Source of the DNA: Paracoccaceae bacterium
GTDB lineage: Bacteria > Pseudomonadota > Alphaproteobacteria > Rhodobacterales > Rhodobacteraceae
Direction of reading: 5' to 3'
Length of the DNA stretch: 60,604 nt
Assembly: GCA_009920775.1 (NCBI GenBank)
Contig: RFZI01000001.1
Span: 1-60,604, forward strand
In this document: positions 1 to 60,604 of the stretch, one piece after another
Position numbering within the stretch: the first letter of the stretch is position 1
Layout: each line of letters begins with the position of its first letter
The notes under the pieces: model-generated
Seen by the model: only the letters and a program-made list of their open reading frames with translations
Database searches by the model: none
Told to the model about the DNA's origin: nothing
Translations under genes and position numbers: made by a program

Positions 1-884
1 GGCGGCATCTGGGTCTCGCGGAGCGTATAAAACGCGCCGGGGAGGAGGACGGCGACAGTACCCGAAGCAGTCATCGCCTTGGCGTCATCCGCCGTGGCGT
101 ATTCCACATGATCCGCCGACAGCGCCCCATATCGGGTGGCAAGCGCCGCGCCGCCCAGCCACGAAAGCTGTTCGGCATGGAGCTTGACCGGCAGGACCAG
201 CGCCTTGGCCGCATCAAAGACCTGAGCGATCTGATCGGGCGGAAAGGCGATGCCCTCGCAGAACCCGTCGACGGCATCGACGAGGCCTTCGGCATGGGCC
301 GCGTGCAGGGTCGGGATCACCACCTCGTCGATATAGGCATCCGAGCGGCCTGCGTATTCGGCGGGGATGGCATGGGCGCCGAGGAAGGTCGTTTTGATTC
401 GCACCTTGCGCTCGCGCCCGATGGCGCGGGCGACACGCAGCATCCGCAGCTCAGTCTCGCGATCAAGGCCATAGCCCGACTTCACTTCGATGGTCGTCGC
501 GCCCTCGGCGATCAGGGCATCGGCCCGCTCCAGGGCGCTTGCGAGGAGGGTGGCTTCGCTGGCGGCGCGGGTCGCGCCAACGGTCGAGACGATCCCGCCA
601 CCGGCTCGGGCGATGGCCTCATAGCTCGCGCCCTCGAGCCGCATCTCGAATTCGCGGGCGCGGTGGCCGCCAAAGACGATGTGGGTATGACAGTCGATCA
701 GGGCGGGCGTCACCAGACGCCCCTCGAGATCGCGCGCCTCCTGAGCCTTGTGGTCCGCAGGAATCGCGTCGGCCTTTCCAACCCAGACGATCCGCTCGCC
801 CTCAATGACAACGGCCCCATTCTCGATGAGGCCATAGCGTTCCGGCCCGGTCAGGGTCGCAAGGGTGGCGTTGGTCAGCAGCAC
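1..884 (-). CDS. hutI: imidazolonepropionase HutI (C-terminus cut by window edge)
   Basis: Manual minus-strand translation from GTG at 884 (AAGAGG 8 nt upstream) is open to position 1. It reads [54 protein letters not shown]. Absent from the ORF track because it runs off the window. Neighbours are hutF and hutC. Confidence 0.85.
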
Positions 885-918
885 GGGAGTCGCCTCTTGT
901 TTGGCGTGAACAATACTG

Positions 919-938
919 TATTATGTCCATACATAATA
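919..938. promoter_or_regulatory. candidate HutC operator, palindrome TATTATGT-CCAT-ACATAATA
   Basis: Perfect 8-bp inverted repeat in the 64-bp AT-rich hutI/hutF divergent intergenic region. Its GACATAAT core recurs upstream of hutC. Confidence 0.5.
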
Positions 939-948
939 TCTGTCAAGG

Positions 949-2325
949 TTGGCTGAGATGACGAAACTCTGGGCACGGCAAGCTCTTCTGGCAAACGGTT
1001 GGGCCAAGGATGTGGCCATTGAAATCGGGGCGGACGGGCGCATTGCTTCGGTCGTCCCCGATAGCTCGGCGCAGGGTCGGACGGTCGATTACCTTGTTCC
1101 TGCCCCCGCAAATTCCCACTCCCACGCCTTCCAGCGGGCGATGGCGGGCCTGACCGAGCGGCGCGGTCAGAATGCTTCCGACAGCTTCTGGACATGGCGC
1201 ACGCTCATGTATCGCTTCCTCGACCAGATCACCCCCGATCAGGTCGAAGCCATTGCCGCTTTCGTGCAGATGGAGATGCTCGAGGCGGGCTATGGGGCGA
1301 ATGTCGAGTTCCACTACCTGCACCATCAGCCCGACGGCCAGCCCTATGACAATATCGCCGAAATGTCGGAGCGGATCGCCGCCGCCGCCGCCAGCCAAAG
1401 CGGCATCGGCCTAACGCTCCTTCCGGTGCACTACCAATACGGCGGCTGCGACAAGCGCGCCCTCGGACCGGGCCAGCGGCGTTTTGGCAACGATCCCGAG
1501 CGCTTCGCTCGCCTTCACGAGGCCGCCGGTGCTGCGCTGGGCGGCTTGCCTTCGGACACCGTTCTAGGCGTCGCCCCCCATTCGCTTCGAGCGGTCGCGC
1601 CTGAACACCTCGCTCAAACCGCCGCCCTCGCGGGCAGCGGCCCCGTGCATATGCACCTCGCCGAACAGATCGCCGAAATGGATGAAGTCTTGTCTTTTCG
1701 CGGAGCGCGACCGGTCGAATGGGCGCTCGGAAATATCGATCTCGGGCCTAATTGGTGTCTAATCCACTGCACCCAGATGCAGCCCCACGAGACAGAAAGC
1801 CTTGCCCGTACTGGAGCTATCGCTGGCCTTTGCCCGCTCACCGAAGCAAGCCTTGGCGACGGGATATTTGACGGTGTGCGCTGGCTCAATTCCGGCGGCG
1901 CGATCTCGCTTGGGTCCGACAGCAACATCCGCATCTCGCTTGCCGAGGAGATCCGCCAGCTCGATACCACCCAGCGCTTGCGCGACCATACCCGCGCGGC
2001 GCTTGCAACGCCCGAGCTATCAACCGGCCGCCGTATTTTCGAGGCATCCGCCAAGGGCGGCGCCCAAGCGGCCGGACGCGGCGCTGGCGTCATTGCCGAG
2101 GGCAACTGGGCCGACCTGTTGGCGTTTGACATGGGCCACCCCGATCTATCCGGCCTGCACGGCGACACGGTGATCGACATCTTCGCCTTTGCCGGCGGCA
2201 CGGGGATGATTGGCGAAGTCTGGTCCGCTGGGCGGCATCTGGTGCGTGGCGGCGAACACATCAACCGCGCTGCCATCACCTCAGCCTATCGCAAAGCCGT
2301 GTCGGCGTTGCGCGACGGGCTCTAA
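949..2325 (+). CDS. hutF: formimidoylglutamate deiminase HutF
   Basis: 458-aa ORF with the PAPANSHSHAFQRAMAGLTE metal-binding motif typical of HutF/amidohydrolases. TTG at 949; ATG at 958 with AAGG 9 nt upstream is an alternative start. Confidence 0.85.
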   Translation: MAEMTKLWARQALLANGWAKDVAIEIGADGRIASVVPDSSAQGRTVDYLVPAPANSHSHAFQRAMAGLTERRGQNASDSFWTWRTLMYRFLDQITPDQVEAIAAFVQMEMLEAGYGANVEFHYLHHQPDGQPYDNIAEMSERIAAAAASQSGIGLTLLPVHYQYGGCDKRALGPGQRRFGNDPERFARLHEAAGAALGGLPSDTVLGVAPHSLRAVAPEHLAQTAALAGSGPVHMHLAEQIAEMDEVLSFRGARPVEWALGNIDLGPNWCLIHCTQMQPHETESLARTGAIAGLCPLTEASLGDGIFDGVRWLNSGGAISLGSDSNIRISLAEEIRQLDTTQRLRDHTRAALATPELSTGRRIFEASAKGGAQAAGRGAGVIAEGNWADLLAFDMGHPDLSGLHGDTVIDIFAFAGGTGMIGEVWSAGRHLVRGGEHINRAAITSAYRKAVSALRDGL

Positions 2326-3017
2326 TAGCGCGTCGTCATCCGATGGCCGGGCCGATAAACAAGCCGGACATAGGTCACCGCCTGATCCTGCCACCATGTC
2401 GAGCGTTCAAGCTGGAACAGCGGATCCCCCGGTGAACAGCTCAGGTTATTGGCAAGTGCCTGATCAGCTGTAGCCGCAGAAAAGCTGATCTCAGCATCCG
2501 AAAAAGGAACCGCCGCCACAAGCCATTCGTTCGGCCCCAGCACAGAGAAATCTGCCTCTCGCGCCTCAGGCAAAAGCGCAAGATTGATCCAGCGATCCTC
2601 GAACTGATAGGGGCTTCCGTCTGCGAAATGCATACAGACAAGGTGCAATACCTCGGTCTTTGCATCGAGTTTGAGCCGAGCCCGCAGCCAATCGGGCGCA
2701 ACTTCGACCGCTGACGAAATCAAGGCATAGCGATAGGCTTGCCCCTGATCTTCGATCTCGCGCCGCACGAGCGGAATATCGAACCGGGCCCGCCGCAGGG
2801 GCGACATCCGAACCTTCGATCCCGCCTTGCGTTTGCGCTCGATAATGCCTTCCTCCGCCAGCTCACGCATCGCCCGGTTCACCGTTGCCCGAGCGACCCC
2901 ATAGCTCGCGGCAAGCTCGATCTCATTGGGTATCGAAGCGCCCGGCCGCCAATCCCCCTTGGTTATCTTGCGAAGAATGTCGGCCTTGATGTCGCGATAG
3001 GTGGTGTGTTGCGGCAA
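2322..3017 (-). CDS. hutC: GntR/HutC-family histidine utilisation repressor
   Basis: 231 aa. N-terminal GntR wHTH (IPNEIELAASYGVARATVNRAMRELAEEGII) plus a UTRA-like C-terminal domain. TTG start. Overlaps the hutF stop by 4 bp. Confidence 0.85.
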   Translation of the reverse strand: MPQHTTYRDIKADILRKITKGDWRPGASIPNEIELAASYGVARATVNRAMRELAEEGIIERKRKAGSKVRMSPLRRARFDIPLVRREIEDQGQAYRYALISSAVEVAPDWLRARLKLDAKTEVLHLVCMHFADGSPYQFEDRWINLALLPEAREADFSVLGPNEWLVAAVPFSDAEISFSAATADQALANNLSCSPGDPLFQLERSTWWQDQAVTYVRLVYRPGHRMTTRY

Positions 3018-3043
3018 TTTCCAGACCCTCGCGAAGCAAACGC

Positions 3044-3084
3044 AGACATAATGGCGACTTTATAGACATATTCCTAGACATATT
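3044..3084. promoter_or_regulatory. three copies of AGACATA(A/T)T, candidate HutC autoregulatory sites
   Basis: AGACATAAT at 3044-3052, AGACATATT at 3064-3072 and 3076-3084. They lie in the hutC/pxpB divergent intergenic region and share the core of the 919-938 palindrome. Confidence 0.4.
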
Positions 3085-3207
3085 GCAGGGGCTACCCTTG
3101 CGGCAATCTGTTTCATGCATCGAACGATGAGGCTCTGGACGGCTCGGAGTTGACCCTACCTCGATCCCCGCGCTCTATGCGAAGCGGATCAACAAAGGCG
3201 CCTACAG

Positions 3208-3960
3208 ATGACCGGCCCCAAGGCACAGACGCCCGCTTACGAGATCCTGCCACTCGGGCAGGATTGCGTCCTCGTGCGCTTTGCCCGCAAGCCGGACCTA
3301 TCCGCTCTTTCGGCGGCGCAAAGGTTTCGGGCGGTCATTGCCGGCCAACAGCATTCCGAAATCACTGAGGTCGCACCATCACTGGCCTCTGTGCTTCTCC
3401 GGTTTGATCCGGGGGCAACACCTCGCGCCCGGATCGAGGTGATTGTCCAAAAGGCCTTGGCTGAATTGGGCCCTGATGCCGACCTTCCGGCGCCCACCCG
3501 CCGCTGGCATCTGCCCGTTGCTTTCGGCGCAGACGCAGGCCCCCAACTCGCAGAAGCTGCGGCGCTTGCCGGCCTGACCCAAGAGGCCGCAGTCCGGCAA
3601 ATGGTCGAGGCTGATCTGCGCGTCCTTGCCATCGGCTTTGCCCCCGGTCAGCCCTATATCGGCCTACTCCCAGACAACTGGAACCTGCCGCGCCTGTCGC
3701 AACTGACGCCCAAAGTTCCGGCCGGAGCACTTGTGGTCGCTGTGCGCCAGCTCGTGCTCTTCTGCAACGACAGCACGACAGGCTGGCGCCAGATCGGCCA
3801 AACCGGCTTTCGTCCGTTTTGGCCCCATAGCTCGACCCCGTTCCGCCTCGAGGTTGGCGATGCGATTCGAATCGAGCATGTTTCTCAAATGGACCTCGCA
3901 GCGCTCGCCCCTGAAAGAACCGAGGGTCTGGGTGGAGCACGGCTGGAAAAAACGCGATGA
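3208..3960 (+). CDS. pxpB: 5-oxoprolinase subunit B (KipI/allophanate hydrolase subunit 1 family)
   Basis: 250 aa. Family-typical RVLAIGFAPGQPYIG and VAVRQLVLFCNDSTTGW segments. Followed by pxpC and pxpA with overlapping or adjacent stops and starts. Confidence 0.75.
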   Translation: MTGPKAQTPAYEILPLGQDCVLVRFARKPDLSALSAAQRFRAVIAGQQHSEITEVAPSLASVLLRFDPGATPRARIEVIVQKALAELGPDADLPAPTRRWHLPVAFGADAGPQLAEAAALAGLTQEAAVRQMVEADLRVLAIGFAPGQPYIGLLPDNWNLPRLSQLTPKVPAGALVVAVRQLVLFCNDSTTGWRQIGQTGFRPFWPHSSTPFRLEVGDAIRIEHVSQMDLAALAPERTEGLGGARLEKTR

Positions 3961-4979
3961 CCCCCACTCTGCAAATTCTCCGCGCCGGTCCGCAGATGAC
4001 GGTTCAGGATCTGGGCCGCCCAGCCCTGACCGCGCAAGGACTTGCCACGGGTGGCGCGGCCGATCGCACGGCCCTTGCAGAAGCGGCGGCGCTCTTGAAC
4101 TTAGCTCATTTCCCGGCGGCCATCGAAATGGCGGGCATGGGGGGCGAATTTGCTGTCACATTGCCGACCCGAATCGCCCTCACCGGCGCACCGATGCGCG
4201 CCAAGGTCGATGCCAAAGAGATTGGCTGGAAACAGACCCACCTCATTTTGCCGGGGCAGAGGCTTTCGATCGGCGGGGCGCTTTCGGGGGTCTATGGCTA
4301 CCTAGCGACAGCGGGCGGCATTGCCACCGAGCCGGTTCTAGGAAGCCGCTCGACGCACCTTGTTGGAAATATCGGCCAGATCCTTGCCGCGGGTGATGGC
4401 TTGATCTTGGGGCCGGACCCCACGCCAAACGCTCCAACGGTTCGAATTACCCCCGAACCCCGCTTCTCGGGTGGCGCTGTTCGGATGATGCCTGGCCCAC
4501 AAACCGGGCTTTTCGAGAAGGCCGAGCTTGCGCGTTTTCTGGCGTCGGAGTTTGCCCGCGGCGCCGCTTCAAACCGGCAGGGCGTGAGGCTCGAGCACGG
4601 GGGTGCACCATTTCAGGCAGGCGAAGCGGCAGGCTTGGCTTCCGATTTCATCGCCGTCGGTGACGTCCAGATGACAGGCGATGGCGTGCCCTATGTCCTT
4701 CTTTCCGAATGTCAGACGATGGGCGGCTATCCCCGCATCGGAACAGTCATCGGAGCCGATCTCTCCCGCATTGCCCAGTTATCCCTTGGCGGACGGGTCC
4801 GGTTCACATTGATCAGCGTTGAGGAGGCCGATCGCCTCTATCGCTCGCCCGCGCAAATGATCGCCGAGGCGAAAAGCCGCGTCGCGCCATTGGTTCGCGA
4901 TCCAAGCGAGATTTCGGATTTGCTTGGGTATCAGCTCATCGGCGGCGTAGTCTCGGGGCGGGACGAAGAGGAATACTAG
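3957..4979 (+). CDS. pxpC: 5-oxoprolinase subunit C (KipA/allophanate hydrolase subunit 2 family)
   Basis: 340 aa. LQILRAGPQMTVQDLGRP and ECQTMGGYPRIG motifs typical of the biotin-independent carboxyltransferase-like family. ATGA overlap with pxpB. Confidence 0.75.
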   Translation: MTPTLQILRAGPQMTVQDLGRPALTAQGLATGGAADRTALAEAAALLNLAHFPAAIEMAGMGGEFAVTLPTRIALTGAPMRAKVDAKEIGWKQTHLILPGQRLSIGGALSGVYGYLATAGGIATEPVLGSRSTHLVGNIGQILAAGDGLILGPDPTPNAPTVRITPEPRFSGGAVRMMPGPQTGLFEKAELARFLASEFARGAASNRQGVRLEHGGAPFQAGEAAGLASDFIAVGDVQMTGDGVPYVLLSECQTMGGYPRIGTVIGADLSRIAQLSLGGRVRFTLISVEEADRLYRSPAQMIAEAKSRVAPLVRDPSEISDLLGYQLIGGVVSGRDEEEY

Positions 4980-4980
4980 G

Positions 4981-5751
4981 ATGGTCACACGGGTGGATCT
5001 AAACTCCGACATGGGCGAGGGCTATGGCCCTTGGAAGATGGGCGATGATGACGCGCTTCTCGATGTAGTCACCTCGGCCAATATCGCCTGCGGCTTTCAC
5101 GCAGGTGATGCGGATGTGATGGCCCGCACGATGAAGATCGCTTCGGAACGCGGTGTCGGCATCGGCGCGCATCCGGGCTTTGCCGATACCCAAGGCTTCG
5201 GCCGCCGCCGGATCGACCTTTCGCATGACGAGCTTACCAACCTCGTCGCTTTTCAACTGGGTGCCGCGCAGGCGATGGCGCGGCTTGTCGGGGCCGAGGT
5301 GCGGCACCTCAAGCTGCACGGGGCGCTCGCCAATATGGCGTCCGAGAATGCCGCCATGGCCGAGGCCTGCTATCGCGCGGCGCTTACGGTCGATCCTGAG
5401 ATCATCATCGTCGTCCTTGCCGCGACCGAGATGGAGCGCGTGGTGCGCGATCTGGGCTGCAACTGGGCCGGCGAGATCTTTGCCGACCGCGCCTATAACG
5501 ACGACGCGACCCTTGTTGATCGGCGCAAGCCCGGCGCAGTGATCCATGATGGCGAGGCGGCGGCCGAACGGATGCTCAAGATGCTGGCCGCCGATGCGAT
5601 CATCACCGAAAGCGGTCAGTATATCCCCACGCGCATCGACACGATCTGCCTGCATGGCGATACACCCGGCTCGGCGCAGATGGCGCACGTGATCCGCGAG
5701 AGGCTCATCGCGGGCGGCATCACGATCGAACGCTTCGCCGCCCGAAAATAG
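4981..5751 (+). CDS. pxpA: 5-oxoprolinase subunit A (LamB/YcsF family)
   Basis: 256 aa. N-terminus VDLNSDMGEGYGPW..ANIACGFHAGD is the LamB/YcsF signature. Confidence 0.85.
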   Translation: MVTRVDLNSDMGEGYGPWKMGDDDALLDVVTSANIACGFHAGDADVMARTMKIASERGVGIGAHPGFADTQGFGRRRIDLSHDELTNLVAFQLGAAQAMARLVGAEVRHLKLHGALANMASENAAMAEACYRAALTVDPEIIIVVLAATEMERVVRDLGCNWAGEIFADRAYNDDATLVDRRKPGAVIHDGEAAAERMLKMLAADAIITESGQYIPTRIDTICLHGDTPGSAQMAHVIRERLIAGGITIERFAARK

Positions 5752-5758
5752 GCTCTAG

Positions 5759-7126
5759 CTAGGCCCCAAGCCGCTCCAAGAGCTTGCAATAGGCGATCTG
5801 GCCATTGCGATAGCTCGACAGGCGATAGAACTCGTTCGGTGCATGGATGTTCTCGTCATCAAGGCCAAAGGCCATGACCGCGCCATGCACGCCAAGCTCT
5901 TTGAGGAGAAGCGTCATCACCGGGATCGAGCCGCCGGTGCGGACAATGTAGGGATCGCGGCCGTAGACTTCCTTGAGGACTTCGTTCACCGCCGCCGTTG
6001 CGTTATGCCCATTCGGCACAAGGAACGGATCGGCATTGCCCGGCAACCGCTCTACCGAGACCCGCAGGCCCTTGGGCGTGAGGCTCTCGATATGCGCCTT
6101 CAGAAGCGCATAGATCTTGTCCGGCATCTGGTTGGCGACAAGGCGGCAGGTGATCTTGGCCTTGGCCTCGCGCGGCAGCACGGTCTTGATGCCGCCACCC
6201 TGATAACCGCCCCAAAGCCCGTTGATTTCAAGCGTCGGCCGCGCCCAGAGGTTCTCGCGGGTGCTATAGCCCTCCTCGCCAAACACATCCGGCACCCCAA
6301 GCTCGTCGATATATTCCGACTCGTCAAAGGGCGCGCGGGCAATGGCCTCGCGATCCTCCACCGTCAGGTCGATCACATCTTCATAGAAGCCCGGGACATT
6401 GATCCGCCCATCACGCCCCTTCAGCTCGGCGATGATCTGCGACAGCCCGTGCAGCGCATTGGCCACGCCGCCGCCGTGCATCCCCGAGTGAAGGTCGGAT
6501 CTCGCACCGGTGACTGTTACCTCGCAACCGACGAGGCCCTTGAGGCCCAGAAGGAGGTTGGGCTCGGTCTCGCTCCACTGGCCGCCGTCGGCCGAGATGA
6601 TCATGTCGGCCTTCAGCATCTTGCTATTGGCGTTGATAAAGGGGGCGAGGGTGGGCGAGCCAATCTCTTCCTGCCCTTCAAAGAAGAACTTCACATTGAC
6701 CGGCAGCTTTCCGGTTGTCTTGAGCAGCGCCTCGGCGGCGATGATCGGGGTCATCATCCCGCCCTTGTCGTCGGATGCACCGCGGCCATAGATCCGGTCG
6801 TCGCGCAGGGCCGCCTCAAACGGCGGCGTGTCCCACAGATCGAAGGGCTCGGCGGGCTGCACGTCGAAATGGCCGTAGAGAAGCACGGTCGGCTTGTCGG
6901 CTCCGGCATGAAGCCAGTCACCATAAACTACCGGATGCCCGGCTGTCGGATACATGGCGACGTTCTCGGCCCCCGCCGCCTTGAGACGGGTGACAACCCA
7001 CTCACCCGCGGCTTCAACATCCGGCATATGCTCGGGCTTGGCCGAGACTGAAGGGATCCGCACAAGATCCCGCAGCTCTTCAACAAACCTGTTCTGATTG
7101 GCGCTCAGATAGTCTTCCCAGTTCAT
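5759..7126 (-). CDS. M20-family dipeptidase / peptidase
   Basis: 455 aa. LLYGHFDVQP..GRGASDDKG..FFFEGQEEIGS metal-ligand motifs of peptidase M20. GGGGAGAG RBS. Confidence 0.8.
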   Translation of the reverse strand: MNWEDYLSANQNRFVEELRDLVRIPSVSAKPEHMPDVEAAGEWVVTRLKAAGAENVAMYPTAGHPVVYGDWLHAGADKPTVLLYGHFDVQPAEPFDLWDTPPFEAALRDDRIYGRGASDDKGGMMTPIIAAEALLKTTGKLPVNVKFFFEGQEEIGSPTLAPFINANSKMLKADMIISADGGQWSETEPNLLLGLKGLVGCEVTVTGARSDLHSGMHGGGVANALHGLSQIIAELKGRDGRINVPGFYEDVIDLTVEDREAIARAPFDESEYIDELGVPDVFGEEGYSTRENLWARPTLEINGLWGGYQGGGIKTVLPREAKAKITCRLVANQMPDKIYALLKAHIESLTPKGLRVSVERLPGNADPFLVPNGHNATAAVNEVLKEVYGRDPYIVRTGGSIPVMTLLLKELGVHGAVMAFGLDDENIHAPNEFYRLSSYRNGQIAYCKLLERLGA

Positions 7127-7528
7127 CGGACTCTCCCCTGTTTTGACGCGAGCCTATGAGGAATGTCATTGGCAGTCCACTTCACATAGTCTGACTGAAT
7201 ATCAACAAAAGGTTGCAAAAGCCCTCTCTTGAAACAACTTGAAGCATAGGATGGTTGTCGCTATGCAAGATCACAAGAAATGCCGTTTATGTTGAAGCCC
7301 CGAGCCGCTGAGAGAGAAGGTTTGTACCAGATTCTTTAGCATTCTTGTCTCGTGATGAGAGCATGTACCCGGTTGGATAAAAAACTTAAAGCTGTCGTAG
7401 TTCCTTCAAGGCCGGTCGGCGAGAAACTGGACAGAGCCTGGGCCATGCGTCATTGTCACTATCGCGCTGGCCCGGATTGCAGATAGAGCCAAGGTCGCGC
7501 AAAAGAGGCAAGATTTTAGGGAATCCTC

Positions 7529-8140
7529 ATGCTCGATGCCGCTGCCCGCAGATTGATAGATCCGCCCCTCGAGGCGCTGGGACGTCGCCTGGCGACGCAT
7601 GGCGTCGGGGCAGACGCAGTGACCCTGATTGGCCTCCTAATGGGGCTGTTGTCAGCGGCGTTTATTGTGGCGGGACTCTATTCTTTGGCGCTAGTGTTTC
7701 TCTTCGCCTCGCGGCTGGCCGACGGCCTCGATGGCGCCATCGCCCGCGCTGGCCGATCGACCGACTTCGGCGGCTATCTCGACATAACGGCCGATTTTCT
7801 TTTTTACGGATCTGTGCCGCTGGCCTTCATATTTGCCGATCCGGCAACCAACGGTGCGGCGGGTGGATTTCTCCTTGCGTCTTTCTACGTCAATGGCGCG
7901 ACCTTCCTCGGGTTTTCGGTTCTGGCCGAGCGCCACAAAATGAAGACCGAAGTTCATGGCAAAAAGTCCCTCTACTTCTCCGATGGGATTTTGGAGGGCA
8001 CAGAAACCATTTTGTTTTTTGTTCTAATTTGCCTTTGGCCAACAAATTTCCAAGTTTTTGCATGGCTATTTGGCTCGTTGTGTTTTCTCACGGCGCTGAT
8101 GCGAGTGCTTGGTGCGCGAAAGATCTTCGGAAAGGACTGA
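7529..8140 (+). CDS. ynjF: CDP-alcohol phosphatidyltransferase family membrane protein (YnjF-like)
   Basis: 203 aa, multi-TM. Carries the signature DGLDGAIARAGRSTDFGGYLDITAD (D-G-x2-A-R-x8-G-x3-D-x3-D). Confidence 0.75.
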   Translation: MLDAAARRLIDPPLEALGRRLATHGVGADAVTLIGLLMGLLSAAFIVAGLYSLALVFLFASRLADGLDGAIARAGRSTDFGGYLDITADFLFYGSVPLAFIFADPATNGAAGGFLLASFYVNGATFLGFSVLAERHKMKTEVHGKKSLYFSDGILEGTETILFFVLICLWPTNFQVFAWLFGSLCFLTALMRVLGARKIFGKD

Positions 8141-8141
8141 T

Positions 8142-9344
8142 ATGCGTCTCGCATATACACTGGCGGCGGCTTTGGCTGCACCTCAGGCTTCTCTTGCTGC
8201 CAATCCCGTCGATTGGCCATCGGTTCTGTCCGAGGCTCAAGGGCAGACCGTATATTGGAATGCCTGGGGCGGCTCGGAGGCCACCAACGCCTTCATCGGC
8301 TGGGTTGGGGATCGTGTCGAGGCTGACTATGGCGTTTCGCTCGTCCATGTGAAGCTGAGTGATACCGCTGACGCCGTGAGCCGCGTGCTAGCGGAGCGGG
8401 CCGCGGGCATCGACGAGGGCGGCGCGATCGATCTTATTTGGATCAACGGCGCAAATTTCGCGGCGATGAAGTCTGAGGGACTACTTTTCGGTCCCTTTGC
8501 TGAAAACCTGCCGAATTGGGCCTTTGTAGATGGCGAGGGCAAGACCGTAACCACCGATTTCACTGTGCCGACTGACGGCTATGAAAGCCCGTGGGCGATG
8601 GCGCAGGTGGTTTTCATGCGGGATACCGCCGATCTGCCCGATGCACCGGGGTCGGCTGCCGAGATCCTCGACTGGGCCACCGCCCATCCGGGCCGCTTCA
8701 CCTATCCCCAGCCGCCCGATTTCCTCGGAACGACCTTCCTCAAGCAGATGCTTGTCGATCTTACCAATGATGCCTTGGCCCTCGCAGCCGCGCCAGAAAG
8801 TGATGCCGCCTATGAGGCCGTGACCGCCCCGCTCTGGGCCTATCTCGATGCGTTGACGCCGCATCTCTGGCGCTCGGGCCGGGCCTATCCGGCGACCGGA
8901 CCCGCACAACTTCAGCTGATCTACGACAACGAGATCGACCTAGCGATTTCCTTCAGTCCCGGCGAGGCCACCGCCGCCATTTCGAACGGGCTATTGCCCG
9001 ACACAGTTCGCACATCGGTTCTCGCCAAGGGCACCATCGGCAACGCCTCTTTCCTGGCCATTCCCTACAACGCCAATGCCGCCGCCGGTGCGATGGTCGT
9101 GGCTGATTTCCTCCTGTCGTCCGAGGCGCAACTGCGCGCGCAGGATCCGGCAATCCTCGGCTATGGCACCGTGCTCGACATGGCGAAACTGCCCGATGCC
9201 GACCGCGCCGACTTTGGCGCGCTCGACCTTGGCATCGCCACCCTGAGCCCCGCCGAGCTTGGCACCGCACAGCCCGAGCCGCACCCCGACTGGATGACCC
9301 GCATCGCCGCCGACTGGCAGCACCGCTATGGCGCGGGCCTCTAG
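8142..9344 (+). CDS. ynjB: ABC transporter periplasmic substrate-binding protein (YnjB-like)
   Basis: ATG at 8142 gives MRLAYTLAAALAAPQASLA, a signal peptide. The ORF-track start at 8109 overlaps ynjF. Followed by a permease and an ATPase. Confidence 0.7.
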   Translation: MRLAYTLAAALAAPQASLAANPVDWPSVLSEAQGQTVYWNAWGGSEATNAFIGWVGDRVEADYGVSLVHVKLSDTADAVSRVLAERAAGIDEGGAIDLIWINGANFAAMKSEGLLFGPFAENLPNWAFVDGEGKTVTTDFTVPTDGYESPWAMAQVVFMRDTADLPDAPGSAAEILDWATAHPGRFTYPQPPDFLGTTFLKQMLVDLTNDALALAAAPESDAAYEAVTAPLWAYLDALTPHLWRSGRAYPATGPAQLQLIYDNEIDLAISFSPGEATAAISNGLLPDTVRTSVLAKGTIGNASFLAIPYNANAAAGAMVVADFLLSSEAQLRAQDPAILGYGTVLDMAKLPDADRADFGALDLGIATLSPAELGTAQPEPHPDWMTRIAADWQHRYGAGL

Positions 9345-9385
9345 CGCGGCTTGACAGGCAAGGACCGGCGCGGGGAGATACCGTC

Positions 9386-11059
9386 ATGACCCTGTCTCCC
9401 TCGCATCTCTTTTTCTGGCTGACCGTCCTCATCTTGGGCGGTCCAGTCCTCGCCGGACTGACTGGTGTAGTGGCGGGGGCGATGGGCCATGTGCCGGGGC
9501 TGCAAAATGCGATTCCAGCTGGGGACGTTTGGGGCGCGGTCTGGAGCTGGCCCGGCATTGGCCGCTCGGTGACGCTATCGTTCTGGACCGGCCTTCTCGC
9601 CGCCCTGATCTCTCTCGCCTCGGCGACGCTCATCATGGCCGGATGGTCAGGCACCCTATCCTTCGCCCGTGCCCGCCACTGGCTCGCCCCTTTTCTCGCC
9701 GTCCCCCACGCCGCCGCCGCCTTTGGCATCGCCGTCCTCATCGCTCCCTCCGGCTGGATTGCCCGTGCGCTGTCGCCCTGGCTGAGCGGTTGGGAAAGGC
9801 CGCCCGACCTTCTGATCTTGGGCGATCCCCTCGGTCTCGCCATGGTTATTGGCCTCATCGTGAAGGAGCTACCGTTCCTTCTCCTGATGATGATCGCCGC
9901 CCTGCCACAGGCCAAGGCGGCCACTTCGATGGCGGTGGTCACCGCGCTGGGATATGGCTGCGCCCGTGGCTGGCTTCTGGCCGTATTTCCCGAGATCTAT
10001 CGGCAGATCCGCCTGCCGGTTTATGCAGTCCTGGCCTATTCGATGTCGGCTGTCGACGCTGCCCTAATCCTCGGTCCGACCACCCCGCCGCCCATCGCCA
10101 TAGTCATCCTGCGCTGGGCCGCCGACCCCGACCTTTCCCTGCGTGCCCTCGCCTCGGCAGGGGCGCTTGTGCAGCTTGGTCTCGTTCTTGTCGCGCTGGT
10201 GCTTTGGCGATTGGGTGAGATTGCTGTCGCGCAGCTTGGCCGCAGTCTTGCCGAAAGCGGCCAGCGCGGCAGCGGCAGGGCAGCGGAAATAGCCGCGGCC
10301 ACGCTCGTCGCCACATCCGGCATATTCCTCATCGCCGGCTTTGCGGTCCTCGCGCTCTGGTCGGTCGCTGGAGCGTGGCATTTCCCCGCCTTCTTGCCCG
10401 AAACCCTTAGCTTCCACGTCTGGGCCAGCCATGGCGCGGCGCTTGTCGAGACAGGCGCAGCAACCCTTCTCTTGGCCGTTGCCGTCGTGGCTCTCGCCCT
10501 CGCCCTCGCCCTCGGAAGCCTTGAGGCTAAGCCACACAGATGCCTTCTCACGGCTCTCGTCTACCTCCCCCTGATTGTCCCGCAGGTGACCTTCCTTCCT
10601 GGCCTTCAGGCCGCCTCCCTGAAGATTGGCCTCGGCAGCGGCGCCCTCCCTGTCGGCCTGATGCATCTGGTCTTTGTCCTGCCCTATCTTCTTCTGGTGC
10701 TCGCCGATCCCTTCAATGCCCTCGATCCCCGCTACCGCACTATCGCCGCTGGCCTCGGCCTTTCGCCCGCCCGTCAGTTCTGGCGCCTGCGATTGCCGCT
10801 CCTTCTCACGCCCATCGCGGGCGCTGTGGCGGTTGGCATGGCTGTTTCCATTGGTCAATACTTGCCAACCCTTCTGGCCGGCGGCGGGCGGCTTCCCACA
10901 CTTACGACCGAAGCGCTGGCGCTCGCAGCCGGAGGCGACAGGAGGGTGATCGGAGCCTATGGTCTGGCGCAGGCCGCGGCCGCGCTTGCGCCATTCGCTC
11001 TGGCGCTCGCCCTGCCTCGCAGGGTCTGGCGCAATCGGCAGGGAATGCTCCATGGCTGA
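9386..11059 (+). CDS. ynjC: ABC transporter permease, fused double domain (YnjC-like)
   Basis: 557 aa, about 12 hydrophobic segments, two EAA-like permease halves. Confidence 0.7.
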   Translation: MTLSPSHLFFWLTVLILGGPVLAGLTGVVAGAMGHVPGLQNAIPAGDVWGAVWSWPGIGRSVTLSFWTGLLAALISLASATLIMAGWSGTLSFARARHWLAPFLAVPHAAAAFGIAVLIAPSGWIARALSPWLSGWERPPDLLILGDPLGLAMVIGLIVKELPFLLLMMIAALPQAKAATSMAVVTALGYGCARGWLLAVFPEIYRQIRLPVYAVLAYSMSAVDAALILGPTTPPPIAIVILRWAADPDLSLRALASAGALVQLGLVLVALVLWRLGEIAVAQLGRSLAESGQRGSGRAAEIAAATLVATSGIFLIAGFAVLALWSVAGAWHFPAFLPETLSFHVWASHGAALVETGAATLLLAVAVVALALALALGSLEAKPHRCLLTALVYLPLIVPQVTFLPGLQAASLKIGLGSGALPVGLMHLVFVLPYLLLVLADPFNALDPRYRTIAAGLGLSPARQFWRLRLPLLLTPIAGAVAVGMAVSIGQYLPTLLAGGGRLPTLTTEALALAAGGDRRVIGAYGLAQAAAALAPFALALALPRRVWRNRQGMLHG

Positions 11060-11684
11060 ATCGTTGATCCTGAAAACCCTCACGATTTCCGCGGGCGCAA
11101 CTCCCATTGTCTCGGTCAGTCTGACCGCCGCCGCTGGCGAGATCACGACCCTTATGGGCCCCTCCGGCTCTGGCAAATCGAGCATCCTCGCGGCCATCAC
11201 CGGCACAGTTCCCGATGGCCTATTTGCCACTGGTGACATCCTTTTGGGCGGCCAAAACATCGCCACACTCCCTGGGTGGAAGCGCCATATCGGCATCCTC
11301 TATCAGGACGACCTCCTGTTCCCCCACCTCTCAGTTGGTGGCAACCTCGCGCTGGGACTCGCACCAGGCGGCAGACGGACCGAACGGCAGGGCAGGGTCA
11401 AGCGGGCGCTTTCCGAGGTCGGGCTTGAAGGCTTAGCCGCCCGTGATCCGGCGACACTTTCGGGCGGCCAAAAGGCACGGGTGGCGCTGATGCGCGTTCT
11501 TCTCTCCGAGCCTCGGGCGCTCCTGCTCGACGAGCCCTTCGGATCGCTCGACTCCGAGCTCCGGTCACAAATCCGAAGCCTAGTCTTCAATCATGCCAAG
11601 GCCCGCGGCCTGCCTACCCTTCTCGTAACCCACGATCCGCAAGACGCCGAAGCCGCAGGCGGGCCGGTGATCCGCCTGCGCTAG
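11052..11684 (+). CDS. ynjD: ABC transporter ATP-binding protein (YnjD-like)
   Basis: Start at the MAESLI ATG (11052), overlapping the ynjC stop by 8 bp. Walker A GPSGSGKSS, signature LSGGQKARV, Walker B LLLDEPF. Confidence 0.8.
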   Translation: MAESLILKTLTISAGATPIVSVSLTAAAGEITTLMGPSGSGKSSILAAITGTVPDGLFATGDILLGGQNIATLPGWKRHIGILYQDDLLFPHLSVGGNLALGLAPGGRRTERQGRVKRALSEVGLEGLAARDPATLSGGQKARVALMRVLLSEPRALLLDEPFGSLDSELRSQIRSLVFNHAKARGLPTLLVTHDPQDAEAAGGPVIRLR

Positions 11685-11751
11685 TCTAGCGTCTGCCGAT
11701 AGCGCCTGGGCGCGATCAGCACGACCACCGTAATGATGATCCCGATCCGAC

Positions 11752-12390
11752 CTAGGGCTTCAGACGGCTAGTGAATAGCTGTTCGAGATAATGTTCGGCG
11801 CCGGGAAATGGGTCTTGCCCACCTAGAACGGCCCGCACCTGAGTGTCGAAATCGGCGTAGTGTTGCGTCAGCGCCCAGATCGAGAAAATCAGGTGATAGG
11901 GATCGACTTCCTTGATCTTGCCGGCGGCGATCCAGTGTCGGATCACCTGCGCCTTCTCGTCGACCAGCGTCTTTAGATCGCCTTTCAGCGCATCCTCGAT
12001 CCGGGGTGCGCCCTGAAGGATTTCACCTGCGAAAAGGCGGCTTTCGCGGGGGAAATCCCGCGCCATGGCCAGCTTGCGTTTGACATAGTCGAGGATTTCG
12101 GGCAGCGCCTTGCCATCGTCGTTCAGCGCCCGCAGCGGATCGAGCCAGGTGTCGAGCAGGCTGTTTAGAAGCTCGAGATAGATCGCTTCCTTGGAAGGAA
12201 AATAGTAGAGCAGGTTCGGCTTCGAGAGGCCGGCCGCCTCGGCGATCTGGTCGACGGTCGAGCCGCGAAAGCCGAATTGCGAGAATACATCGAGACCCGC
12301 TTCAAGAATGGTGGAGCGGTTCTTTTCCTGAATCCTGGTCCTTGGTGCGCTCTTCGTCATGCTCAAACCTTCGTCACTTCTGCCCAACAT
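11752..12390 (-). CDS. rutR: TetR-family regulator, RutR-like pyrimidine catabolism repressor
   Basis: TetR HTH (FRGSTVDQIAEAAGLSKPNLLYYF). Divergent from the pyrimidine-degradation genes, with a perfect RutR box in the shared intergenic region. Alternative start ATG at 12360 (MTKSAPR). Confidence 0.75.
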   Translation of the reverse strand: MLGRSDEGLSMTKSAPRTRIQEKNRSTILEAGLDVFSQFGFRGSTVDQIAEAAGLSKPNLLYYFPSKEAIYLELLNSLLDTWLDPLRALNDDGKALPEILDYVKRKLAMARDFPRESRLFAGEILQGAPRIEDALKGDLKTLVDEKAQVIRHWIAAGKIKEVDPYHLIFSIWALTQHYADFDTQVRAVLGGQDPFPGAEHYLEQLFTSRLKP

Positions 12391-12474
12391 GGCGTCATCC
12401 GCGAAAGTGGCAAGCGAATTGGCCCCCGATCTCGCGGAAAACTTGACTGGTGGTTCACCTCTGCTAGCGTGCCT

Positions 12475-12490
12475 TTGACCACTTGGTCAA
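12475..12490. promoter_or_regulatory. RutR operator TTGACCAcTTGGTCAA
   Basis: Exact match to the published RutR consensus TTGACCAnnTGGTCAA. Lies between rutR and the amidohydrolase gene. A degenerate copy, TTGACTGGTGGTTCAC, is at 12443-12458. Confidence 0.75.
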
Positions 12491-12545
12491 ATCAAGCTTT
12501 TTCGCAGGCGCACCAAGATTGCCGCGACGACAGGAGGAAGGCCCG

Positions 12546-13629
12546 ATGCCCGCACCCGGAGAGAATCTGAAGATCAACGGCGAGAGGCTTTGGGATAGCC
12601 TGATGGAAATGGCCAAGATCGGCCCCGGCGTTGCAGGCGGCAACAATCGTCAGACCCTGACCGATGAGGATGGCGAAGGCCGCCACCTGTTCCAGCGCTG
12701 GTGCGAGGCCGCGGGCATGACGATGGCGGTCGACGAGATCGGCAATATGTTTGCCCGCCGCGAGGGGACCGACCCTGATGCGCTACCGGTTTATATCGGC
12801 AGCCACCTCGATACCCAGCCCACGGGCGGCAAGTATGACGGTGTTCTGGGCGTTCTCGGCGGGCTCGAAGTGATCCGCACAATGAACGACCTTGGGATCA
12901 AGACCAAGCACCCAATCGTCGTCACCAACTGGACCAATGAAGAAGGCACCCGCTTTGCCCCGGCCATGCTCGCCTCGGGCGTTTTCTCCGGCAGGCACAG
13001 CCTCGACTGGGCCTATGACCGCGTTGATGCCAAGGGCAAACGCTTTGGCGACGAGCTCGAGCGGATCGGTTGGAACGACACCCATGCATATGCGCAAGAA
13101 CGCAGGCCGCGGCCTCGCGTTAATCACCGAGCTTGTCCACGAGATCGCGATGAAAAACCAGCCGGGCGCCGTGGGCGCCATCGGCCATATCGACGTCTAT
13201 CCCAACAGCCGCAACGTGATCCCCGGCAAGGTTGTCTTTACCGTGGATATGCGCTCGCATCTGCCCGCCAAGCTGCACGGGATGGTCGACGAGCTGATGG
13301 CCCGCGCGCCGGGGGTGTGCGAGGCGATCGGCGTGGGCTTTGAGGCCAAGATCGTCGGCCAGTTCGAGCCGCCCGCTTTCGACGAAGGATGTGTCGCTGC
13401 TGTGAGAAACGCCGCCGAGCGGCTGGGCTATAGCCACATGGATATCATCTCGGGCGCCGGCCACGATGCCTGCTGGATCAACGACGTTGCGCCCACCGCG
13501 ATGATCATGTGCCCCTGTGTCGACGGGTTGTCGCATAACGAGGCCGAAGAAATCAGCCCTGATTGGGCGGCGAAGGGGACGGATGTGTTGTTCCACGCGG
13601 TGTTGGAGACAGCGGGGATCGAGAGCTAG
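12546..13629 (+). pseudogene. N-carbamoyl-beta-alanine/N-carbamoyl-amino-acid amidohydrolase (M20, beta-ureidopropionase-like), internal deletion plus frameshift
   Basis: The N-terminal part (frame of ORF 12483) reads through ..GDELERIGWN. The C-terminal part (frame of ORF 12892) resumes at ..TTPMHMRKNAGRGLALITELV. The central segment expected for the family (..HIEQGP..GxxWxxVxxxGxxAH..) is missing. Junction near 13072-13082. Confidence 0.75.
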
Positions 13630-13719
13630 GGCAGGCCCGGGGGCTAGCCCCCGGACCCCAAGAGTATTTGAGGCCAAAAGAAATAGGGGCCGAGGCCGGG
13701 CCAAGATAGGGAGAGAGCC

Positions 13720-15174
13720 ATGAGCACAGTCATCAAGAACGGCACCATCGTCACCGCCGATCTGACGTATAAGGCCGATGTCCTGATCGAGGGCGGGCGG
13801 ATTGTCGAGATCGGGCAGGGACTCAAGGGCGGCGAGGTGCTCGACGCAACGGGTTGTTATGTGATGCCGGGCGGGATTGATCCGCATACGCATCTCGAGA
13901 TGCCCTTCATGGGGACTTATTCCTCGGACGATTTCGAGAGCGGCACACGCGCGGCGCTGTCGGGCGGGACGACGATGGTGGTTGATTTCGTGCTACCGGG
14001 GCAGGGGCAGGGGCTCGTCGATGCCATGCAGATGTGGCACAACAAATCGACCCGCGCCAATTGCGACTATTCCTACCACATGGCTGTCACCTGGTGGGGC
14101 GAGAAGGTCTTCGACGAGATGGAGACCGTAGTCCGCGACAAGGGCATCAACACCTTCAAGCATTTCATGGCCTACAAGGGCGCGCTGATGGTGAACGACG
14201 ACGAGATGTATGCCTCGTTCCAGCGCCTTGGCGAATTGGGGGCGATTGCTCTCGTCCATGCCGAGAACGGCGATGTGGTGGCCGAGCTTTCGGCCAAGCT
14301 CTTGCGCGAGGGCAACACCGGCCCCGAGGCCCATGCCTATTCCCGCCCGCCGCAGGTCGAGGGTGAGGCCACAAACCGCGCCATCATGATCGCCGATATG
14401 GCAGGCGTGCCGCTTTATGTGGTGCATACATCCTGCGAAGAGGCGCATGAGGCTATCCGGCGGGCGCGGATGCAGGGCAAGCGCGTTTGGGGCGAGCCTT
14501 TGATCCAGCACCTGACGTTGGATGAGAGCGAGTATTTCCACGCCGACTGGGATCACGCGGCCCGCCGCGTGATGTCGCCCCCGTTCCGCAACAAGAAGCA
14601 TCAGGACAGCCTCTGGGCCGGCCTGCAATCGGGCAGCCTCTCGGTTGTGGCGACCGATCACTGCGCCTTTACCACCGATCAGAAGCGGTTTGGCGTGGGC
14701 GATTTCACCAAGATCCCGAATGGCACCGGCGGCCTTGAAGACCGGATGCCGATGCTCTGGACGCACGGGGTCGGCACTGGCCGCCTGACGCCCAACGAAT
14801 TTGTCGCCGTGACCTCGACCAATATCGCCAAGATCCTCAACTGCTATCCCCGCAAGGGCGCGGTTCTGGTGGGGGCGGATGCCGATCTTGTGGTCTGGGA
14901 TCCCGAGAAGGAAAAGACGATCTCCGCCAAGACCCAGCAATCGGCAATCGACTATAACGTGTTCGAGGGCCACAAGGTGAAGGGCCTGCCGCGCTTTACG
15001 CTGACCCGCGGCAAGGTCGCCGTGTATGACGGCGAGATCCGCACCGAAGAGGGCCACGGCCAGTTCGTCGCCCGCGAGCCGAATACGGCGGTGAACAAGG
15101 CGCTGAGCACCTGGAAAGAGCTGACCTCGCCGCGCCCTGTCGAGCGCAGCGGGATACCGGCGAGCGGCGTTTGA
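13720..15174 (+). CDS. dht: dihydropyrimidinase (D-hydantoinase)
   Basis: 484 aa. GGIDPHTHLEMPFMG..GGTTMVVDF..KHFMAYKGALMV..ALVHAENGD are hallmark cyclic-amidohydrolase motifs. Confidence 0.9.
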   Translation: MSTVIKNGTIVTADLTYKADVLIEGGRIVEIGQGLKGGEVLDATGCYVMPGGIDPHTHLEMPFMGTYSSDDFESGTRAALSGGTTMVVDFVLPGQGQGLVDAMQMWHNKSTRANCDYSYHMAVTWWGEKVFDEMETVVRDKGINTFKHFMAYKGALMVNDDEMYASFQRLGELGAIALVHAENGDVVAELSAKLLREGNTGPEAHAYSRPPQVEGEATNRAIMIADMAGVPLYVVHTSCEEAHEAIRRARMQGKRVWGEPLIQHLTLDESEYFHADWDHAARRVMSPPFRNKKHQDSLWAGLQSGSLSVVATDHCAFTTDQKRFGVGDFTKIPNGTGGLEDRMPMLWTHGVGTGRLTPNEFVAVTSTNIAKILNCYPRKGAVLVGADADLVVWDPEKEKTISAKTQQSAIDYNVFEGHKVKGLPRFTLTRGKVAVYDGEIRTEEGHGQFVAREPNTAVNKALSTWKELTSPRPVERSGIPASGV

Positions 15175-15204
15175 CCTGACCAAAGACCACAAGAAGAAGA
15201 CCCA

Positions 15205-15984
15205 ATGAACCAGCCCGTCATCTCTGCCTCGCACCTCGATCTGACGTTCCAGACGAACGACGGGCCGGTTCACGCGCTCCGCGATGTGTCGCTCGAGATC
15301 GGCAAGGGCGAGTTTGTCTCGTTCATCGGTCCCTCGGGCTGTGGCAAGACGACCTTTCTGCGCTGTATCGCGGGGCTGGAAGAACCGACGGGCGGGACGC
15401 TCACGGTCAATGGCCTTTCGCCGGATGCCGCCCGCCGGAGCCGCGCCTATGGCTATGTGTTTCAGGCGGCGGGCCTTTACCCGTGGCGGACCATTGGCGG
15501 CAACATCCGCCTGCCGCTCGAGATCATGGGGTTTTCCAAGGAAGAACAGGCCGAGCGGGTGAAGCGCACGCTGGAGCTCGTCGATCTTGCCGGGTTTGAG
15601 AAGAAGTTCCCGTGGCAGCTCTCGGGCGGGATGCAGCAGCGGGCCTCGATTGCGCGGGCGCTGGCGTTCGATGCCGATATCCTTCTGATGGACGAACCCT
15701 TCGGCGCGCTCGACGAGATCGTGCGCGACAGGCTGAATGAGGAGCTGTTGAAGCTCTGGGATCGCACCGGCAAGACCATCGGCTTTGTCACCCACTCGAT
15801 CCCCGAGGCGGTCTATCTCTCGACCAAGATTGTGGTGATGAGCCCGCGTCCGGGCCGGATCACCGATGTGATCGAAAGCACCCTGCCGCGCGAGCGCCCG
15901 CTCGATATCCGCGACAGCGCCGAGTTTATCGCCATCGCCCATCGCGTGCGGGATGGCCTTCGGGCGGGGCATATTGATGACTGA
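15205..15984 (+). CDS. ABC transporter ATP-binding protein (NitT/TauT family)
   Basis: Walker A GPSGCGKTT, signature LSGGMQQRASIAR, Walker B ILLMDEPF. Confidence 0.85.
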   Translation: MNQPVISASHLDLTFQTNDGPVHALRDVSLEIGKGEFVSFIGPSGCGKTTFLRCIAGLEEPTGGTLTVNGLSPDAARRSRAYGYVFQAAGLYPWRTIGGNIRLPLEIMGFSKEEQAERVKRTLELVDLAGFEKKFPWQLSGGMQQRASIARALAFDADILLMDEPFGALDEIVRDRLNEELLKLWDRTGKTIGFVTHSIPEAVYLSTKIVVMSPRPGRITDVIESTLPRERPLDIRDSAEFIAIAHRVRDGLRAGHIDD

Positions 15985-15993
15985 GGCGCGCGC

Positions 15994-16723
15994 ATGAAGG
16001 CTTTGGGCCCCATCCTCGCGGTTGTCGCGGCGATCATCGCGCTGTGGTATGCGGCGGCGGTGCCGATGAATATTCAAGAGGTGCTGACTCAGGCCGAACG
16101 GGCGGGCGCGGTTGTCGAACCCGAGGGCGCGATGAACCGGCGCGATGAGAGCCGGTTTGCGCTTGTTCTGAAGAACTCCGAGCATCTTGCCGAAAGCTGG
16201 AGCATGGAGCGGGCCCGCTATGTCGGTCATGCCTTGGGCGATTGTCAGCCAGACCATTCCCATCGTCGCTTTGGCGCCGATGATCATCGTCGTGCTCTAT
16301 TCCATCGGGGTTGAGGGGCTTTTGCCGAAGGCTGTCATTAGCGCCTATCTGAGTTTCTTCCCCGTCGTCGTTGGCATGGTGAAAGGTTTGCGTAGCCCAG
16401 ACGCCATGCAGACCGACCTTCTGCGAACCTACAACGCCAGCAAGCCACAGGCCTTCTGGATGCTGCGCCTGCCGGCTTCGGTTCCCTATCTCTTTGCCTC
16501 ACTCAAGATCGGCATCGCCGCGAGCCTCGTCGGCGCCATCGTCGGTGAGCTGCCGGTGCAGCGCGGCGGCCTCGGGGCGCGGATGCTGGGTGGAAGTTAC
16601 TACGGCCAGACCGAACAACTTTGGGCGGCGCTCTTGTTTGCCGCCGCAATGGCCGCGATCCTCGTCTGGCTGATCGGCTGGATCGAGGGCAAAACGCTGC
16701 GTCGGATGGGGGTCACGCCATGA
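15994..16723 (+). pseudogene. ABC transporter permease (NitT/TauT family) with internal deletion plus frameshift
   Basis: ORF 15994-16314 gives the N-terminal TM and periplasmic loop up to ..AESWSMER. ORF 16187-16723 in another frame resumes at ..AMSVMPWAIVSQTIPIVALAPMIIVVL. The first 2-3 TM helices of the permease core are absent. Junction near 16210-16220. Confidence 0.7.
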
Positions 16724-17565
16724 TCCTTGTTCTTGCAGCCGTGGCCGTCTGGATCTGCGCTTGGGCCTTCAATGGCTGGCTCGCCAATGGCCGCTTCTCG
16801 GGCCTTGCCTCGGTGCGCTTGGCCGTGCCGCTGATCTTTGGGGCGACGGTGATTGTCGTCTGGGAATTGATCGTGCGGGGGCTTCAGGTTCCGCCGGTGA
16901 TCCTGCCGCCGCCGAGCACCATCGTTGGAGCGTTCTTCGGCAATTTCGGCATCCTCTGGCCGGATTTCGTCCAGACCTTCGCCAAGGGGGCGCTGGGCGG
17001 CTATGTCATCGGCTGCGGCTCGGCGCTTCTGACCGCGATCCTTGTGGATCGCTACGATTTCCTGCGCCGCGGGCTTTTGCCCGTGGGCAACTTCATGGCC
17101 GCGCTGCCCATCGTCGGCACCGCGCCGATCCTTGTGATGTGGTTCGGCTTCGACTGGCAGTCAAAGGCCGCCGTGGTTGTCGTCATGGTGTTCTTTCCGA
17201 TGCTGGTGAACACGGTCGCGGGCCTGCGCGACACGAGCGCCATGCAACGCGATCTGATGCGGACCTATGGGGCAAGTTATTGGCAGACGCTGTTCAAGCT
17301 TCGCTTCCCCGCCGCGCTGCCGTTCATTTTCAACGGCCTCAAGATCGCCACTACGCTCGCCTTGATCGGTGCTATCGTGGCGGAGTTCTTCGGCTCTCCG
17401 ACTCGGGGCCTCGGGTTTCGGATCTCGACCTCGGTCGGCACGCTGGCGCTCGACATGGTCTGGGCGGTGATCGTCGTCGCGGCCCTGACCGGAACAGCAT
17501 TTTACGGAGCAGTCGCGTGGCTCGAGCGGCGGATGACCTTCTGGCATCCCTCGCAACGCAAATAA
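16720..17565 (+). CDS. ABC transporter permease (NitT/TauT family), second subunit
   Basis: Start at MILVLAAV (ATG 16720, ATGA overlap with the previous stop). 281 aa, 6 TM, EAA-like loop TSAMQRDLMRTYGAS. Confidence 0.8.
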   Translation: MILVLAAVAVWICAWAFNGWLANGRFSGLASVRLAVPLIFGATVIVVWELIVRGLQVPPVILPPPSTIVGAFFGNFGILWPDFVQTFAKGALGGYVIGCGSALLTAILVDRYDFLRRGLLPVGNFMAALPIVGTAPILVMWFGFDWQSKAAVVVVMVFFPMLVNTVAGLRDTSAMQRDLMRTYGASYWQTLFKLRFPAALPFIFNGLKIATTLALIGAIVAEFFGSPTRGLGFRISTSVGTLALDMVWAVIVVAALTGTAFYGAVAWLERRMTFWHPSQRK

Positions 17566-17625
17566 GAATACCGGCCGCCAAAAAGGCCGGAGGTACCAAG
17601 CAAACCTGACAAGGAGGTCAGACAA

Positions 17626-18609
17626 ATGAAGAAGTTGGTAAGCACGGCGGCCCTTGCTGCCGTATTGGGCGCCCCGGCATGGGCGGCCGACGATGTGACG
17701 CTTCAGCTGAAGTGGGTCACGCAGGCTCAGTTTGCCGGATATTATGTGGCGCTGGATCAGGGCTTCTATGAAGAGGAAGATCTGAACGTAAAGATCCTCG
17801 CCGGTGGCCCCGACATTGCGCCGGGTCAGGTTCTGGCCGGTGGCGGCGCGGATGTGATGATCGACTGGCTCCCCTCGGCCCTTGCGGCGCGTGAAAAGGG
17901 CTTGCCGATCGTCAACATCGCCCAGCCGTTCAAAACCTCGGGCCTGATGCTCACCTGCTGGAAAGACACCGGCATCACCGGACCGCAGGATTTCCGCGGC
18001 AAGACCATCGGCGTCTGGTTCTTTGGTAACGAGTATCCGTTCCTGAGCTGGATGAGCCAGGAAGGCATTCCGACCGATGGCGGCGAGAATGGCGTGACGG
18101 TTCTTAAGCAAGGCTTCAACGTCGATCCGCTTCTGCAGCGGCAGGCCGACTGTATCTCGACCATGACCTACAACGAGTTTGGTCAGGTTCTGGATGCGGG
18201 CGTGAGCACGGATGAGCTCGTGACCTTCAAGTATGAGGATGTGGGCGTGGCCACGCTCGAGGACGGCCTCTATGTTCTTGAGAGCAACCTTGCCGATGCC
18301 GATTTTGCCGATCGCATGGTGCGTTTCGTGCGTGCCTCGATGAAGGGCTGGAAATGGGCCGAAGAGAATCCCGAGGATGCGGCGATGATCGTTCTTGATA
18401 ACGATGATACTGGCGCCCAGACCGAGGCGCATCAGGTCCGCATGATGGGCGAGATTGCCAAGCTCACCGCCGGCTCGAACGGCGCGCTGGACGAGGCGGA
18501 TTACAACCGCACCGTCCAGACGCTTCTGGCGGGTGGTTCGGACCCTGTCATCACTGCTGAGCCGGTTGGCGCCTGGACCCATGCCATCACCGACGCCGCT
18601 CTGAACTAG
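17626..18609 (+). CDS. ABC transporter substrate-binding protein (NMT1/THI5-like)
   Basis: 327 aa. Signal peptide MKKLVSTAALAAVLGAPAWA, then LQLKWVTQAQFAGYYVA typical of NMT1/SsuA-like binding proteins. AAGGAGG RBS. Confidence 0.8.
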   Translation: MKKLVSTAALAAVLGAPAWAADDVTLQLKWVTQAQFAGYYVALDQGFYEEEDLNVKILAGGPDIAPGQVLAGGGADVMIDWLPSALAAREKGLPIVNIAQPFKTSGLMLTCWKDTGITGPQDFRGKTIGVWFFGNEYPFLSWMSQEGIPTDGGENGVTVLKQGFNVDPLLQRQADCISTMTYNEFGQVLDAGVSTDELVTFKYEDVGVATLEDGLYVLESNLADADFADRMVRFVRASMKGWKWAEENPEDAAMIVLDNDDTGAQTEAHQVRMMGEIAKLTAGSNGALDEADYNRTVQTLLAGGSDPVITAEPVGAWTHAITDAALN

Positions 18610-18627
18610 GACAGTTATACCTAGAGG

Positions 18628-18661
18628 AAACGCCCCGTGCTCGTGCGGGGCGTTTTCGTTT
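18628..18661 (+). terminator. rho-independent terminator after the ABC importer operon
   Basis: AAACGCCCCG-tgctcgtg-CGGGGCGTTT perfect 10-bp stem followed by TCGTTT. Confidence 0.75.
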
Positions 18662-18781
18662 GGATCGCCTGCGTCGATCCAAAGGCCTCCGGCGGGAGTA
18701 TTTTGGGCCAAAAGAAAGGTTTTGGTTGTCGGAGCCGCAAGCGGCTGTATGGAGAGCGGGCGAACAGGAGCGGAGTTTCCC

Positions 18782-20788
18782 ATGGCCTATTTGCTGGGGG
18801 TTGATACCGGCGGCACATATACCGACGCGGTGGTGATCGACGAGGCGGCGGATCGGGTGATTGCCAGCGCAAAGTCGTTGACGACGCGGCCGGATCTGGC
18901 CTTGGGCGTGGGTCGGGCGATTGATGCGGCGATTGCCGAGGCGAGGGTTGCATCGTCTGAGATTGCGATGGTGTCGCTCTCGACCACTTTGGCCACGAAT
19001 GCGCTTGTCGAAGGGCAGGGCGGGCGCGTGGCGCTGGTATTCATCGGATTTGATGAAAAGGAATTGGGCCGCGCGGGATTGATGGACGCGCTGCATGGTG
19101 ATCCGGTGATCCGGCTTTCCGGTGGCCACAGCCATTCGGGCGGCGAGGTGGCGCCATTGAATCTTGATGCGCTTGAAGAGGCGCTGCGCGGATTGCCGAA
19201 GGGGATCACCGGTTTCGCCGTGGCGGCGAGTTTTGCCACCCGCAACCCGGCGCATGAGGTGGCGGCGCGGGAGGTGATCCGGCGGGTGACGGGCAAGCCG
19301 GTGACCTGCTCGCACGAGCTTTCTTCGGCGCTGGGCGGGCCCAAGCGGGCGTTGACGGCTGTGTTGAATGCCCGGCTCATCGGGTTGATCGCGCGGCTCA
19401 TTCAGGCTTGCGAGGATCACCTGCGCCAGATCGGTGTCGATGCGCGGCTCATGGTGGTGCGCGGTGATGGGGCTTTGGTTTCGGCGGCGCTCGCGCGGGA
19501 AAAGCCGATCGAGACGATCCTGAGCGGGCCTGCTGCCTCGATTGCCGGGGCCAGTTGGCTCACCGGCGAGAGCGATGCGCTGGTGAGCGATATCGGCGGC
19601 ACGACGACCGACATCTGCCTTCTGCGCGATGGCCGTCCGGCGATTGATCCGCAGGGCGCCCGTGTTGGGCCTTATCGCACGATGGTCGAAGCTGTGGCGA
19701 TGCGGACTTGGGGCCTTGGTGGCGACAGCGAGGTGCATCTTACCGCGGGGTTGGAGGGCGGCCTGAGGCTTGGGCCCAAGCGGGTCATGCCAATTTCGCT
19801 CCTCGCGCGGGATCATCCGCAGGTGGTTCACAAGGCGCTCGATCTGGCGCTGGCGACCGGGTTGCCTTCGGAGGATGGCGGCCGCTTTGTGGTGCCGGTG
19901 TGGAACGAAATGCCCGAAGGGCTTGATGCCCGTGAGGAGGCGATTGCGCTGCGGCTCGCGGGCGGCCCGCTCAAGCTCGGCGATGCGGTGAAATCACGGA
20001 TGGAAGGGCCGGCGCTTTCGCGGCTTGTGGCGCGGGGGCAGGTGATGATGGCGGGGATCACGCCGTCGGACGCCTCGCATGTTCTCGGGCGGGTCGATGC
20101 CTGGGATGCCGGTGCGGCGGAGAAGGCGCTGCGGCTCTTCTCGTTTCGGCGCAAGGGCAGTGGCGACCGGGTGGCCGAGAGTGCCGAGGCGCTGGCGACC
20201 AAGATCATCGACCAGCTGACCCGCCAGACCGTTGCCTGCCTTCTCGAGGCGGCGTTCGCCGAGGACAATCGCGATTGGGCCGATCCAGCCGGATTGGCCG
20301 AGCATCCGCTGACGCTGGCCGGGCTCGACCGGCATCAGGGGGTCGTCAGCATGAGCCTCAACCTTGGTGTTCCGGTGATCGGCCTCGGCGCCTCGGCCCC
20401 GTCCTATTACGGCGCGGTGGGTGAACGTTTGAATACGCGCATGATCCTGCCCGAGCACGCGGGCGTGGCCAATGCCATCGGTGCTGTGGTCGGCCAAGTG
20501 GCCATGCGGGCGAGCGGGACGGTGACGTCGCCGGGGCCGGGTATTTTCGTGGCCCACCTCGGAGCGGGCCCGCAGCAGTTCGGCGGGCGCGACGAGGCAA
20601 TCGCGGCGCTGACATCTGAACTGCAAGCGGATGCGACGGCCCGTGCAAGGGCGGCAGGTGTTGAAGAGATCCGCATCAAGGCCGAGAGCGAGGTCCGCGA
20701 GGTCGAGATCGAGGGTCAGCCAATGTTTATCGAGGCCGCAGTCCGCGTGACCGCGCAGGGGCGCCCTCGGATCGCCCAGAGCCAGTGA
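18782..20788 (+). CDS. hydantoinase/oxoprolinase family protein (HyuA-like, stand-alone)
   Basis: Start at MAYLLGVDTGGTYTDAVV (ATG 18782), the ASKHA-fold phosphate-1 motif of hydantoinase A. 668 aa. Confidence 0.7.
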   Translation: MAYLLGVDTGGTYTDAVVIDEAADRVIASAKSLTTRPDLALGVGRAIDAAIAEARVASSEIAMVSLSTTLATNALVEGQGGRVALVFIGFDEKELGRAGLMDALHGDPVIRLSGGHSHSGGEVAPLNLDALEEALRGLPKGITGFAVAASFATRNPAHEVAAREVIRRVTGKPVTCSHELSSALGGPKRALTAVLNARLIGLIARLIQACEDHLRQIGVDARLMVVRGDGALVSAALAREKPIETILSGPAASIAGASWLTGESDALVSDIGGTTTDICLLRDGRPAIDPQGARVGPYRTMVEAVAMRTWGLGGDSEVHLTAGLEGGLRLGPKRVMPISLLARDHPQVVHKALDLALATGLPSEDGGRFVVPVWNEMPEGLDAREEAIALRLAGGPLKLGDAVKSRMEGPALSRLVARGQVMMAGITPSDASHVLGRVDAWDAGAAEKALRLFSFRRKGSGDRVAESAEALATKIIDQLTRQTVACLLEAAFAEDNRDWADPAGLAEHPLTLAGLDRHQGVVSMSLNLGVPVIGLGASAPSYYGAVGERLNTRMILPEHAGVANAIGAVVGQVAMRASGTVTSPGPGIFVAHLGAGPQQFGGRDEAIAALTSELQADATARARAAGVEEIRIKAESEVREVEIEGQPMFIEAAVRVTAQGRPRIAQSQ

Positions 20789-20868
20789 GAAGGGCATAGA
20801 CCACCCGATTGTCATGCGCTAACAGTGCGGCAATTCTGCCCCGCTGGGGCGCGAGAAATGAGGGATCC

Positions 20869-21556
20869 ATGGCTATCCGTGTCACAGTCTGGGGCGAGAA
20901 CGTCCACGAGCAGACCAACAAGATCGTTGCCGGTCTTTATCCCAAAGGGATGCATGGCTGCATTGCCGAGGGGTTGAACGAAGACGCTGCGATCGAGGCG
21001 ACTACTGCGACCCTTCAGGAGCCTGAGCACGGCCTGACCGCTGCCCGCTTGGCCGAGACCGATGTTCTGATCTGGTGGGGCCATGCGGCGCATGGCGACG
21101 TGGCCGATGAGATCGTCGAGCGGGTGATCGAGCAGGTCTGGGCCGGGATGGGCCTGATCGTCCTGCTCGCGGAGCCATCCGATTGCGGCGGGCCTGCCGG
21201 ATCACTTCGAGATCGAGAACGAAGAGATGTATGGCGAGCCCTTCGGCATCCCCGAGCCGATGGAAACCGTCTTCATCAGCTGGTTTCAGGGTGGCGAGGT
21301 GTTCCGCTCGGGCGTGACCTACAAGCGCGGGGCGGGCAACGTGTTCTATTTCCGCCCCGGCCACGAAGCCTATCCGACCTATTTCGATGCCAACGTCCGC
21401 CGCGTTCTCAAGAACGCCGTGAAGTGGGCGCACAACCCCGCGCCGCGCCTCACCGGCGTAACCGACGCGCCGAATGTGCCGATCAATGAGGCGCTCGAAC
21501 CGCTCGAAGAGCGCGGGCCGCGCCTGCATCACGATGGCGAAGAGGGCTTCAGATGA
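20869..21556 (+). pseudogene. thuA: ThuA-like (trehalose utilisation) protein with internal deletion plus frameshift
   Basis: [34 protein letters not shown] then goes out of frame. ORF 21227 frame (readable from 21176) resumes at [36 protein letters not shown]. The family-conserved HSGHFSKIF..ALKWRE segment is missing. Junction 21165-21176. Confidence 0.7.
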
Positions 21557-22605
21557 GCCTGCGCCTTCTGATCGTCGGCACCGGCGGCATGGCCAATGCC
21601 CACGCCGAGGCCTTTTCCGCCATCGACGGCGTCGAAGTGGTCGGCGGGGTCGATACCAGCCCCGAACGCCTTGCCGCCTTCTGCGACAAGCACGGGATTG
21701 CCCATCGCTTCGCGTCGCTCGACGAGGCGCTGGCTTGGGGGCAATTCGACGCCGCAACCAACGTGACCCCAGACGCCGTGCATCACCGCACGACGATGCC
21801 GCTTCTTGCGGCGGGCAAGCATGTCATGTGCGAAAAGCCGCTGGCCGCCAACCGCGCTGACGCCGAAGAGATGGCCGATGCCGCCGAGGCGGCGGGCGTG
21901 GTGAACATGGTCAACCTGACCTATCGCAATGTGCCCGCACTGATCCACGCCGCGCGGCTGGTGGCCGAAGGCGCGATTGGCGAGGTTCGTCATTTTGAGG
22001 CCGCCTATCTTCAAAGCTGGCTGACCCAGCCCGCATGGGGCCATTGGGACAAAGAGAGCCAGTGGCTCTGGCGGCTTTCCGCGGCGCATGGATCGAAGGG
22101 TGTTCTTGGCGATATTGGCGTCCATATCCTTGACTACGCAACCTTCGTGGCCGGCAGCGCCGCAGCCAGCGTGAGTTGCCGCCTCACCACCTTTGACAAG
22201 GCGCCGGGCGGGCGGATTGGCGAGTATACACTTGACGCCAACGACAGCTTCAACATGCACCTCCAGCTTGAAAACGGCGCTGTCGGTGTTGTCCACGCAA
22301 GCCGCATGGCCTCGGGGCATCTCAACGATCTGTCCTTGCGGATCTTTGGCACCAAAGGCGGTCTGGATGTCCGCTTCGAGAACAACGAAAGCCACCTGCG
22401 CGGCTGCCTCGGCGAGGATATGCCCGCCGCGAAATGGACCGAGATCGAAACGCCCCCTGTCGAGACCAACTATCAACGGTTCATCGCCGCGATCCGCGAG
22501 GGCCGCGCAGAGCGCCCCGATTTCCGCCGCGGTGCCCAGCTACAGGCTGTCCTTGATCTTGCCGAAGACTCGGATCGCCAGAACGGCTGCTCGCTTAGCC
22601 TCTGA
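21553..22605 (+). CDS. Gfo/Idh/MocA-family NAD(P) oxidoreductase (ThuB-like)
   Basis: 350 aa. Rossmann N-terminus LLIVGTGGMANAHAEAF and the EKPLA motif (VMCEKPLAAN). ATGA overlap with thuA. Confidence 0.8.
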   Translation: MSLRLLIVGTGGMANAHAEAFSAIDGVEVVGGVDTSPERLAAFCDKHGIAHRFASLDEALAWGQFDAATNVTPDAVHHRTTMPLLAAGKHVMCEKPLAANRADAEEMADAAEAAGVVNMVNLTYRNVPALIHAARLVAEGAIGEVRHFEAAYLQSWLTQPAWGHWDKESQWLWRLSAAHGSKGVLGDIGVHILDYATFVAGSAAASVSCRLTTFDKAPGGRIGEYTLDANDSFNMHLQLENGAVGVVHASRMASGHLNDLSLRIFGTKGGLDVRFENNESHLRGCLGEDMPAAKWTEIETPPVETNYQRFIAAIREGRAERPDFRRGAQLQAVLDLAEDSDRQNGCSLSL

Positions 22606-22671
22606 CCCCTGTTAAGCCCCTCTCAACCCGGCGCTGATAGACCTGTCGCTGGGTGAGAAAAGGGTGAGGCT

Positions 22672-22887
22672 ATGGGCGCGGACGCGATTGCTCCGGTCAT
22701 TATCAAACGCAAGAAGGTCTCGGGGGGCGATGGCCACCACGGCGGCGCGTGGAAGGTCGCCATAGGAGCGTTTCCTTTTGATGGGTGGCGCGTTTTGCGC
22801 CAGGTTTTCAGGAAAGCCGCTGAGCGGCGTTTGATCTGTCATTCTGACCCGTGCCGTAAGACCCAGCCTGTGCTTTGCACGAAATGA
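22672..22887 (+). pseudogene. motB: motB 5' remnant (flagellar stator protein)
   Basis: The first 30 codons, MGADAIAPVIIKRKKVSGGDGHHGGAWKVA, match the conserved MotB N-terminus (..IIKRKK..GHHGGAWKVAYADF..). After 22761 the TM helix and the OmpA-like domain are absent and the ORF runs into unrelated sequence. Confidence 0.6.
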
Positions 22888-22958
22888 AATCTCTCGCATC
22901 TGTGCCTAACGGAGGGTGAATCCTGATCCCGCAAATGCGGCGAATTTGATTCAAATCC

Positions 22959-23294
22959 CTATGCGCGATGTTCTAGACGCCCACTCCGGCCGCCTTCCTC
23001 GCCCGGCGTTCCATCCTTGCGATAGGTGCCCAGTCGGGTGTGCGCGCGGTCTATGTCGGCGATGCGTCCGATGGCGGTCTGTACGCCGCGAATTGCCGAC
23101 GACAAAAGCCGCTGGTTGCGTCCGATGCGATCGAGCAACAGCCTTGCCTCATCTGCCGAGAGCTTTGACGCTCCGGCCATCAGCCGTTCCCGTGCGTCGG
23201 CCACCGAGGCAAGGGTCGCATAGCTGCCGGACAAGATTGCTTTCCGTTCCGAATCGAGGCCGGACAGAAGTTCATCCATGATCGACTGTGTCAT
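22959..23294 (-). CDS. flagellar-locus protein, FlgN-like chaperone (tentative)
   Basis: 111 aa, helical, heptad-like L..LL..ER.A.L pattern. AGGGAG RBS. Overlaps the flgJ stop by 23 bp, suggesting an operon. Confidence 0.35.
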   Translation of the reverse strand: MTQSIMDELLSGLDSERKAILSGSYATLASVADARERLMAGASKLSADEARLLLDRIGRNQRLLSSAIRGVQTAIGRIADIDRAHTRLGTYRKDGTPGEEGGRSGRLEHRA

Positions 23295-23568
23295 TCATTC
23301 TCCCTTTCATGGCTTCGAAAATTGTTTCAGCAAGACCGATGCCGCCTGCGCGGGCAATCTCTTGGGCCTGCGCCTCTGTCAGGAACGAGGCGAACTGGTC
23401 TTCCCCGATACCCCCGCCAAAGCCGGATTGTGTGGCGTTGAGACCGGCACTCTTGAGCATTTCCCTCAGAAAGCTCGCCTCTAGATCCTGCGCTGCTTTG
23501 CGAAGCCGCGGCTCATCGCCTTCGGCGGTGAGGAGAGAATTTACCGATCTGTTCAATCCCGAGATCAT
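23272..23568 (-). CDS. flgJ: flagellar rod-binding protein (FlgJ N-terminal domain / CheL-like)
   Basis: Start at MISGLNRS (ATG 23568, AGGAG RBS). AAQDLEASFLREMLKSAG..DQFASFLTEAQAQEIARAGGIGLAETI is the rod-binding signature. The longer ORF-track start is unsupported. Confidence 0.7.
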   Translation of the reverse strand: MISGLNRSVNSLLTAEGDEPRLRKAAQDLEASFLREMLKSAGLNATQSGFGGGIGEDQFASFLTEAQAQEIARAGGIGLAETIFEAMKGRMNDTVDHG

Positions 23569-23615
23569 CGCAGGCTCCTGTAATCTTCCGAGTCGGCTCA
23601 GGTTGCAGGTCGGCG

Positions 23616-23631
23616 GTAAATTTCGAGTAAC
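23616..23631. promoter_or_regulatory. CtrA-box-like GTAA-N7-GTAAC in the flgJ/fliK divergent promoter
   Basis: Two mismatches to TTAA-N7-TTAAC. Flanked by a 10-bp direct repeat TGCAGGTCGG (23604-23613 and 23647-23656). Confidence 0.3.
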
Positions 23632-23678
23632 TTTGTTGTGCCAGACTGCAGGTCGGTTCCAGAAAGGATCAGACAGAA

Positions 23679-25154
23679 ATGCAGATTCATTCCTTCCTTG
23701 CCAAAGCCCCAGGCACTGATGTTTCCGAGGCAGCGGTGCCGCCCGATGGCCAACCCTTCCGCGCGGCGCGGGATTTCGCCCGACATCTTTTTGGAGCAGT
23801 CGACACAAACGAACCGGATATCTCCGCCGGTATCGAAGAGGGCGCGGTGGAGGGCGAGGTCGGCGTTGTCCTGCCGTTTTCTGTGCCCGTCATAACTCTT
23901 GCCGAAGGCGGGACTGAAGGGGCGCAAATGCCCGCCGAGGTGCCTGATGTGGTTCTGGAAGATGACTCCAAGGTCGGGTCAATCGCGGCCAATCCGATAG
24001 AATCCCGCGATCTTGTTGAGCACGGCGCCCCCTTGGTCCTGTCTGAACCAAGGTTGGAATCGGATCAGGTGCGGGCGGGCCAGCTGCCGCCCGATCATTC
24101 CCGGATTGGCCAGACGCGCGAGGAGCCGCGCCAAACACGAGCGGAAGGGGCCCGAATCGAGCGCCCTGAGGCGGCGTTCGCCCGGATCGCTACAGATGCG
24201 GCCCCCGTCAATGCGCGACCCACTCTGCCCCCTGAGGCGCTAGCCGCAGGCCAAGAGCAACCCGCCAAAGAAGCCCCTGCAACGGTCTCCTCCGGCCCCG
24301 CAGCTGCACAGCCTATGCCGCCGGAGCAAGCCAAGGCCTTGGGTCTCGCGCGGGCGCCAGGAATTGCAGGTGACGAGGCTTTGCCAAACACAGCCGTTGC
24401 CAAAGGAGTGCGCGAAGCGCCTCAAGATATGGCCGATGCTGGCGCTAAGCCTGACAAAACGGACCCGCTATTGCCGGCCCGAGCCAAGGATACACCGCCG
24501 CCACCCGATGCCGAGGCTCTCCACGGCAACGAAGGCCGAAAAAAATCTTCAAAGGATCGAAAGGTCGAGGCAAGCAGCGCCCAGACGTCACAGCCCGACA
24601 AGGACAGGCCTGCCCAGCCAGCACTCGTAATGCCTCAGGTGCAAGACGCTCCCCTTGAGGAAGGTGCAGCGATCCGGCAGGCCGAGGGTCAGATTTCCGG
24701 CACCTCGGGCGCCTCTGCCCAGTCGGCTGCGCCCGCTTTTGCATCGACCCCGGGCGCAGGATTGGGGCGCGCCGCCATTCAGCAGCTTGCAGTGGCCAAA
24801 CGGCGATCGGAAGGGGGGGAAATCGAAATCGCCCTTGAGCCAGAAGAGCTTGGCAAAGTTCGGCTGACACTGACCCCACATGATACGCGCGTTGCCGTCT
24901 CGGTCATGGTCGAGCGTCCTAAGACGCTTGATCTTATCCGACGGCATATCGACGCGCTGACCAATGACCTGCGCCAGCAAGGCTATTCGCAAGTGGCCTT
25001 TGATTTTGCCCAAGGCCAAAACCGGCAGGGGCACAAAAGCCAGGCAGATGTTCCAGCGCACGTCGCTTCGGCGGAAACAGCGCCGTTGCCCGACGCTGGC
25101 ACAATCACCCCACGCCGCCCGGTTCGAGCCGGCGGGTTGGACCTGCGGCTTTAG
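23679..25154 (+). CDS. fliK: flagellar hook-length control protein FliK
   Basis: 491 aa. Long Pro/Ala/Glu-rich low-complexity middle. C-terminal Flg_hook domain EIALEPEELGKVRLTLTPHDTRVAVSVMVERPKTLDLIRRHIDALTNDLRQQGY. Confidence 0.75.
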   Translation: MQIHSFLAKAPGTDVSEAAVPPDGQPFRAARDFARHLFGAVDTNEPDISAGIEEGAVEGEVGVVLPFSVPVITLAEGGTEGAQMPAEVPDVVLEDDSKVGSIAANPIESRDLVEHGAPLVLSEPRLESDQVRAGQLPPDHSRIGQTREEPRQTRAEGARIERPEAAFARIATDAAPVNARPTLPPEALAAGQEQPAKEAPATVSSGPAAAQPMPPEQAKALGLARAPGIAGDEALPNTAVAKGVREAPQDMADAGAKPDKTDPLLPARAKDTPPPPDAEALHGNEGRKKSSKDRKVEASSAQTSQPDKDRPAQPALVMPQVQDAPLEEGAAIRQAEGQISGTSGASAQSAAPAFASTPGAGLGRAAIQQLAVAKRRSEGGEIEIALEPEELGKVRLTLTPHDTRVAVSVMVERPKTLDLIRRHIDALTNDLRQQGYSQVAFDFAQGQNRQGHKSQADVPAHVASAETAPLPDAGTITPRRPVRAGGLDLRL

Positions 25155-25163
25155 GAGGCAGTC

Positions 25164-25814
25164 ATGGAGATCCAACCCAATTCGGCAGCGCCCGCCGCGC
25201 TTTCTTCGCCCCGAAAGTCCGCCAGAATCAGCTCGGATTTTGAGACATTCCTAAAAATGCTGACCGTTCAGATGCAGAATCAGGATCCGCTCAACCCCAT
25301 CGATTCAACCGACTATGCCGTTCAGCTCGCCACATTCTCGGGTGTGGAGCAGCAGGTTCGTACCAACCAGATCCTCTCCGATCTGAGCGAACTTCTGGGC
25401 GGAAGCGGCCTTGGACAGACGGCGCAGTGGATCGGCAAGGATGTCTTGGCCGTTGCCCCCGCCTTCTTTGCGGGCGATCCGCTGACAATTGAGATCCCCG
25501 CCGCTCGCCGCGCTGAATCTCTGGCGCTTATCGTTCGCGATGCGGATGGCGCTGTGGTTGCGACCGGGCCGATTCCTTCGGGTGCGGCAAGCGTGGATTG
25601 GGACGGAACCGATGCCTACGGCCAGCGCCTATCGGAGGGGCTTTATCGGTTTTCGGTTCGGGATGCGGCCGACGCGAGCTATGAAGAAACACCGGCCGCA
25701 GTCTATGCGCGTGTCAAGGAAGTTCGGGCGGGCGATGACGGGCTCGTCTTTACCCTGCCCGGCGGAATCGAAGTGCCATTTTCCGAGGTTACAGGCGTGC
25801 GCGCTGGGGTTTAG
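25164..25814 (+). CDS. flgD: flagellar hook capping/assembly protein FlgD
   Basis: 216 aa. FETFLKMLTVQMQNQDPLNPIDSTDYAVQLATFSGVEQ is the FlgD signature. TAGGAGG RBS. Confidence 0.85.
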   Translation: MEIQPNSAAPAALSSPRKSARISSDFETFLKMLTVQMQNQDPLNPIDSTDYAVQLATFSGVEQQVRTNQILSDLSELLGGSGLGQTAQWIGKDVLAVAPAFFAGDPLTIEIPAARRAESLALIVRDADGAVVATGPIPSGAASVDWDGTDAYGQRLSEGLYRFSVRDAADASYEETPAAVYARVKEVRAGDDGLVFTLPGGIEVPFSEVTGVRAGV

Positions 25815-25822
25815 CCGTGCGG

Positions 25823-27358
25823 CTAGCCCCAGAGGCTGATCGACAGAATGAAGCCTGCCGTCGCTGCCGCAGCACCAAGAAGGACAAGCGATGCCGCCAG
25901 CCATAGGCTCGGCCCTTCCGGCTCGGGCTCGGGCTGGCCCTGTCGGCTCAATAGGTCTTCGGCCAGTTTCGGCAGCTTCGGACCAAAGCGCGACAAGACC
26001 TGCATCGTGCGGATCGCATCGCGGATCGCAGCCTTCGGGCCGATGCTGTCTTTGATATAGGCTTCGACCACCGGGCGGGCGACTTCCCAGATGTTGATAT
26101 GCGGATCGAGCGACCGCGCCACGCCCTCGACCACAACCATCGTGCGCTGCAGAAGGATCAGCTCGGTGCGCGTCTCCATCCCGAAACGTTCTGTCACTTC
26201 AAAGAGATAGGCCAGAAGCCGCCCCATCGAGATGCGGCTCGCGTCCATGCCGAAGATCGGCTCGCCCACGGCCCGAAGGGCATTGGCAAACTCGTCCACA
26301 TCGCGGTCGGCCGGAACGTATCCCGCCTCGAAATGTACCTGCGCCACGCGCATATAATCGCGCTTGATGAAGCCATAGAGGATCTCGGCATAGACCCGGC
26401 GGGTATATTCGTCGATCCGCCCCATGATCCCGAAATCAAAGGCCACCACATCGCCATTCGGCGCGACCTTGAGGTTCCCCTGATGCATATCGGCGTGGAA
26501 GAACCCGTCGCGCAGCGCGTGTTGGAGGAAGATCTGCAGGATGCGCGCGGCAATCGCCACGCGGTCGTGCCCGGCGGCATCAATCGCCGCGTTGTCGCCC
26601 GCGTTGACCCCTTCCGCCCAGTCGAGCGTCATCACCCGCCGCGACGACAGCCCCCATTTGACCTTGGGCACCGTGAACCCCGGATCGCCCTTGGTATTCT
26701 CGGCAAATTCCGAGGCCCCGGCGCTTTCCAGCCGCAGATCGAGCTCGCCCTGCACCACCCCGTCGAAATGCCGGATCACGTCGAGCGGCCGCAGGCGGCG
26801 CGACGAAGGCGAGAGAAACTCGATCACATTGGCCGCGAAATAGAAGGCGTCGATATCGCGCTGAAAGGCCCGCTCGATCCCGGGGCGGAGAACCTTGACC
26901 GCAACCTCTTCGCCCGTGGCCTTCAGGGTCGCGCGGTGCACCTGCGCGATCGAGGCGGCGGCAATAGGCTCGGAAAACGCGCTAAACACCTCATCAACCC
27001 TGATGCCCAGCTCCCGCTCGATCTCGGCCTTGGCCGCATCAGTGGAAAACGGCGGCAGCTTGTCTTGCAGAACCCGAAGCTCTTTGGCCAGCTCATCTCC
27101 CACCACATCGGGGCGGGTCGAAAGGATTTGGCCGAACTTGATATAGGCCGGCCCCAGCGCCGTGATCGCCCGCGTCGCCGGTGGCAGCGAAGGATCGCCG
27201 CGATAGCCGAGCCACTTGAACGGCAGCGCAAAGGTCCGCGCCGCAAAGCGCAGCATCGGCCCGGCCTCGAAGGCGTCGAGCACGACGTTCATCGCCCCCG
27301 CCCGTTCAAGCGTCGCGCCGGTGCGGATCAGCCGCCAAGTATTGTGGGGCCCGCGCAT
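25823..27358 (-). CDS. ubiB: ubiquinone biosynthesis protein kinase-like UbiB (ABC1 family)
   Basis: 511 aa. AASIAQVHRATL..VAVKVLRPGI..FFHADMHQGNL motifs and C-terminal TM helices. Confidence 0.9.
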   Translation of the reverse strand: MRGPHNTWRLIRTGATLERAGAMNVVLDAFEAGPMLRFAARTFALPFKWLGYRGDPSLPPATRAITALGPAYIKFGQILSTRPDVVGDELAKELRVLQDKLPPFSTDAAKAEIERELGIRVDEVFSAFSEPIAAASIAQVHRATLKATGEEVAVKVLRPGIERAFQRDIDAFYFAANVIEFLSPSSRRLRPLDVIRHFDGVVQGELDLRLESAGASEFAENTKGDPGFTVPKVKWGLSSRRVMTLDWAEGVNAGDNAAIDAAGHDRVAIAARILQIFLQHALRDGFFHADMHQGNLKVAPNGDVVAFDFGIMGRIDEYTRRVYAEILYGFIKRDYMRVAQVHFEAGYVPADRDVDEFANALRAVGEPIFGMDASRISMGRLLAYLFEVTERFGMETRTELILLQRTMVVVEGVARSLDPHINIWEVARPVVEAYIKDSIGPKAAIRDAIRTMQVLSRFGPKLPKLAEDLLSRQGQPEPEPEGPSLWLAASLVLLGAAAATAGFILSISLWG

Positions 27359-27359
27359 C

Positions 27360-28112
27360 CTAGATCTTCCAGCCCGAATGCAGGCAGGCGATGCCGAGCG
27401 AGAGGTTGCGATAGGCGGCGTTGCCGAAACCGGCGGTCTTCAACATTCCGAGGAAGGTTTCCTGATCGGGAAATTTGCGGATCGATTCCACGAGATACTG
27501 ATAGCTGTCGCGATCATTGGCGATGGCCTGCCCCATGCGCGGGATCACGTTGAAGGAGTAAAGGTCATAGGCCTTCTGCATCATCGGATTGGGCAGCTGG
27601 CTAAACTCCAAGACCATGAGCCGCCCGCCGGGGCGCAACACGCGATAGGCCTCGTTCAGCGCTTCCTGCGGGCGCGTCACGTTCCGGATGCCAAAGCTGA
27701 TGGTATAGACGTCAAAGGTATTGTCGGCGAAGGGCAGGGCCATTGCATCGCCCACCACCCAATCAAGGCTCTCGGCCATGTCCGCCGCCTCGGCCCGCTT
27801 GCGCCCCTCGACCAGCATCGATTCGGTCAGATCGAGCACGGTCGCATGGCCGCGCCCCGCACGCTTGAGAAAGCGGAAGGAAATATCGCCCGTGCCGCCC
27901 GCCACATCCAAGAGCTTCTGCCCCGGCCGCGGCGCGAGCCAATCCATCATCGCATCCTTCCAGACGCGGTGAATGCCAAGGCTCATGACATCGTTCATCA
28001 CATCGTATTTCGAGGCGACCGAGGTGAAAACGCCCTGCACGCGGCCGGCTTTTTCCTCTTCCCGCACGGTCTCGAAACCGAAATGCGTTGTTCTGTCCGT
28101 CGTGTCCGTCAT
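27360..28112 (-). CDS. ubiE: demethylmenaquinone/ubiquinone C-methyltransferase UbiE
   Basis: Start at [16 protein letters not shown] (ATG 28112). [19 protein letters not shown] and LDVAGGTGD are the SAM motif. The 578-aa ORF-track version is an antisense-of-mutM extension. Confidence 0.9.
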
Positions 28113-28196
28113 GGGCTCTTGCCGTGAATCCTGCGGGCCGAAACAATGGGCGCCGAAAGGGGCATACACCGGACCCCCGCCCATAGGAAGCCTGCC

Positions 28197-29066
28197 ATGC
28201 CCGAATTGCCCGAAGTCGAGACCGTCCGCCGCGGTTTGTTGCCTGCGATGGAGGGCCGCGTGATCGAACGGGCGCAGATCAACCGCCCCGATCTGCGCTG
28301 GCCCTTCCCCGAGCGGATGCGCGAAAGGCTCGAAGGCAAGCGCGTTCTCGCCCTGCGCCGCCGTTCGAAATACATCCTCGCGGATCTGTCGTCGGGCGAG
28401 TCGCTTTTGATCCATCTCGGGATGTCGGGCCGGATGCTCGTCTCGGGCCGTGTTCTTGGGGAGTTTCACCAAGATGTCGGCGTTACCGACGATCACCCCG
28501 AACCGCAAAAGCACGATCATGTGGTCCTCGATCTCGAAGGCGGTGCGCGTGTCACGTTCAACGATGCCCGCCGTTTTGGCGCGATGGACCTTCTCGATAC
28601 CGCCACCGCCGAGGATCACTGGCTCTTGCAGGATCTTGGCCCCGAACCCTTGGGCAACAGCTTTGACGGCCCCTATCTGGCCGCCCGCCTCAAAGGCAAA
28701 GGAAGTCCGATCAAGACGACCCTTCTCGACCAGAGAATCGTCTCGGGCCTTGGCAATATCTATGTCTGCGAAGTGCTCCACCGTGCCGGAATCAACCCCC
28801 GGCGCAAGGCCGGGCAGATTTCCGAGGCGCGGGTCGGCGGGCTTGTGCCGATCATCCGCGAGGTGCTGTCCGAGGCGATCGAGGCGGGCGGATCGTCGCT
28901 GAAAGACTATCGGCAGGCCGATGGCGAACTCGGTTATTTTCAACACGTTTTCAGGGTCTACGACCGCGAAGGCGCCCCTTGTGTGACCCCAGGCTGCGGC
29001 GGCACCGTGCACCGCGTCGTTCAGGGCGGCCGGTCGACCTTCTATTGCCCCCGCTGCCAAAGATAG
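28197..29066 (+). CDS. mutM: formamidopyrimidine-DNA glycosylase MutM/Fpg
   Basis: Start at the canonical MPELPEVE (ATG 28197). C-terminal zinc finger CxxCx16CxxC ([16 protein letters not shown]). Confidence 0.9.
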
Positions 29067-29128
29067 CTTGATCGCGGCGGCCGCAATGCTAAGCACTTGC
29101 CCGACTGCTCACAACAAAAGGCCCGAAA

Positions 29129-29905
29129 ATGGCTTATGAAACCCTGATCGTAGAGATGCATGACTATGTGTCCTACATCACCCTCAACCGCCCCGATGCC
29201 CTCAACGCCCTCAACCTCACGCTCTTGCAAGAGCTGTGCGACGCGCTCGAAGAGGCCGACGCCAACGACAAGGTGCGCTGCATCGTCATCACCGGCTCGG
29301 AAAAGGCCTTCGCTGCGGGCGCCGATATCTCGATGATGTCTGAGAAATCTTTCGTCGACGTTTACACCGAAAAACTTTTCGCCAACGAAGGCGAGCGCTT
29401 TAACCGGACCCGCAAGCCGATCATTGCTGCTGTGTCCGGCTATGCGCTGGGCGGCGGGTGCGAGCTTGCCATGATGTGCGATTTCATTATCGCCGCTGAC
29501 AACGCCAAATTCGGCCAGCCCGAGATCAACCTCGGCGTCATCGCCGGCCTTGGTGGATCGCAGCGCCTGCCGCGCTATGTCGGTAAGGCCAAGGCGATGG
29601 ATATGCACCTGACGGGCCGGTTCATGGATGCCGCCGAAGCCGAACGCTGCGGCCTTGTCTCGCGCGTTGTGCCGGTCAAGAAGCTCAAGGAAGAGGCGCT
29701 CGCCGCCGCGGTAAAGATCACCGAGAAATCGCTTCTAGCCGCCGCTGCCGCCAAGGAAGCGGTCAACGCCGCCTTCGAGACCCCGCTGGCCGAGGGCCTG
29801 AGGGTTGAACGCGCGCTCTTCTATGCGCTCTTTGCCACCGAAGATCAGAAAGAAGGCATGGCCGCCTTCCTTGAAAAGCGCGAAGCCCAATTCCGCGACA
29901 GATAA
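29129..29905 (+). CDS. enoyl-CoA hydratase (crotonase family)
   Basis: 258 aa. [37 protein letters not shown] crotonase motifs. Confidence 0.85.
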
Positions 29906-30061
29906 GGCGATTTTGGGCTTTCCAATCGGGGCGTTCTATGGTTATAGCCGCCCCATCCATGCGCGTGAGGCCCGCTTAGGCCAGAATCAGCCGGTTCTAA
30001 AACCCGGTCGGGCCGATTGCGCAGATATTGAACATTGACCCGAACCTAAGGGAACCGAGAC

Positions 30062-30325
30062 ATGGCAAATACGCCCCAGTCCAAGAAACGCGCTCGCCAG
30101 AGCGAGACCCGTTTTGCAATCAACAAGATGCGCCGTTCGCGCATCCGCACCTTCCTGCGCAAAGTCGAAGAAGCGATCGCTTCGGGCGACAAGGACGCCG
30201 CCGCCGCCGCCCTGCGCGCCGCTCAGCCCGAGCTGATGCGCGGCGTCACCAAAGGCGTCGTTCACAAGAACACCGCCGCTCGCAAGATGTCGCGTCTTGC
30301 CTCGCGTGTGAAGGCGATCAACTGA
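30062..30325 (+). CDS. rpsT: 30S ribosomal protein S20
   Basis: 87 aa. [27 protein letters not shown] is typical S20. Confidence 0.9.
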
Positions 30326-30355
30326 TTCTCCGATAGCCTCGGCTACCGTTGATCC

Positions 30356-30391
30356 AAAAGGGCGTGCCGGTCTCGGCGCGCCCTTTTTTTC
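30356..30391 (+). terminator. rho-independent terminator of rpsT
   Basis: GGGCGTGCCG-gtct-CGGCGCGCCC stem (one G-U pair) followed by TTTTTTT. Confidence 0.8.
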
Positions 30392-30817
30392 GTCCGACCC
30401 AGCCATAGTTTCGCCGCGATGCAGGGGGCGGGGAGATTCTTTTTCCCCAAACCCAGAGTCAAGCGCGATGTTCTGTTGATTGAGCCCAATCCGACTTGCT
30501 AGCTTGCCGATGCGATTCACATCGTTCCTGGGGGAACAGGGTGGCGCAGGGACGGTTTGGCCTTTTGGCATCGACCCCTGCAATATTTGTTTGGTGTACC
30601 ATTTCGCGGCTTTGCGAGATGTGTGGTTTCTGCTCAGAGGCCTAAGGTCCGGCAGCGCGCCAGATGATGAGGTGGTATTTCACCTTGCCCCAAGGAGCCA
30701 TGTTTCGGCGTCGGGACAACTTGGCCGATGGCCAAGTGACGCTTTGAGACAGGCAGAGTGAACCGACGGCCCGGGGCCGCAAAGCCCGGAAAGAATAGAG
30801 AACGGGACAGGTTGAAG

Positions 30818-32164
30818 ATGACGAAAGAAATTTGGGGGGACGTCCGCGAAATCCTTCGCGGAACGCTCGGAGCGAATAGCTATTCGAACTGGATCGAACC
30901 CCTCGAGTTCTCCAAGCTGGGCGATGGCGTCGCGATCTTCCATGTTCCGACCAACTTCATCGGCAATTATGTCGCCCAGAATTTCGGTGATCAGATTCTC
31001 TATCAACTCAACCGTGCAGGTGCCGCCGTTCAGCGCCTGAGCTTTAATGTGCCATCCGCCAGTGTCATGCGCAGCCCAGCCCAAAGCCGCCCAGCCGCCC
31101 AAGCCGCTGCCGAGCCCGACGAGCTCCCCGGCGCACCGCTCGACGCCCGCTTTACCTTCGACAGCTTCGTTGTCGGCAAGCCCAACGAGCTCGCCCATGC
31201 CGCCGCCCGCCGGGTGGCCGAAGGCGGCCCTGTCACCTTCAACCCGCTCTTCCTTTACGGTGGCGTCGGCCTCGGCAAAACGCACCTGATGCACGCCATC
31301 GCCCACGAGCTTCAACGCCGTCAGCCTGATCTGAATGTGCTCTATCTCTCGGCCGAGCAATTCATGTATCGTTTCATCACCGCGCTGCGTGAACGCAAGA
31401 TGATCGACTTCAAGCAGATGTTCCGCTCGGTCGATGTGCTGATGGTGGATGACGTTCAGTTCATCGCCGGTAAGGACAGCACGCAGGAAGAATTCTTCCA
31501 TACGTTCAATGCCTTGGTGGATGGTCAGAAGCAGATCATCATCTCGGCTGATCGTGCCCCCGGCGAGATCAAGGATCTCGAGGATCGCATCCGCTCGCGG
31601 CTTCAGTGCGGCCTTGTGGTCGATCTGCACCCGACCGACTACGAGCTGCGCCTTGGCATTCTTCAGACCAAGGCCGATCTCTATAAGGCCCAGTATCCGG
31701 GCCTCGTGCTGGCCGATGGCGTTCTCGAATTCCTCGCGCACCGCATTTCGACGAACGTTCGCGTTCTCGAAGGCGCGCTCACCCGCCTTTTCGCTTTCGC
31801 CAGCCTCGTTGGCCGCGAGATCACGCTTGAACTGACGCAGGATTGCCTTGCCGATATCCTCAAGGCCTCGGATCGCAAGGTCACGGTCGAGGAAATTCAG
31901 CGCAAGGTGAGCGAGCATTACAACATCCGCCTGTCCGACATGATCGGCCCCAAGCGCGTGCGCACCTATGCCCGCCCGCGTCAGGTGGCGATGTATCTGG
32001 CCAAACAGCTCACCAGCCGCTCTCTTCCCGAGATCGGCCGCCGTTTCGGTGGGCGCGATCACACCACCGTCATGCACGGGGTCAAACGGATCGAAGAGTT
32101 GCGCAACAAAGATAGCCAGATCGCCGACGATCTGGAGCTCTTGCGCCGCTCTCTCGAAGCTTGA
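30818..32164 (+). CDS. dnaA: chromosomal replication initiator DnaA
   Basis: Start at MTKEIWGDV (ATG 30818). Walker A GGVGLGKTHL, box VII, C-terminal DNA-binding helix GGRDHTTVMHG. Confidence 0.95.
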   Translation: MTKEIWGDVREILRGTLGANSYSNWIEPLEFSKLGDGVAIFHVPTNFIGNYVAQNFGDQILYQLNRAGAAVQRLSFNVPSASVMRSPAQSRPAAQAAAEPDELPGAPLDARFTFDSFVVGKPNELAHAAARRVAEGGPVTFNPLFLYGGVGLGKTHLMHAIAHELQRRQPDLNVLYLSAEQFMYRFITALRERKMIDFKQMFRSVDVLMVDDVQFIAGKDSTQEEFFHTFNALVDGQKQIIISADRAPGEIKDLEDRIRSRLQCGLVVDLHPTDYELRLGILQTKADLYKAQYPGLVLADGVLEFLAHRISTNVRVLEGALTRLFAFASLVGREITLELTQDCLADILKASDRKVTVEEIQRKVSEHYNIRLSDMIGPKRVRTYARPRQVAMYLAKQLTSRSLPEIGRRFGGRDHTTVMHGVKRIEELRNKDSQIADDLELLRRSLEA

Positions 32165-32274
32165 CGCCGCCGCAACACTCTTCGACAGTTGAGAAAAGCA
32201 CTTGAGCCGAGAAGGAAAACCGCTAGGTTTTCCCTCCCGACCGGCGCAGTGCCGTGGAATGCGGAGCAAGAAAA

Positions 32275-33393
32275 ATGAAATTCTCTATCGAACGCGCAGC
32301 CCTTCTTAAGGCAGTGGCTCAGGCCCAGTCGGTCGTCGAGCGGCGCAACACCATTCCGATCCTCGCCAACGTGCTGATCGAGGCCGAGGGCGACACGGTC
32401 CAATTCCGCGCCACCGACCTCGATATCGAGGTGGTCGACCGCGCTCCCGCCAAGGTTGAGCGTGCGGGCGCGACCACGGTTGCCGCCGTGATGCTCAACG
32501 AGATCGTCCGCAAGCTCCCTGATGGGGCGCTGGTAACCCTCACCGAAAACGGCGCCACTGGCCGGTTGAATATCGAAGCGGGCCGCTCGAGCTTTTCGCT
32601 CGCCACCCTGCCGCGCGAAGATTTCCCCGTGATGGCCTCTTCTGACTATGCCTCGAATTTCTCGGCCCCCGCGCCGGTCCTGCGGCGGCTTTTCGACAAG
32701 TCCAAATTCGCGATCTCGACCGAAGAGACCCGCTACTATCTCAACGGCGTCTATATGCACGTCGCCGATAGCGATGGCGGCAAGGTTCTGCGCTGTGTGG
32801 CGACCGACGGCCACCGCCTCGCCCGCATCGACGCCGACCTTCCCGAAGGCGCGGCCGGAATGCCCGGCGTGATCGTTCCCCGCAAGACAGTCGGCGAATT
32901 GCGAACGTTGCTCGAAGACGACGAGATGAAGATCGCGGTCAGTGTCTCGGAAACCAAGATCCGCTTTGCGACCCCCGACATCACGCTCACCTCCAAGGTC
33001 ATCGACGGGACATTCCCCGACTACACCCGCGTCATCCCCTCCGGCAACACCCGCCGCCTCGAGGTCGACGCCGCCGAGTTCGCCAAGGCGGTTGACCGTG
33101 TGGCAACCGTTTCGTCGGAACGTTCCCGCGCCGTGAAGCTGAGCCTCGACGAGGATCGCCTTGTCCTCTCGGTCAATTCCCCCGACAGCGGCGCCGCCGA
33201 GGAAGAGTTGGCCGTGGCCTACGGCGACGAGCGGCTCGAGATCGGCTTCAACGCCAAATACCTCTTGGAGATCGCTAGCCAGGTCGACCGTGAAAACGCC
33301 GTCTTCCTCTTCAACTCTTCCGGCGATCCGGCCCTGATGCGCGAAGGCAATGACACGAGCGCCGTCTACGTCGTCATGCCGATGCGCGTCTGA
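32275..33393 (+). CDS. dnaN: DNA polymerase III beta sliding clamp
   Basis: Start at MKFSIERAALLKAV (ATG 32275). 372 aa, three-domain clamp, YYLNGV and ATDGHRLA motifs. Confidence 0.95.
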   Translation: MKFSIERAALLKAVAQAQSVVERRNTIPILANVLIEAEGDTVQFRATDLDIEVVDRAPAKVERAGATTVAAVMLNEIVRKLPDGALVTLTENGATGRLNIEAGRSSFSLATLPREDFPVMASSDYASNFSAPAPVLRRLFDKSKFAISTEETRYYLNGVYMHVADSDGGKVLRCVATDGHRLARIDADLPEGAAGMPGVIVPRKTVGELRTLLEDDEMKIAVSVSETKIRFATPDITLTSKVIDGTFPDYTRVIPSGNTRRLEVDAAEFAKAVDRVATVSSERSRAVKLSLDEDRLVLSVNSPDSGAAEEELAVAYGDERLEIGFNAKYLLEIASQVDRENAVFLFNSSGDPALMREGNDTSAVYVVMPMRV

Positions 33394-33432
33394 CGTGCCC
33401 CCTGCCATTGATCTGAAGGGAGGCCGCCCGCG

Positions 33433-34545
33433 ATGAGCGGCCTTTTCCTTTCCGAGCTTAGGCTCTCACATTTCCGGTCGCACCGGAAGGCTGTGCTCGA
33501 TCTCGATCCGCGGCCGGTGGCGATCTATGGGCCGAACGGGGCGGGCAAGACGAATATCCTCGAGGCGATCTCGCTCCTGTCGCCGGGCCGCGGCCTCAGG
33601 CGTGCGGCCGCCGAGGATCTGGTGCGGCGGCCCGAGGGGCTTGGCTGGAAGGTCTCGGCCGTTCTCCATTCGCTGCATCAGGTCCACGAGGTCGAGACAT
33701 GGGCCGAGGCGGGCGGCGCCCGTGTCGTGCGGATCGACGACAAGGCCGCCACGCAGGTCGCCCTTGGCCGCATCGCCCGCATCCTCTGGCTCGTCCCTTC
33801 GATGGACCGGCTCTGGATCGAAGGCGCCGATGGTCGCCGCCGGTTTCTTGACCGGATCACCCTCAGTTTCGAGCCGACCCATGCCGAGGCCGTCCTCGCC
33901 TATGAAAAGGCCATGCGCGAGCGCAACCGCCTCTTGAAGGATATGGTCCGCGACGCCCACTGGTATGCCGCGCTCGAGGCGCAGATGGCGGCGTCCGGCG
34001 CGACCATCTGGCAAAACCGCCGCTTCGCCGTAGCCCAGCTTCTCGACGCGCAGGAAGCGGCGGAGACGGCTTTTCCCGTGGCGGATCTGGCCCTGAGCCA
34101 GCCCGAAGGTGATGCGCCGGAGGATGAAGAGGGGCTGAGAGAGGCTTTCGCCGAAGGCCGCGCCCGCGATCTGGCCGCGGGGCGCACGCTCATCGGCCCG
34201 CATCGCGGCGACCTTGAGGCCACCTTCCGCGCCAAGGGCGTTCCGGCCAAGGATTGTTCAACCGGCGAGCAGAAGGCGCTGCTCATCTCGCTCATCCTCG
34301 CCAATGGCCGAGCGCTGGCCCGCGATTTCGGCGCGCCGCCGATCCTTCTCCTCGACGAGGTCGCCGCCCACCTCGACGCCACCCGCCGCGCCGCCCTCTA
34401 TGACGAGATTTGCGCTCTCGGCGCACAGGCGTTCATGACGGGGACAGGGGCTGAACTGTTTGATGAGCTCGGGCAACGCGCCCAGTACGTCGAGGTCCAC
34501 GACGCGGACGGCACAAGCGCCACGGAGGCAAAGACAACACCATGA
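33433..34545 (+). CDS. recF: DNA replication/repair protein RecF
   Basis: 370 aa. Walker A GPNGAGKTNILEA, signature STGEQKALLISL, Walker B ILLLDEV. Confidence 0.9.
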   Translation: MSGLFLSELRLSHFRSHRKAVLDLDPRPVAIYGPNGAGKTNILEAISLLSPGRGLRRAAAEDLVRRPEGLGWKVSAVLHSLHQVHEVETWAEAGGARVVRIDDKAATQVALGRIARILWLVPSMDRLWIEGADGRRRFLDRITLSFEPTHAEAVLAYEKAMRERNRLLKDMVRDAHWYAALEAQMAASGATIWQNRRFAVAQLLDAQEAAETAFPVADLALSQPEGDAPEDEEGLREAFAEGRARDLAAGRTLIGPHRGDLEATFRAKGVPAKDCSTGEQKALLISLILANGRALARDFGAPPILLLDEVAAHLDATRRAALYDEICALGAQAFMTGTGAELFDELGQRAQYVEVHDADGTSATEAKTTP

Positions 34546-34964
34546 CCCTGCCGATGAACCGTGTGACCTTCATCACGCTTGCCGTGCGCGATCTGGCGCG
34601 GGCGCGGGCCTATTACGAGGCGCTGGGCTGGGAGCTGGAAAGCGCGATGGACGAGGTCGCCTTCTATGCCATGAGCGGCTCCAAGTTTGGCCTCTTCACG
34701 CTGGCTGGCCTTGCCCGCGAGACCGGCCGCGAGATTGCCGACCTGAAAACCGGCGCGATGACGCTCGCGCAGAACCAGCCGTCCGAAGCTGAAGTCGACG
34801 CGATGTTCGACCGCGCCATCGCGGCGGGGGCAACGCCCGTGACCAAGCCATTCAAGACCGACTGGGGCGGCTATTCGAGCTATGTCGCCGATCCCGATGG
34901 GCACCTTTGGGAATTCGCCTACAACCCGTTCTCGCCCCTGAACGCCGAAGGCCACATCGCATGA
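34542..34964 (+). CDS. VOC (glyoxalase/bleomycin-resistance) family protein
   Basis: 140 aa. Paired beta-alpha-beta-beta-beta pattern and C-terminal DPDGHLWEF motif. ATGA overlap with recF. Confidence 0.7.
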   Translation: MTLPMNRVTFITLAVRDLARARAYYEALGWELESAMDEVAFYAMSGSKFGLFTLAGLARETGREIADLKTGAMTLAQNQPSEAEVDAMFDRAIAAGATPVTKPFKTDWGGYSSYVADPDGHLWEFAYNPFSPLNAEGHIA

Positions 34965-35581
34965 CAATTTCTCCATCCGAACTGGCCTTTTATGCCTTCG
35001 GAATCTTCCTTTTGTTCATCACCCCCGGCCCCGTCTGGGTGGCGCTCATCGCCCGTGCTCTAGCGGGCGGTTTTGCCGCAGCATGGCCTCTTGCGCTGGG
35101 CGTGACGCTCGGCGATCTCGTTTGGCCCTTCCTCGCCATCCTTGGCGTGACATGGATCCTCTCGGTCTATGGCGATTTTCTCGAACTCATGCGCTGGGTC
35201 GCCACGGCGACCTTCCTCGTCATGGGCTATCTCGTAATTCGTTCGGCAGGCAAACCGATTGACCGCAACAGCCGCCTCACCCGCCCCGGCAAATGGGCCG
35301 GTTTCCTCGCGGGCCTTGCGGTGATCGTGGGCAACCCCAAGGCGATCCTGTTCTACATGGGAATGCTGCCCGGTTTCTTCGACGTGACCCGCCTCACATG
35401 GCCCGACATCGCCGCCATCTGCGCCGTGTCGATGGTCATCCCCTTCGTCGGCAACCTTTGCCTTGCGCTCTTCGTCGACCGCGCCCGACGCCTCCTGAAA
35501 TCGCCGGACGCCCTGCGCCGGATGAACCAGACCGCGGGCGTCCTTCTGATCGGTGTGGGGCTTGCGATCCCCTTCCTCTAG
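34961..35581 (+). CDS. LysE/RhtB-family amino-acid exporter
   Basis: Start at MTISPSELAFYAFGIFLLFITPGPV (ATG 34961, ATGA overlap). 206 aa, 6 TM, NPKAILFY motif. Confidence 0.75.
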   Translation: MTISPSELAFYAFGIFLLFITPGPVWVALIARALAGGFAAAWPLALGVTLGDLVWPFLAILGVTWILSVYGDFLELMRWVATATFLVMGYLVIRSAGKPIDRNSRLTRPGKWAGFLAGLAVIVGNPKAILFYMGMLPGFFDVTRLTWPDIAAICAVSMVIPFVGNLCLALFVDRARRLLKSPDALRRMNQTAGVLLIGVGLAIPFL

Positions 35582-35584
35582 GGC

Positions 35585-36055
35585 TCAGGCGGCCAGAGGC
35601 GCCCCCACGAGCCGGATCCCGTTGCGTGCGCAGGCGGCATCAACGGCCGCGATCATCTCGGGTGTCGGATGCGCCGCCTCGGGCAGGCCCGCCACCGTGG
35701 CAGGGCGCGATGTCTCGCGCACCATCGCCTCGAAATCGCCGCCCGTGGTCACGGTGATCCACTGCGCCCCCTCTTGCGATTCAACGATATAGCTGTGGGG
35801 AATGCCCTTTGGCGCCATCAGGATATCGCCAGCATTCAGGATCACCGGCCTGCCATCAACGCTGAACCGGATGCGCCCCGACAGGACATGGAAAACCTCG
35901 TCCTCGGTGTCGTGGATATGAAGGGGCGGGGAATCCTGAAACGGGGCCCAGTGTTTCAAGACCGAAATCCTGTCGTCACCCGCCGAGGAAGGCACGACGA
36001 TCTTCACACGGGTGTTCATAAACCACAGGGCGGGGTCTTGGGTTTGGTTCTGCAT
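35585..36055 (-). CDS. cupin-domain protein
   Basis: Start at MQNQTQ (ATG 36055, AGGAGAG RBS). Cupin motifs PLHIHDTEDEVFHVLSG and PKGIPHSY. Confidence 0.65.
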   Translation of the reverse strand: MQNQTQDPALWFMNTRVKIVVPSSAGDDRISVLKHWAPFQDSPPLHIHDTEDEVFHVLSGRIRFSVDGRPVILNAGDILMAPKGIPHSYIVESQEGAQWITVTTGGDFEAMVRETSRPATVAGLPEAAHPTPEMIAAVDAACARNGIRLVGAPLAA

Positions 36056-36143
36056 TTCTCTCTCCTTGAGTGGGTGGGATGAGAGAAGGCTAGAACCGAC
36101 CAAATCATATTGGAAATTGATAGTAATTATATAAGATATTCAC

Positions 36144-37112
36144 ATGGTGAATATTCGAACGCTCGACCTCAATCTTTTGCGCGTCTTCGAGGCGATGATG
36201 CACCATCGCAATGTGAGCCGCACCGGCGATGCGCTGGGCCTCACCCAGCCCGCCGTCAGCGCCGCGCTCGGGCGGCTTCGGGATCATCTGGGCGATCCGC
36301 TTTTCGTGCGGGTTGGCAACAAGATGGTGCCAACAGCGCGGGCCGAGGCGATCGCCGGTCCGGTTTCCGCAGCGCTAAACTCGCTCGCCGCCGCATTGGG
36401 CGAAACCGCCCCGTTCGACCCAGCCACCGCGACCGAAACCTTTGCCCTGCGCGGCGCCGATTTCTTCTCGATGCGCCTGATGCCGCCGCTCGCAGGCCGT
36501 TTGGCTCTGGAAGCGCCGGGCGTCACTCTGCGCTTTCTCGACAGCGCACGGGGGGACACGCTCGATCTGCTCGAAGACGGCAGCATCGACCTTGCGCTCG
36601 AACAACCCATGGATCCCCCGCCTTGGGTCTCGCGCACGCTGCTCTTCCCTTCGCCCTTCGTGCTGGTCGCGGCCAGGGATCATCCCGCCATCTCCGCGCG
36701 GGGCATTGCGGCGGGCGCGACCTTGCCGCTCGATCTCTTCTGTGATCTGCCCCATGCCCTGCGCTCCACCGATGGCACCATGTCGGGCATGACCGACACG
36801 GCTCTCGCCGCTCAGGGCCGCGCCCGCCGGGTCGCTTTGGTCTTGCCGCATTTCGAGGCAATCCTTCATGCTGTCTCTCAAAGCGGGATGATCTCGGTGG
36901 TGCCGGTCCAGCTTGTCGCAGGCCGCACAGATGAATTGGGCCTTGCCCTTTACGAGCCGCCCCTCGCCATTCCGACCCCGAAAATGCAGCTCTATTGGCA
37001 CAGCCGAAACGACAAGGCGCCGCCGCAGATTTGGCTTCGACAGAGGGTTCTCGAAGAGGTGGCGCGGCTCTGGGGCGAAGATCGGGTTTTCGACCGCCCC
37101 GCTGCGATCTGA
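36144..37112 (+). CDS. LysR-family transcriptional regulator
   Basis: 322 aa. N-terminal wHTH LDLNLLRVFEAMMHHRNVSRTGDALGLTQPAVSAAL. Divergent from the cupin gene across an AT-rich region containing TTATATAA (36127-36134). Confidence 0.85.
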   Translation: MVNIRTLDLNLLRVFEAMMHHRNVSRTGDALGLTQPAVSAALGRLRDHLGDPLFVRVGNKMVPTARAEAIAGPVSAALNSLAAALGETAPFDPATATETFALRGADFFSMRLMPPLAGRLALEAPGVTLRFLDSARGDTLDLLEDGSIDLALEQPMDPPPWVSRTLLFPSPFVLVAARDHPAISARGIAAGATLPLDLFCDLPHALRSTDGTMSGMTDTALAAQGRARRVALVLPHFEAILHAVSQSGMISVVPVQLVAGRTDELGLALYEPPLAIPTPKMQLYWHSRNDKAPPQIWLRQRVLEEVARLWGEDRVFDRPAAI

Positions 37113-37200
37113 ACCCGTCACCAAACCCACAAAATATGGGGGTTTCGCCGTGACAATCCCCCCGCGTTCCCCTATATTTTGGCGACTGAATGCAAGGTGA

Positions 37201-39642
<2,442 letters not shown>

Positions 39643-39670
39643 TCCGGCGGCCTTCCGCCGAAGCTGAAAA

Positions 39671-39708
39671 GAGCCGGTTGCAGGAATTGCAGCCGGCTCT
39701 ATTCATTT
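39671..39708 (+). terminator. probable intrinsic terminator after gyrB
   Basis: GAGCCGGTTGCA-ggaat-TGCAGCCGGCTC 12-bp stem (one G-U pair) followed by TATTCATTT. Confidence 0.55.
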
Positions 39709-39724
39709 GCGCCAAGGAGATCCC

Positions 39725-40119
39725 ATGACCCAAATCCCCCGCCGCGCCTTGATCCTCACCGGCCTTGCCGCGCTTGCCGCCTGTAGCCGCACGCCCGAGG
39801 TGGCCGATGTTGCTACGGATGCCCCGCTCTACCCCGGCGAGACCCCGCAGATCCGCGCCCTCATCAACCACTACGCCGATCTCTACGATGTGCCGCGCAG
39901 CCTCGTGCATCGCGTCGTACAGCGGCAACAATGGGCCACAGGGGCCCCGCCGCCGATCTGTTCGATCCCGACGTGAATCTCCGCTACGGCGTGAAATACC
40001 TGCGTGGCGCGTGGCTCGTCGCGGGCGGCGATCCTGACGCGGCGGTCGGCTGGTATGCGCGTGGCTATTACTACGAGGCCAAACGCCTCGGGCTTTTGAA
40101 GGAAACTGGCCTGATCTAG
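39725..40119 (+). pseudogene. lytic transglycosylase (SLT-domain) lipoprotein with internal deletion plus frameshift
   Basis: Lipobox LTGLAALAAC, then ..YDVPRSLVHRVVQR goes out of frame. ORF 39931 resumes at MGHRGPAADLFDPDVNLRYGVKYLRGAW..GWYARGYYYEAKRLGLL. The ES..GLMQ catalytic segment that normally follows VVQR is missing. Junction 39926-39931. Confidence 0.65.
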
Positions 40120-41150
40120 CGGCCGATCCGCCCGAAAACGAGCGGTGCGCCCATGATCACCAGCAGGATCCGCAAGAGGTGCATCACCGAGACAAAAGCC
40201 ACATCCTGCCCCATGGCCAGCGCAAGGAGTGACATCTCGGTCAGGCCCCCAGGCGAATAGGCAAGGAAGATCTGGCTGGCCTGCGATCCGGTCAGCTCGG
40301 CCGCGATGAAGGCAAAAGCCACGGCCACAAAAAGCATCCCCAAGGACGACAGCGCCCCAAGGCTCAGATCCTTGCCCACCTCGCGGAAGGTCGCCCCGAG
40401 AAACCGGCAGCCGATAACAGTCCCCAAAGCCACCTGCGCCACGACGATAACAAGCGTCGGTGGCGCGGACTCGACCACTTCGCCCAGATGCAGCGCCGCG
40501 CTCAGAAGCATCGGCCCAAGCATATTCGGCGCAGGCGCACGCAAGAGCTTGCCAAACGGCACGCCCAAAACAGCGCAGCCCCCAAGCCAGAGCCAGTCCT
40601 CCAGCGTCAGCACATCCATTGCGATCCACGGCCGCCCGCCGCTCCCACCGGGGCGCACGCCAAGGACAAAGCCATAGAACATCCCCACGCAAGTGATCAC
40701 CACGAGGATCCGGCTCGCGTGCGCCAGCGCGATCCGCCGTTCATTGCCGCCCGCCGCCGTGCCGAGGATCAGCATATCATTCAGCCCCCCCGGCATGGCC
40801 GAGAAATAGGCCGTCACCGGATCGTATCCGGCCACCTTGCGATAGATGAAGATCGACACCGCAGCAGCGCTGGCCAGAAACGGGATCATGATGGCAAGCG
40901 TCACGCCCCAATCGCCGAGATGGCCAAAGATCCCCTTATTGACCGCCGAGCCGAGCATCACACCGATAATCGGAATCACGATGGGCCGAAGCACCAGCGG
41001 CCCCGCAACCGGCAAGCCAATGATCGAGGCAATCGTCGTCGCGATCATCGGGCCGAGCATCCACGGCAGCGGCATACCAAGCCAGTTGGCCAGATAGCCC
41101 GCCGCGCCACCGATCACGAGCGCAAGGGCGATCCGCGCGGTCTTAGGCAT
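40116..41150 (-). CDS. AbrB-family (AbrB_dup / putative ammonia monooxygenase-like) membrane protein
   Basis: Start at [20 protein letters not shown] (ATG 41150, 8-bp overlap with the trhO stop). 344 aa, about 10 TM, internal duplication. Confidence 0.65.
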
Positions 41151-42057
41151 CCGCCACCCGGCCCAAATGCCGCTCGCCCCGCTTCTTGGCGAGCGCGATC
41201 TGCTTCTGCCGTTCGCGGAAGCGGGCCTTGTCGACCTCGCTCGTCTCGGCGGCGCAGTGATGGCAGGAGACCCCTTCCTCAAATTCGGCCCGCGCTTTGT
41301 CTTCCGGCAGGATCGGGCGGCGGCAGGCGTGGCAAAGCTCGTGCGGCCCCTCGGTCAGCCCATGGCCGACCGATACCCGCCCGTCAAAGACAAAACACTC
41401 CCCATGCCACAGGCTCTCCTCTTGGGGGACCTCTTCAAGGTATTTCAGGATCCCGCCCTTGAGGTGATAGACCTCGGTGATCCCTTGCGACATCAGATAG
41501 TTGGTCGATTTCTCGCAACGGATCCCGCCGGTGCAGAACATCGCGATCCGCTTGTTGCCAAAGCGATCCTTGTTGGCATGCCACCAAGCCGGAAACTCGC
41601 GGAAACTCTTGGTTTCGGGATCGACCGCGCCCTCGAAGGTGCCGATGGCAAACTCATAATCGTTGCGCGTATCGATCACCGCCACATCGGGCGACGAGAT
41701 CAGAGCGTTCCACTCCTGTGGCGAAACGTAATGTCCGACGGCGGCGCGCGGATCGACGTCGGGCTCGCCCATCGTCACGATCTCTTTCTTGAGGCGCACC
41801 TTCATCCGCCCGAACGGCTGATCGCTGGCCGCACTTTCCTTCCAGTCGAAATCGGCACAGCCGGGCAGGGCGCGAATATGCGCGAGCACCGCATCAATCC
41901 CCTCGCGGCTTCCCGCGATGGTCCCGTTGATCCCCTCGCGCGCCAGTAGAAGCGTGCCGGTCACGCCCTTTGCCTCGCACAGCGCCAAAAGCGGCCCCCG
42001 CAGGGTGGCAGGATCGGAAAACGGGGTGAAGTGATAGAGCGCGGCGACGGTATACAT
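41143..42057 (-). CDS. trhO: rhodanese-domain tRNA uridine(34) hydroxylase TrhO (YceA family)
   Basis: 304 aa. [20 protein letters not shown]-terminal domain, rhodanese active site [10 protein letters not shown]-terminal Cys cluster. Confidence 0.8.
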
Positions 42058-42157
42058 AGTTGCGGCATATGCCCGCCTGCGCGGGCTGGCAAGCCTCCGG
42101 CCCCTTTTCCTGCCCCAGTTTCCTTCCTATGGTCCGCGCGAATTGAAGGAGCCCGCC

Positions 42158-42760
42158 ATGAACCCCGCCACCCACGCCCTGATCGTCATCGACGTGCAAA
42201 ACGATTTCTGCCCCGGTGGCGCTTTGGCCGTGGGGGGAGGCGACGAGATCATCGCGCCGATCAATGCGTTAATGGACCAGTTTGCAGTCACCGTCCTCAC
42301 GCAAGACTGGCACCCCAAGGGCCACTCTTCCTTCGCCTCCTCGCACGCGGGCGCCGCGCCCTTTTCGACCGTGCAGATGCCCTACGGCGAGCAGACGCTC
42401 TGGCCCGACCATTGTATCCAAGGAACCGAAGGCGCGGCCTTCCATCCCGCTCTTCGCACCGATGCCGACCTCATCCTCCGCAAAGGCATGAACCCCGCGA
42501 TCGACAGCTATTCCGCCTTCTTCGAAAACGACCGGACAACGCCCACCGGCCTCGAAGGCTATCTCCGCACCCGAGGCATCACCACCCTGACCCTCGCGGG
42601 CCTCGCCACCGATTTCTGCGTGGCCTATTCCGCCATCGACGCCGCCCGCCTCGGCTTTGCCGTCACCGTCCGCACCGACCTCTGCCGTGCCATCGACCTC
42701 GGCGGCAGCCTCGCCGCGATGACCGCCCAGATGCTCGAGGCCGGTGTCACCATCGTCTGA
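42158..42760 (+). CDS. pncA: nicotinamidase/pyrazinamidase
   Basis: ATG 42158 with AAGGAG 6 nt upstream. ALIVIDVQNDFCPGGALAV and LAGLATDFCV isochorismatase-family catalytic motifs. Confidence 0.85.
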   Translation: MNPATHALIVIDVQNDFCPGGALAVGGGDEIIAPINALMDQFAVTVLTQDWHPKGHSSFASSHAGAAPFSTVQMPYGEQTLWPDHCIQGTEGAAFHPALRTDADLILRKGMNPAIDSYSAFFENDRTTPTGLEGYLRTRGITTLTLAGLATDFCVAYSAIDAARLGFAVTVRTDLCRAIDLGGSLAAMTAQMLEAGVTIV

Positions 42761-42818
42761 CACGCTTGCCAGCGCCCGCGCCGAAGTGGTCTAACGTCCC
42801 AAACAACCCGGAGCCGTC

Positions 42819-44111
42819 ATGGTCGATATCGCAACCCGCGTCTGGAACCATAAGTGGAAGATCGACCCGATCGTCCGCTCGCTGATCGATACCGATTTCT
42901 ACAAGCTCCTGATGTGCCAGTCGGTCTTACGCAACAAGCCCGACACGCAAGTGACCTTCAGCCTCATCAACCGCTCCAAACATATCCGTCTGGCCGATCT
43001 GATCGACGAAGGCGAACTGCGCGAGCAGCTGGACCACATCCGCACCATCAGCCTCTCCCGCGGCGAAAGCACATGGCTGCGCGGCAATACCTTCTACGGC
43101 AAGCGCCAGATGTTCCGCCCCGATTTCATGGAGTGGTTCGAAAACCTCCGCCTGCCGCCCTATCACCTTGAAAAGCGCGACGGCCAATATGAGCTGACCT
43201 TCGAGGGCAACTGGCCCGAGGTCATGCTTTGGGAAATCCCGGCGCTAGCGGTCCTGATGGAGCTCCGCTCCCGCGCCGTCCTCAACGAAATGGCCAAGTT
43301 CGAGCTCGAGGTGCTCTACGCCCGCGCCATGGCCAAGCTCTGGGAAAAGGTCGAGCGCCTGCGCGAGATCCCCGACCTCAAGCTCGCCGATTTCGGCACC
43401 CGCCGCCGCCACGGCTTCCTCTGGCAGGACTGGTGCGTTCAGGCGCTGATGGAGGGCCTCGGAGACAAGTTCATCGGCACCTCCAACTGCCGCATCGCCA
43501 TGCGCCGCGATATCGAGGCGATCGGCACCAACGCCCACGAGCTGCCGATGATCTATGCGGCGCTGGCCGAGACCGACGACGAACTGCGCCAGGCGCCCTA
43601 CGATGTTCTGGCCGACTGGCACGAAGAGCACGACGGCAACCTGCGGATCATCCTGCCCGACACCTACGGCACCGAGGGCTTCCTCGAACGAGCCCCCGAC
43701 TGGCTCGCCAAATGGACCGGCATCCGCATCGATTCAGGCGATCCCGCGACGGGCGCCGAGATCGCCATCCGCTGGTGGCAAGAACGCGGCGAAGACCCGC
43801 GGCAAAAGCTCATCATCTTTTCCGATGGCCTCGACGTCGAGAAAATCGCCGAACTCAGCGCCCAGTTCCGCGGCCGCGCCCGCGTATCCTTCGGCTGGGG
43901 CACGCTCCTGACCAACGATTTCACCGGTCTCGTGAAAAACGACGCGCTGGCCCCCTTCAGCCTCGTCTGCAAAGCCGTCAGCGCCAACGGCCGCCCCACC
44001 GTGAAACTGAGCGACAACCCGAACAAAGCGATGGGCCCGAAGGCCGAGATCGCGCGGTATAAGCGGGTGTTTGGCGTGGGTGAACAGGTGGCGCGGGAGG
44101 TTAGGGTTTAG
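42819..44111 (+). CDS. pncB: nicotinate phosphoribosyltransferase
   Basis: 430 aa. [17 protein letters not shown] and GTNAHELPM motifs. Confidence 0.9.
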
Positions 44112-44635
44112 GGAAGGCTCGCCAAATCAGACTTTACCGATTGCAGCGTTTGCTCAAACGACAAATTGCGGCTCGCGGAACTGCAAACTGACCTTGAAAT
44201 CATCGCGGCCTGCAACTCTTCAAAGCCAATTTTCGAAGTCTTGTGAAGCCAATAGGCTACCTCAAACCAGTCCCAAAGTGGGCTAGCAGTAGTTATTCGA
44301 GCAACAGGTTTTGGAAAACCCTGGCCTCTCTGACCCCTTTCGTAAAGCGAAATAGCGGCCTTGCTCATAGAAGCACGAGCGGCGATGTCGGAAGCGGTAA
44401 CTAGAAAATCGGGCTCAAATCTTACTGGCTTTGCCCCCGCTGCGTTCAAGCTCTGGTAGGCGGATAGAACGGCGTCTAGATAGCTAGTAGCCTCTCGCGC
44501 AAAGCTAAGCGTGAGTGCCCCATGTTGAACAGCGATTGTTGCGTCGTCACACCCTGCGTCAAACAAGGCATCTTCAAAGCCAGGATCTTCGGGGTCCAGG
44601 CCGTCGATTACAAATGTAAACTCAAAGGTCGGCAT
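44108..44635 (-). CDS. DNA-binding protein, putative antitoxin (N-terminal HicB-like fold plus C-terminal HTH)
   Basis: 175 aa. [40 protein letters not shown] then [24 protein letters not shown] (HTH). Visibly lower GC than flanks. 14-bp overlap with the upstream small ORF. Confidence 0.5.
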
Positions 44636-44888
44636 TCGAATGGTCTCCTCCGCAGGTGCACCTGTCGACTACCCGACAAATGTCCTTCGCATGGTTCTCC
44701 GCATTTCTAGGTGTTGACCACACCGAGACACGACAGCCAGAGCGGTCCGCATACGGGCAATAGAGTCTGCCCCATACGTGTGTATGACCCGTCGCAATTT
44801 CGATCCGCCAACCTCTACTTTCCGCATGAGAAATCGCTGCCTCTAGGTGTTTGTTCTTGTGTCGCCTTCTAGCCACTTCGTTCCTCAT
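44622..44888 (-). CDS. small HicA-like putative toxin (alternative 128-aa form starting at 45008)
   Basis: 88 aa from ATG 44888. LEAAISHAESRGWRIEIATGHTHVWGRLYCP...VSVWSTPRNAENHAKDI resembles the HicA/YcfA pattern (xxGW..GSH....P....V.xTP). An upstream in-frame ATG at 45006-45008 overlaps the arfB stop (TGATG). Confidence 0.35.
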   Translation of the reverse strand: MRNEVARRRHKNKHLEAAISHAESRGWRIEIATGHTHVWGRLYCPYADRSGCRVSVWSTPRNAENHAKDICRVVDRCTCGGDHSNADL

Positions 44889-45007
44889 ATCGGGAAAGTG
44901 TAAACAAAAGTCAACACCCCTGTTCTCGAGTCCTCTTGGATCGATAGTTGACCTATGGTCATCACAGGTTAGGTGAACACCACACCCAAAAGCAACCTTG
45001 GGTTGCA

Positions 45008-45424
45008 TCACCCCACCTTCCCCCGCAACGCCTTCACCTCTCCGCGCTCCTTCTTCGCCTTGATCCGCCGTTCGATGCTGCCCTTGGTCGGCTTGGTCTT
45101 CACCCGCCGTTTCGGCGTCACGGTGGCTTTCAGCACCAGTTCCGCCAGCCGCTCTCGTGCGATCTCGCGGTTGCGGGCTTGGCTGCGGGTGTCTTGCACG
45201 AAGATCACGATGGCGCCGTCGAGGGTCCAGCGGCTCCCCGCTAAACGCTTCAACCGGCGCTTCACCGGATCGGGCAGGTTCGGGCTGCGCTCGGCCTCGA
45301 AGCGCAGCTCGACCGCGGTCGAGACCTTGTTCACATTCTGCCCGCCGGGGCCCGAGGCGCGGACGAATTGCTCGGTCAGCTCCCAGTCGGCGATCTCGAT
45401 CTGATCGGTGATTTTCAGGCCCAT
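45008..45424 (-). CDS. arfB: alternative ribosome-rescue factor ArfB (peptidyl-tRNA hydrolase, GGQ domain)
   Basis: Start at MGLKITDQIEI (ATG 45424). 138 aa, SGPGGQNVNKVSTAV GGQ motif and a basic C-terminal tail (KRRVKTKPTKGSIERRIKAKKERG). Confidence 0.9.
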   Translation of the reverse strand: MGLKITDQIEIADWELTEQFVRASGPGGQNVNKVSTAVELRFEAERSPNLPDPVKRRLKRLAGSRWTLDGAIVIFVQDTRSQARNREIARERLAELVLKATVTPKRRVKTKPTKGSIERRIKAKKERGEVKALRGKVG

Positions 45425-45494
45425 CGGCGCACATCCAATTTTGTACAAACCAGACAATAGGCCTTTCAGCCCTTGTACAAAACGCTCATTTTCC

Positions 45495-45530
45495 AACGAA
45501 AAGGGCCGCTCCGGCGATGGAGCGACCCTT
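45495..45530 (-). terminator. rho-independent terminator (minus strand) upstream of arfB
   Basis: Minus-strand GGGUCGCUCC-aucgcc-GGAGCGGCCC (10-bp stem, one mismatch) followed by UUUUCGUU. Confidence 0.6.
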
Positions 45531-45742
45531 CGAAAGTTCAGGAGGTGGTTCGGTTAGGGAAACCCCACCCCGGTGGTCTCGTCAGCCAAGGGCTGCCTCA
45601 GCTACGACTCCCCCGAAATGTCCCGACACCTTTCTCCAATCTCTTTCTCGACACTGGATCACCTCCTTTCAATGGGTTTCGCCTAAGAGGAGGTTTGCAC
45701 AGATATTGTGTATGTCAAATGAAAATACACAATTTGGCGTGA

Positions 45743-46384
45743 TCAGGCCTTCTGCTGAATCATTCTGCCCACAAAAAGGCGGAACGGGACGAGGGCGATG
45801 ATGGCGATCGCCAGCTTGACGCCCCAGTCGGCCACGGCGAGCGAAACCCAGAGCGGCGCATCCGGTCCGGTGGTCAGGAACGGCGCGGCCTCCCAAGCCC
45901 ACGAGACCTCGTCATTCGCCGCCGCCGAGAACAGCGTGGCAAAGGTCGCCGAGAAGGCCAGCGAGAAGAAGATGACCGTATCGACGACCGACGAGACAAG
46001 CGTCGAGACCAGCGGCGCGCGCCACCAGCTGCCATCGCGCAAGCGGTTAAACACAGCAACATCAAGGAGTTGGGCGGCAAGGAAGGCGGTGGCCGAGGCG
46101 ATGGCCACGCGGAAGGCCACGGCGGCATAGGTATAACCGTCACCCTCAAGCATGATCTGGCTGCCGATCAGCGAGCAGACGATGCCGACGACGAAACCGG
46201 CCAAGATCACGCGGCGGGCCGAGGCCGGGCCATAGACGCGGTTCATGATGTCGGTCACGAGGAAGGCGAAGGGATAGGTGAAGGCGCCCCAGGTGAGGAG
46301 GCCGTCGAGAAGGAGGAATTGAACGAGGATGTTCGAGGCCACCACGATGATGGCCATGGCGATAACGCCGGGCAGGATACGCAT
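45743..46384 (-). CDS. yhhQ: queuosine-precursor transporter YhhQ (VUT/DUF165 family)
   Basis: 213 aa, 6 TM. TYPFAFLVTDIMNRVYG and DTVIFFSLAF motifs of the YhhQ family. Confidence 0.85.
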   Translation of the reverse strand: MRILPGVIAMAIIVVASNILVQFLLLDGLLTWGAFTYPFAFLVTDIMNRVYGPASARRVILAGFVVGIVCSLIGSQIMLEGDGYTYAAVAFRVAIASATAFLAAQLLDVAVFNRLRDGSWWRAPLVSTLVSSVVDTVIFFSLAFSATFATLFSAAANDEVSWAWEAAPFLTTGPDAPLWVSLAVADWGVKLAIAIIALVPFRLFVGRMIQQKA

Positions 46385-46387
46385 AGG

Positions 46388-46424
46388 GTGCTCCGTTTTT
46401 TACAAGGGTGCGGCGACTTGGCCC
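46388..46424 (-). promoter_or_regulatory. preQ1-I-like riboswitch in the yhhQ leader
   Basis: Minus-strand RNA CAAG-UCGCCGCACC-CUUG-UAAAAAACGGAG-cacccu-AUG. It has a 4-bp P1, a 10-nt loop (compare UCGCAGUAAC of the T. tengcongensis aptamer), ACCC before the 3' P1 strand and an A-rich tail. Loop CCG can pair with tail CGG (P2), overlapping the GGAG SD. Confidence 0.55.
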
Positions 46425-46467
46425 CCACCATGGGGACGCGCCCCTCTACGCCCGAGAGGGGGCTTCG

Positions 46468-47378
46468 TCAATCGGTGACGACGAACTCGACGAACTCGGT
46501 TTTCTGAATGGCCAGAAAGTTGTTGTCGGAAACGGTCGTCAACCGGAGGCGCCCCTCGCCATCCCGCCATGCCGAAATGCCTTCGAGATTGTCGTACTCC
46601 CAAGGCGCCGAGACCATCAGCGTCTCGGTCGCGCCATCCGCGAGGTCCATGCGCCGTATGCGCGAGCGGAAGCCAACGCCGACGAAATCCCGTTCGAGGA
46701 TATAGCGATAGCCGTCCGGCCCGACGTCGGCGCCAGTTATGAGAAAAGGGCCATCGCGGCTGAGTTCGCGCAGGACGGACTAGCGGGTGCCATCAAAGCG
46801 ATAGATAGGAAAGTCCTTGTCGAACCGGCCCGACCTCTCGGGCATAGTCAATAGGGCGCCGTCAGCCGCCGCCAAAGACTCCAGACTGGCGTTATTCTGC
46901 ATTTGTGCAAACTCGCGGCTGAGTTTGATCTCGGTTGGGACCGCATCGGGCGAAGCGTAGTGCCATACGCGCGCCGGCCCTTCGAAGCTACCGAGAAACC
47001 GCCCAGCCCGTCGAGAACAAGTCCTTCGCTATCGTCGTCGTCCTCCGAGAGGGGCTGTCCGTCCAACCCTAGAAGGTTGGTTTCGGCAGTGGCGCTCACT
47101 CCTTCAATACCGGCTGAAGTTCGCAGGAGCCGGCCCTGAACAAGGCGTCCCCGGTCCATTAGGACTGTGAGAGCAAGGCCATCCTCCCCAACCTCAAGCG
47201 CCGAGAAACCACCAAGTTCGGGGTTGTCGGTCTGCCAATGAAACCGGCTCAGAAGGCGGGCTTCCGCCGCCGAGGTGGCTTGCCCGGCAAAGAGTAGGGC
47301 TGCGCAAAGCGCATATCTGGTGATCAGGTGGATAGGTCTGGTCCTATTCGGCCTCGGCCCACGAGCCCTTTTCGCCAT
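46468..47378 (-). pseudogene. esterase-like-activity-of-phytase family secreted protein, frameshift plus premature stop
   Basis: ORF 46848-47378 (signal peptide, ..GGFSALEV..DSEGLVLDGLGGFSV) loses frame near 46987. The shifted frame reads FEGPARVWHYASP..MQNNASLESLAA..YRFDGTR-TAG(46780-46782)-SVLRE and joins ORF 46468-46650 (..EGISAWRDGEGRLRLTTVSDNNF). Confidence 0.7.
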
Positions 47379-48726
47379 CTGGATTTACCCAGCGCAGGAT
47401 CCAAAGCCCGAGGATGAAAAGGATGATGACCGGGATAAAGCCTTTCTGATTGCTGCCCGTCGCCGCGGTAAAGATGGTGATCAGGCCCGGAGCGAGGAAA
47501 GCGGTCGCTTTGCCGGTAAGGGCAAAGAGGCCGAAGGCTTCGGTCGGTCGTGCTGGGTCCAAATGGCGCACCATGAGCGAGCGGGAGGAGGCATAAAGCG
47601 AGCCGCCGGCCCCGCCAATGACCGCACCACAGAGGTAGAAAATGATGTCGGGGATCGCCGATCCCTCGGCCAGCGGGATGCCAAGAAGGCTCTCGCGCGA
47701 CATTCCGACGATGATGATGCAAACAACGATAAGCGCCCAAACGGCTACGCGGATCACCGGCTTTGGGCCCGTCCGCTGATCCAGAAGGCCGCCGGCCCAG
47801 GTTACGATCGCAGCGGCAATAGCCGCGACGATGCCGAAAACGCCGATCTGGATGATCGACCAGTCAAGTACAAGCGCGGCATAGACCCCGCCGAAGGCGT
47901 AGAGGGCATTGAGCGCGTCGCGGTAGAGCATCGAGCCCAAGAGAAAGCTGCCAAGGCTTTTCCGTCGAAAGATCGCTCGGATAGAGGTGACAAGCTCGGG
48001 GACCACTCCTCTGCTCGCGACCGGGCTGCCGGCGGGTTTCGGCACATCCCGCACCCATAGAAAGAACGGTATCATAAAGACGAGATACCAAATCGCGATG
48101 AACGGCCCGACGCTGCGGGTGCCTTCGCGGAGGTCGGGATCAAGACCAAAGAGCGGCGCGGTTCCGAGTAAAGTCACCCCGTTTTCGTTCTCCGCCAGCA
48201 AGAGGAGCATGATGAAAAGCGAGACAACCCCGCCCCAATAGCCAAAGGCCGAGCCCGAACCGCTGACGCGGCCGATCTCTTCGTCCGTTCCCATCGAGGG
48301 CAGGTAGGCATTGACGAAATTGAGGCCGGATTCTGCGGCAACGAAGCCGACATAGAAGATCACCAGCATCAGGATCAGGTTGGCGCCATCCGGTGTCAGC
48401 CCCCACAAGAGCGCCGACGCCACGACATAGGCCACCGAGAAGAAGATGATCCAAGGCATCTTGCGGCCCGATCTGTCGGCTATGGCGCCCAGAAGAGGAG
48501 CGGACAGCGCGATGATGACGCCCGAGATGGTCTGACCCAGCGACCAGAGCCATTGGGAATGGGCTTTGGCCTCGGTCAGAGCTTCGCCCTGCGAGACAAA
48601 ATGCTCGGTCGCCACATAGGCGAAATAGGGTCCGAATACGAAGGTCAGGCCGAGCGTATAGAAGGGCTGTTGGGCCCAGTCGAAAAACATCCAGCCCCAG
48701 ATGCGCCGCTTTTGCGAAATTTCCAT
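47344..48726 (-). CDS. MFS transporter (UMF1/Atg22-like family)
   Basis: Start at MEISQKRRIWGWMFFDWAQQPFYTL (ATG 48726), the characteristic UMF1 N-terminus. 460 aa, 12 TM. Confidence 0.8.
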   Translation of the reverse strand: MEISQKRRIWGWMFFDWAQQPFYTLGLTFVFGPYFAYVATEHFVSQGEALTEAKAHSQWLWSLGQTISGVIIALSAPLLGAIADRSGRKMPWIIFFSVAYVVASALLWGLTPDGANLILMLVIFYVGFVAAESGLNFVNAYLPSMGTDEEIGRVSGSGSAFGYWGGVVSLFIMLLLLAENENGVTLLGTAPLFGLDPDLREGTRSVGPFIAIWYLVFMIPFFLWVRDVPKPAGSPVASRGVVPELVTSIRAIFRRKSLGSFLLGSMLYRDALNALYAFGGVYAALVLDWSIIQIGVFGIVAAIAAAIVTWAGGLLDQRTGPKPVIRVAVWALIVVCIIIVGMSRESLLGIPLAEGSAIPDIIFYLCGAVIGGAGGSLYASSRSLMVRHLDPARPTEAFGLFALTGKATAFLAPGLITIFTAATGSNQKGFIPVIILFILGLWILRWVNPDGEKGSWAEAE

Positions 48727-48792
48727 GACCGCTCTCCCCCTGTTTGATCGGATAAGACAGGCAAAGCAGGGTTCTGGCAAGAAATCTCGTTG

Positions 48793-49335
48793 TCAGTCGT
48801 CTTGCATCGGGGGCCAGGGGCGTTGGTTTTCGGCCGCCACCCATGTCTTGATCCACTCGGGCATCGGCGGCGGGGCTGAGCCGTCATATCCCATTTCGTC
48901 GATCGCTTCTTTCGGCGCGACGATGCCTTTGGGGCCGACCGTTGCCATCCGCAGCAAAACGTGCCCCGCGCACTCGCCTTTGCCTGTCCACATCGACTGT
49001 TCGATATAGAGGAAGCGGTCGTCCCAAGTGACGAGCCGACTTTTCATGGTGATGAGCTGAAAGACGGTGATCCGCCGCCGATAGCGCGTGGTCGATCCGG
49101 CCACGGTCATCCCCCAGCCCTTGCGCTTCAATGCCGCATGAAGCCCCGTGACCCAGCTCAGCGGAATGCGGCCAAGGTCATAAAGCGTTAACGTCCGGCC
49201 GTTATTCAGCTCCATCCAGACGTCGAGATCCCAAGGGAGGCAGTGATGCTGGCTCACATAGGTATCCGTCAGGCCGAGCTTCGGCGTCTTTTTGGCCTTG
49301 CCAAGCTGCCAGAACATTCGTGCGACAGGATACAT
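48793..49335 (-). CDS. hotdog-fold acyl-CoA thioesterase-like protein
   Basis: 180 aa. CLPWDLDVWMELNNGRTLTLYDLGR..TVAGSTTRYRRR pattern of the 4HBT_2 thioesterase-like family. Confidence 0.55.
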   Translation of the reverse strand: MYPVARMFWQLGKAKKTPKLGLTDTYVSQHHCLPWDLDVWMELNNGRTLTLYDLGRIPLSWVTGLHAALKRKGWGMTVAGSTTRYRRRITVFQLITMKSRLVTWDDRFLYIEQSMWTGKGECAGHVLLRMATVGPKGIVAPKEAIDEMGYDGSAPPPMPEWIKTWVAAENQRPWPPMQDD

Positions 49336-49455
49336 CGTGATCTCCGTTTTGCATCAGATGAGCGACTGAGATGAAGGCATCAACCGTAACGTTGCGGCAG
49401 GGGATTGCCGCGCGCGCCGGCACTGACTACCTGTGGGCAAACGAAAGGACCAGAT

Positions 49456-49743
49456 ATGCAATCGCTCTACGACATTCTGATGCTGGTGATCGGCATCGCC
49501 CGGGTTTTCATCTTTGCCCATTTCATCATGAGCTGGCTCATCAGCTTTCAGGTGCTCAACATCCGGCAACCATTTGTCGCGCAGGTCTGGTACGGTCTGA
49601 ACAAGTTGCTCGAGCCGGTCTATGCGCCGATCCGCAGGTTTGTTCCGGTTATGGCAGGCATGGACCTGACGCCGCTCGTGGCGCTGGTCGGTCTCGAGAT
49701 CATCCGCATCGTTCTGATGAACAACATCGCGGTCTTCTACTAG
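49456..49743 (+). CDS. yggT: YggT-family membrane protein
   Basis: Start at MQSLYDILMLVIG (ATG 49456, GAAAGGA RBS). 95 aa, two TM, LLEPVYAPIRRFVP..G.DL.P motif. Confidence 0.75.
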   Translation: MQSLYDILMLVIGIARVFIFAHFIMSWLISFQVLNIRQPFVAQVWYGLNKLLEPVYAPIRRFVPVMAGMDLTPLVALVGLEIIRIVLMNNIAVFY

Positions 49744-49825
49744 GTCGAACCCCGCTTGCCCCCGGGGGCGGCTTGTGTGACTCTGCCCTTCAACAAGAGC
49801 AGTTTGACCCACAGGCCCCTCCCGC

Positions 49826-51694
49826 ATGAGCGCTGCCACGCTTTTACGCGACGTATTCGGATTCGACGCCTTCCGCGGGCTGCGCGAGGCGGGGGTTGAG
49901 GCAGGCGCGCTGACCTCGGGCAATACGCCGGAAGAGACAGACGCGGTTTGGGAGGCGCTCGAGGCGGGGCGGCTCAAGCTCCTCTACATGGCGCCCGAAC
50001 GCCTCGCCGCCGGTGGCGTGCCGCAGATGCTCCGCCGCGCGGGCGTGACGCTCATCGCCGTGGACGAGGCGCATTGCGTGAGCCAATGGGGCCATGATTT
50101 CCGCCCCGACTACCTGCGCATCGGCGATCTGCGCCGCGAGCTTGGCGTGCCGCTTGCAGCTTTCACCGCCACCGCCGACGCCGAAACCCGCGACGAGATC
50201 ATCGAAAAGCTCTTCGGCGGGGCCGAGCCCGAGGTTTTCCTGCACGGTTTTGACCGGCCCAACATCCACCTCTCCTTCGCCGTCAAAGACAGCCCACGCC
50301 AGCAGATTCTCCGCTTTGCCGAGGCACGGCGTGGGCAATCGGGGATCGTCTATTGCGGCACGCGGGCCAAGACCGAGGTTCTATCGCAGGCACTGCGCGA
50401 GGCCGGCCACAATTCCGCCCACTACCACGGCGGAATGGAGGCCGAGGACCGGCGGATCACCGAGGCGCGGTTTCAGCAGGAGGATGGCCTCATCGTCGTG
50501 GCGACCGTGGCCTTCGGCATGGGGATCGACAAGCCGGATATCCGCTGGGTTGCGCACGCCGACCTGCCGAAATCCATCGAGGCCTATTATCAGGAAATCG
50601 GCCGCGCGGGCCGCGACGGCGCGCCCGCCGAGGCATTCACCCTCTTCGGCCCCGACGACATCCGCTTTCGCCGCCAACAGATAGATGAAGGCCTCGCCCC
50701 GCCCGAACGCCGCATGGCCGACCACGGGCGGCTGAATGCGCTTCTGGGTCTCGCCGAGGCGCTCGATTGCCGTCGCCACGCGCTCCTGCAGTATTTCGGC
50801 GAAGAAGTTGCCCAGTGCGGCAACTGCGATCTGTGCGACAAGCCCGCCGAGGTGTTTGACGGGACGGAACCTGTCCGCATGGCCCTTTCCGCAGCGCTTC
50901 GCACCGGTGAGCGGTTTGGTTCGGGGCATCTTATCGACATCCTTCTCGGTGGCGAGACCGACAAGGTCCGCCAGAACGGTCACGACAGCTTGCCGACCTT
51001 TGGCGTGGGCAAGGCCTATGACCGCCGCCAGTGGCAGGCGATCTTTCGGCAGATGATGGGCCACGATCTGATCCGCCCCGATCCCGAAATGCACGGCGGC
51101 CTGCGGATGACCGATCGCGCCCGCCCGATCCTGCGCGGCGACGAGACGATCCAGCTCCGCGCCGATACGATCCGCGCGGCCAAAGGCGCGGGGCCGAAGG
51201 TCAAGATGCTGGTGAGCGACGAGGACGCGCCGCTTCTCTCGGCGCTCAAGGCCAAGCGGCGGGCATTGGCCGAGGCGGCAGGCGTCCCGGCCTATATCAT
51301 CTTCAACGACAAGACCCTGATCGAGATGGCCGAGACCCGCCCCGCCACGCTCGACCAGATGGCGCGGGTCGGCGGCGTGGGGGCGAAGAAGCTCGAACAC
51401 TACGGCATGGCCTTTCTTGAGGTGATCGCCGGAGAGGCCGAGGCGCTGCACCCTCGGCGGCGCAAGCTGGCGGGGAAAGAGGCAGGGTCGGTCTATGATC
51501 AGCTGCTTGAGGCGCAGAATAGTCTGAGCCGCGGCGCTGACGGCACCGGCAAACCCATGAGTTGCACCGCCTCGGTGCTGGCCCGTTTGGCCGAGGCTCA
51601 CCCTGCTGATCTTGGCGGGATCGAGCGGATCATCGGCGCCCGCCACGCCGAACGGTTCGGCCCCGCCTTCCTTGAAATCCTGCAGGGCGGTTGA
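49826..51694 (+). CDS. recQ: RecQ-family DNA helicase lacking helicase motifs 0/I/Ia (in-frame internal deletion; probably inactive)
   Basis: 622 aa. N-terminus LLRDVFGFDAFRG runs directly into LREAGVEAGALTSGNT. No GxGKS/T Walker A occurs anywhere in the ORF. DEAH (VDEAHCVSQWGHDFRPDY), motifs III-VI, the Zn cluster CGNCDLC and HRDC (YIIFNDKTLIEMA) are present. Confidence 0.85.
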   Translation: MSAATLLRDVFGFDAFRGLREAGVEAGALTSGNTPEETDAVWEALEAGRLKLLYMAPERLAAGGVPQMLRRAGVTLIAVDEAHCVSQWGHDFRPDYLRIGDLRRELGVPLAAFTATADAETRDEIIEKLFGGAEPEVFLHGFDRPNIHLSFAVKDSPRQQILRFAEARRGQSGIVYCGTRAKTEVLSQALREAGHNSAHYHGGMEAEDRRITEARFQQEDGLIVVATVAFGMGIDKPDIRWVAHADLPKSIEAYYQEIGRAGRDGAPAEAFTLFGPDDIRFRRQQIDEGLAPPERRMADHGRLNALLGLAEALDCRRHALLQYFGEEVAQCGNCDLCDKPAEVFDGTEPVRMALSAALRTGERFGSGHLIDILLGGETDKVRQNGHDSLPTFGVGKAYDRRQWQAIFRQMMGHDLIRPDPEMHGGLRMTDRARPILRGDETIQLRADTIRAAKGAGPKVKMLVSDEDAPLLSALKAKRRALAEAAGVPAYIIFNDKTLIEMAETRPATLDQMARVGGVGAKKLEHYGMAFLEVIAGEAEALHPRRRKLAGKEAGSVYDQLLEAQNSLSRGADGTGKPMSCTASVLARLAEAHPADLGGIERIIGARHAERFGPAFLEILQGG

Positions 51695-51739
51695 ACCTCC
51701 GGCCCTATCTGCTAGCACTCGCCCGCAAAGGAGACTGCC

Positions 51740-52504
51740 ATGCTCGTTGTGATCTCGCCCGCCAAGGCGCTTGATTTCTCGCCCGTGCCGCACGCGCCGA
51801 CCGAACCCGCCTATCGGGCCGATGCCGCGCGCCTTGCCAAGACGGCGCGCAATTTGACTCTGGGCGATCTGAAGAAGCTCATGAGCATCTCCGACGACCT
51901 CGCCCACCTCAACCGCGACCGGTTTCGCGCGTTTCAGGACGAGCCCTCGGTTGAGGCGATCAAACCAGCGGCCTATGCCTTCGATGGCGATACCTATACG
52001 GGCCTCGATGCGGCCACGATGTCGGAAGACGAGCTGCGCTGGGCGCAGGGGCATTTGCGGATCCTGTCCGGCCTCTATGGCCTCTTGCGTCCGCTCGATG
52101 GAATCCAGCCCTATCGCCTCGAAATGGGCAGCCGGCTGAAAACGCGGCGGGGCAAGACCCTCTATGACTATTGGGGCGAGAGCCTGTCGAAAGAGCTTGT
52201 GCGTCTCGGGGCCGAGGCGGGGACCGATATCCTCGTCAACTGCGCCAGTCAGGAATATTTCGGCGCGGTCGACAACAAGGCGCTGAAGCTGCGGGTGGTC
52301 ACACCGCAGTTCATGGAGGTCAAGAACGGCCAGCCGCGCATCGTTTCGTTCTTTGCCAAACAGGCCCGCGGCGCGATGGCCCGCTATATCGTCGACAACC
52401 GCCTCACCGATCCCGAGGCGCTCAAGGATTTCGGGGCCGGAGGCTATGCCTTCGACCCCGATCTTTCGGAAGGCGACCGCCTCGTGTTCCTGCGCGAGGG
52501 CTAG
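51740..52504 (+). CDS. yaaA: peroxide stress protein YaaA (UPF0246)
   Basis: 254 aa. MLVVISPAKALDF..YxGLD..LRILSGLYGLLRPLD..YRLEM signature. AAGGAG RBS. Confidence 0.85.
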   Translation: MLVVISPAKALDFSPVPHAPTEPAYRADAARLAKTARNLTLGDLKKLMSISDDLAHLNRDRFRAFQDEPSVEAIKPAAYAFDGDTYTGLDAATMSEDELRWAQGHLRILSGLYGLLRPLDGIQPYRLEMGSRLKTRRGKTLYDYWGESLSKELVRLGAEAGTDILVNCASQEYFGAVDNKALKLRVVTPQFMEVKNGQPRIVSFFAKQARGAMARYIVDNRLTDPEALKDFGAGGYAFDPDLSEGDRLVFLREG

Positions 52505-53676
52505 AGCCGCTCGATGGCGAGCGCGATGCCCTGACCGCCGCCGATGCACATGGTGATGAGGCCGCGCTTGCCGCCGGTGCGCTCGAGCTCATACATCGTC
52601 TTGACCGTGATGATCGCGCCCGTCGCGCCGACCGGATGGCCAAGAGCAATCGCGCCGCCGTTGGGGTTGACGATGGCCGGATCGAAGCCGAGCTCTTTGG
52701 ACACGGCAAGCGCCTGCGAGGCGAAGGCTTCGTTCGATTCGATCACGTCGAAATCGCTGGCCTTGAGGCCGGTGCGCTGCAACAGAAGCTTCACCGCCGG
52801 AACCGGCCCGATCCCCATGACCTCGGGGCGCACGCCCGCATGGGCATAGCCCAAGACCTTGAACTTGGGCGTCAGCCCGGCCTTTTCCGCCGCCTCGCGC
52901 CGCGCCAGAACCACCGCCGCCGCGCCATCGTTGAGGCCGCTGGCGTTGCCTGCGGTAACGGAGCCGTCCTTCTCGAACGCGGCCCGCAGGCCGGCGAGGG
53001 TCTCGGTGGTGGTCGGCTTGGGGTGTTCGTCGGTGACGAAATCGACCATATCGCGCTTCACCTTCACCGGAACCGGCACGATCTGATCCTTGAAATGGCC
53101 GGCCGCAATGGCCGCAGCCGCGCGGCGCTGGCTTTCGGCCGCAAACTCGTCTTGCATCTGGCGGGTAATATCGTGCTCACGCGCCACGTTCTCGGCGGTC
53201 ACGCCCATGTGGCCGGTGCCAAAGGGGCAGTGCAGCGCGCCGAGCATCATGTCGAGCGTGCGGATATCGCCCATCTTCGCGCCCCAGCGCTGATCGGGGA
53301 CGATATAGGGGGCGCGGCTCATGCTTTCCGAGCCGCCCGCAAGGGCGAAATCGGCGTCGCCCAGCATGAGCGACTGAACCATCGAGACGATCGCCTGAAC
53401 GCCCGAACCACAAAGGCGGTTGACGTTCATCGCTGGCGTCGAATTGGGCACACCGGCCTGCATCGAGGCGACGCGGCTGAGATACATATCGCGCGGCTCG
53501 GTGTTGATCACCTGACCAAAGGCCACCTGCCCGATCTGGCCGCCCTCTACGCCCGCGCGTTCAAGCGCAGCCTTGGCAACGATGGTGCCCATCTCGATGG
53601 GCGAGGTTCCGGCAAGGCTTCCGCCGAAGGTGCCGATGGCGGTGCGGGCGCCGGAGAGGATGACGATGTCGGACAT
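52501..53676 (-). CDS. acetyl-CoA C-acetyltransferase (thiolase II)
   Basis: 391 aa. NRLCGSGVQA active-site Cys, and NPNGGAIALGHP..GCIGGGQG-type C-terminal motifs (here MCIGGGQG). Confidence 0.9.
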   Translation of the reverse strand: MSDIVILSGARTAIGTFGGSLAGTSPIEMGTIVAKAALERAGVEGGQIGQVAFGQVINTEPRDMYLSRVASMQAGVPNSTPAMNVNRLCGSGVQAIVSMVQSLMLGDADFALAGGSESMSRAPYIVPDQRWGAKMGDIRTLDMMLGALHCPFGTGHMGVTAENVAREHDITRQMQDEFAAESQRRAAAAIAAGHFKDQIVPVPVKVKRDMVDFVTDEHPKPTTTETLAGLRAAFEKDGSVTAGNASGLNDGAAAVVLARREAAEKAGLTPKFKVLGYAHAGVRPEVMGIGPVPAVKLLLQRTGLKASDFDVIESNEAFASQALAVSKELGFDPAIVNPNGGAIALGHPVGATGAIITVKTMYELERTGGKRGLITMCIGGGQGIALAIERL

Positions 53677-53810
53677 GGGGGCCTCCTGAGGAATGAGTCG
53701 CGGTGCACTCTAGCGATCAGGCGCGGGCGGGAAAGCACGACGTCCCGTCACTGCAGGTTGCATTTCGGCGCGATTGGTGTCTTTTCGAGATAGCTGAGCC
53801 GGAGTCTTCC

Positions 53811-54998
53811 ATGTCGAGCGATTTCCTGAATTCGATCCGCGAGACCCTCGCCGGGATCGAGGCCGATGGCCTGATGAAGCGCGAACGCCTGATCACCTCG
53901 CCGCAGGGCGGGCGGATCGAAGTGGGCGATCGCAAGGTGATCAACCTCTGCGCCAACAACTATCTTGGCCTTGCCGACCACCCCGCGCTGATCGCCGCCG
54001 CCGAAACCGCGATGCACGACCACGGCTATGGCATGGCCTCGGTCCGGTTCATCTGCGGCACGCAGGATTTGCACCGCGAGCTGGAAGAGCGCCTCGCCGC
54101 CTTTCTTGGCCACGACGACTCGATCCTCTTCGCTGCCTGTTTTGACGCCAATGGCGCGCTCTTCGAGCCCCTCTTGGGGCCGGAAGACGCAGTGATTTCC
54201 GACGCGCTCAACCATGCCTCGATCATCGACGGCATTCGCCTGTGCAAGGCGCGGCGCTATCGGTTCGCCAACTCGGACATGGACGATCTCGAGGCCCAGC
54301 TGAAACAGGCCCGCGCCGATGGGGCGCGGCACATCATGATCGCGACAGATGGCGTCTTTTCGATGGACGGCTATCTCGCCAAGCTGCCGGAAATCCGCGC
54401 CTTGGCCGACACATACGATGCGCTCCTGATGGTCGATGATTGCCACGCGACCGGTTTCATGGGGCCGAAGGGGGCAGGAACGCCCGCGCATTTCGGCGTG
54501 AAGGCGGATATGATGACCGGCACTCTGGGCAAGGCCCTTGGCGGGGCCTTGGGCGGCTATATCGCGGGACCGCAGCCCGTGATCGACCTCCTGCGCCAGC
54601 GCGCGCGCCCCTATCTCTTCTCCAACGCCCTGCCGCCCGCCGTGGTGGCCGCCGGTCTTGCCGCGCTTGATCTGGTGGAACAGGGCGACGACCTCCGCGC
54701 CCGGCTTTTCGAGAATGCCGCCTACTGGCGGGCGGGGCTGGAAAAAGCAGGCTTTGACCTGCTGCCCGGTGAGCATCCGATCGTGCCGGTCATGCTCTAT
54801 GACGCCCGCCTTGCCCAAGCGATGGCCGCGCGGCTTTTCGAGCTTGGCGTCTATGTCGCCGGCTTCTTCTTTCCCGTGGTCCCCAAAGGCCGCGCCCGCA
54901 TCCGCACCCAGATGAACGCGGCCCTGACCCGCGCCGACCTCGATGAAGCTCTCGCCGCCTTTGCCCAAGCAGGCCGCGATACCGGAGTTCTGAAATGA
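53811..54998 (+). CDS. kbl: glycine C-acetyltransferase (2-amino-3-ketobutyrate CoA ligase)
   Basis: Start at [13 protein letters not shown] (ATG 53811). [17 protein letters not shown] and the PLP lysine motif GTLGKALGG. Confidence 0.9.
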
Positions 54999-56032
54999 CC
55001 AACCAGATGAAAGCGCTTGCCAAGACCAAGCCCGAACCGGGCCTGTCGATGATCCATGCGCCGGTGCCGGAAATCGGCCCCGACGACGTTCTCATCAAGA
55101 TCAACAAGACCGGCATCTGTGGCACCGATATCCATATCTGGAACTGGGACGCCTGGGCGCAGAAGACAGTCCCCGTGCCGCTCATCACCGGCCACGAATT
55201 TGCGGGCGAGATCGTCGAGATCGGCCGCAATGTCGAAGGGCTCGAGATCGGCCAGCGCTGTTCGGGTGAGGGGCATCTCATCGGCAAGAAAAGCCGCCAG
55301 AGCCGCGCCGGCAAGTTTCACCTCGATCCCGCCACGCGGGGGATTGGCGTGAACGAGCAGGGGGCTTTTGCGCAATACCTCAAGCTGCCCGCCTTCAACG
55401 TGGTGCCGCTGCCCGATGCCATCGACGATGAAATCGGCGCGATCCTCGATCCCTTGGGCAATGCCGTGCATACGGCGCTGAGTTTCGATCTGGTGGGCGA
55501 GGATGTTCTGATCACCGGCGCTGGCCCCATCGGCATCATGGCCGCCGCTGTCGCCCGCCATGTGGGCGCACGCCATGTGGTGATCACCGATATCAACCAA
55601 GATCGCCTCGACCTTGCGGCGCGGGTGGCGGATGTGGTTCCGGTCAATGTGGCGAAGCAGGATCTGAAAGAGGTCGAGACCGGCCTCAAGATGAAAGAGG
55701 GCTTCGACGTGGGCCTTGAGATGTCGGGTAGCCAGCAGGCTCTTGATCAGATGGTGGAAAACCTCGTCATGGGCGGGCGGATCGCGCTTCTCGGCATCCC
55801 GCCGGGCAAATCTCCGGTGGATTGGAGCCGGATTGTCTTCAAGGCGATCACCATCAAAGGCGTCTATGGCCGCGAGATATTCGAGACATGGTACAAGATG
55901 ATCGCCATGCTGGAGAACGGCCTCGATGTGCGGGGCGTGATCACCCATCGCTTCAAGGTCGATGACTTCGTGCAGGGCTTTGACGCGATGCGCGGCGGTT
56001 CGTCGGGCAAGGTCGTTCTCGACTGGACTTGA
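54995..56032 (+). CDS. tdh: L-threonine 3-dehydrogenase
   Basis: 345 aa. Zn-ADH motifs [18 protein letters not shown], and Rossmann [15 protein letters not shown] overlap with kbl. Confidence 0.9.
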
Positions 56033-56081
56033 CCCGTTTTCAGCTCCTGTCAGACTGCAACGGTCTGGGCTGGGGGCTAGG

Positions 56082-56195
56082 ATGACACGATACGCCGCAG
56101 ATACGCTCCGTTTCATCCGCATCGCGGCGGTGTTCTTCTGCATCGGCAAGGCGCTGCCCATTGCCCTCGTCATGGTTATCGAGGTGATGGCATGA
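56082..56195 (+). CDS. small hydrophobic protein (37 aa), hypothetical
   Basis: MTRYAADTLRFIRIAAVFFCIGKALPIALVMVIEVMA has one TM helix. ATGA overlap with the next small ORF. Weak RBS. Confidence 0.3.
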   Translation: MTRYAADTLRFIRIAAVFFCIGKALPIALVMVIEVMA

Positions 56196-56446
56196 GCGGC
56201 TTTCCGGTCATGCTCATCGTTCAGGGTGTGGTGTTCCTTCTCTGGGCCCTTCTCGCCGTGCGCATCCTTCTGCACCTACGTGCAAGGGCAAGGGATCACG
56301 CGGGGCATATGGTGCCGCGGCCTGCCGAGTGGATTTCGGCTACGGAAGAGTGGTTGGCCGACCGGGAAGAGGCCAACGTGCGGCGGGTTCTCTTGCTGCT
56401 CAGTGTGATCCTGATCGGTCTGAGCATTTGGGGCCGCACGAGCTAG
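56192..56446 (+). CDS. small membrane protein (84 aa), hypothetical
   Basis: Two predicted TM helices (FPVMLIVQGVVFLLWALLAV and VLLLLSVILIGLSIW) flanking a charged loop. No family recognised. Confidence 0.4.
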   Translation: MSGFPVMLIVQGVVFLLWALLAVRILLHLRARARDHAGHMVPRPAEWISATEEWLADREEANVRRVLLLLSVILIGLSIWGRTS

Positions 56447-56504
56447 GCGCGGCGGTCTGCCGCTGGCTCTGGTGAAGGGCGTAAAGCGGGCCTATATCCG
56501 GCCC

Positions 56505-58664
56505 ATGCAACGCACCGTTCCCTTGACCCGTGATCTTGTTCTGATTGGTGGCGGCCATAGCCACGCCCTTGTCCTGCGGATGTGGGGGATGAACCCTTTG
56601 CCGGGGGTGCGGGTGACGGTGGTCAACCCGCTGCCGACTGCCGCCTATTCTGGGATGCTGCCGGGGTTCGTCGCGGGGCACTACACCCGAGAGCAGCTGG
56701 ATATCGACCTCGTCCGCCTCGCCCGCTTTGCCGGAGCCCGCGTGATCATCGGTGCGGCCGAGGGGATCGACACCGAAAAACGTGAGGTCCGCATCGCGGG
56801 GCAGGCGCCGATTTCCTATGATGTGGCGTCGGTCGATGTGGGCATCACCTCCGAAATGCCAGCTTTGCCGGGGTTTCCCGAGCATGGCATTCCTGCCAAA
56901 CCCTTGGCTGAGTTTGCGGCCAAGTGGGACGCCTATCGCACCACCGCCAAAGCACCCAAGGTCGCCGTGATCGGCGCGGGGATTGCTGGCGCGGAACTGG
57001 CTATGGCGATGGCGCATACGTTGAAGGATCGGAGCGGCAAGGTCACGCTGATCGACAAGTCAGGAGCGCTCCCGGGGATGACCGAGAAGGCGCGCGACAA
57101 GGTCTTGGCGGCGATGGCAGAGGCGGGGGTCGATCTGATCGAGAACGCGCCGATTGCGTCCGTCGGCGCCGATGGGGTCCGGCTTGAGGACGGGCGGCTC
57201 ATCGAGGCCGAATTCGTCAACGGCGCGGCGGGTGCGCGGCCGCATGACTGGATCGCCACCTCGGGGCTCGATCTGGTCGACGGCTATATCGCCGTGGGGC
57301 CGACCCTGCGCTCGAGCGATCCGGCGATCTTCGCCACCGGCGATTGCGCCCACATGACCCACGCGCCGCGCCCCAAGGCGGGCGTTTATGCCGTGCGGCA
57401 GGCGCCGATCCTCTACAACAACCTGCGCTCCGCGCTGACCGAAAAGGGCCGGATGCGCCCCTATCAGCCGCAGCGCGATTATCTCAAGCTGGTCTCCCTC
57501 GGTCGCCGTTCGGCTTTGGCCGACAAGTTCGGCACCGCCGTGCGCGGGCCGCTTCTGTGGCTCTGGAAAGACCGGATCGACCGCAAATTCATGGCGATGC
57601 TCGACGATCTGCCGAAGATGCCCGTGCCGCCCCTGCCGAAGGAAATCGCCGCCGGTGCCGTCGAGGCGCTGGGTGACAAGCCGATGTGCGGCGGCTGCGG
57701 TGCCAAGGTCGGGCGCGGGGCGCTTCGCAATGCGCTTGCCAGCCTACCCGCGACCACGCGCAAGGATATCACACCCTTGCCCGGCGATGATGCCGCGCTC
57801 CTGACCACCGGCGGCGCGCAGCAGGTGATCACCACCGACCACCTGCGCAGTCTGACGAATGATCACGCCCTGATGACCCGCATCGCCGCGGTCCATGCGC
57901 TGGGCGATATCTGGGCGATGGGCGCGAAGCCTCAGGCGGCGACGGTCAACGTCATCCTGCCGCGCATGTCGGCCGCCCTGCAGGAGCGCACGATGCGCGA
58001 GATCATGGGCGCGGCGAACGAAGTCATTTCCGGCGCGGGCGCGGCGATTGTCGGGGGCCATTCCTCGATGGGCGACGAGCTGACCATCGGCTTCACGCTC
58101 ACTGGCCTTTGCGAGAAAGCACCGATCACCCTCGGCGGGGCCAGGGCAGACGATGCGCTGATCCTCACGAAGCCTGTCGGCTCGGGCGTCCTGATGGCCG
58201 CCGAGATGGCAGGCATTGCGCCGGGGGCGGATGTGGTGGCGGCCTATGCGCAGATGCTCCAGCCGCAGGGGCTTGCCTCGGAAATCCTCGGCAAAGCCCA
58301 CGCCATGACCGACCTCACCGGCTTTGGTATCGCCGGACACCTCTCGGGCATCTGCGAGGCTTCGGGCCTTGCCGCCGAAATCAGCCTCGATGCCGTGCCT
58401 CTGATGCAAGGGGCGCTTGCGCTGTCCGAAAAGGGTGTCCGCTCGTCGCTCTACCCCGACAACGTCGCGGGGGCGGGGATTGTCACAGGCCGGAAAGGGC
58501 CGCTCGCGGATCTGGTATTCGATCCGCAAACAGCGGGCGGCCTCTTGGCGGCGGTTCCGGCTGACAGGGCGGATGAACTGGTCAAGAAGCTCTGGCTCGC
58601 GGGCTATCCGGCGGCGCGGATCGGGCGCATGATCGACGGCCCGCCGTCGGTCACACTGGTCTGA
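56505..58664 (+). CDS. selD: fusion protein: FAD-dependent pyridine nucleotide-disulfide oxidoreductase domain plus selenide, water dikinase SelD
   Basis: The N-terminal ~370 aa carry the dinucleotide fold LVLIGGGHSHA and VAVIGAGIAGAE. The C-terminal half has the SelD motif CGGCGAKVG (Cys/Lys site), DDAALL, the AIR-synthase-like fold and DLTGFGIAGHL. Confidence 0.85.
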   Translation: MQRTVPLTRDLVLIGGGHSHALVLRMWGMNPLPGVRVTVVNPLPTAAYSGMLPGFVAGHYTREQLDIDLVRLARFAGARVIIGAAEGIDTEKREVRIAGQAPISYDVASVDVGITSEMPALPGFPEHGIPAKPLAEFAAKWDAYRTTAKAPKVAVIGAGIAGAELAMAMAHTLKDRSGKVTLIDKSGALPGMTEKARDKVLAAMAEAGVDLIENAPIASVGADGVRLEDGRLIEAEFVNGAAGARPHDWIATSGLDLVDGYIAVGPTLRSSDPAIFATGDCAHMTHAPRPKAGVYAVRQAPILYNNLRSALTEKGRMRPYQPQRDYLKLVSLGRRSALADKFGTAVRGPLLWLWKDRIDRKFMAMLDDLPKMPVPPLPKEIAAGAVEALGDKPMCGGCGAKVGRGALRNALASLPATTRKDITPLPGDDAALLTTGGAQQVITTDHLRSLTNDHALMTRIAAVHALGDIWAMGAKPQAATVNVILPRMSAALQERTMREIMGAANEVISGAGAAIVGGHSSMGDELTIGFTLTGLCEKAPITLGGARADDALILTKPVGSGVLMAAEMAGIAPGADVVAAYAQMLQPQGLASEILGKAHAMTDLTGFGIAGHLSGICEASGLAAEISLDAVPLMQGALALSEKGVRSSLYPDNVAGAGIVTGRKGPLADLVFDPQTAGGLLAAVPADRADELVKKLWLAGYPAARIGRMIDGPPSVTLV

Positions 58665-59703
58665 CGATCCCGGCCACCGCCTTTGCGGCCTCGACCAAAG
58701 TCTCGGCATCAAGGCGCTCGGCCCTGACCGTGCCGATCCGCTCCGGCTCGTGCACGGCGCGGGATTTGGCATAGGCGGGGTCGTAGTGGTCCGACATGAG
58801 AGCGGCTGCCAGTTCGGTCATTTTGCCCTCGGCCAGCAAAGCCTCCCAGCGTTCGACCGTCTCATGCCCGCGATGCTGGCGGATCGGCTGGAGCTTTTGC
58901 CGAAGCGCCGCCGGCTCGGCAATCACATCGGCATAGGCGCGGGTCAGATACTCGGCCCGTGCCTCCAAAGGCGCAGTAATCTCGATCCGGGGTGCCGCGC
59001 ACATGGCGGCCCAGACCGAGGGCGGCACGATCAGCTTGCCGATCTTGCTGCTTTCCGCTTCGACGACCACAGGCCGCGCCGGATCAAGCCCGACTAGCGC
59101 GCAGGCGACAGCGGTTTCAAAAGCCTTCTGGCTTGGCTGATCATCGCTGAACCCGCCAAGAAGCGAGCCGCGATGATGGGCGAGGCCCTCGAGATCGAGC
59201 TTCTGCACACCGAGGCCGGGCAGAAGGCGGAGAATGTCGCTCTTCGCGGTGCCGGTATAGCCGTCGATCAGGATCAGACGATGCTGCAGCGGATCGTCGT
59301 AGACGACCTTGTGCACCAGCCGCCGAAACGCCTGATAGCCGCCCTTGATCGTATCGGTCCGCCAGCCGATTTGGGCGAGGATGCTGGAAAAGCTGCCCGA
59401 CCGTTGCCCGCCGCGCCAGCAATAGACGAGGGGGCGCCAGCTTCCGTCGCGGTCTCTCATATGTTGGTCGATAGCATCGGCGGCATTGCGGGCCACCATC
59501 GCGGCGCCGATCTTCTTGGCCTCGAAAGCGCTGACCTGCGTGTACATCGTGCCGACCTCGGCCCGCTGCTCGTTCGAGAGCGCCGGCATATTCACCGCAC
59601 CGGGGATGTGATCGAGCGCGTATTCGGCGGGCGAGCGTACGTCGATCACGGTGTCAAACCCGTGGTTCATAAGGTCAGCAAGGGATTGAAACTCGCGCGG
59701 CAT
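58651..59703 (-). CDS. selU: tRNA 2-selenouridine synthase SelU (MnmH/YbbB)
   Basis: Start at MPREFQSL (ATG 59703). Rhodanese domain with CWRGGQRSG, P-loop-like GYTGTAKS. Converges on selD with a 14-bp overlap. Confidence 0.85.
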   Translation of the reverse strand: MPREFQSLADLMNHGFDTVIDVRSPAEYALDHIPGAVNMPALSNEQRAEVGTMYTQVSAFEAKKIGAAMVARNAADAIDQHMRDRDGSWRPLVYCWRGGQRSGSFSSILAQIGWRTDTIKGGYQAFRRLVHKVVYDDPLQHRLILIDGYTGTAKSDILRLLPGLGVQKLDLEGLAHHRGSLLGGFSDDQPSQKAFETAVACALVGLDPARPVVVEAESSKIGKLIVPPSVWAAMCAAPRIEITAPLEARAEYLTRAYADVIAEPAALRQKLQPIRQHRGHETVERWEALLAEGKMTELAAALMSDHYDPAYAKSRAVHEPERIGTVRAERLDAETLVEAAKAVAGIVRPV

Positions 59704-59711
59704 CGTCTTGC

Positions 59712-60488
59712 TCAGAATCCAGTGCCAATCGGCATGAGTTGCACACGGCCGTTGCCAGTGAGAAGCCAGCAATCGCGCCCTTCAATCACCGCAGGGATCA
59801 GCGGGCGGCCAAAGCCCGCGCCGCCGTCAAGGTTGAGCCGATTGCCATAGTGGCAAGGGAAATCCAGCGCCGTGTGGCCATGCACGATCAGCTTGCCGTG
59901 ATCGCGCGGATCCTCGAGCCAGCCTTTTCGGATCCAGATCAGATCGTCCTCTTCTTGCCGCGCCATCTCGATCCCCGGACGGATTCCGGCGTGAACGAAG
60001 ATCTGATCGTCGGTCTCATGCCAAAGCGGGCGGCTGTCGAGGAAATCGAGGTGTGTTTCGGGAACGGCGCGGCGCGCGGCTTGCACAATCTCGTCCTGAC
60101 CGGATTGGGCCTCCGCAAAGACGCCATAGGAGGCGAGAGTGGTCGTGCCGCCAAGCGTAGGATGCAACCAGGTATTGCCCGAACTAATGCGGGCATCCGT
60201 TGCCGAACCATAGCGCACGAAGCGGGCAAACATCCGGTCATGGTTGCCACGCAGGACGGTCCAGTTGCGGCCCGCCTCGACGCCGTCGATCAGCCGCTCG
60301 ATCACGCCGCGGCTATCGGGGCCGCGATCAGTATAGTCACCGAGAAAGACGATTCTAGCGTCGCGGCCGCCGTCCTGCTCGATCAGGCGCAGAGCCTCGT
60401 CAAGCTGGCCAAGCTGGCCGTGGATATCGCCGATTGCATAGATCATTGCGGTCCGTCCCGTGTCGGGCGCCGCATAGCACAGGCGCAC
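59712..60488 (-). CDS. metallophosphoesterase (Ser/Thr phosphatase/ApaH-like)
   Basis: GDIHG, GDYTDRG and GNHD motifs. The ORF-track start is GTG at 60488; the more likely start is ATG at 60446 (MIYAIGDIHG). Confidence 0.75.
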   Translation of the reverse strand: MRLCYAAPDTGRTAMIYAIGDIHGQLGQLDEALRLIEQDGGRDARIVFLGDYTDRGPDSRGVIERLIDGVEAGRNWTVLRGNHDRMFARFVRYGSATDARISSGNTWLHPTLGGTTTLASYGVFAEAQSGQDEIVQAARRAVPETHLDFLDSRPLWHETDDQIFVHAGIRPGIEMARQEEDDLIWIRKGWLEDPRDHGKLIVHGHTALDFPCHYGNRLNLDGGAGFGRPLIPAVIEGRDCWLLTGNGRVQLMPIGTGF

Positions 60489-60512
60489 GGGGGCGGAAAC
60501 GGCGAACTTGGG

Positions 60513-60604
60513 TCAGTCGGCCTCGGGATCGGGCAGGAAGGTGTAGGAATGGCTGTTGATATCGCCGCTCCAGCGCCAGATGGCCACAAACCCCTCGGGG
60601 CCGG
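60513..60604 (-). CDS. 3' end of an unidentified CDS entering from the right window edge
   Basis: The minus strand reads ..GPEGFVAIWRWSGDINSHSYTFLPDPEAD-TGA (stop 60513-60515). GC3-rich, open to the window end. Too short to name. Confidence 0.35.
   Translation of the reverse strand, partial: GPEGFVAIWRWSGDINSHSYTFLPDPEAD

Follow-up and report, generated by a model that had tools for sequence, protein, structure and literature searches.

A PDC-M06-type gene pair with HicAB-like features in the variable gap between pncB and arfB

The locus described here raises a simple question: does a small gene pair that lies directly behind the gene for the ribosome-rescue factor ArfB belong with that gene in function, or only in position? 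In the window, by which we mean the whole stretch of 60,604 nucleotides that was analysed, the convergent core genes pncB and arfB are separated by a low-GC segment of 896 nt, which carries two overlapping genes on the minus strand, A (84-88 aa) and B (175 aa). The original prediction saw in this pair a HicA-like toxin with an HTH-containing partner, possibly coupled to arfB in a circuit of damage and rescue. Much of that anatomy has stood, but not the circuit. We consider it likely that the segment is an autonomous, horizontally acquired cassette of the PDC-M06 type, resembling HicAB-type toxin-antitoxin (TA) systems and placed in a recombination hot spot, and that its adjacency to arfB is positional.

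The features of the locus are collected in Table 1. Measured in 200-nt windows, GC content is 0.48-0.54 across 44100-44999, against 0.64-0.68 in 43300-43999 and 45000-45399; these values and the gene coordinates agree with the stretch of about 0.9 kb and lower GC that had been proposed to lie between the two core genes. Genes A and B overlap by 14 nt in the order anticipated, i.e., with the putative toxin first, and the stop codon of B overlaps that of pncB. The product of arfB carries an RF-1 domain (Pfam, 3.6e-23). A longer reading frame of 270 aa (44622-45434) was rejected as a gene; it crosses arfB out of frame, and conservation is confined to its final 84-88 codons. No tRNA was found in 43800-46500.

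Table 1. Coordinates of genes and candidate signals in and around the segment between pncB and arfB.
Feature	Position	Strand	Description
pncB	42819-44111	+	core gene, convergent with the module; NF003704 5.9e-149, 496 bits (cut-off 379)
Variable slot	44112..45007		from pncB stop to arfB stop; other DNA instead in sister genomes
Gene B	44108..44635	-	175 aa; ferredoxin-like N-domain (residues 1-75) and HTH-containing C-terminal part
Gene A	44622..44876 (GTG, 84 aa) or ..44888 (ATG, 88 aa)	-	small Cys/His-rich alpha-beta3-alpha protein
-10-like hexamer GATATG	44886..44891	-	17 nt after TTGACT; role inferred
Imperfect palindrome TGTTGACTTTTGTTTACA	44899..44916	-	family-conserved operator; left half TTGACT is a -35-like box
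Palindrome TGACC-ATA-GGTCA	44949..44961	-	local feature; arms kept in sister genome G001, centre base differs
Hairpin GCAACC-CAA-GGTTGC, then TTTTGGGTGT	44982..45006	-	directly 3' of arfB stop; terminator-like
arfB	45008-45424	-	flanking core gene, outside the module; NF006718 3.5e-55, 185.5 bits (cut-off 100)

Both proteins belong to a catalogued family. Gene A matches six PDC-M06A models of PADLOC, the best at 8e-28 (94.7 bits, model positions 2-80 of 87), as well as phrog_5923 (1.1e-17), and the hit of gene B is to PDC-M06B (6.6e-23, over model positions 4-148 of 174). The family of A is large, comprising 1127 representative clusters at E<=0.001, and in an alignment of 27 sequences the motif SVWSTP is invariant and His35 nearly so, being conserved in 90% or more of them; A itself has a Cys pair, and many of its relatives carry a CRCGEFC insert in the alignment. 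When read from its ATG (44622-44888, minus strand), the small ORF encodes 88 aa, including 7 His and 5 Cys. Since the relatives begin with MARxRH at the position of GTG 44876, and since the protein is called at 84 aa in the database, comparison with the family indicates that translation probably starts at this GTG rather than at ATG 44888 or ATG 45008.

The small protein had been called HicA/YcfA-like, and this description suits its predicted topology rather better than its sequence. The AF2 model of A has the alpha-beta-beta-beta-alpha arrangement of HicA, and HicA chains are four of its top five matches among 48,161 representative PDB chains. In a second-look list, HicA chains of four species ranked 1, 2, 3 and 5 (rmsd 2.8-3.4 Å over 54-60 residues) with Z of 4.5, 4.4, 4.1 and 3.8, all below 5 and in a range that the tool itself regards as common for unrelated small folds. 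Foldseek returned no match at E<=0.001 in the PDB (6g26_F reached a TM of 0.62 on the target) and, in BFVD, one unnamed match at 9.8e-4, with rows labelled 'HicA-like toxin' only at E 0.07-0.7. No Pfam family matches A at E<=1, HicA_toxin (PF07927) included, nor does any in NCBIfam; the PF07927 search found no match in the window's own genome, whereas 10 of the 41 relatives and 7 of the 14 controls had one. An hhalign comparison between the alignment of A and nine bona fide HicA proteins gave a probability of 4.8% over 23 aligned columns, profile searches of PDB sequences gave chance-level rows alone (thioredoxin reductase 0.33, TBP 0.22), and the ESM Atlas returned 'hypothetical protein' clusters only. 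The catalytic residue of HicA is a His at the start of strand beta2; His35 of A stands opposite the G-S-H of HicA in the non-significant local hhalign alignment alone. On the strength of the modelled fold we regard A as a putative HicA-fold toxin, for which both toxicity and RNase chemistry would be expected.

The partner protein was expected to combine a HicB-like fold with an HTH, and here the second element was recovered but the first was not. The AF2 model of B (pLDDT 95.2) places helices 81-87 and 92-99 and a wing in its C-terminal part, where HTH_31 matches residues 79-104 at E 0.011, below Pfam's cut-off; a DNA-binding domain is predicted from this match, the model and the similarity of B to phrog_2620 (2.3e-29). 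Otherwise, B yields only sub-threshold HTH matches in Pfam and NCBIfam, and Foldseek against the PDB gives a weak MerR-type row but no match at E<=0.001. Residues 1-75 are modelled as beta-alpha-beta-beta-alpha-beta, most similar to ferredoxin-like domains of the HMA, ACT and Lrp types (Z 5.6-7.4). No HicB chain is among the 50 best matches listed for this domain, which, according to the tool, is not proof of different folds. Its AGCDDA motif (residues 27-32) is invariant in the alignment. Gene B is accordingly described here as a putative antitoxin and autorepressor.

The pairing of A and B is conserved. Of the related loci (the best 80 of at least 567 genome matches), 76 have an A-like gene immediately upstream of B, and all five family-level variants show the same order. 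Structural modelling also predicts that A binds the N-domain of B: the complex scored 0.81 in each of three runs while the best of three controls reached 0.01, this score being a model confidence and not a measurement. Of 157 solved complexes 116 attain the mark concerned, as do 2 of 215 mismatched pairs, counts that apply only roughly here because our own alignments were used. At least 94% of contacts agree between runs, partner pLDDT is at least 81, and the predicted interface joins residues 19-46 of B to residues 36-38, 50-62 and 65-77 of A, which are the most conserved of both families. HicAB complexes have already been solved, so likeness to them may have raised the score, even though sequence searches found no resemblance to those complexes.

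The region upstream of A contains signals that would let the pair be expressed on its own. TTGACT at 44909-44914, which had been suggested as a signal belonging to the module, is indeed present and proves to be the left half of a family-wide palindrome, GTTGACA-N-TGTyAAC, that in 73 of 76 loci (from the best 80 of at least 567) stands some 40 nt ahead of A. The motif scanned was TTGAC-N4-5-GTNNAC within 100 nt upstream of A, with a modal position 40-41 nt before the start codon; it occurs 103 times in the 1.416 Mb scanned and six times in the 2.44-Mb assembly to which the window belongs. The hexamer GATATG would be the corresponding -10 element, and relatives most often have an ATA core at that offset (18 of the motif-carrying loci). 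The TTGACT/GATATG pair was not picked up by a scan for consensus promoters, which found one other site, inside gene B. If GATATG is the -10 element, transcription would begin at about 44878-44881, and the transcript of A may thus be leaderless or nearly so. The palindrome TGACC-ATA-GGTCA, also put forward as a signal of the module, is present but is not shared with relatives, being found in none of 75 related upstream regions; the 131-nt spacer holds four palindromes with five-bp arms, against 1.05 +/- 1.1 in shuffled sequences, and 15 of 500 shuffles reach four. RNA-library contigs from three studies cover A and B, one of them bridging the A/B overlap, although carry-over of DNA is possible. 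In four runs no contig crosses 44888-45010, those of the module ending at 44880 and 44859 and that of arfB at 45011; these contigs are assembled, and so the gap between them is no evidence of separate transcripts.

In considering how the pair relates to arfB, we need to weigh the proposal that arfB, A and B form a single operon, coupled through the TGATG at the arfB stop, in which the toxin generates non-stop complexes and the co-expressed ArfB resolves them. ArfB would act on the products of a HicA-like mRNA interferase, and A would supply them were it such an enzyme; a literature search on HicA with ArfB found nothing on gene linkage by title. The three genes are co-oriented and the TGATG is present, with an in-frame ATG (45008) that shares a nucleotide with the stop and opens a frame reaching A in the window's genome and in its sister G001. 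In G001, however, this ATG reads ATA, and the 120-nt extension differs between the two genomes by one synonymous and five non-synonymous changes (two and one in A, five and three in B); the relatives start at the position of GTG 44876, and the family-conserved promoter and operator lie inside the would-be extension. A terminator-like hairpin (fold energy -9.2 kcal/mol in a 37-nt context) follows the arfB stop and overlaps the proposed ATG, although a terminator consensus scan gave two sites against 2.5 expected in shuffles and the hairpin is not significant by itself. There is also the evidence of synteny. By tblastn, ArfB was found within 5 kb on either side in none of the best 80 of at least 567 related loci and in none of six family-level loci; a survey of arfB neighbourhoods, as the original prediction had advised, showed the arfB-A-B arrangement in G001 alone among 31 relatives, its DNA being 97% identical, and so the only other genome with the arrangement is the one that has lost the ATG. 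Unrelated cassettes fill the same gap in others (G002, G004, G005, G010 and G011). The operon is largely refuted by this synteny and we rate it highly improbable; the adjacency of the pair to arfB is probably positional and not functional, and a hard-wired circuit of toxin and ribosome rescue is not worth chasing from the arfB locus here. The original prediction had also allowed for a module with signals of its own, and this reading, of two genes in toxin-first order, is supported, as is horizontal acquisition of the pair.

The gap itself acts as a hot spot of recombination for small cassettes of the defence and TA kinds. Its cassettes differ between genomes of the same genus (PDC-M34, unknown ORFs), and other genera have Old, ParDE or housekeeping genes in it. 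The DNA alignments with G002-G005 are interrupted at 44112/44113 and at 45008/45014 (query 513/514 and 1409/1415), such that the slot runs exactly from the stop codon of one convergent core gene to that of the other. The insert showed no att-like or integron-like boundary, and the direct and inverted repeats that flank it are chance-like; one of them (I2, 29 nt, 72% complementary) falls within the two core genes. The cassette is horizontally acquired and mobile: PDC-M06-type pairs are patchily distributed (7 of 201 genomes in the family), some have a P4-type integrase beside them, and they occur in SSU5-type phage records and in 342 plasmid records, where the commonest carriers in the plasmid collection are non-mobilizable plasmids of about 100 kb and SSU5-type phage-plasmids.

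Two other readings concern what this mobile pair does. It might not be a TA system at all, B being instead an AlpA/excisionase-type regulator or recombination directionality factor, A a non-toxic accessory, and the window's copy the stranded remnant of a small integrative element. The annotation of phrog_2620 ('excisionase and transcriptional regulator') would fit, as would the same annotation of the SSU5 homologue with its faint Phage_AlpA match (E 0.084), but gene B has no Phage_AlpA match at E<=1. Similarly, 13 of the best 80 of at least 567 loci have a co-oriented P4-type integrase 17-157 nt ahead of A, but 66 of these 80 have no such integrase within 5 kb, and no integrase was found on the window's 60.6-kb contig. 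In family-level loci the conserved core is A together with the N-domain of B while the DNA-binding part varies, and the best fold matches of A are HicA toxins. Gene B also occurs without an intact A in three loci, one with a remnant of A and one keeping the operator, in a search whose design could not detect A without B. We judge this reading improbable. Rather less so, but still somewhat unlikely, is that the main role of the module is anti-phage abortive infection and not addiction or the stabilisation of mobile DNA. The PDC ('phage defence candidate') systems, to which both proteins are assigned by their PDC-M06 matches, were picked because homologues of theirs lie within BREX, DISARM or type I RM loci, yet the same source describes its 145 PDC systems as untested candidates (Payne et al., bioRxiv 10.1101/2024.01.29.577857). 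PDC-M34, Old and ParDE share the slot in relatives, and Dsr1, a DRT reverse transcriptase and Lamassu LmuA are neighbours in three loci; only 8 of 147 immediate neighbour ORFs, however, match a defence model at E<=1e-8, making the association with defence islands modest in the sampled loci. With phage-plasmids and non-mobilizable plasmids as the commonest carriers in the plasmid collection, addiction is at least as plausible, and a literature search for the name PDC-M06 found no paper.

For the PDC-M06 cassette as we understand it, the following mechanism may be proposed. A would be the toxin, most likely an RNase acting through the region of its near-invariant His35, and the ferredoxin-like N-domain of B would cap A via the invariant AGCDDA and SVWSTP surfaces. 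The C-terminal HTH of B probably binds the palindrome that overlaps the -35 box, in which case the pair would repress its own, probably leaderless, transcript. We infer that its biological role is either addiction or anti-phage abortive infection. Taken further, PDC-M06 might constitute a distinct TA family, defined by a HicA-fold, Cys-knuckle SVWSTP toxin, a ferredoxin-like AGCDDA cap in place of HicB and a leaderless transcript with the -35 box inside its operator, and acting in addiction or abortive infection on phage-plasmids, on mini-integrative elements and in chromosomal hot spots, with the pncB-arfB gap of this marine genus as one dedicated hot spot; we put this forward tentatively, with less than even confidence in the whole. 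The present analysis gives a first account of the anatomy of a widespread candidate family without a Pfam model or, as far as we could find, an experimental study, and the fold, the predicted interface of invariant motifs, the operator over the -35 box and the likely leaderless start make the family directly testable.

The pair has analogues and close relatives among known systems. Its architecture is that of PDC-M06 in PADLOC-DB v2, with both component models matched by adjacent, co-oriented genes, A before B. PDC systems were presented by Payne et al. (bioRxiv 10.1101/2024.01.29.577857), whose main text has no occurrence of 'PDC-M'; the link between PDC-M06 and that paper rests on the database name because the main text never names it. 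With HicAB, as represented by the solved complexes 4p78, 6g26, 5yrz and 6hpb, the pair shares overlapping genes in toxin-first order, a small, toxin-sized alpha-beta3-alpha protein whose best (if weak) PDB matches are HicA chains, a partner with an N-terminal toxin-binding domain and a C-terminal DNA-binding domain (both predicted here), and a predicted complex in which the N-domain of B covers the conserved face of A. It departs from HicAB in lacking any match of A to the Pfam HicA_toxin family or a convincing hhalign probability, in the invariant SVWSTP and the Cys pair that A has of its own (with the CRCGEFC insert of many relatives), and in the ferredoxin-like, AGCDDA-bearing N-domain of B, for which HicB is not among the 50 best matches listed. 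The same two-gene family is found in CYRAN_51/CYRAN_50 of the Escherichia phage-plasmid Cyrano and SSU5_055/SSU5_054 of Salmonella phage SSU5: CYRAN_51 shares 50% identity with A (3e-22), and the B homologues share 40% over 78-82% of B. Cyrano's pair bears the annotation HicA/HicB and is listed among the morons transcribed in the lysogen (PMC9928086). These pairs reside on phage-plasmids of about 100 kb, beside replication and recombination genes, whereas the copy in the window belongs to a marine bacterium and is flanked by core genes of the chromosome.

The gene pair between pncB and arfB occupies a stretch with a GC content of 0.48-0.54 across 44100-44999 and of 0.64-0.68 on either side (200-nt windows). 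The sequence description in the original prediction (the low GC, the ORFs, the 14-nt overlap, TGATG, TTGACT and the palindrome) was confirmed in full. The stop codons of pncB and of B, the 175-aa gene, overlap, and no mobile genes were seen among the core neighbours on either flank. A 270-aa ORF that reads through arfB out of frame and has gene A, which encodes the small protein, as its 3' end is an artefact of high GC and an open spacer rather than a gene. Directly upstream of arfB there is a full-length but sub-threshold match to the Rfam family RF01867 (Caulobacter sRNA CC2171; E 1.2e-6, with 41.3 bits where the gathering score is 75); approximately 45592-45670 is covered by contigs in all four RNA-library runs, and the match is possibly a conserved small RNA or an arfB leader.

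Features of the locus and RNA-library contigs covering the module
Feature	Position	Strand	Details
pncA, nicotinamidase	42143-42760		NF008623, 1.7e-61; adjoins pncB
pncB	42819-44111	plus	NF003704, 5.9e-149; convergent with the A-B pair
B, 175-aa ORF	44108-44635	minus	14-nt overlap with the small ORF; 3' of A
A, small ORF	44622-44888	minus	from ATG; 88 aa, 7 His and 5 Cys
Putative operator	44900-44914		38 nt before GTG 44876
TTGACT	44909-44914		present
TGACC-ATA-GGTCA	44949-44961		present
Spacer		minus-strand order	131 nt between arfB and small ORF
Hairpin with T-rich tail	45006-44982		3' of arfB stop
TGATG	at arfB stop		present
arfB	45008-45424	minus	NF006718, 3.5e-55, far over model cut-off
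270-aa ORF	44622-45434	minus	artefact
RF01867 match	45502-45678	minus	sub-threshold
Queuosine-precursor transporter	45743-46384		TIGR00697, 2.1e-28; beyond arfB
RNA contig	44259-44880		622 nt
RNA contig	44519-44807		289 nt; no differences; bridges A/B overlap
RNA contig	44099-44545
RNA contig	44663-44859

Protein A is not recognised by Pfam or NCBIfam; it matches PDC-M06A of PADLOC-DB at 8e-28 and the functionally unannotated phrog_5923 of PHROGs at 1.1e-17, and a 27-sequence profile places it in a family of 1127 representative clusters at E<=0.001 (481 at E<=1e-10). In the alignment of 27, the SVWSTP motif, W39 and C44 are invariant; H10, K13, E16, G26, W27, H35, G40, P45 and C52 are near-invariant. 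In about half of the relatives the beta2-beta3 hairpin is enlarged by a CRCGEFC insert that falls between C44 and C52 (alignment A1), giving a cluster of 4-5 Cys that is zinc-knuckle-like in appearance; A in the window is of the short form and has just C44 and C52 here. The AF2 model (pLDDT 78) has an alpha-beta-beta-beta-alpha fold, and HicA toxins provide four of its top five rows among 48,161 representative PDB chains (5yrz_D, Z 4.5; 4p78_D, Z 4.4; 6g26_E, Z 4.2; 1whz_A, Z 4.1), although every HicA Z is below 5, a range common for unrelated small folds according to the tool's own warning. A second look at the Foldseek list placed HicA of four species at ranks 1, 2, 3 and 5 (Z 4.5-3.8, rmsd 2.8-3.4 A, 54-60 residues aligned of 57-66); no Foldseek match to the PDB reached E<=0.001. 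With the Pfam HicA_toxin model, HicA is detected in 10 of 41 relatives but not in the organism's own genome. Profile-profile comparison with nine of these HicA proteins gave a probability of 4.8%, the alignment being confined to helix 1, strand 1 and the G-x-H turn. A is probably a HicA by its modelled fold, on a weak match, but is not a member of the HicA sequence family.

Protein B gives only sub-threshold HTH matches in Pfam and NCBIfam (best HTH_31, E 0.011, residues 79-104), matches PDC-M06B at 6.6e-23 and belongs to phrog_2620, 'excisionase and transcriptional regulator' (2.3e-29). In the AF2 model (pLDDT 95), residues 1-75 form a beta-alpha-beta-beta-alpha-beta domain with an invariant AGCDDA motif, followed by an HTH, its small wing and three more helices. 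The N-domain retrieves ferredoxin-like domains of the HMA, ACT and Lrp types (Z 5.6-7.4); HicB chains do not appear among the matches listed. The HTH anticipated for B is present in the model; the 'HicB-like fold' is not borne out by these matches. The PDC label denotes one of 145 untested single- or multi-gene phage defence candidates, selected for having homologues inside BREX, DISARM or type I RM loci (bioRxiv 10.1101/2024.01.29.577857); the name PDC-M06 is absent from the main text of that source.

Prediction of the A-B complex scored 0.81 in three runs, the best of three controls reaching 0.01. Among solved complexes 116 of 157 attain this mark, against 2 of 215 mismatched pairs; these counts apply only roughly here because our own alignments were used as input. 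The runs agreed in >=94% of contacts, with partner pLDDT >=81. In the predicted interface, B residues 19-46 (AGCDDA loop plus following strands) contact A residues 36-38, 50-62 (SVWSTP) and 65-77, the best conserved surfaces of the two families. Solved HicAB complexes exist and fold likeness may consequently raise the score, which expresses the confidence of a model rather than a measured interaction. The prediction supports binding of A to B.

The pairing is widespread. When the B alignment was run against 185,579 species genomes, it identified at least 567 relatives, from which the 80 best-scoring loci, mostly Alphaproteobacteria, were kept; an A-like ORF stands directly upstream of B, on the same strand, in 76 of these best 80. 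The other four comprise a contig end, a C-terminal A remnant, an operator only and neither (one each), and B without A fits toxin-antitoxin logic, a B-seeded search being blind to A without B. One orphan B (L083) keeps an operator-like palindrome 63 nt upstream (about 4938-4952) and no A; in another (L086), all that is left of an A-like frame is its final ~20 codons (about 3440-3560).

Upstream of A, 73 of the 76 loci carry TTGAC-N4-5-GTNNAC (consensus GTTGACAtnTGTtaACa), as the perfect palindrome GTTGAC-N4-GTCAAC in 24 of the 73, and at fixed spacing, TTGAC to start codon having its mode at 40-41 nt. In the 1.416 Mb scanned, the pattern has just 103 occurrences over the two strands, a palindromic copy counting once for each, and the window copy is one of six in the 2.44-Mb assembly. 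TTGACT, proposed as the module's own signal, is indeed present, but as the left half of this family-wide putative operator, doubling as a -35 box. A -10-like GATATG lies 17 nt after it, which would place the transcript start within a few nt of GTG 44876, and we infer that the message of A is leaderless or nearly so. This GTG is indicated as the true start of A by the constancy of the spacing, by relatives whose N-termini read MARxRH and by an 84-aa database gene call.

The damage-and-rescue coupling to arfB that was originally proposed is not supported. The upstream ATG that overlaps the arfB stop is present in the window, but it is ATA in G001, a close relative whose DNA is 97% identical. The 120 nt by which that ATG would extend A beyond ATG 44888 show six differences from G001, one synonymous and five non-synonymous when read in the extended frame, against two and one in A and five and three in B; the extension thus behaves as non-coding spacer. 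The hairpin beyond the arfB stop comes from a scan whose site count was not above shuffles. ArfB was found in the +/-5 kb flanks of none of the 80 best-scoring loci (of at least 567). In the organism's own family, sampled at one genome per genus over 200 genera, 7 genomes of 201, the window's own included, gave a B-like match; one match was full length and four were N-domain only, in 190-213-aa variants, all five with an A-like gene directly upstream, and none of the six loci had arfB within +/-1.5 kb. Among 31 close relatives the arrangement occurs in G001 alone, and conserved linkage to arfB is not upheld.

The gap itself offers an explanation. In three relatives (G002, G004 and G005) DNA identity to the window ends exactly at the pncB and arfB stops, with 1301, 1364 and 858 nt of unrelated DNA between them: PDC-M34 (DUF5343 and a Swt1-like HEPN protein, the HEPN in two ORFs) in G002, and ORFs without an assigned family in the others. 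In other genera the gap holds an Old-family nuclease in two ORFs (G010), ParD/ParE and a second ParD (G011), or housekeeping genes (NUDIX and PHO4 in G016; APH and aminotransferase in G007). In this genus and in G010 and G011 the gap is a swap-prone slot for small TA/defence cassettes, which explains both the low GC and the arfB adjacency; the module is very probably autonomous and its position beside arfB incidental. Two of the cassettes in this slot seem disrupted. The G002 cassette (L011, 1026-2234) has PDC-M34B/Swt1-HEPN split into 86 and 87 aa, which correspond to the model halves 4-86 and 106-191, and that of G010 (L013, 835-2629) has the Old nuclease in overlapping ORFs of 427 and 222 aa; these may be frameshifts or assembly errors.

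Elsewhere, 13 of the 80 loci, all Sphingomonadales-type records, have a P4-type integrase in the same orientation as A and 17-157 nt upstream of it; the window's contig has no such integrase. Other neighbours include GTA/phage tail genes, transposases and core genes such as secY-adk and glmS. After three near-duplicate loci were dropped, 8 of 147 immediate-neighbour ORFs from 77 loci, called by a crude longest-ORF caller, had PADLOC matches at E<=1e-8, the clear defence neighbours being Dsr1, a DRT reverse transcriptase and LmuA. Variant modules in other genera of the family (L120, 1209-2076; L123, 1246-2071) pair an A-like protein bearing the CRCGEFC insert with a partner of 190-213 aa that has only the N-domain in common with B, EAGFEDA for AGCDDA and a different C-terminal part; the next gene in L123 resembles a conjugative coupling protein C-terminus, a label from reading the translation. 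Metatranscriptomic libraries of three studies yielded contigs covering the module, which may include DNA carry-over and carry no transcript-end information.

Taken as a whole, the module quite likely has a toxin-antitoxin architecture, that of a HicAB-like type II operon. A would be a HicA-fold toxin, most likely an RNase, although for that chemistry the odds are about even. The N-domain of B would cap the conserved face of A, and its HTH would bind the palindrome over the -35 box to repress the operon; promoter, leaderless start and autorepression are all read from sequence conservation. A would be set free once B is lost, whether through proteolysis, through phage shut-off or because the carrier DNA disappears, and the pay-off may be addiction, defence or both. 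Homologues of B occur in five phage records (SSU5, two; Cyrano, one; Gordonia phage Agueybana, two) and in 342 plasmid records (Escherichia 114, Enterobacter 82, Yersinia 63), 309 of the 342 plasmids being predicted non-mobilizable. In the Escherichia phage-plasmid Cyrano both homologues are reported among the prophage genes transcribed in the lysogen (PMC9928086); that of A (50% identity, 3e-22) is annotated 'HicA toxin protein' and that of B 'putative antitoxin HicB'.

Follow-up and report, generated by a model that had tools for sequence, protein, structure and literature searches.

Organisation of the locus between yhhQ and arfB

The window analysed here, the whole 60,604-nucleotide stretch of contig RFZI01000001.1 (assembly GCA_009920775.1, Paracoccaceae bacterium), comes from an assembly of 319 contigs that is 82.6% complete and lacks an assembled 16S end. 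On its minus strand, a short intergenic element is enclosed by two genes, both identified with NCBIfam models: a yhhQ-type gene encoding a queuosine-precursor transporter, and arfB, encoding the alternative ribosome-rescue peptidyl-tRNA hydrolase (Table 1). The features listed between these genes in a preliminary description of this DNA (an inverted repeat, two anti-Shine-Dalgarno copies, a 17-nt complement of the 16S rRNA 3' end running into an 18-codon frame, and a terminator) were all present on the minus strand at their positions. For the reasons given in the next section, the element is called rreR.

Table 1 Features of the rreR locus (positions within the window)
Feature	Position	Strand	Details
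yhhQ-type queuosine-precursor transporter gene	45743..46384	minus	directly upstream of rreR, same strand; YhhQ type TIGR00697, 99.5 bits (cut-off 50.95)
Promoter region, inverted repeat ATTGTGTAT-N11-ATACACAAT	45705..45733	minus	-35-like TTGACA (45718-45713) inside
First 'anti-SD' copy ACCTCCT	45688..45694	minus	in the presumed -10 region
Presumed rreR transcript, ~186 nt	45499..45684	minus	5' end inferred; 3' end set at the U-tract
Extended Shine-Dalgarno (SD) GAAAGGAGGTGATCCAG, 17-nt complement of the 16S rRNA 3' tail	45654..45670	minus	core GGAGGTG 45666-45660
Hairpin H1, TCCAGT (45658-45653) : ATTGGA (45640-45635)	45635..45658	minus	covers the start codon
Small frame, GTG + 17 codons + TGA	45598..45654	minus	stop 45600-45598; peptide starts (M)SRKRLEKGVGT
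Central hairpin, CAGC loop	45584..45603	minus	stop codon in the 5' arm
Conserved internal anti-SD CACCTCC	45541..45547	minus	predicted to pair with the SD core in free RNA; lies in CACCTCCT at 45547-45540
Helix P1, 3' strand CTTTC	45532..45536	minus	long-range pairing with GAAAG of codons 3-4
Intrinsic-terminator-like hairpin GGGTCGCTCC-ATCGCC-GGAGCGGCCC	45528-45503, then TTTT 45502-45499	minus	in all folds and in the Rfam alignment
Spacer between rreR terminator and arfB, 74 nt	45425..45498	minus	two copies of TTTGTACAA at 45482-45473 and 45449-45441
arfB, alternative ribosome-rescue peptidyl-tRNA hydrolase gene	45008..45424	minus	NF006718, 185.4 bits (cut-off 100)

The rreR stretch was matched by BLAST in 162 of 201 genomes of the family, nearly always in single copy, and it was best kept over the SD and the beginning of the frame. 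The best-scoring 70 of these 162 matches were taken as family loci (two on very short contigs were skipped), a choice biased to close relatives; they consisted of a first set of 30, the window's own locus included, and of 40 further ones. A sequence pattern picked 68 of the 70, and the remaining two, L061 and L074, likewise carried an 18-codon frame flanked by yhhQ and arfB. In all the 68 loci (from the best 70 of 162), yhhQ lay directly upstream of rreR on the same strand, usually with a phytase-like gene upstream of yhhQ. In other families of the class (19 loci), the RNA had neither yhhQ nor arfB as a neighbour, and the contexts were unrelated; the main text of PMC5711450 describes the genomic context of rre genes as not conserved outside Bradyrhizobiaceae.

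The element corresponds in its anatomy to rreR

The preliminary description could match the element to no known RNA family. The element nevertheless corresponds to a published one: rreR (Hahn et al., RNA Biol 14:1353, PMC5711450), described in the main text of that paper, for the Rhodobacter/Roseobacter clade, as carrying 16-17 nt complementary to the 16S 3' end, with the last base placed in the GTG start of an 18-codon frame. The window contains the 17-nt complement, its last base as the opening G of the GTG start, the 18 codons and the lineage. A 37-nt pattern from the 5' part was also found in named Rhodobacterales records (at least 120 among the matches listed), and the genera among these matches included Dinoroseobacter, Cereibacter (Rhodobacter) sphaeroides, Planktomarina and Jannaschia, all named on the list in PMC5711450. 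The name rre stands for 'ribosome-regulated expression', and the main text of that work characterises rreB of Bradyrhizobium: a 165-nt mRNA with a 17-nt SD, which co-sediments with 30S subunits, is weakly translated and is stabilised when its start codon is changed to a stop codon (PMC5711450). The window element shares with rreR and rreB, as described there, the 16S complement running into a GTG and the organisation as a small unit with its own terminator; its 18 codons are those of rreR, from which it does not differ in kind. We consider it quite probable that the element is rreR and that it acts as a ribosome-docking mini-mRNA, identity and docking being taken jointly.

No Rfam family matched any part of the window at its gathering score. 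The best match was RF01867, the Caulobacter sRNA CC2171 (positions 45678-45502; 41.3 bits, E-value 7.3e-7, gathering score 75), and the same family was again below its gathering score in an Rfam search of the whole genome; the RF01867 model matched 22 of 151 genomes of the class. Both share GAAAGGAGGUGAUCCAGUGUC in their 5' consensus, a long-range helix joining the region past the start codon to the stretch before the terminator, and a terminal hairpin; the differences are that the window stays below the gathering score, that the middle of the RNA cannot be aligned, and that the Rhodobacteraceae form has an internal anti-SD, none being noticed in the class-level homologues. A further difference is that Rfam classes CC2171 as a non-coding sRNA. 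As judged from these alignments, rreR is a distant, sub-threshold relative of CC2171. The CC2171 family was detected by Northern blot in Methylorubrum, according to bioRxiv 10.1101/2022.01.24.477521.

The main text of PMC5711450 mentions neither CC2171, Rfam, arfB nor an anti-SD; its figures and supplements may show a predicted rreR structure. Likewise, the main text of a Ribo-seq study in Sinorhizobium (PMC10117765) mentions neither rreB nor an extended SD, and our literature search found no paper linking an extended-SD small mRNA to ArfB, or combining ArfB, Rhodobacter and sRNA.

Conservation of the extended Shine-Dalgarno

The preliminary description had equated the plus strand over the 17-mer with the alphaproteobacterial 16S terminus. 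This was confirmed in two genomes of the same family, where the complement of the 17-mer was found at the extreme 3' end of the Rfam SSU rRNA match; the window genome itself has no assembled 16S end, and within this 82.6%-complete assembly the 17-mer occurred once. At the level of the class, the hallmark GAAAGGAGGTGATCC-N-(A/G/T)TG was present in 62 of 401 genomes, compared to none of the 401 with the reversed pattern used as control.

The exact 17-mer was present in 51 of the 68 family loci (from the best 70 of 162), and the other 17 were altered in its 3' part: ten had the variant GGTGGTCC, an A to G change compatible with G.U pairing, and seven had further changes. Two genomes with variant SDs (G019 and G059) had a second locus with the canonical GATCC, presumably the 16S end. 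A co-change of the 16S tail with the A to G variant was considered and rejected, GATCC being kept in both genomes; because the second locus retains GATCC, the variant is read as forming a G.U wobble with the 16S rRNA.

The first bases of the GAAA leading the SD were unpaired in most of the single-sequence folds, and in these models GAAA at the 5' end of the SD may serve as a toehold.

Promoter region and presumed transcript

The downstream half of the inverted repeat (TTGACA.ACACAA..CTGTG) was conserved across genera, and its upstream arm was present in some of them only. A consensus scan for sigma-70-type promoters listed none at rreR, and a simple terminator scan did not list the rreR terminator hairpin. 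The transcript probably starts near AGGCG, around position 45684, as deduced from the spacing to the -10 boxes of the class-level homologues, whose leaders likewise begin near AGGCG.

The preliminary description had proposed twin anti-SD copies, with either of which the SD could pair. The first copy was not conserved even within a genus (ACCTCTT in locus L006; columns 3-12 of alignment A1, which comprises the 27 family copies with an exact SD core out of the first 30 loci, were variable), and it probably precedes the transcript start and so falls outside the RNA. A twin arrangement does not characterise the family, because the first copy is unconserved and presumably located in the promoter; only the downstream copy was conserved, in 62 of the 68 family loci (from the best 70 of 162). 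The pairing of the SD with an anti-SD therefore holds for this downstream copy, with which it was predicted in 27 of 27 folds, and not for the first copy.

Conservation of the 18-codon frame

The frame had 18 codons in all the 68 family loci (from the best 70 of 162), with GTG as start in 67 and TTG in one; its stop codon varied (TGA in 34, TAG in 24, TAA in 10). Codon 2 changed only among serine codons in the 27 aligned sequences (TCG in 16, TCA in 4, TCT in 7), and the N-terminal part of the peptide, SR..LE..VGT, was conserved among the 68 homologues picked from the best 70 of 162. In the class-level homologues, an ATG, GTG or TTG start was found at a fixed distance from the SD, and the frames, read by eye in other families, had about 23-29 codons and encoded unrelated peptides. 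This pattern of variation fits a frame that is truly read; a function of the peptide does not follow from it.

Two alternative folds of the RNA

The minus-strand stretch was predicted to fold at -102.5 kcal/mol (z -4.65 compared to shuffled sequences). In the 27 sequences of alignment A1, the SD core GGAGGUG was paired with the downstream CACCUCC both in RNAalifold and in single-sequence folds; when the single sequences were folded from the presumed 5' end, all seven SD/anti-SD pairs were formed in 26 of the 27 sequences, and six pairs in the remaining one (L019). All the changes in this helix were on the anti-SD side (4 G.U, 2 U.G and one break in the 27 sequences); they represent compatibility and not true covariation, a one-sidedness explained by other constraints that hold the SD side constant. 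No such anti-SD before the terminator was noticed by eye in the class-level homologues.

Two local hairpins accompanied this closed fold. The pairs of H1 were nearly invariant and none of them covaried (3 departing cells of 162 in RNAalifold), and its loop holds GAAAG (45647-45643), the 5' strand of helix P1. The central hairpin had four covarying pairs in RNAalifold (95:115, 96:114, 99:111 and 100:110), and a comparable hairpin with a CAGC or CAAC loop was seen by eye in the class-level homologues.

In the predicted open fold, the RNA forms a rod and pairs GAAAG of codons 3-4 with CUUUC just before the terminator (helix P1); opening the SD and the start codon costs a mean of 12.5 kcal/mol over the 27 sequences. 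With anchors fixed independently of pairing, 126 of 135 cells of P1 were paired, compared to 112.4 ± 2.5 in the shuffles, none of the 5000 shuffles reaching 126. Compensatory changes were found at three positions: A-T to G-C in 7 sequences, A-T to T-A in 3 and G-C to A-T in 2. Within the family, a duplex-energy test of P1 gave -5.8 kcal/mol for cognate and -5.7 kcal/mol for non-cognate strands, with 2874 of 10000 permutations doing equally well; this test is uninformative, because the strands hardly vary and there are two pairing registers. At the level of the class, 22 loci were reduced to the 19 with an SD core near the centre and then to 18 (L046, in which no terminator was found, was dropped); in these 18 loci, the 5' end of the frame and the pre-terminator stretch of the same RNA paired at -17.4 kcal/mol, compared to -9.8 kcal/mol for non-cognate stretches, and 0 of 10000 permutations were as good. 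Judging from these alignments, the closed and the open folds both look selected. Such a two-state fold agrees with the toehold idea of the rreB authors, as put forward in the main text of PMC5711450.

Terminator, read-through and attenuation of arfB

On the same strand and within 400 nt of the SD, arfB was found in 54 of the 68 family loci (from the best 70 of 162), which thus have the order yhhQ-rreR-arfB; it was farther away in four and not seen within about 1.3-1.7 kb in ten. Outside the family, it was beside the RNA in none of the 19 class-level loci. In the 52 loci where both the terminator and arfB could be placed, the arfB ATG lay 14 to 227 nt from the U-tract (median 51), at most 50 nt in 26 and at most 36 nt in 17; spacers of up to 36 nt leave no room for a separate arfB promoter past the terminator. 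Longer spacers hold repeated motifs, possibly belonging to a promoter of arfB itself.

Contigs were searched in four metatranscriptome runs from four studies, and three contigs from three of the studies bridged the terminator: X1 (45418-45684), X2 (45451-45700) and X3 (45340-45545), the last one identical to the window and covering the 3' part of rreR. No contig of the four runs covered positions 45710-45817. The bridging contigs are no more than compatible with read-through, as DNA may occur in RNA libraries and a contig is not proof of a single transcript. Some coupling of rreR to arfB is possible. Read-through is made likely by arfB being so close behind the terminator in the family; as to whether part of arfB transcription in Rhodobacteraceae derives from read-through of the rreR terminator, the case for and the case against seem to us evenly balanced.

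The preliminary description had proposed a translation-sensing attenuator in front of arfB. In such a device, either the occupancy of the extended SD or the translation of the frame would decide whether the terminator forms, and with it how much arfB is made. Several of the observations above speak for such a ribosome-sensing device: the gene order conserved in 54 of the 68 loci from the best 70 of 162, the spacers of 17 out of 52 loci, in which a separate promoter would not fit, the RNA-library contigs running across the terminator, and the position of the conserved anti-SD and of the 3' strand of P1 directly 5' of the terminator stem. The U-tracts are also short (3-5 consecutive U in 60 of 63 loci), fitting leaky termination. 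Against it, the terminator hairpin was unchanged when the SD and the start codon, or a 30S-sized footprint, were blocked: it formed in the free, the SD-blocked and the footprint-blocked folds (means over 27 relatives, the structures being inspected for four of them), and the forced folds of these 27 relatives gave no conserved antiterminator pairing and no alternative structure that would undo it. A switch of the SD or of the anti-SD acting on the terminator was also rejected: the comparison of both with the terminator arms by eye gave a single 4-bp match, which was not conserved in relatives. Moreover, some 70 nt separate the stop codon from the terminator stem, a distance beyond the reach of a terminating ribosome; the RNA occurs without arfB beside it in all the 19 class-level loci and in 10-14 of the 68 family loci (from the best 70 of 162); and the first anti-SD copy on which that scheme relied is unconserved. 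Attenuation of arfB in this sense appears decidedly unlikely to us.

The rnTrpL RNA of Sinorhizobium is reportedly a ribosome-dependent leader-peptide attenuator of the trpL type. Attenuators of this type resemble rreR in that a short frame and then a terminator precede a gene of the same strand, and the liberated small RNA may act on its own in both; unlike them, rreR has no terminator/antiterminator alternative, its frame ends far from the terminator, and the rre RNA has no downstream partner in other orders. In arfA and brfA, expression is tied to the ribosome-rescue capacity of the cell via truncated non-stop mRNAs of the factor itself. The common idea would be that the expression of a rescue factor is coupled to the state of translation through its own transcript; the difference is that rreR is a separate mini-mRNA with an extended SD upstream of an intact arfB, where the coupling is hypothetical.

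Discussion

The preliminary description had placed the relation to the ribosome at the centre of a small structured transcript unit with an extreme SD, a short frame and a terminator, and this part of it stands. The anatomy of rreR, its conservation, its two folds and its gene order are computational results; 30S binding, weak translation and start-codon-dependent decay were measured for rreB only (main text of PMC5711450). Taken together, they suggest the following course of events. Transcribed from a promoter of its own and ended by its own terminator, an RNA of about 186 nt would carry the 17-nt complement of the free 16S 3' tail into the GTG. In the free RNA, the SD core would be held by CACCUCC, the internal copy of the 16S tail, and the start codon would be covered by a short hairpin, while GAAA would stay open. 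A 30S subunit could then seed on the GAAA toehold and displace the internal anti-SD, and the RNA would refold to the rod, with codons 3-4 paired with the stretch before the terminator. By analogy with rreB, rreR is probably weakly translated, and it is probably the engagement of ribosomes that sets the lifetime of the RNA.

An RNA of this kind could also titrate ribosomes, as the preliminary description had suggested: a 17-bp duplex would sequester 30S subunits and lower global translation. The complement spans the whole free 16S tail, and rreB is strongly associated with 30S subunits and with the ribosome pellet (main text of PMC5711450). The same source, however, reports that overproduction of rreB left growth unchanged and that ribosomes far outnumber the RNA; in addition, there is one gene copy per genome in nearly all cases, and such a sponge would not need a frame invariant at 18 codons in 68 of 68 loci (from the best 70 of 162). 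We regard this role as very improbable.

It is just as hard to believe that the RNA is a non-coding sRNA acting in trans, whose CCUCC-type anti-SD would block the ribosome-binding sites of targets and whose frame would be incidental. The filing of the Caulobacter relative as an sRNA in Rfam, the Northern detection in Methylorubrum (bioRxiv 10.1101/2022.01.24.477521) and the presence of the anti-SD in 62 of the 68 family loci (from the best 70 of 162) would all suit this role, but the anti-SD is engaged with the SD of its own RNA in 27 of 27 folds, and the motif was not seen by eye at the class level. Furthermore, the length of the frame is invariant while the identity of its stop varies, the start (ATG, GTG or TTG) keeps a fixed place across the class, and a weak translation of rreB has been measured (main text of PMC5711450).

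Finally, the plus strand does equal the 16S terminus over 17 nt, but the idea that this resemblance is accidental, or that a piece of a 16S gene has strayed onto this strand, is refuted by conservation and controls (the match is limited to these 17 nt, no Rfam rRNA match reached its gathering score in the window, 162 of 201 family genomes keep the flanks as one conserved unit and the reversed-pattern control gave 0 of 401), its probability being virtually nil.

A ribosome-docking mini-mRNA remains our preferred reading of rreR. That rreR further serves as a 30S-sensing leader of an rreR-arfB unit, with ArfB rising when ribosomes are tied up, is an unlikely extension of it: the extended SD would report the supply of free 30S subunits, and a bound (or trapped and cleaved) ribosome would alter the fate of the read-through transcripts.

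The gene rreR itself is already known, having been described in 2016. The equivalence of rre and CC2171, the internal anti-SD, the covarying long-range helix and the tight order of rreR and arfB seem to be unpublished. The equivalence joins two things that had been catalogued separately, the rre small mRNAs and the Rfam sRNA CC2171, with rre genes kept across several orders of Alphaproteobacteria. Two leads follow for the Rhodobacteraceae: a two-state fold with the 16S tail copied inside the RNA, and an rreR so near to arfB that read-through would be the simplest route of arfB transcription in about one third of the genera examined. If the sensing leader were true, the family would have a homeostatic loop of ribosome rescue, and the RNA forming it would mimic the two partners of the SD/anti-SD pairing.

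Sequence variation and taxonomic distribution of rreR

The extended Shine-Dalgarno sequence of the small-mRNA gene rreR, complementary to the 16S rRNA 3' tail, carries the extension GGTGGTCC in place of GGTGATCC in 10 of the 68 Rhodobacteraceae family copies (L062, L066, L068, L077, L080, L084, L094, L096, L098 and L025); two of these ten genomes retain GATCC at a second locus, presumably the 16S end. Other changes were found in seven further copies (e.g. GCTCTA; GCCCA with a TTG start), and the change in the homologous locus L063 seems to shift the hairpin covering the start codon by one register. Among the matches listed, all the named records with the rreR motif were Rhodobacterales, except L146, a Firmicute MAG by its label ('uncultured Exiguobacterium sp.'), for which mislabelling or contamination of the bin is the probable explanation.

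Genomic neighbourhood and putative regulatory sites

In relatives, the 5' neighbour of yhhQ is a phytase-like gene; the window's copy (46468-47378, minus strand) is split, reflecting either a pseudogene or frameshift errors of the metagenome-assembled genome. The genes downstream of arfB vary by genus (DUF3800, nitroreductase, KAP NTPase, APH, MrcB_N); in the window, the ORF at this position had no match in Pfam or NCBIfam.

Features of the rreR-arfB region and its homologues
Feature	Location	Strand	Description
rreR promoter core	window, 45701-45718	-	TTGACA.ACACAA..CTGTG(C)
Spacer repeat	window, 45441-45482	-	TTTGTACAA, 2x
Spacer repeat	L028		cgTATGG, 3x
Spacer repeat	L032		CCGTACACAC, 2x
Spacer repeat	L020		CGGTATGCCTA, 2x
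175-aa ORF	window, 44108-44635	-	immediately 3' of arfB
Phytase-like N-terminal piece	window, ORF 46848-47378	-	PF13449 (Pfam) profile positions 2-88
Phytase-like C-terminal piece	window, ORF 46468-46650	-, different frame	PF13449 profile positions 254-284

The core of the rreR promoter is conserved between the window and the homologous promoters L006-L034, and the expected -10 position downstream of it is variable in sequence and not TATAAT-like. No sigma-70-type promoter passed the promoter scan at rreR; expression from this promoter may involve an alternative sigma factor or an activator. In the window and in L028, L032, L020, L009 and L017, the spacer preceding arfB contains short repeated words resembling GTAYRC, for the most part direct and spaced by about 10-12 nt. 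These repeats are similar to the TGTGTA/TACACA half-sites of the rreR promoter; they may be sites bound by one regulator common to rreR and arfB.
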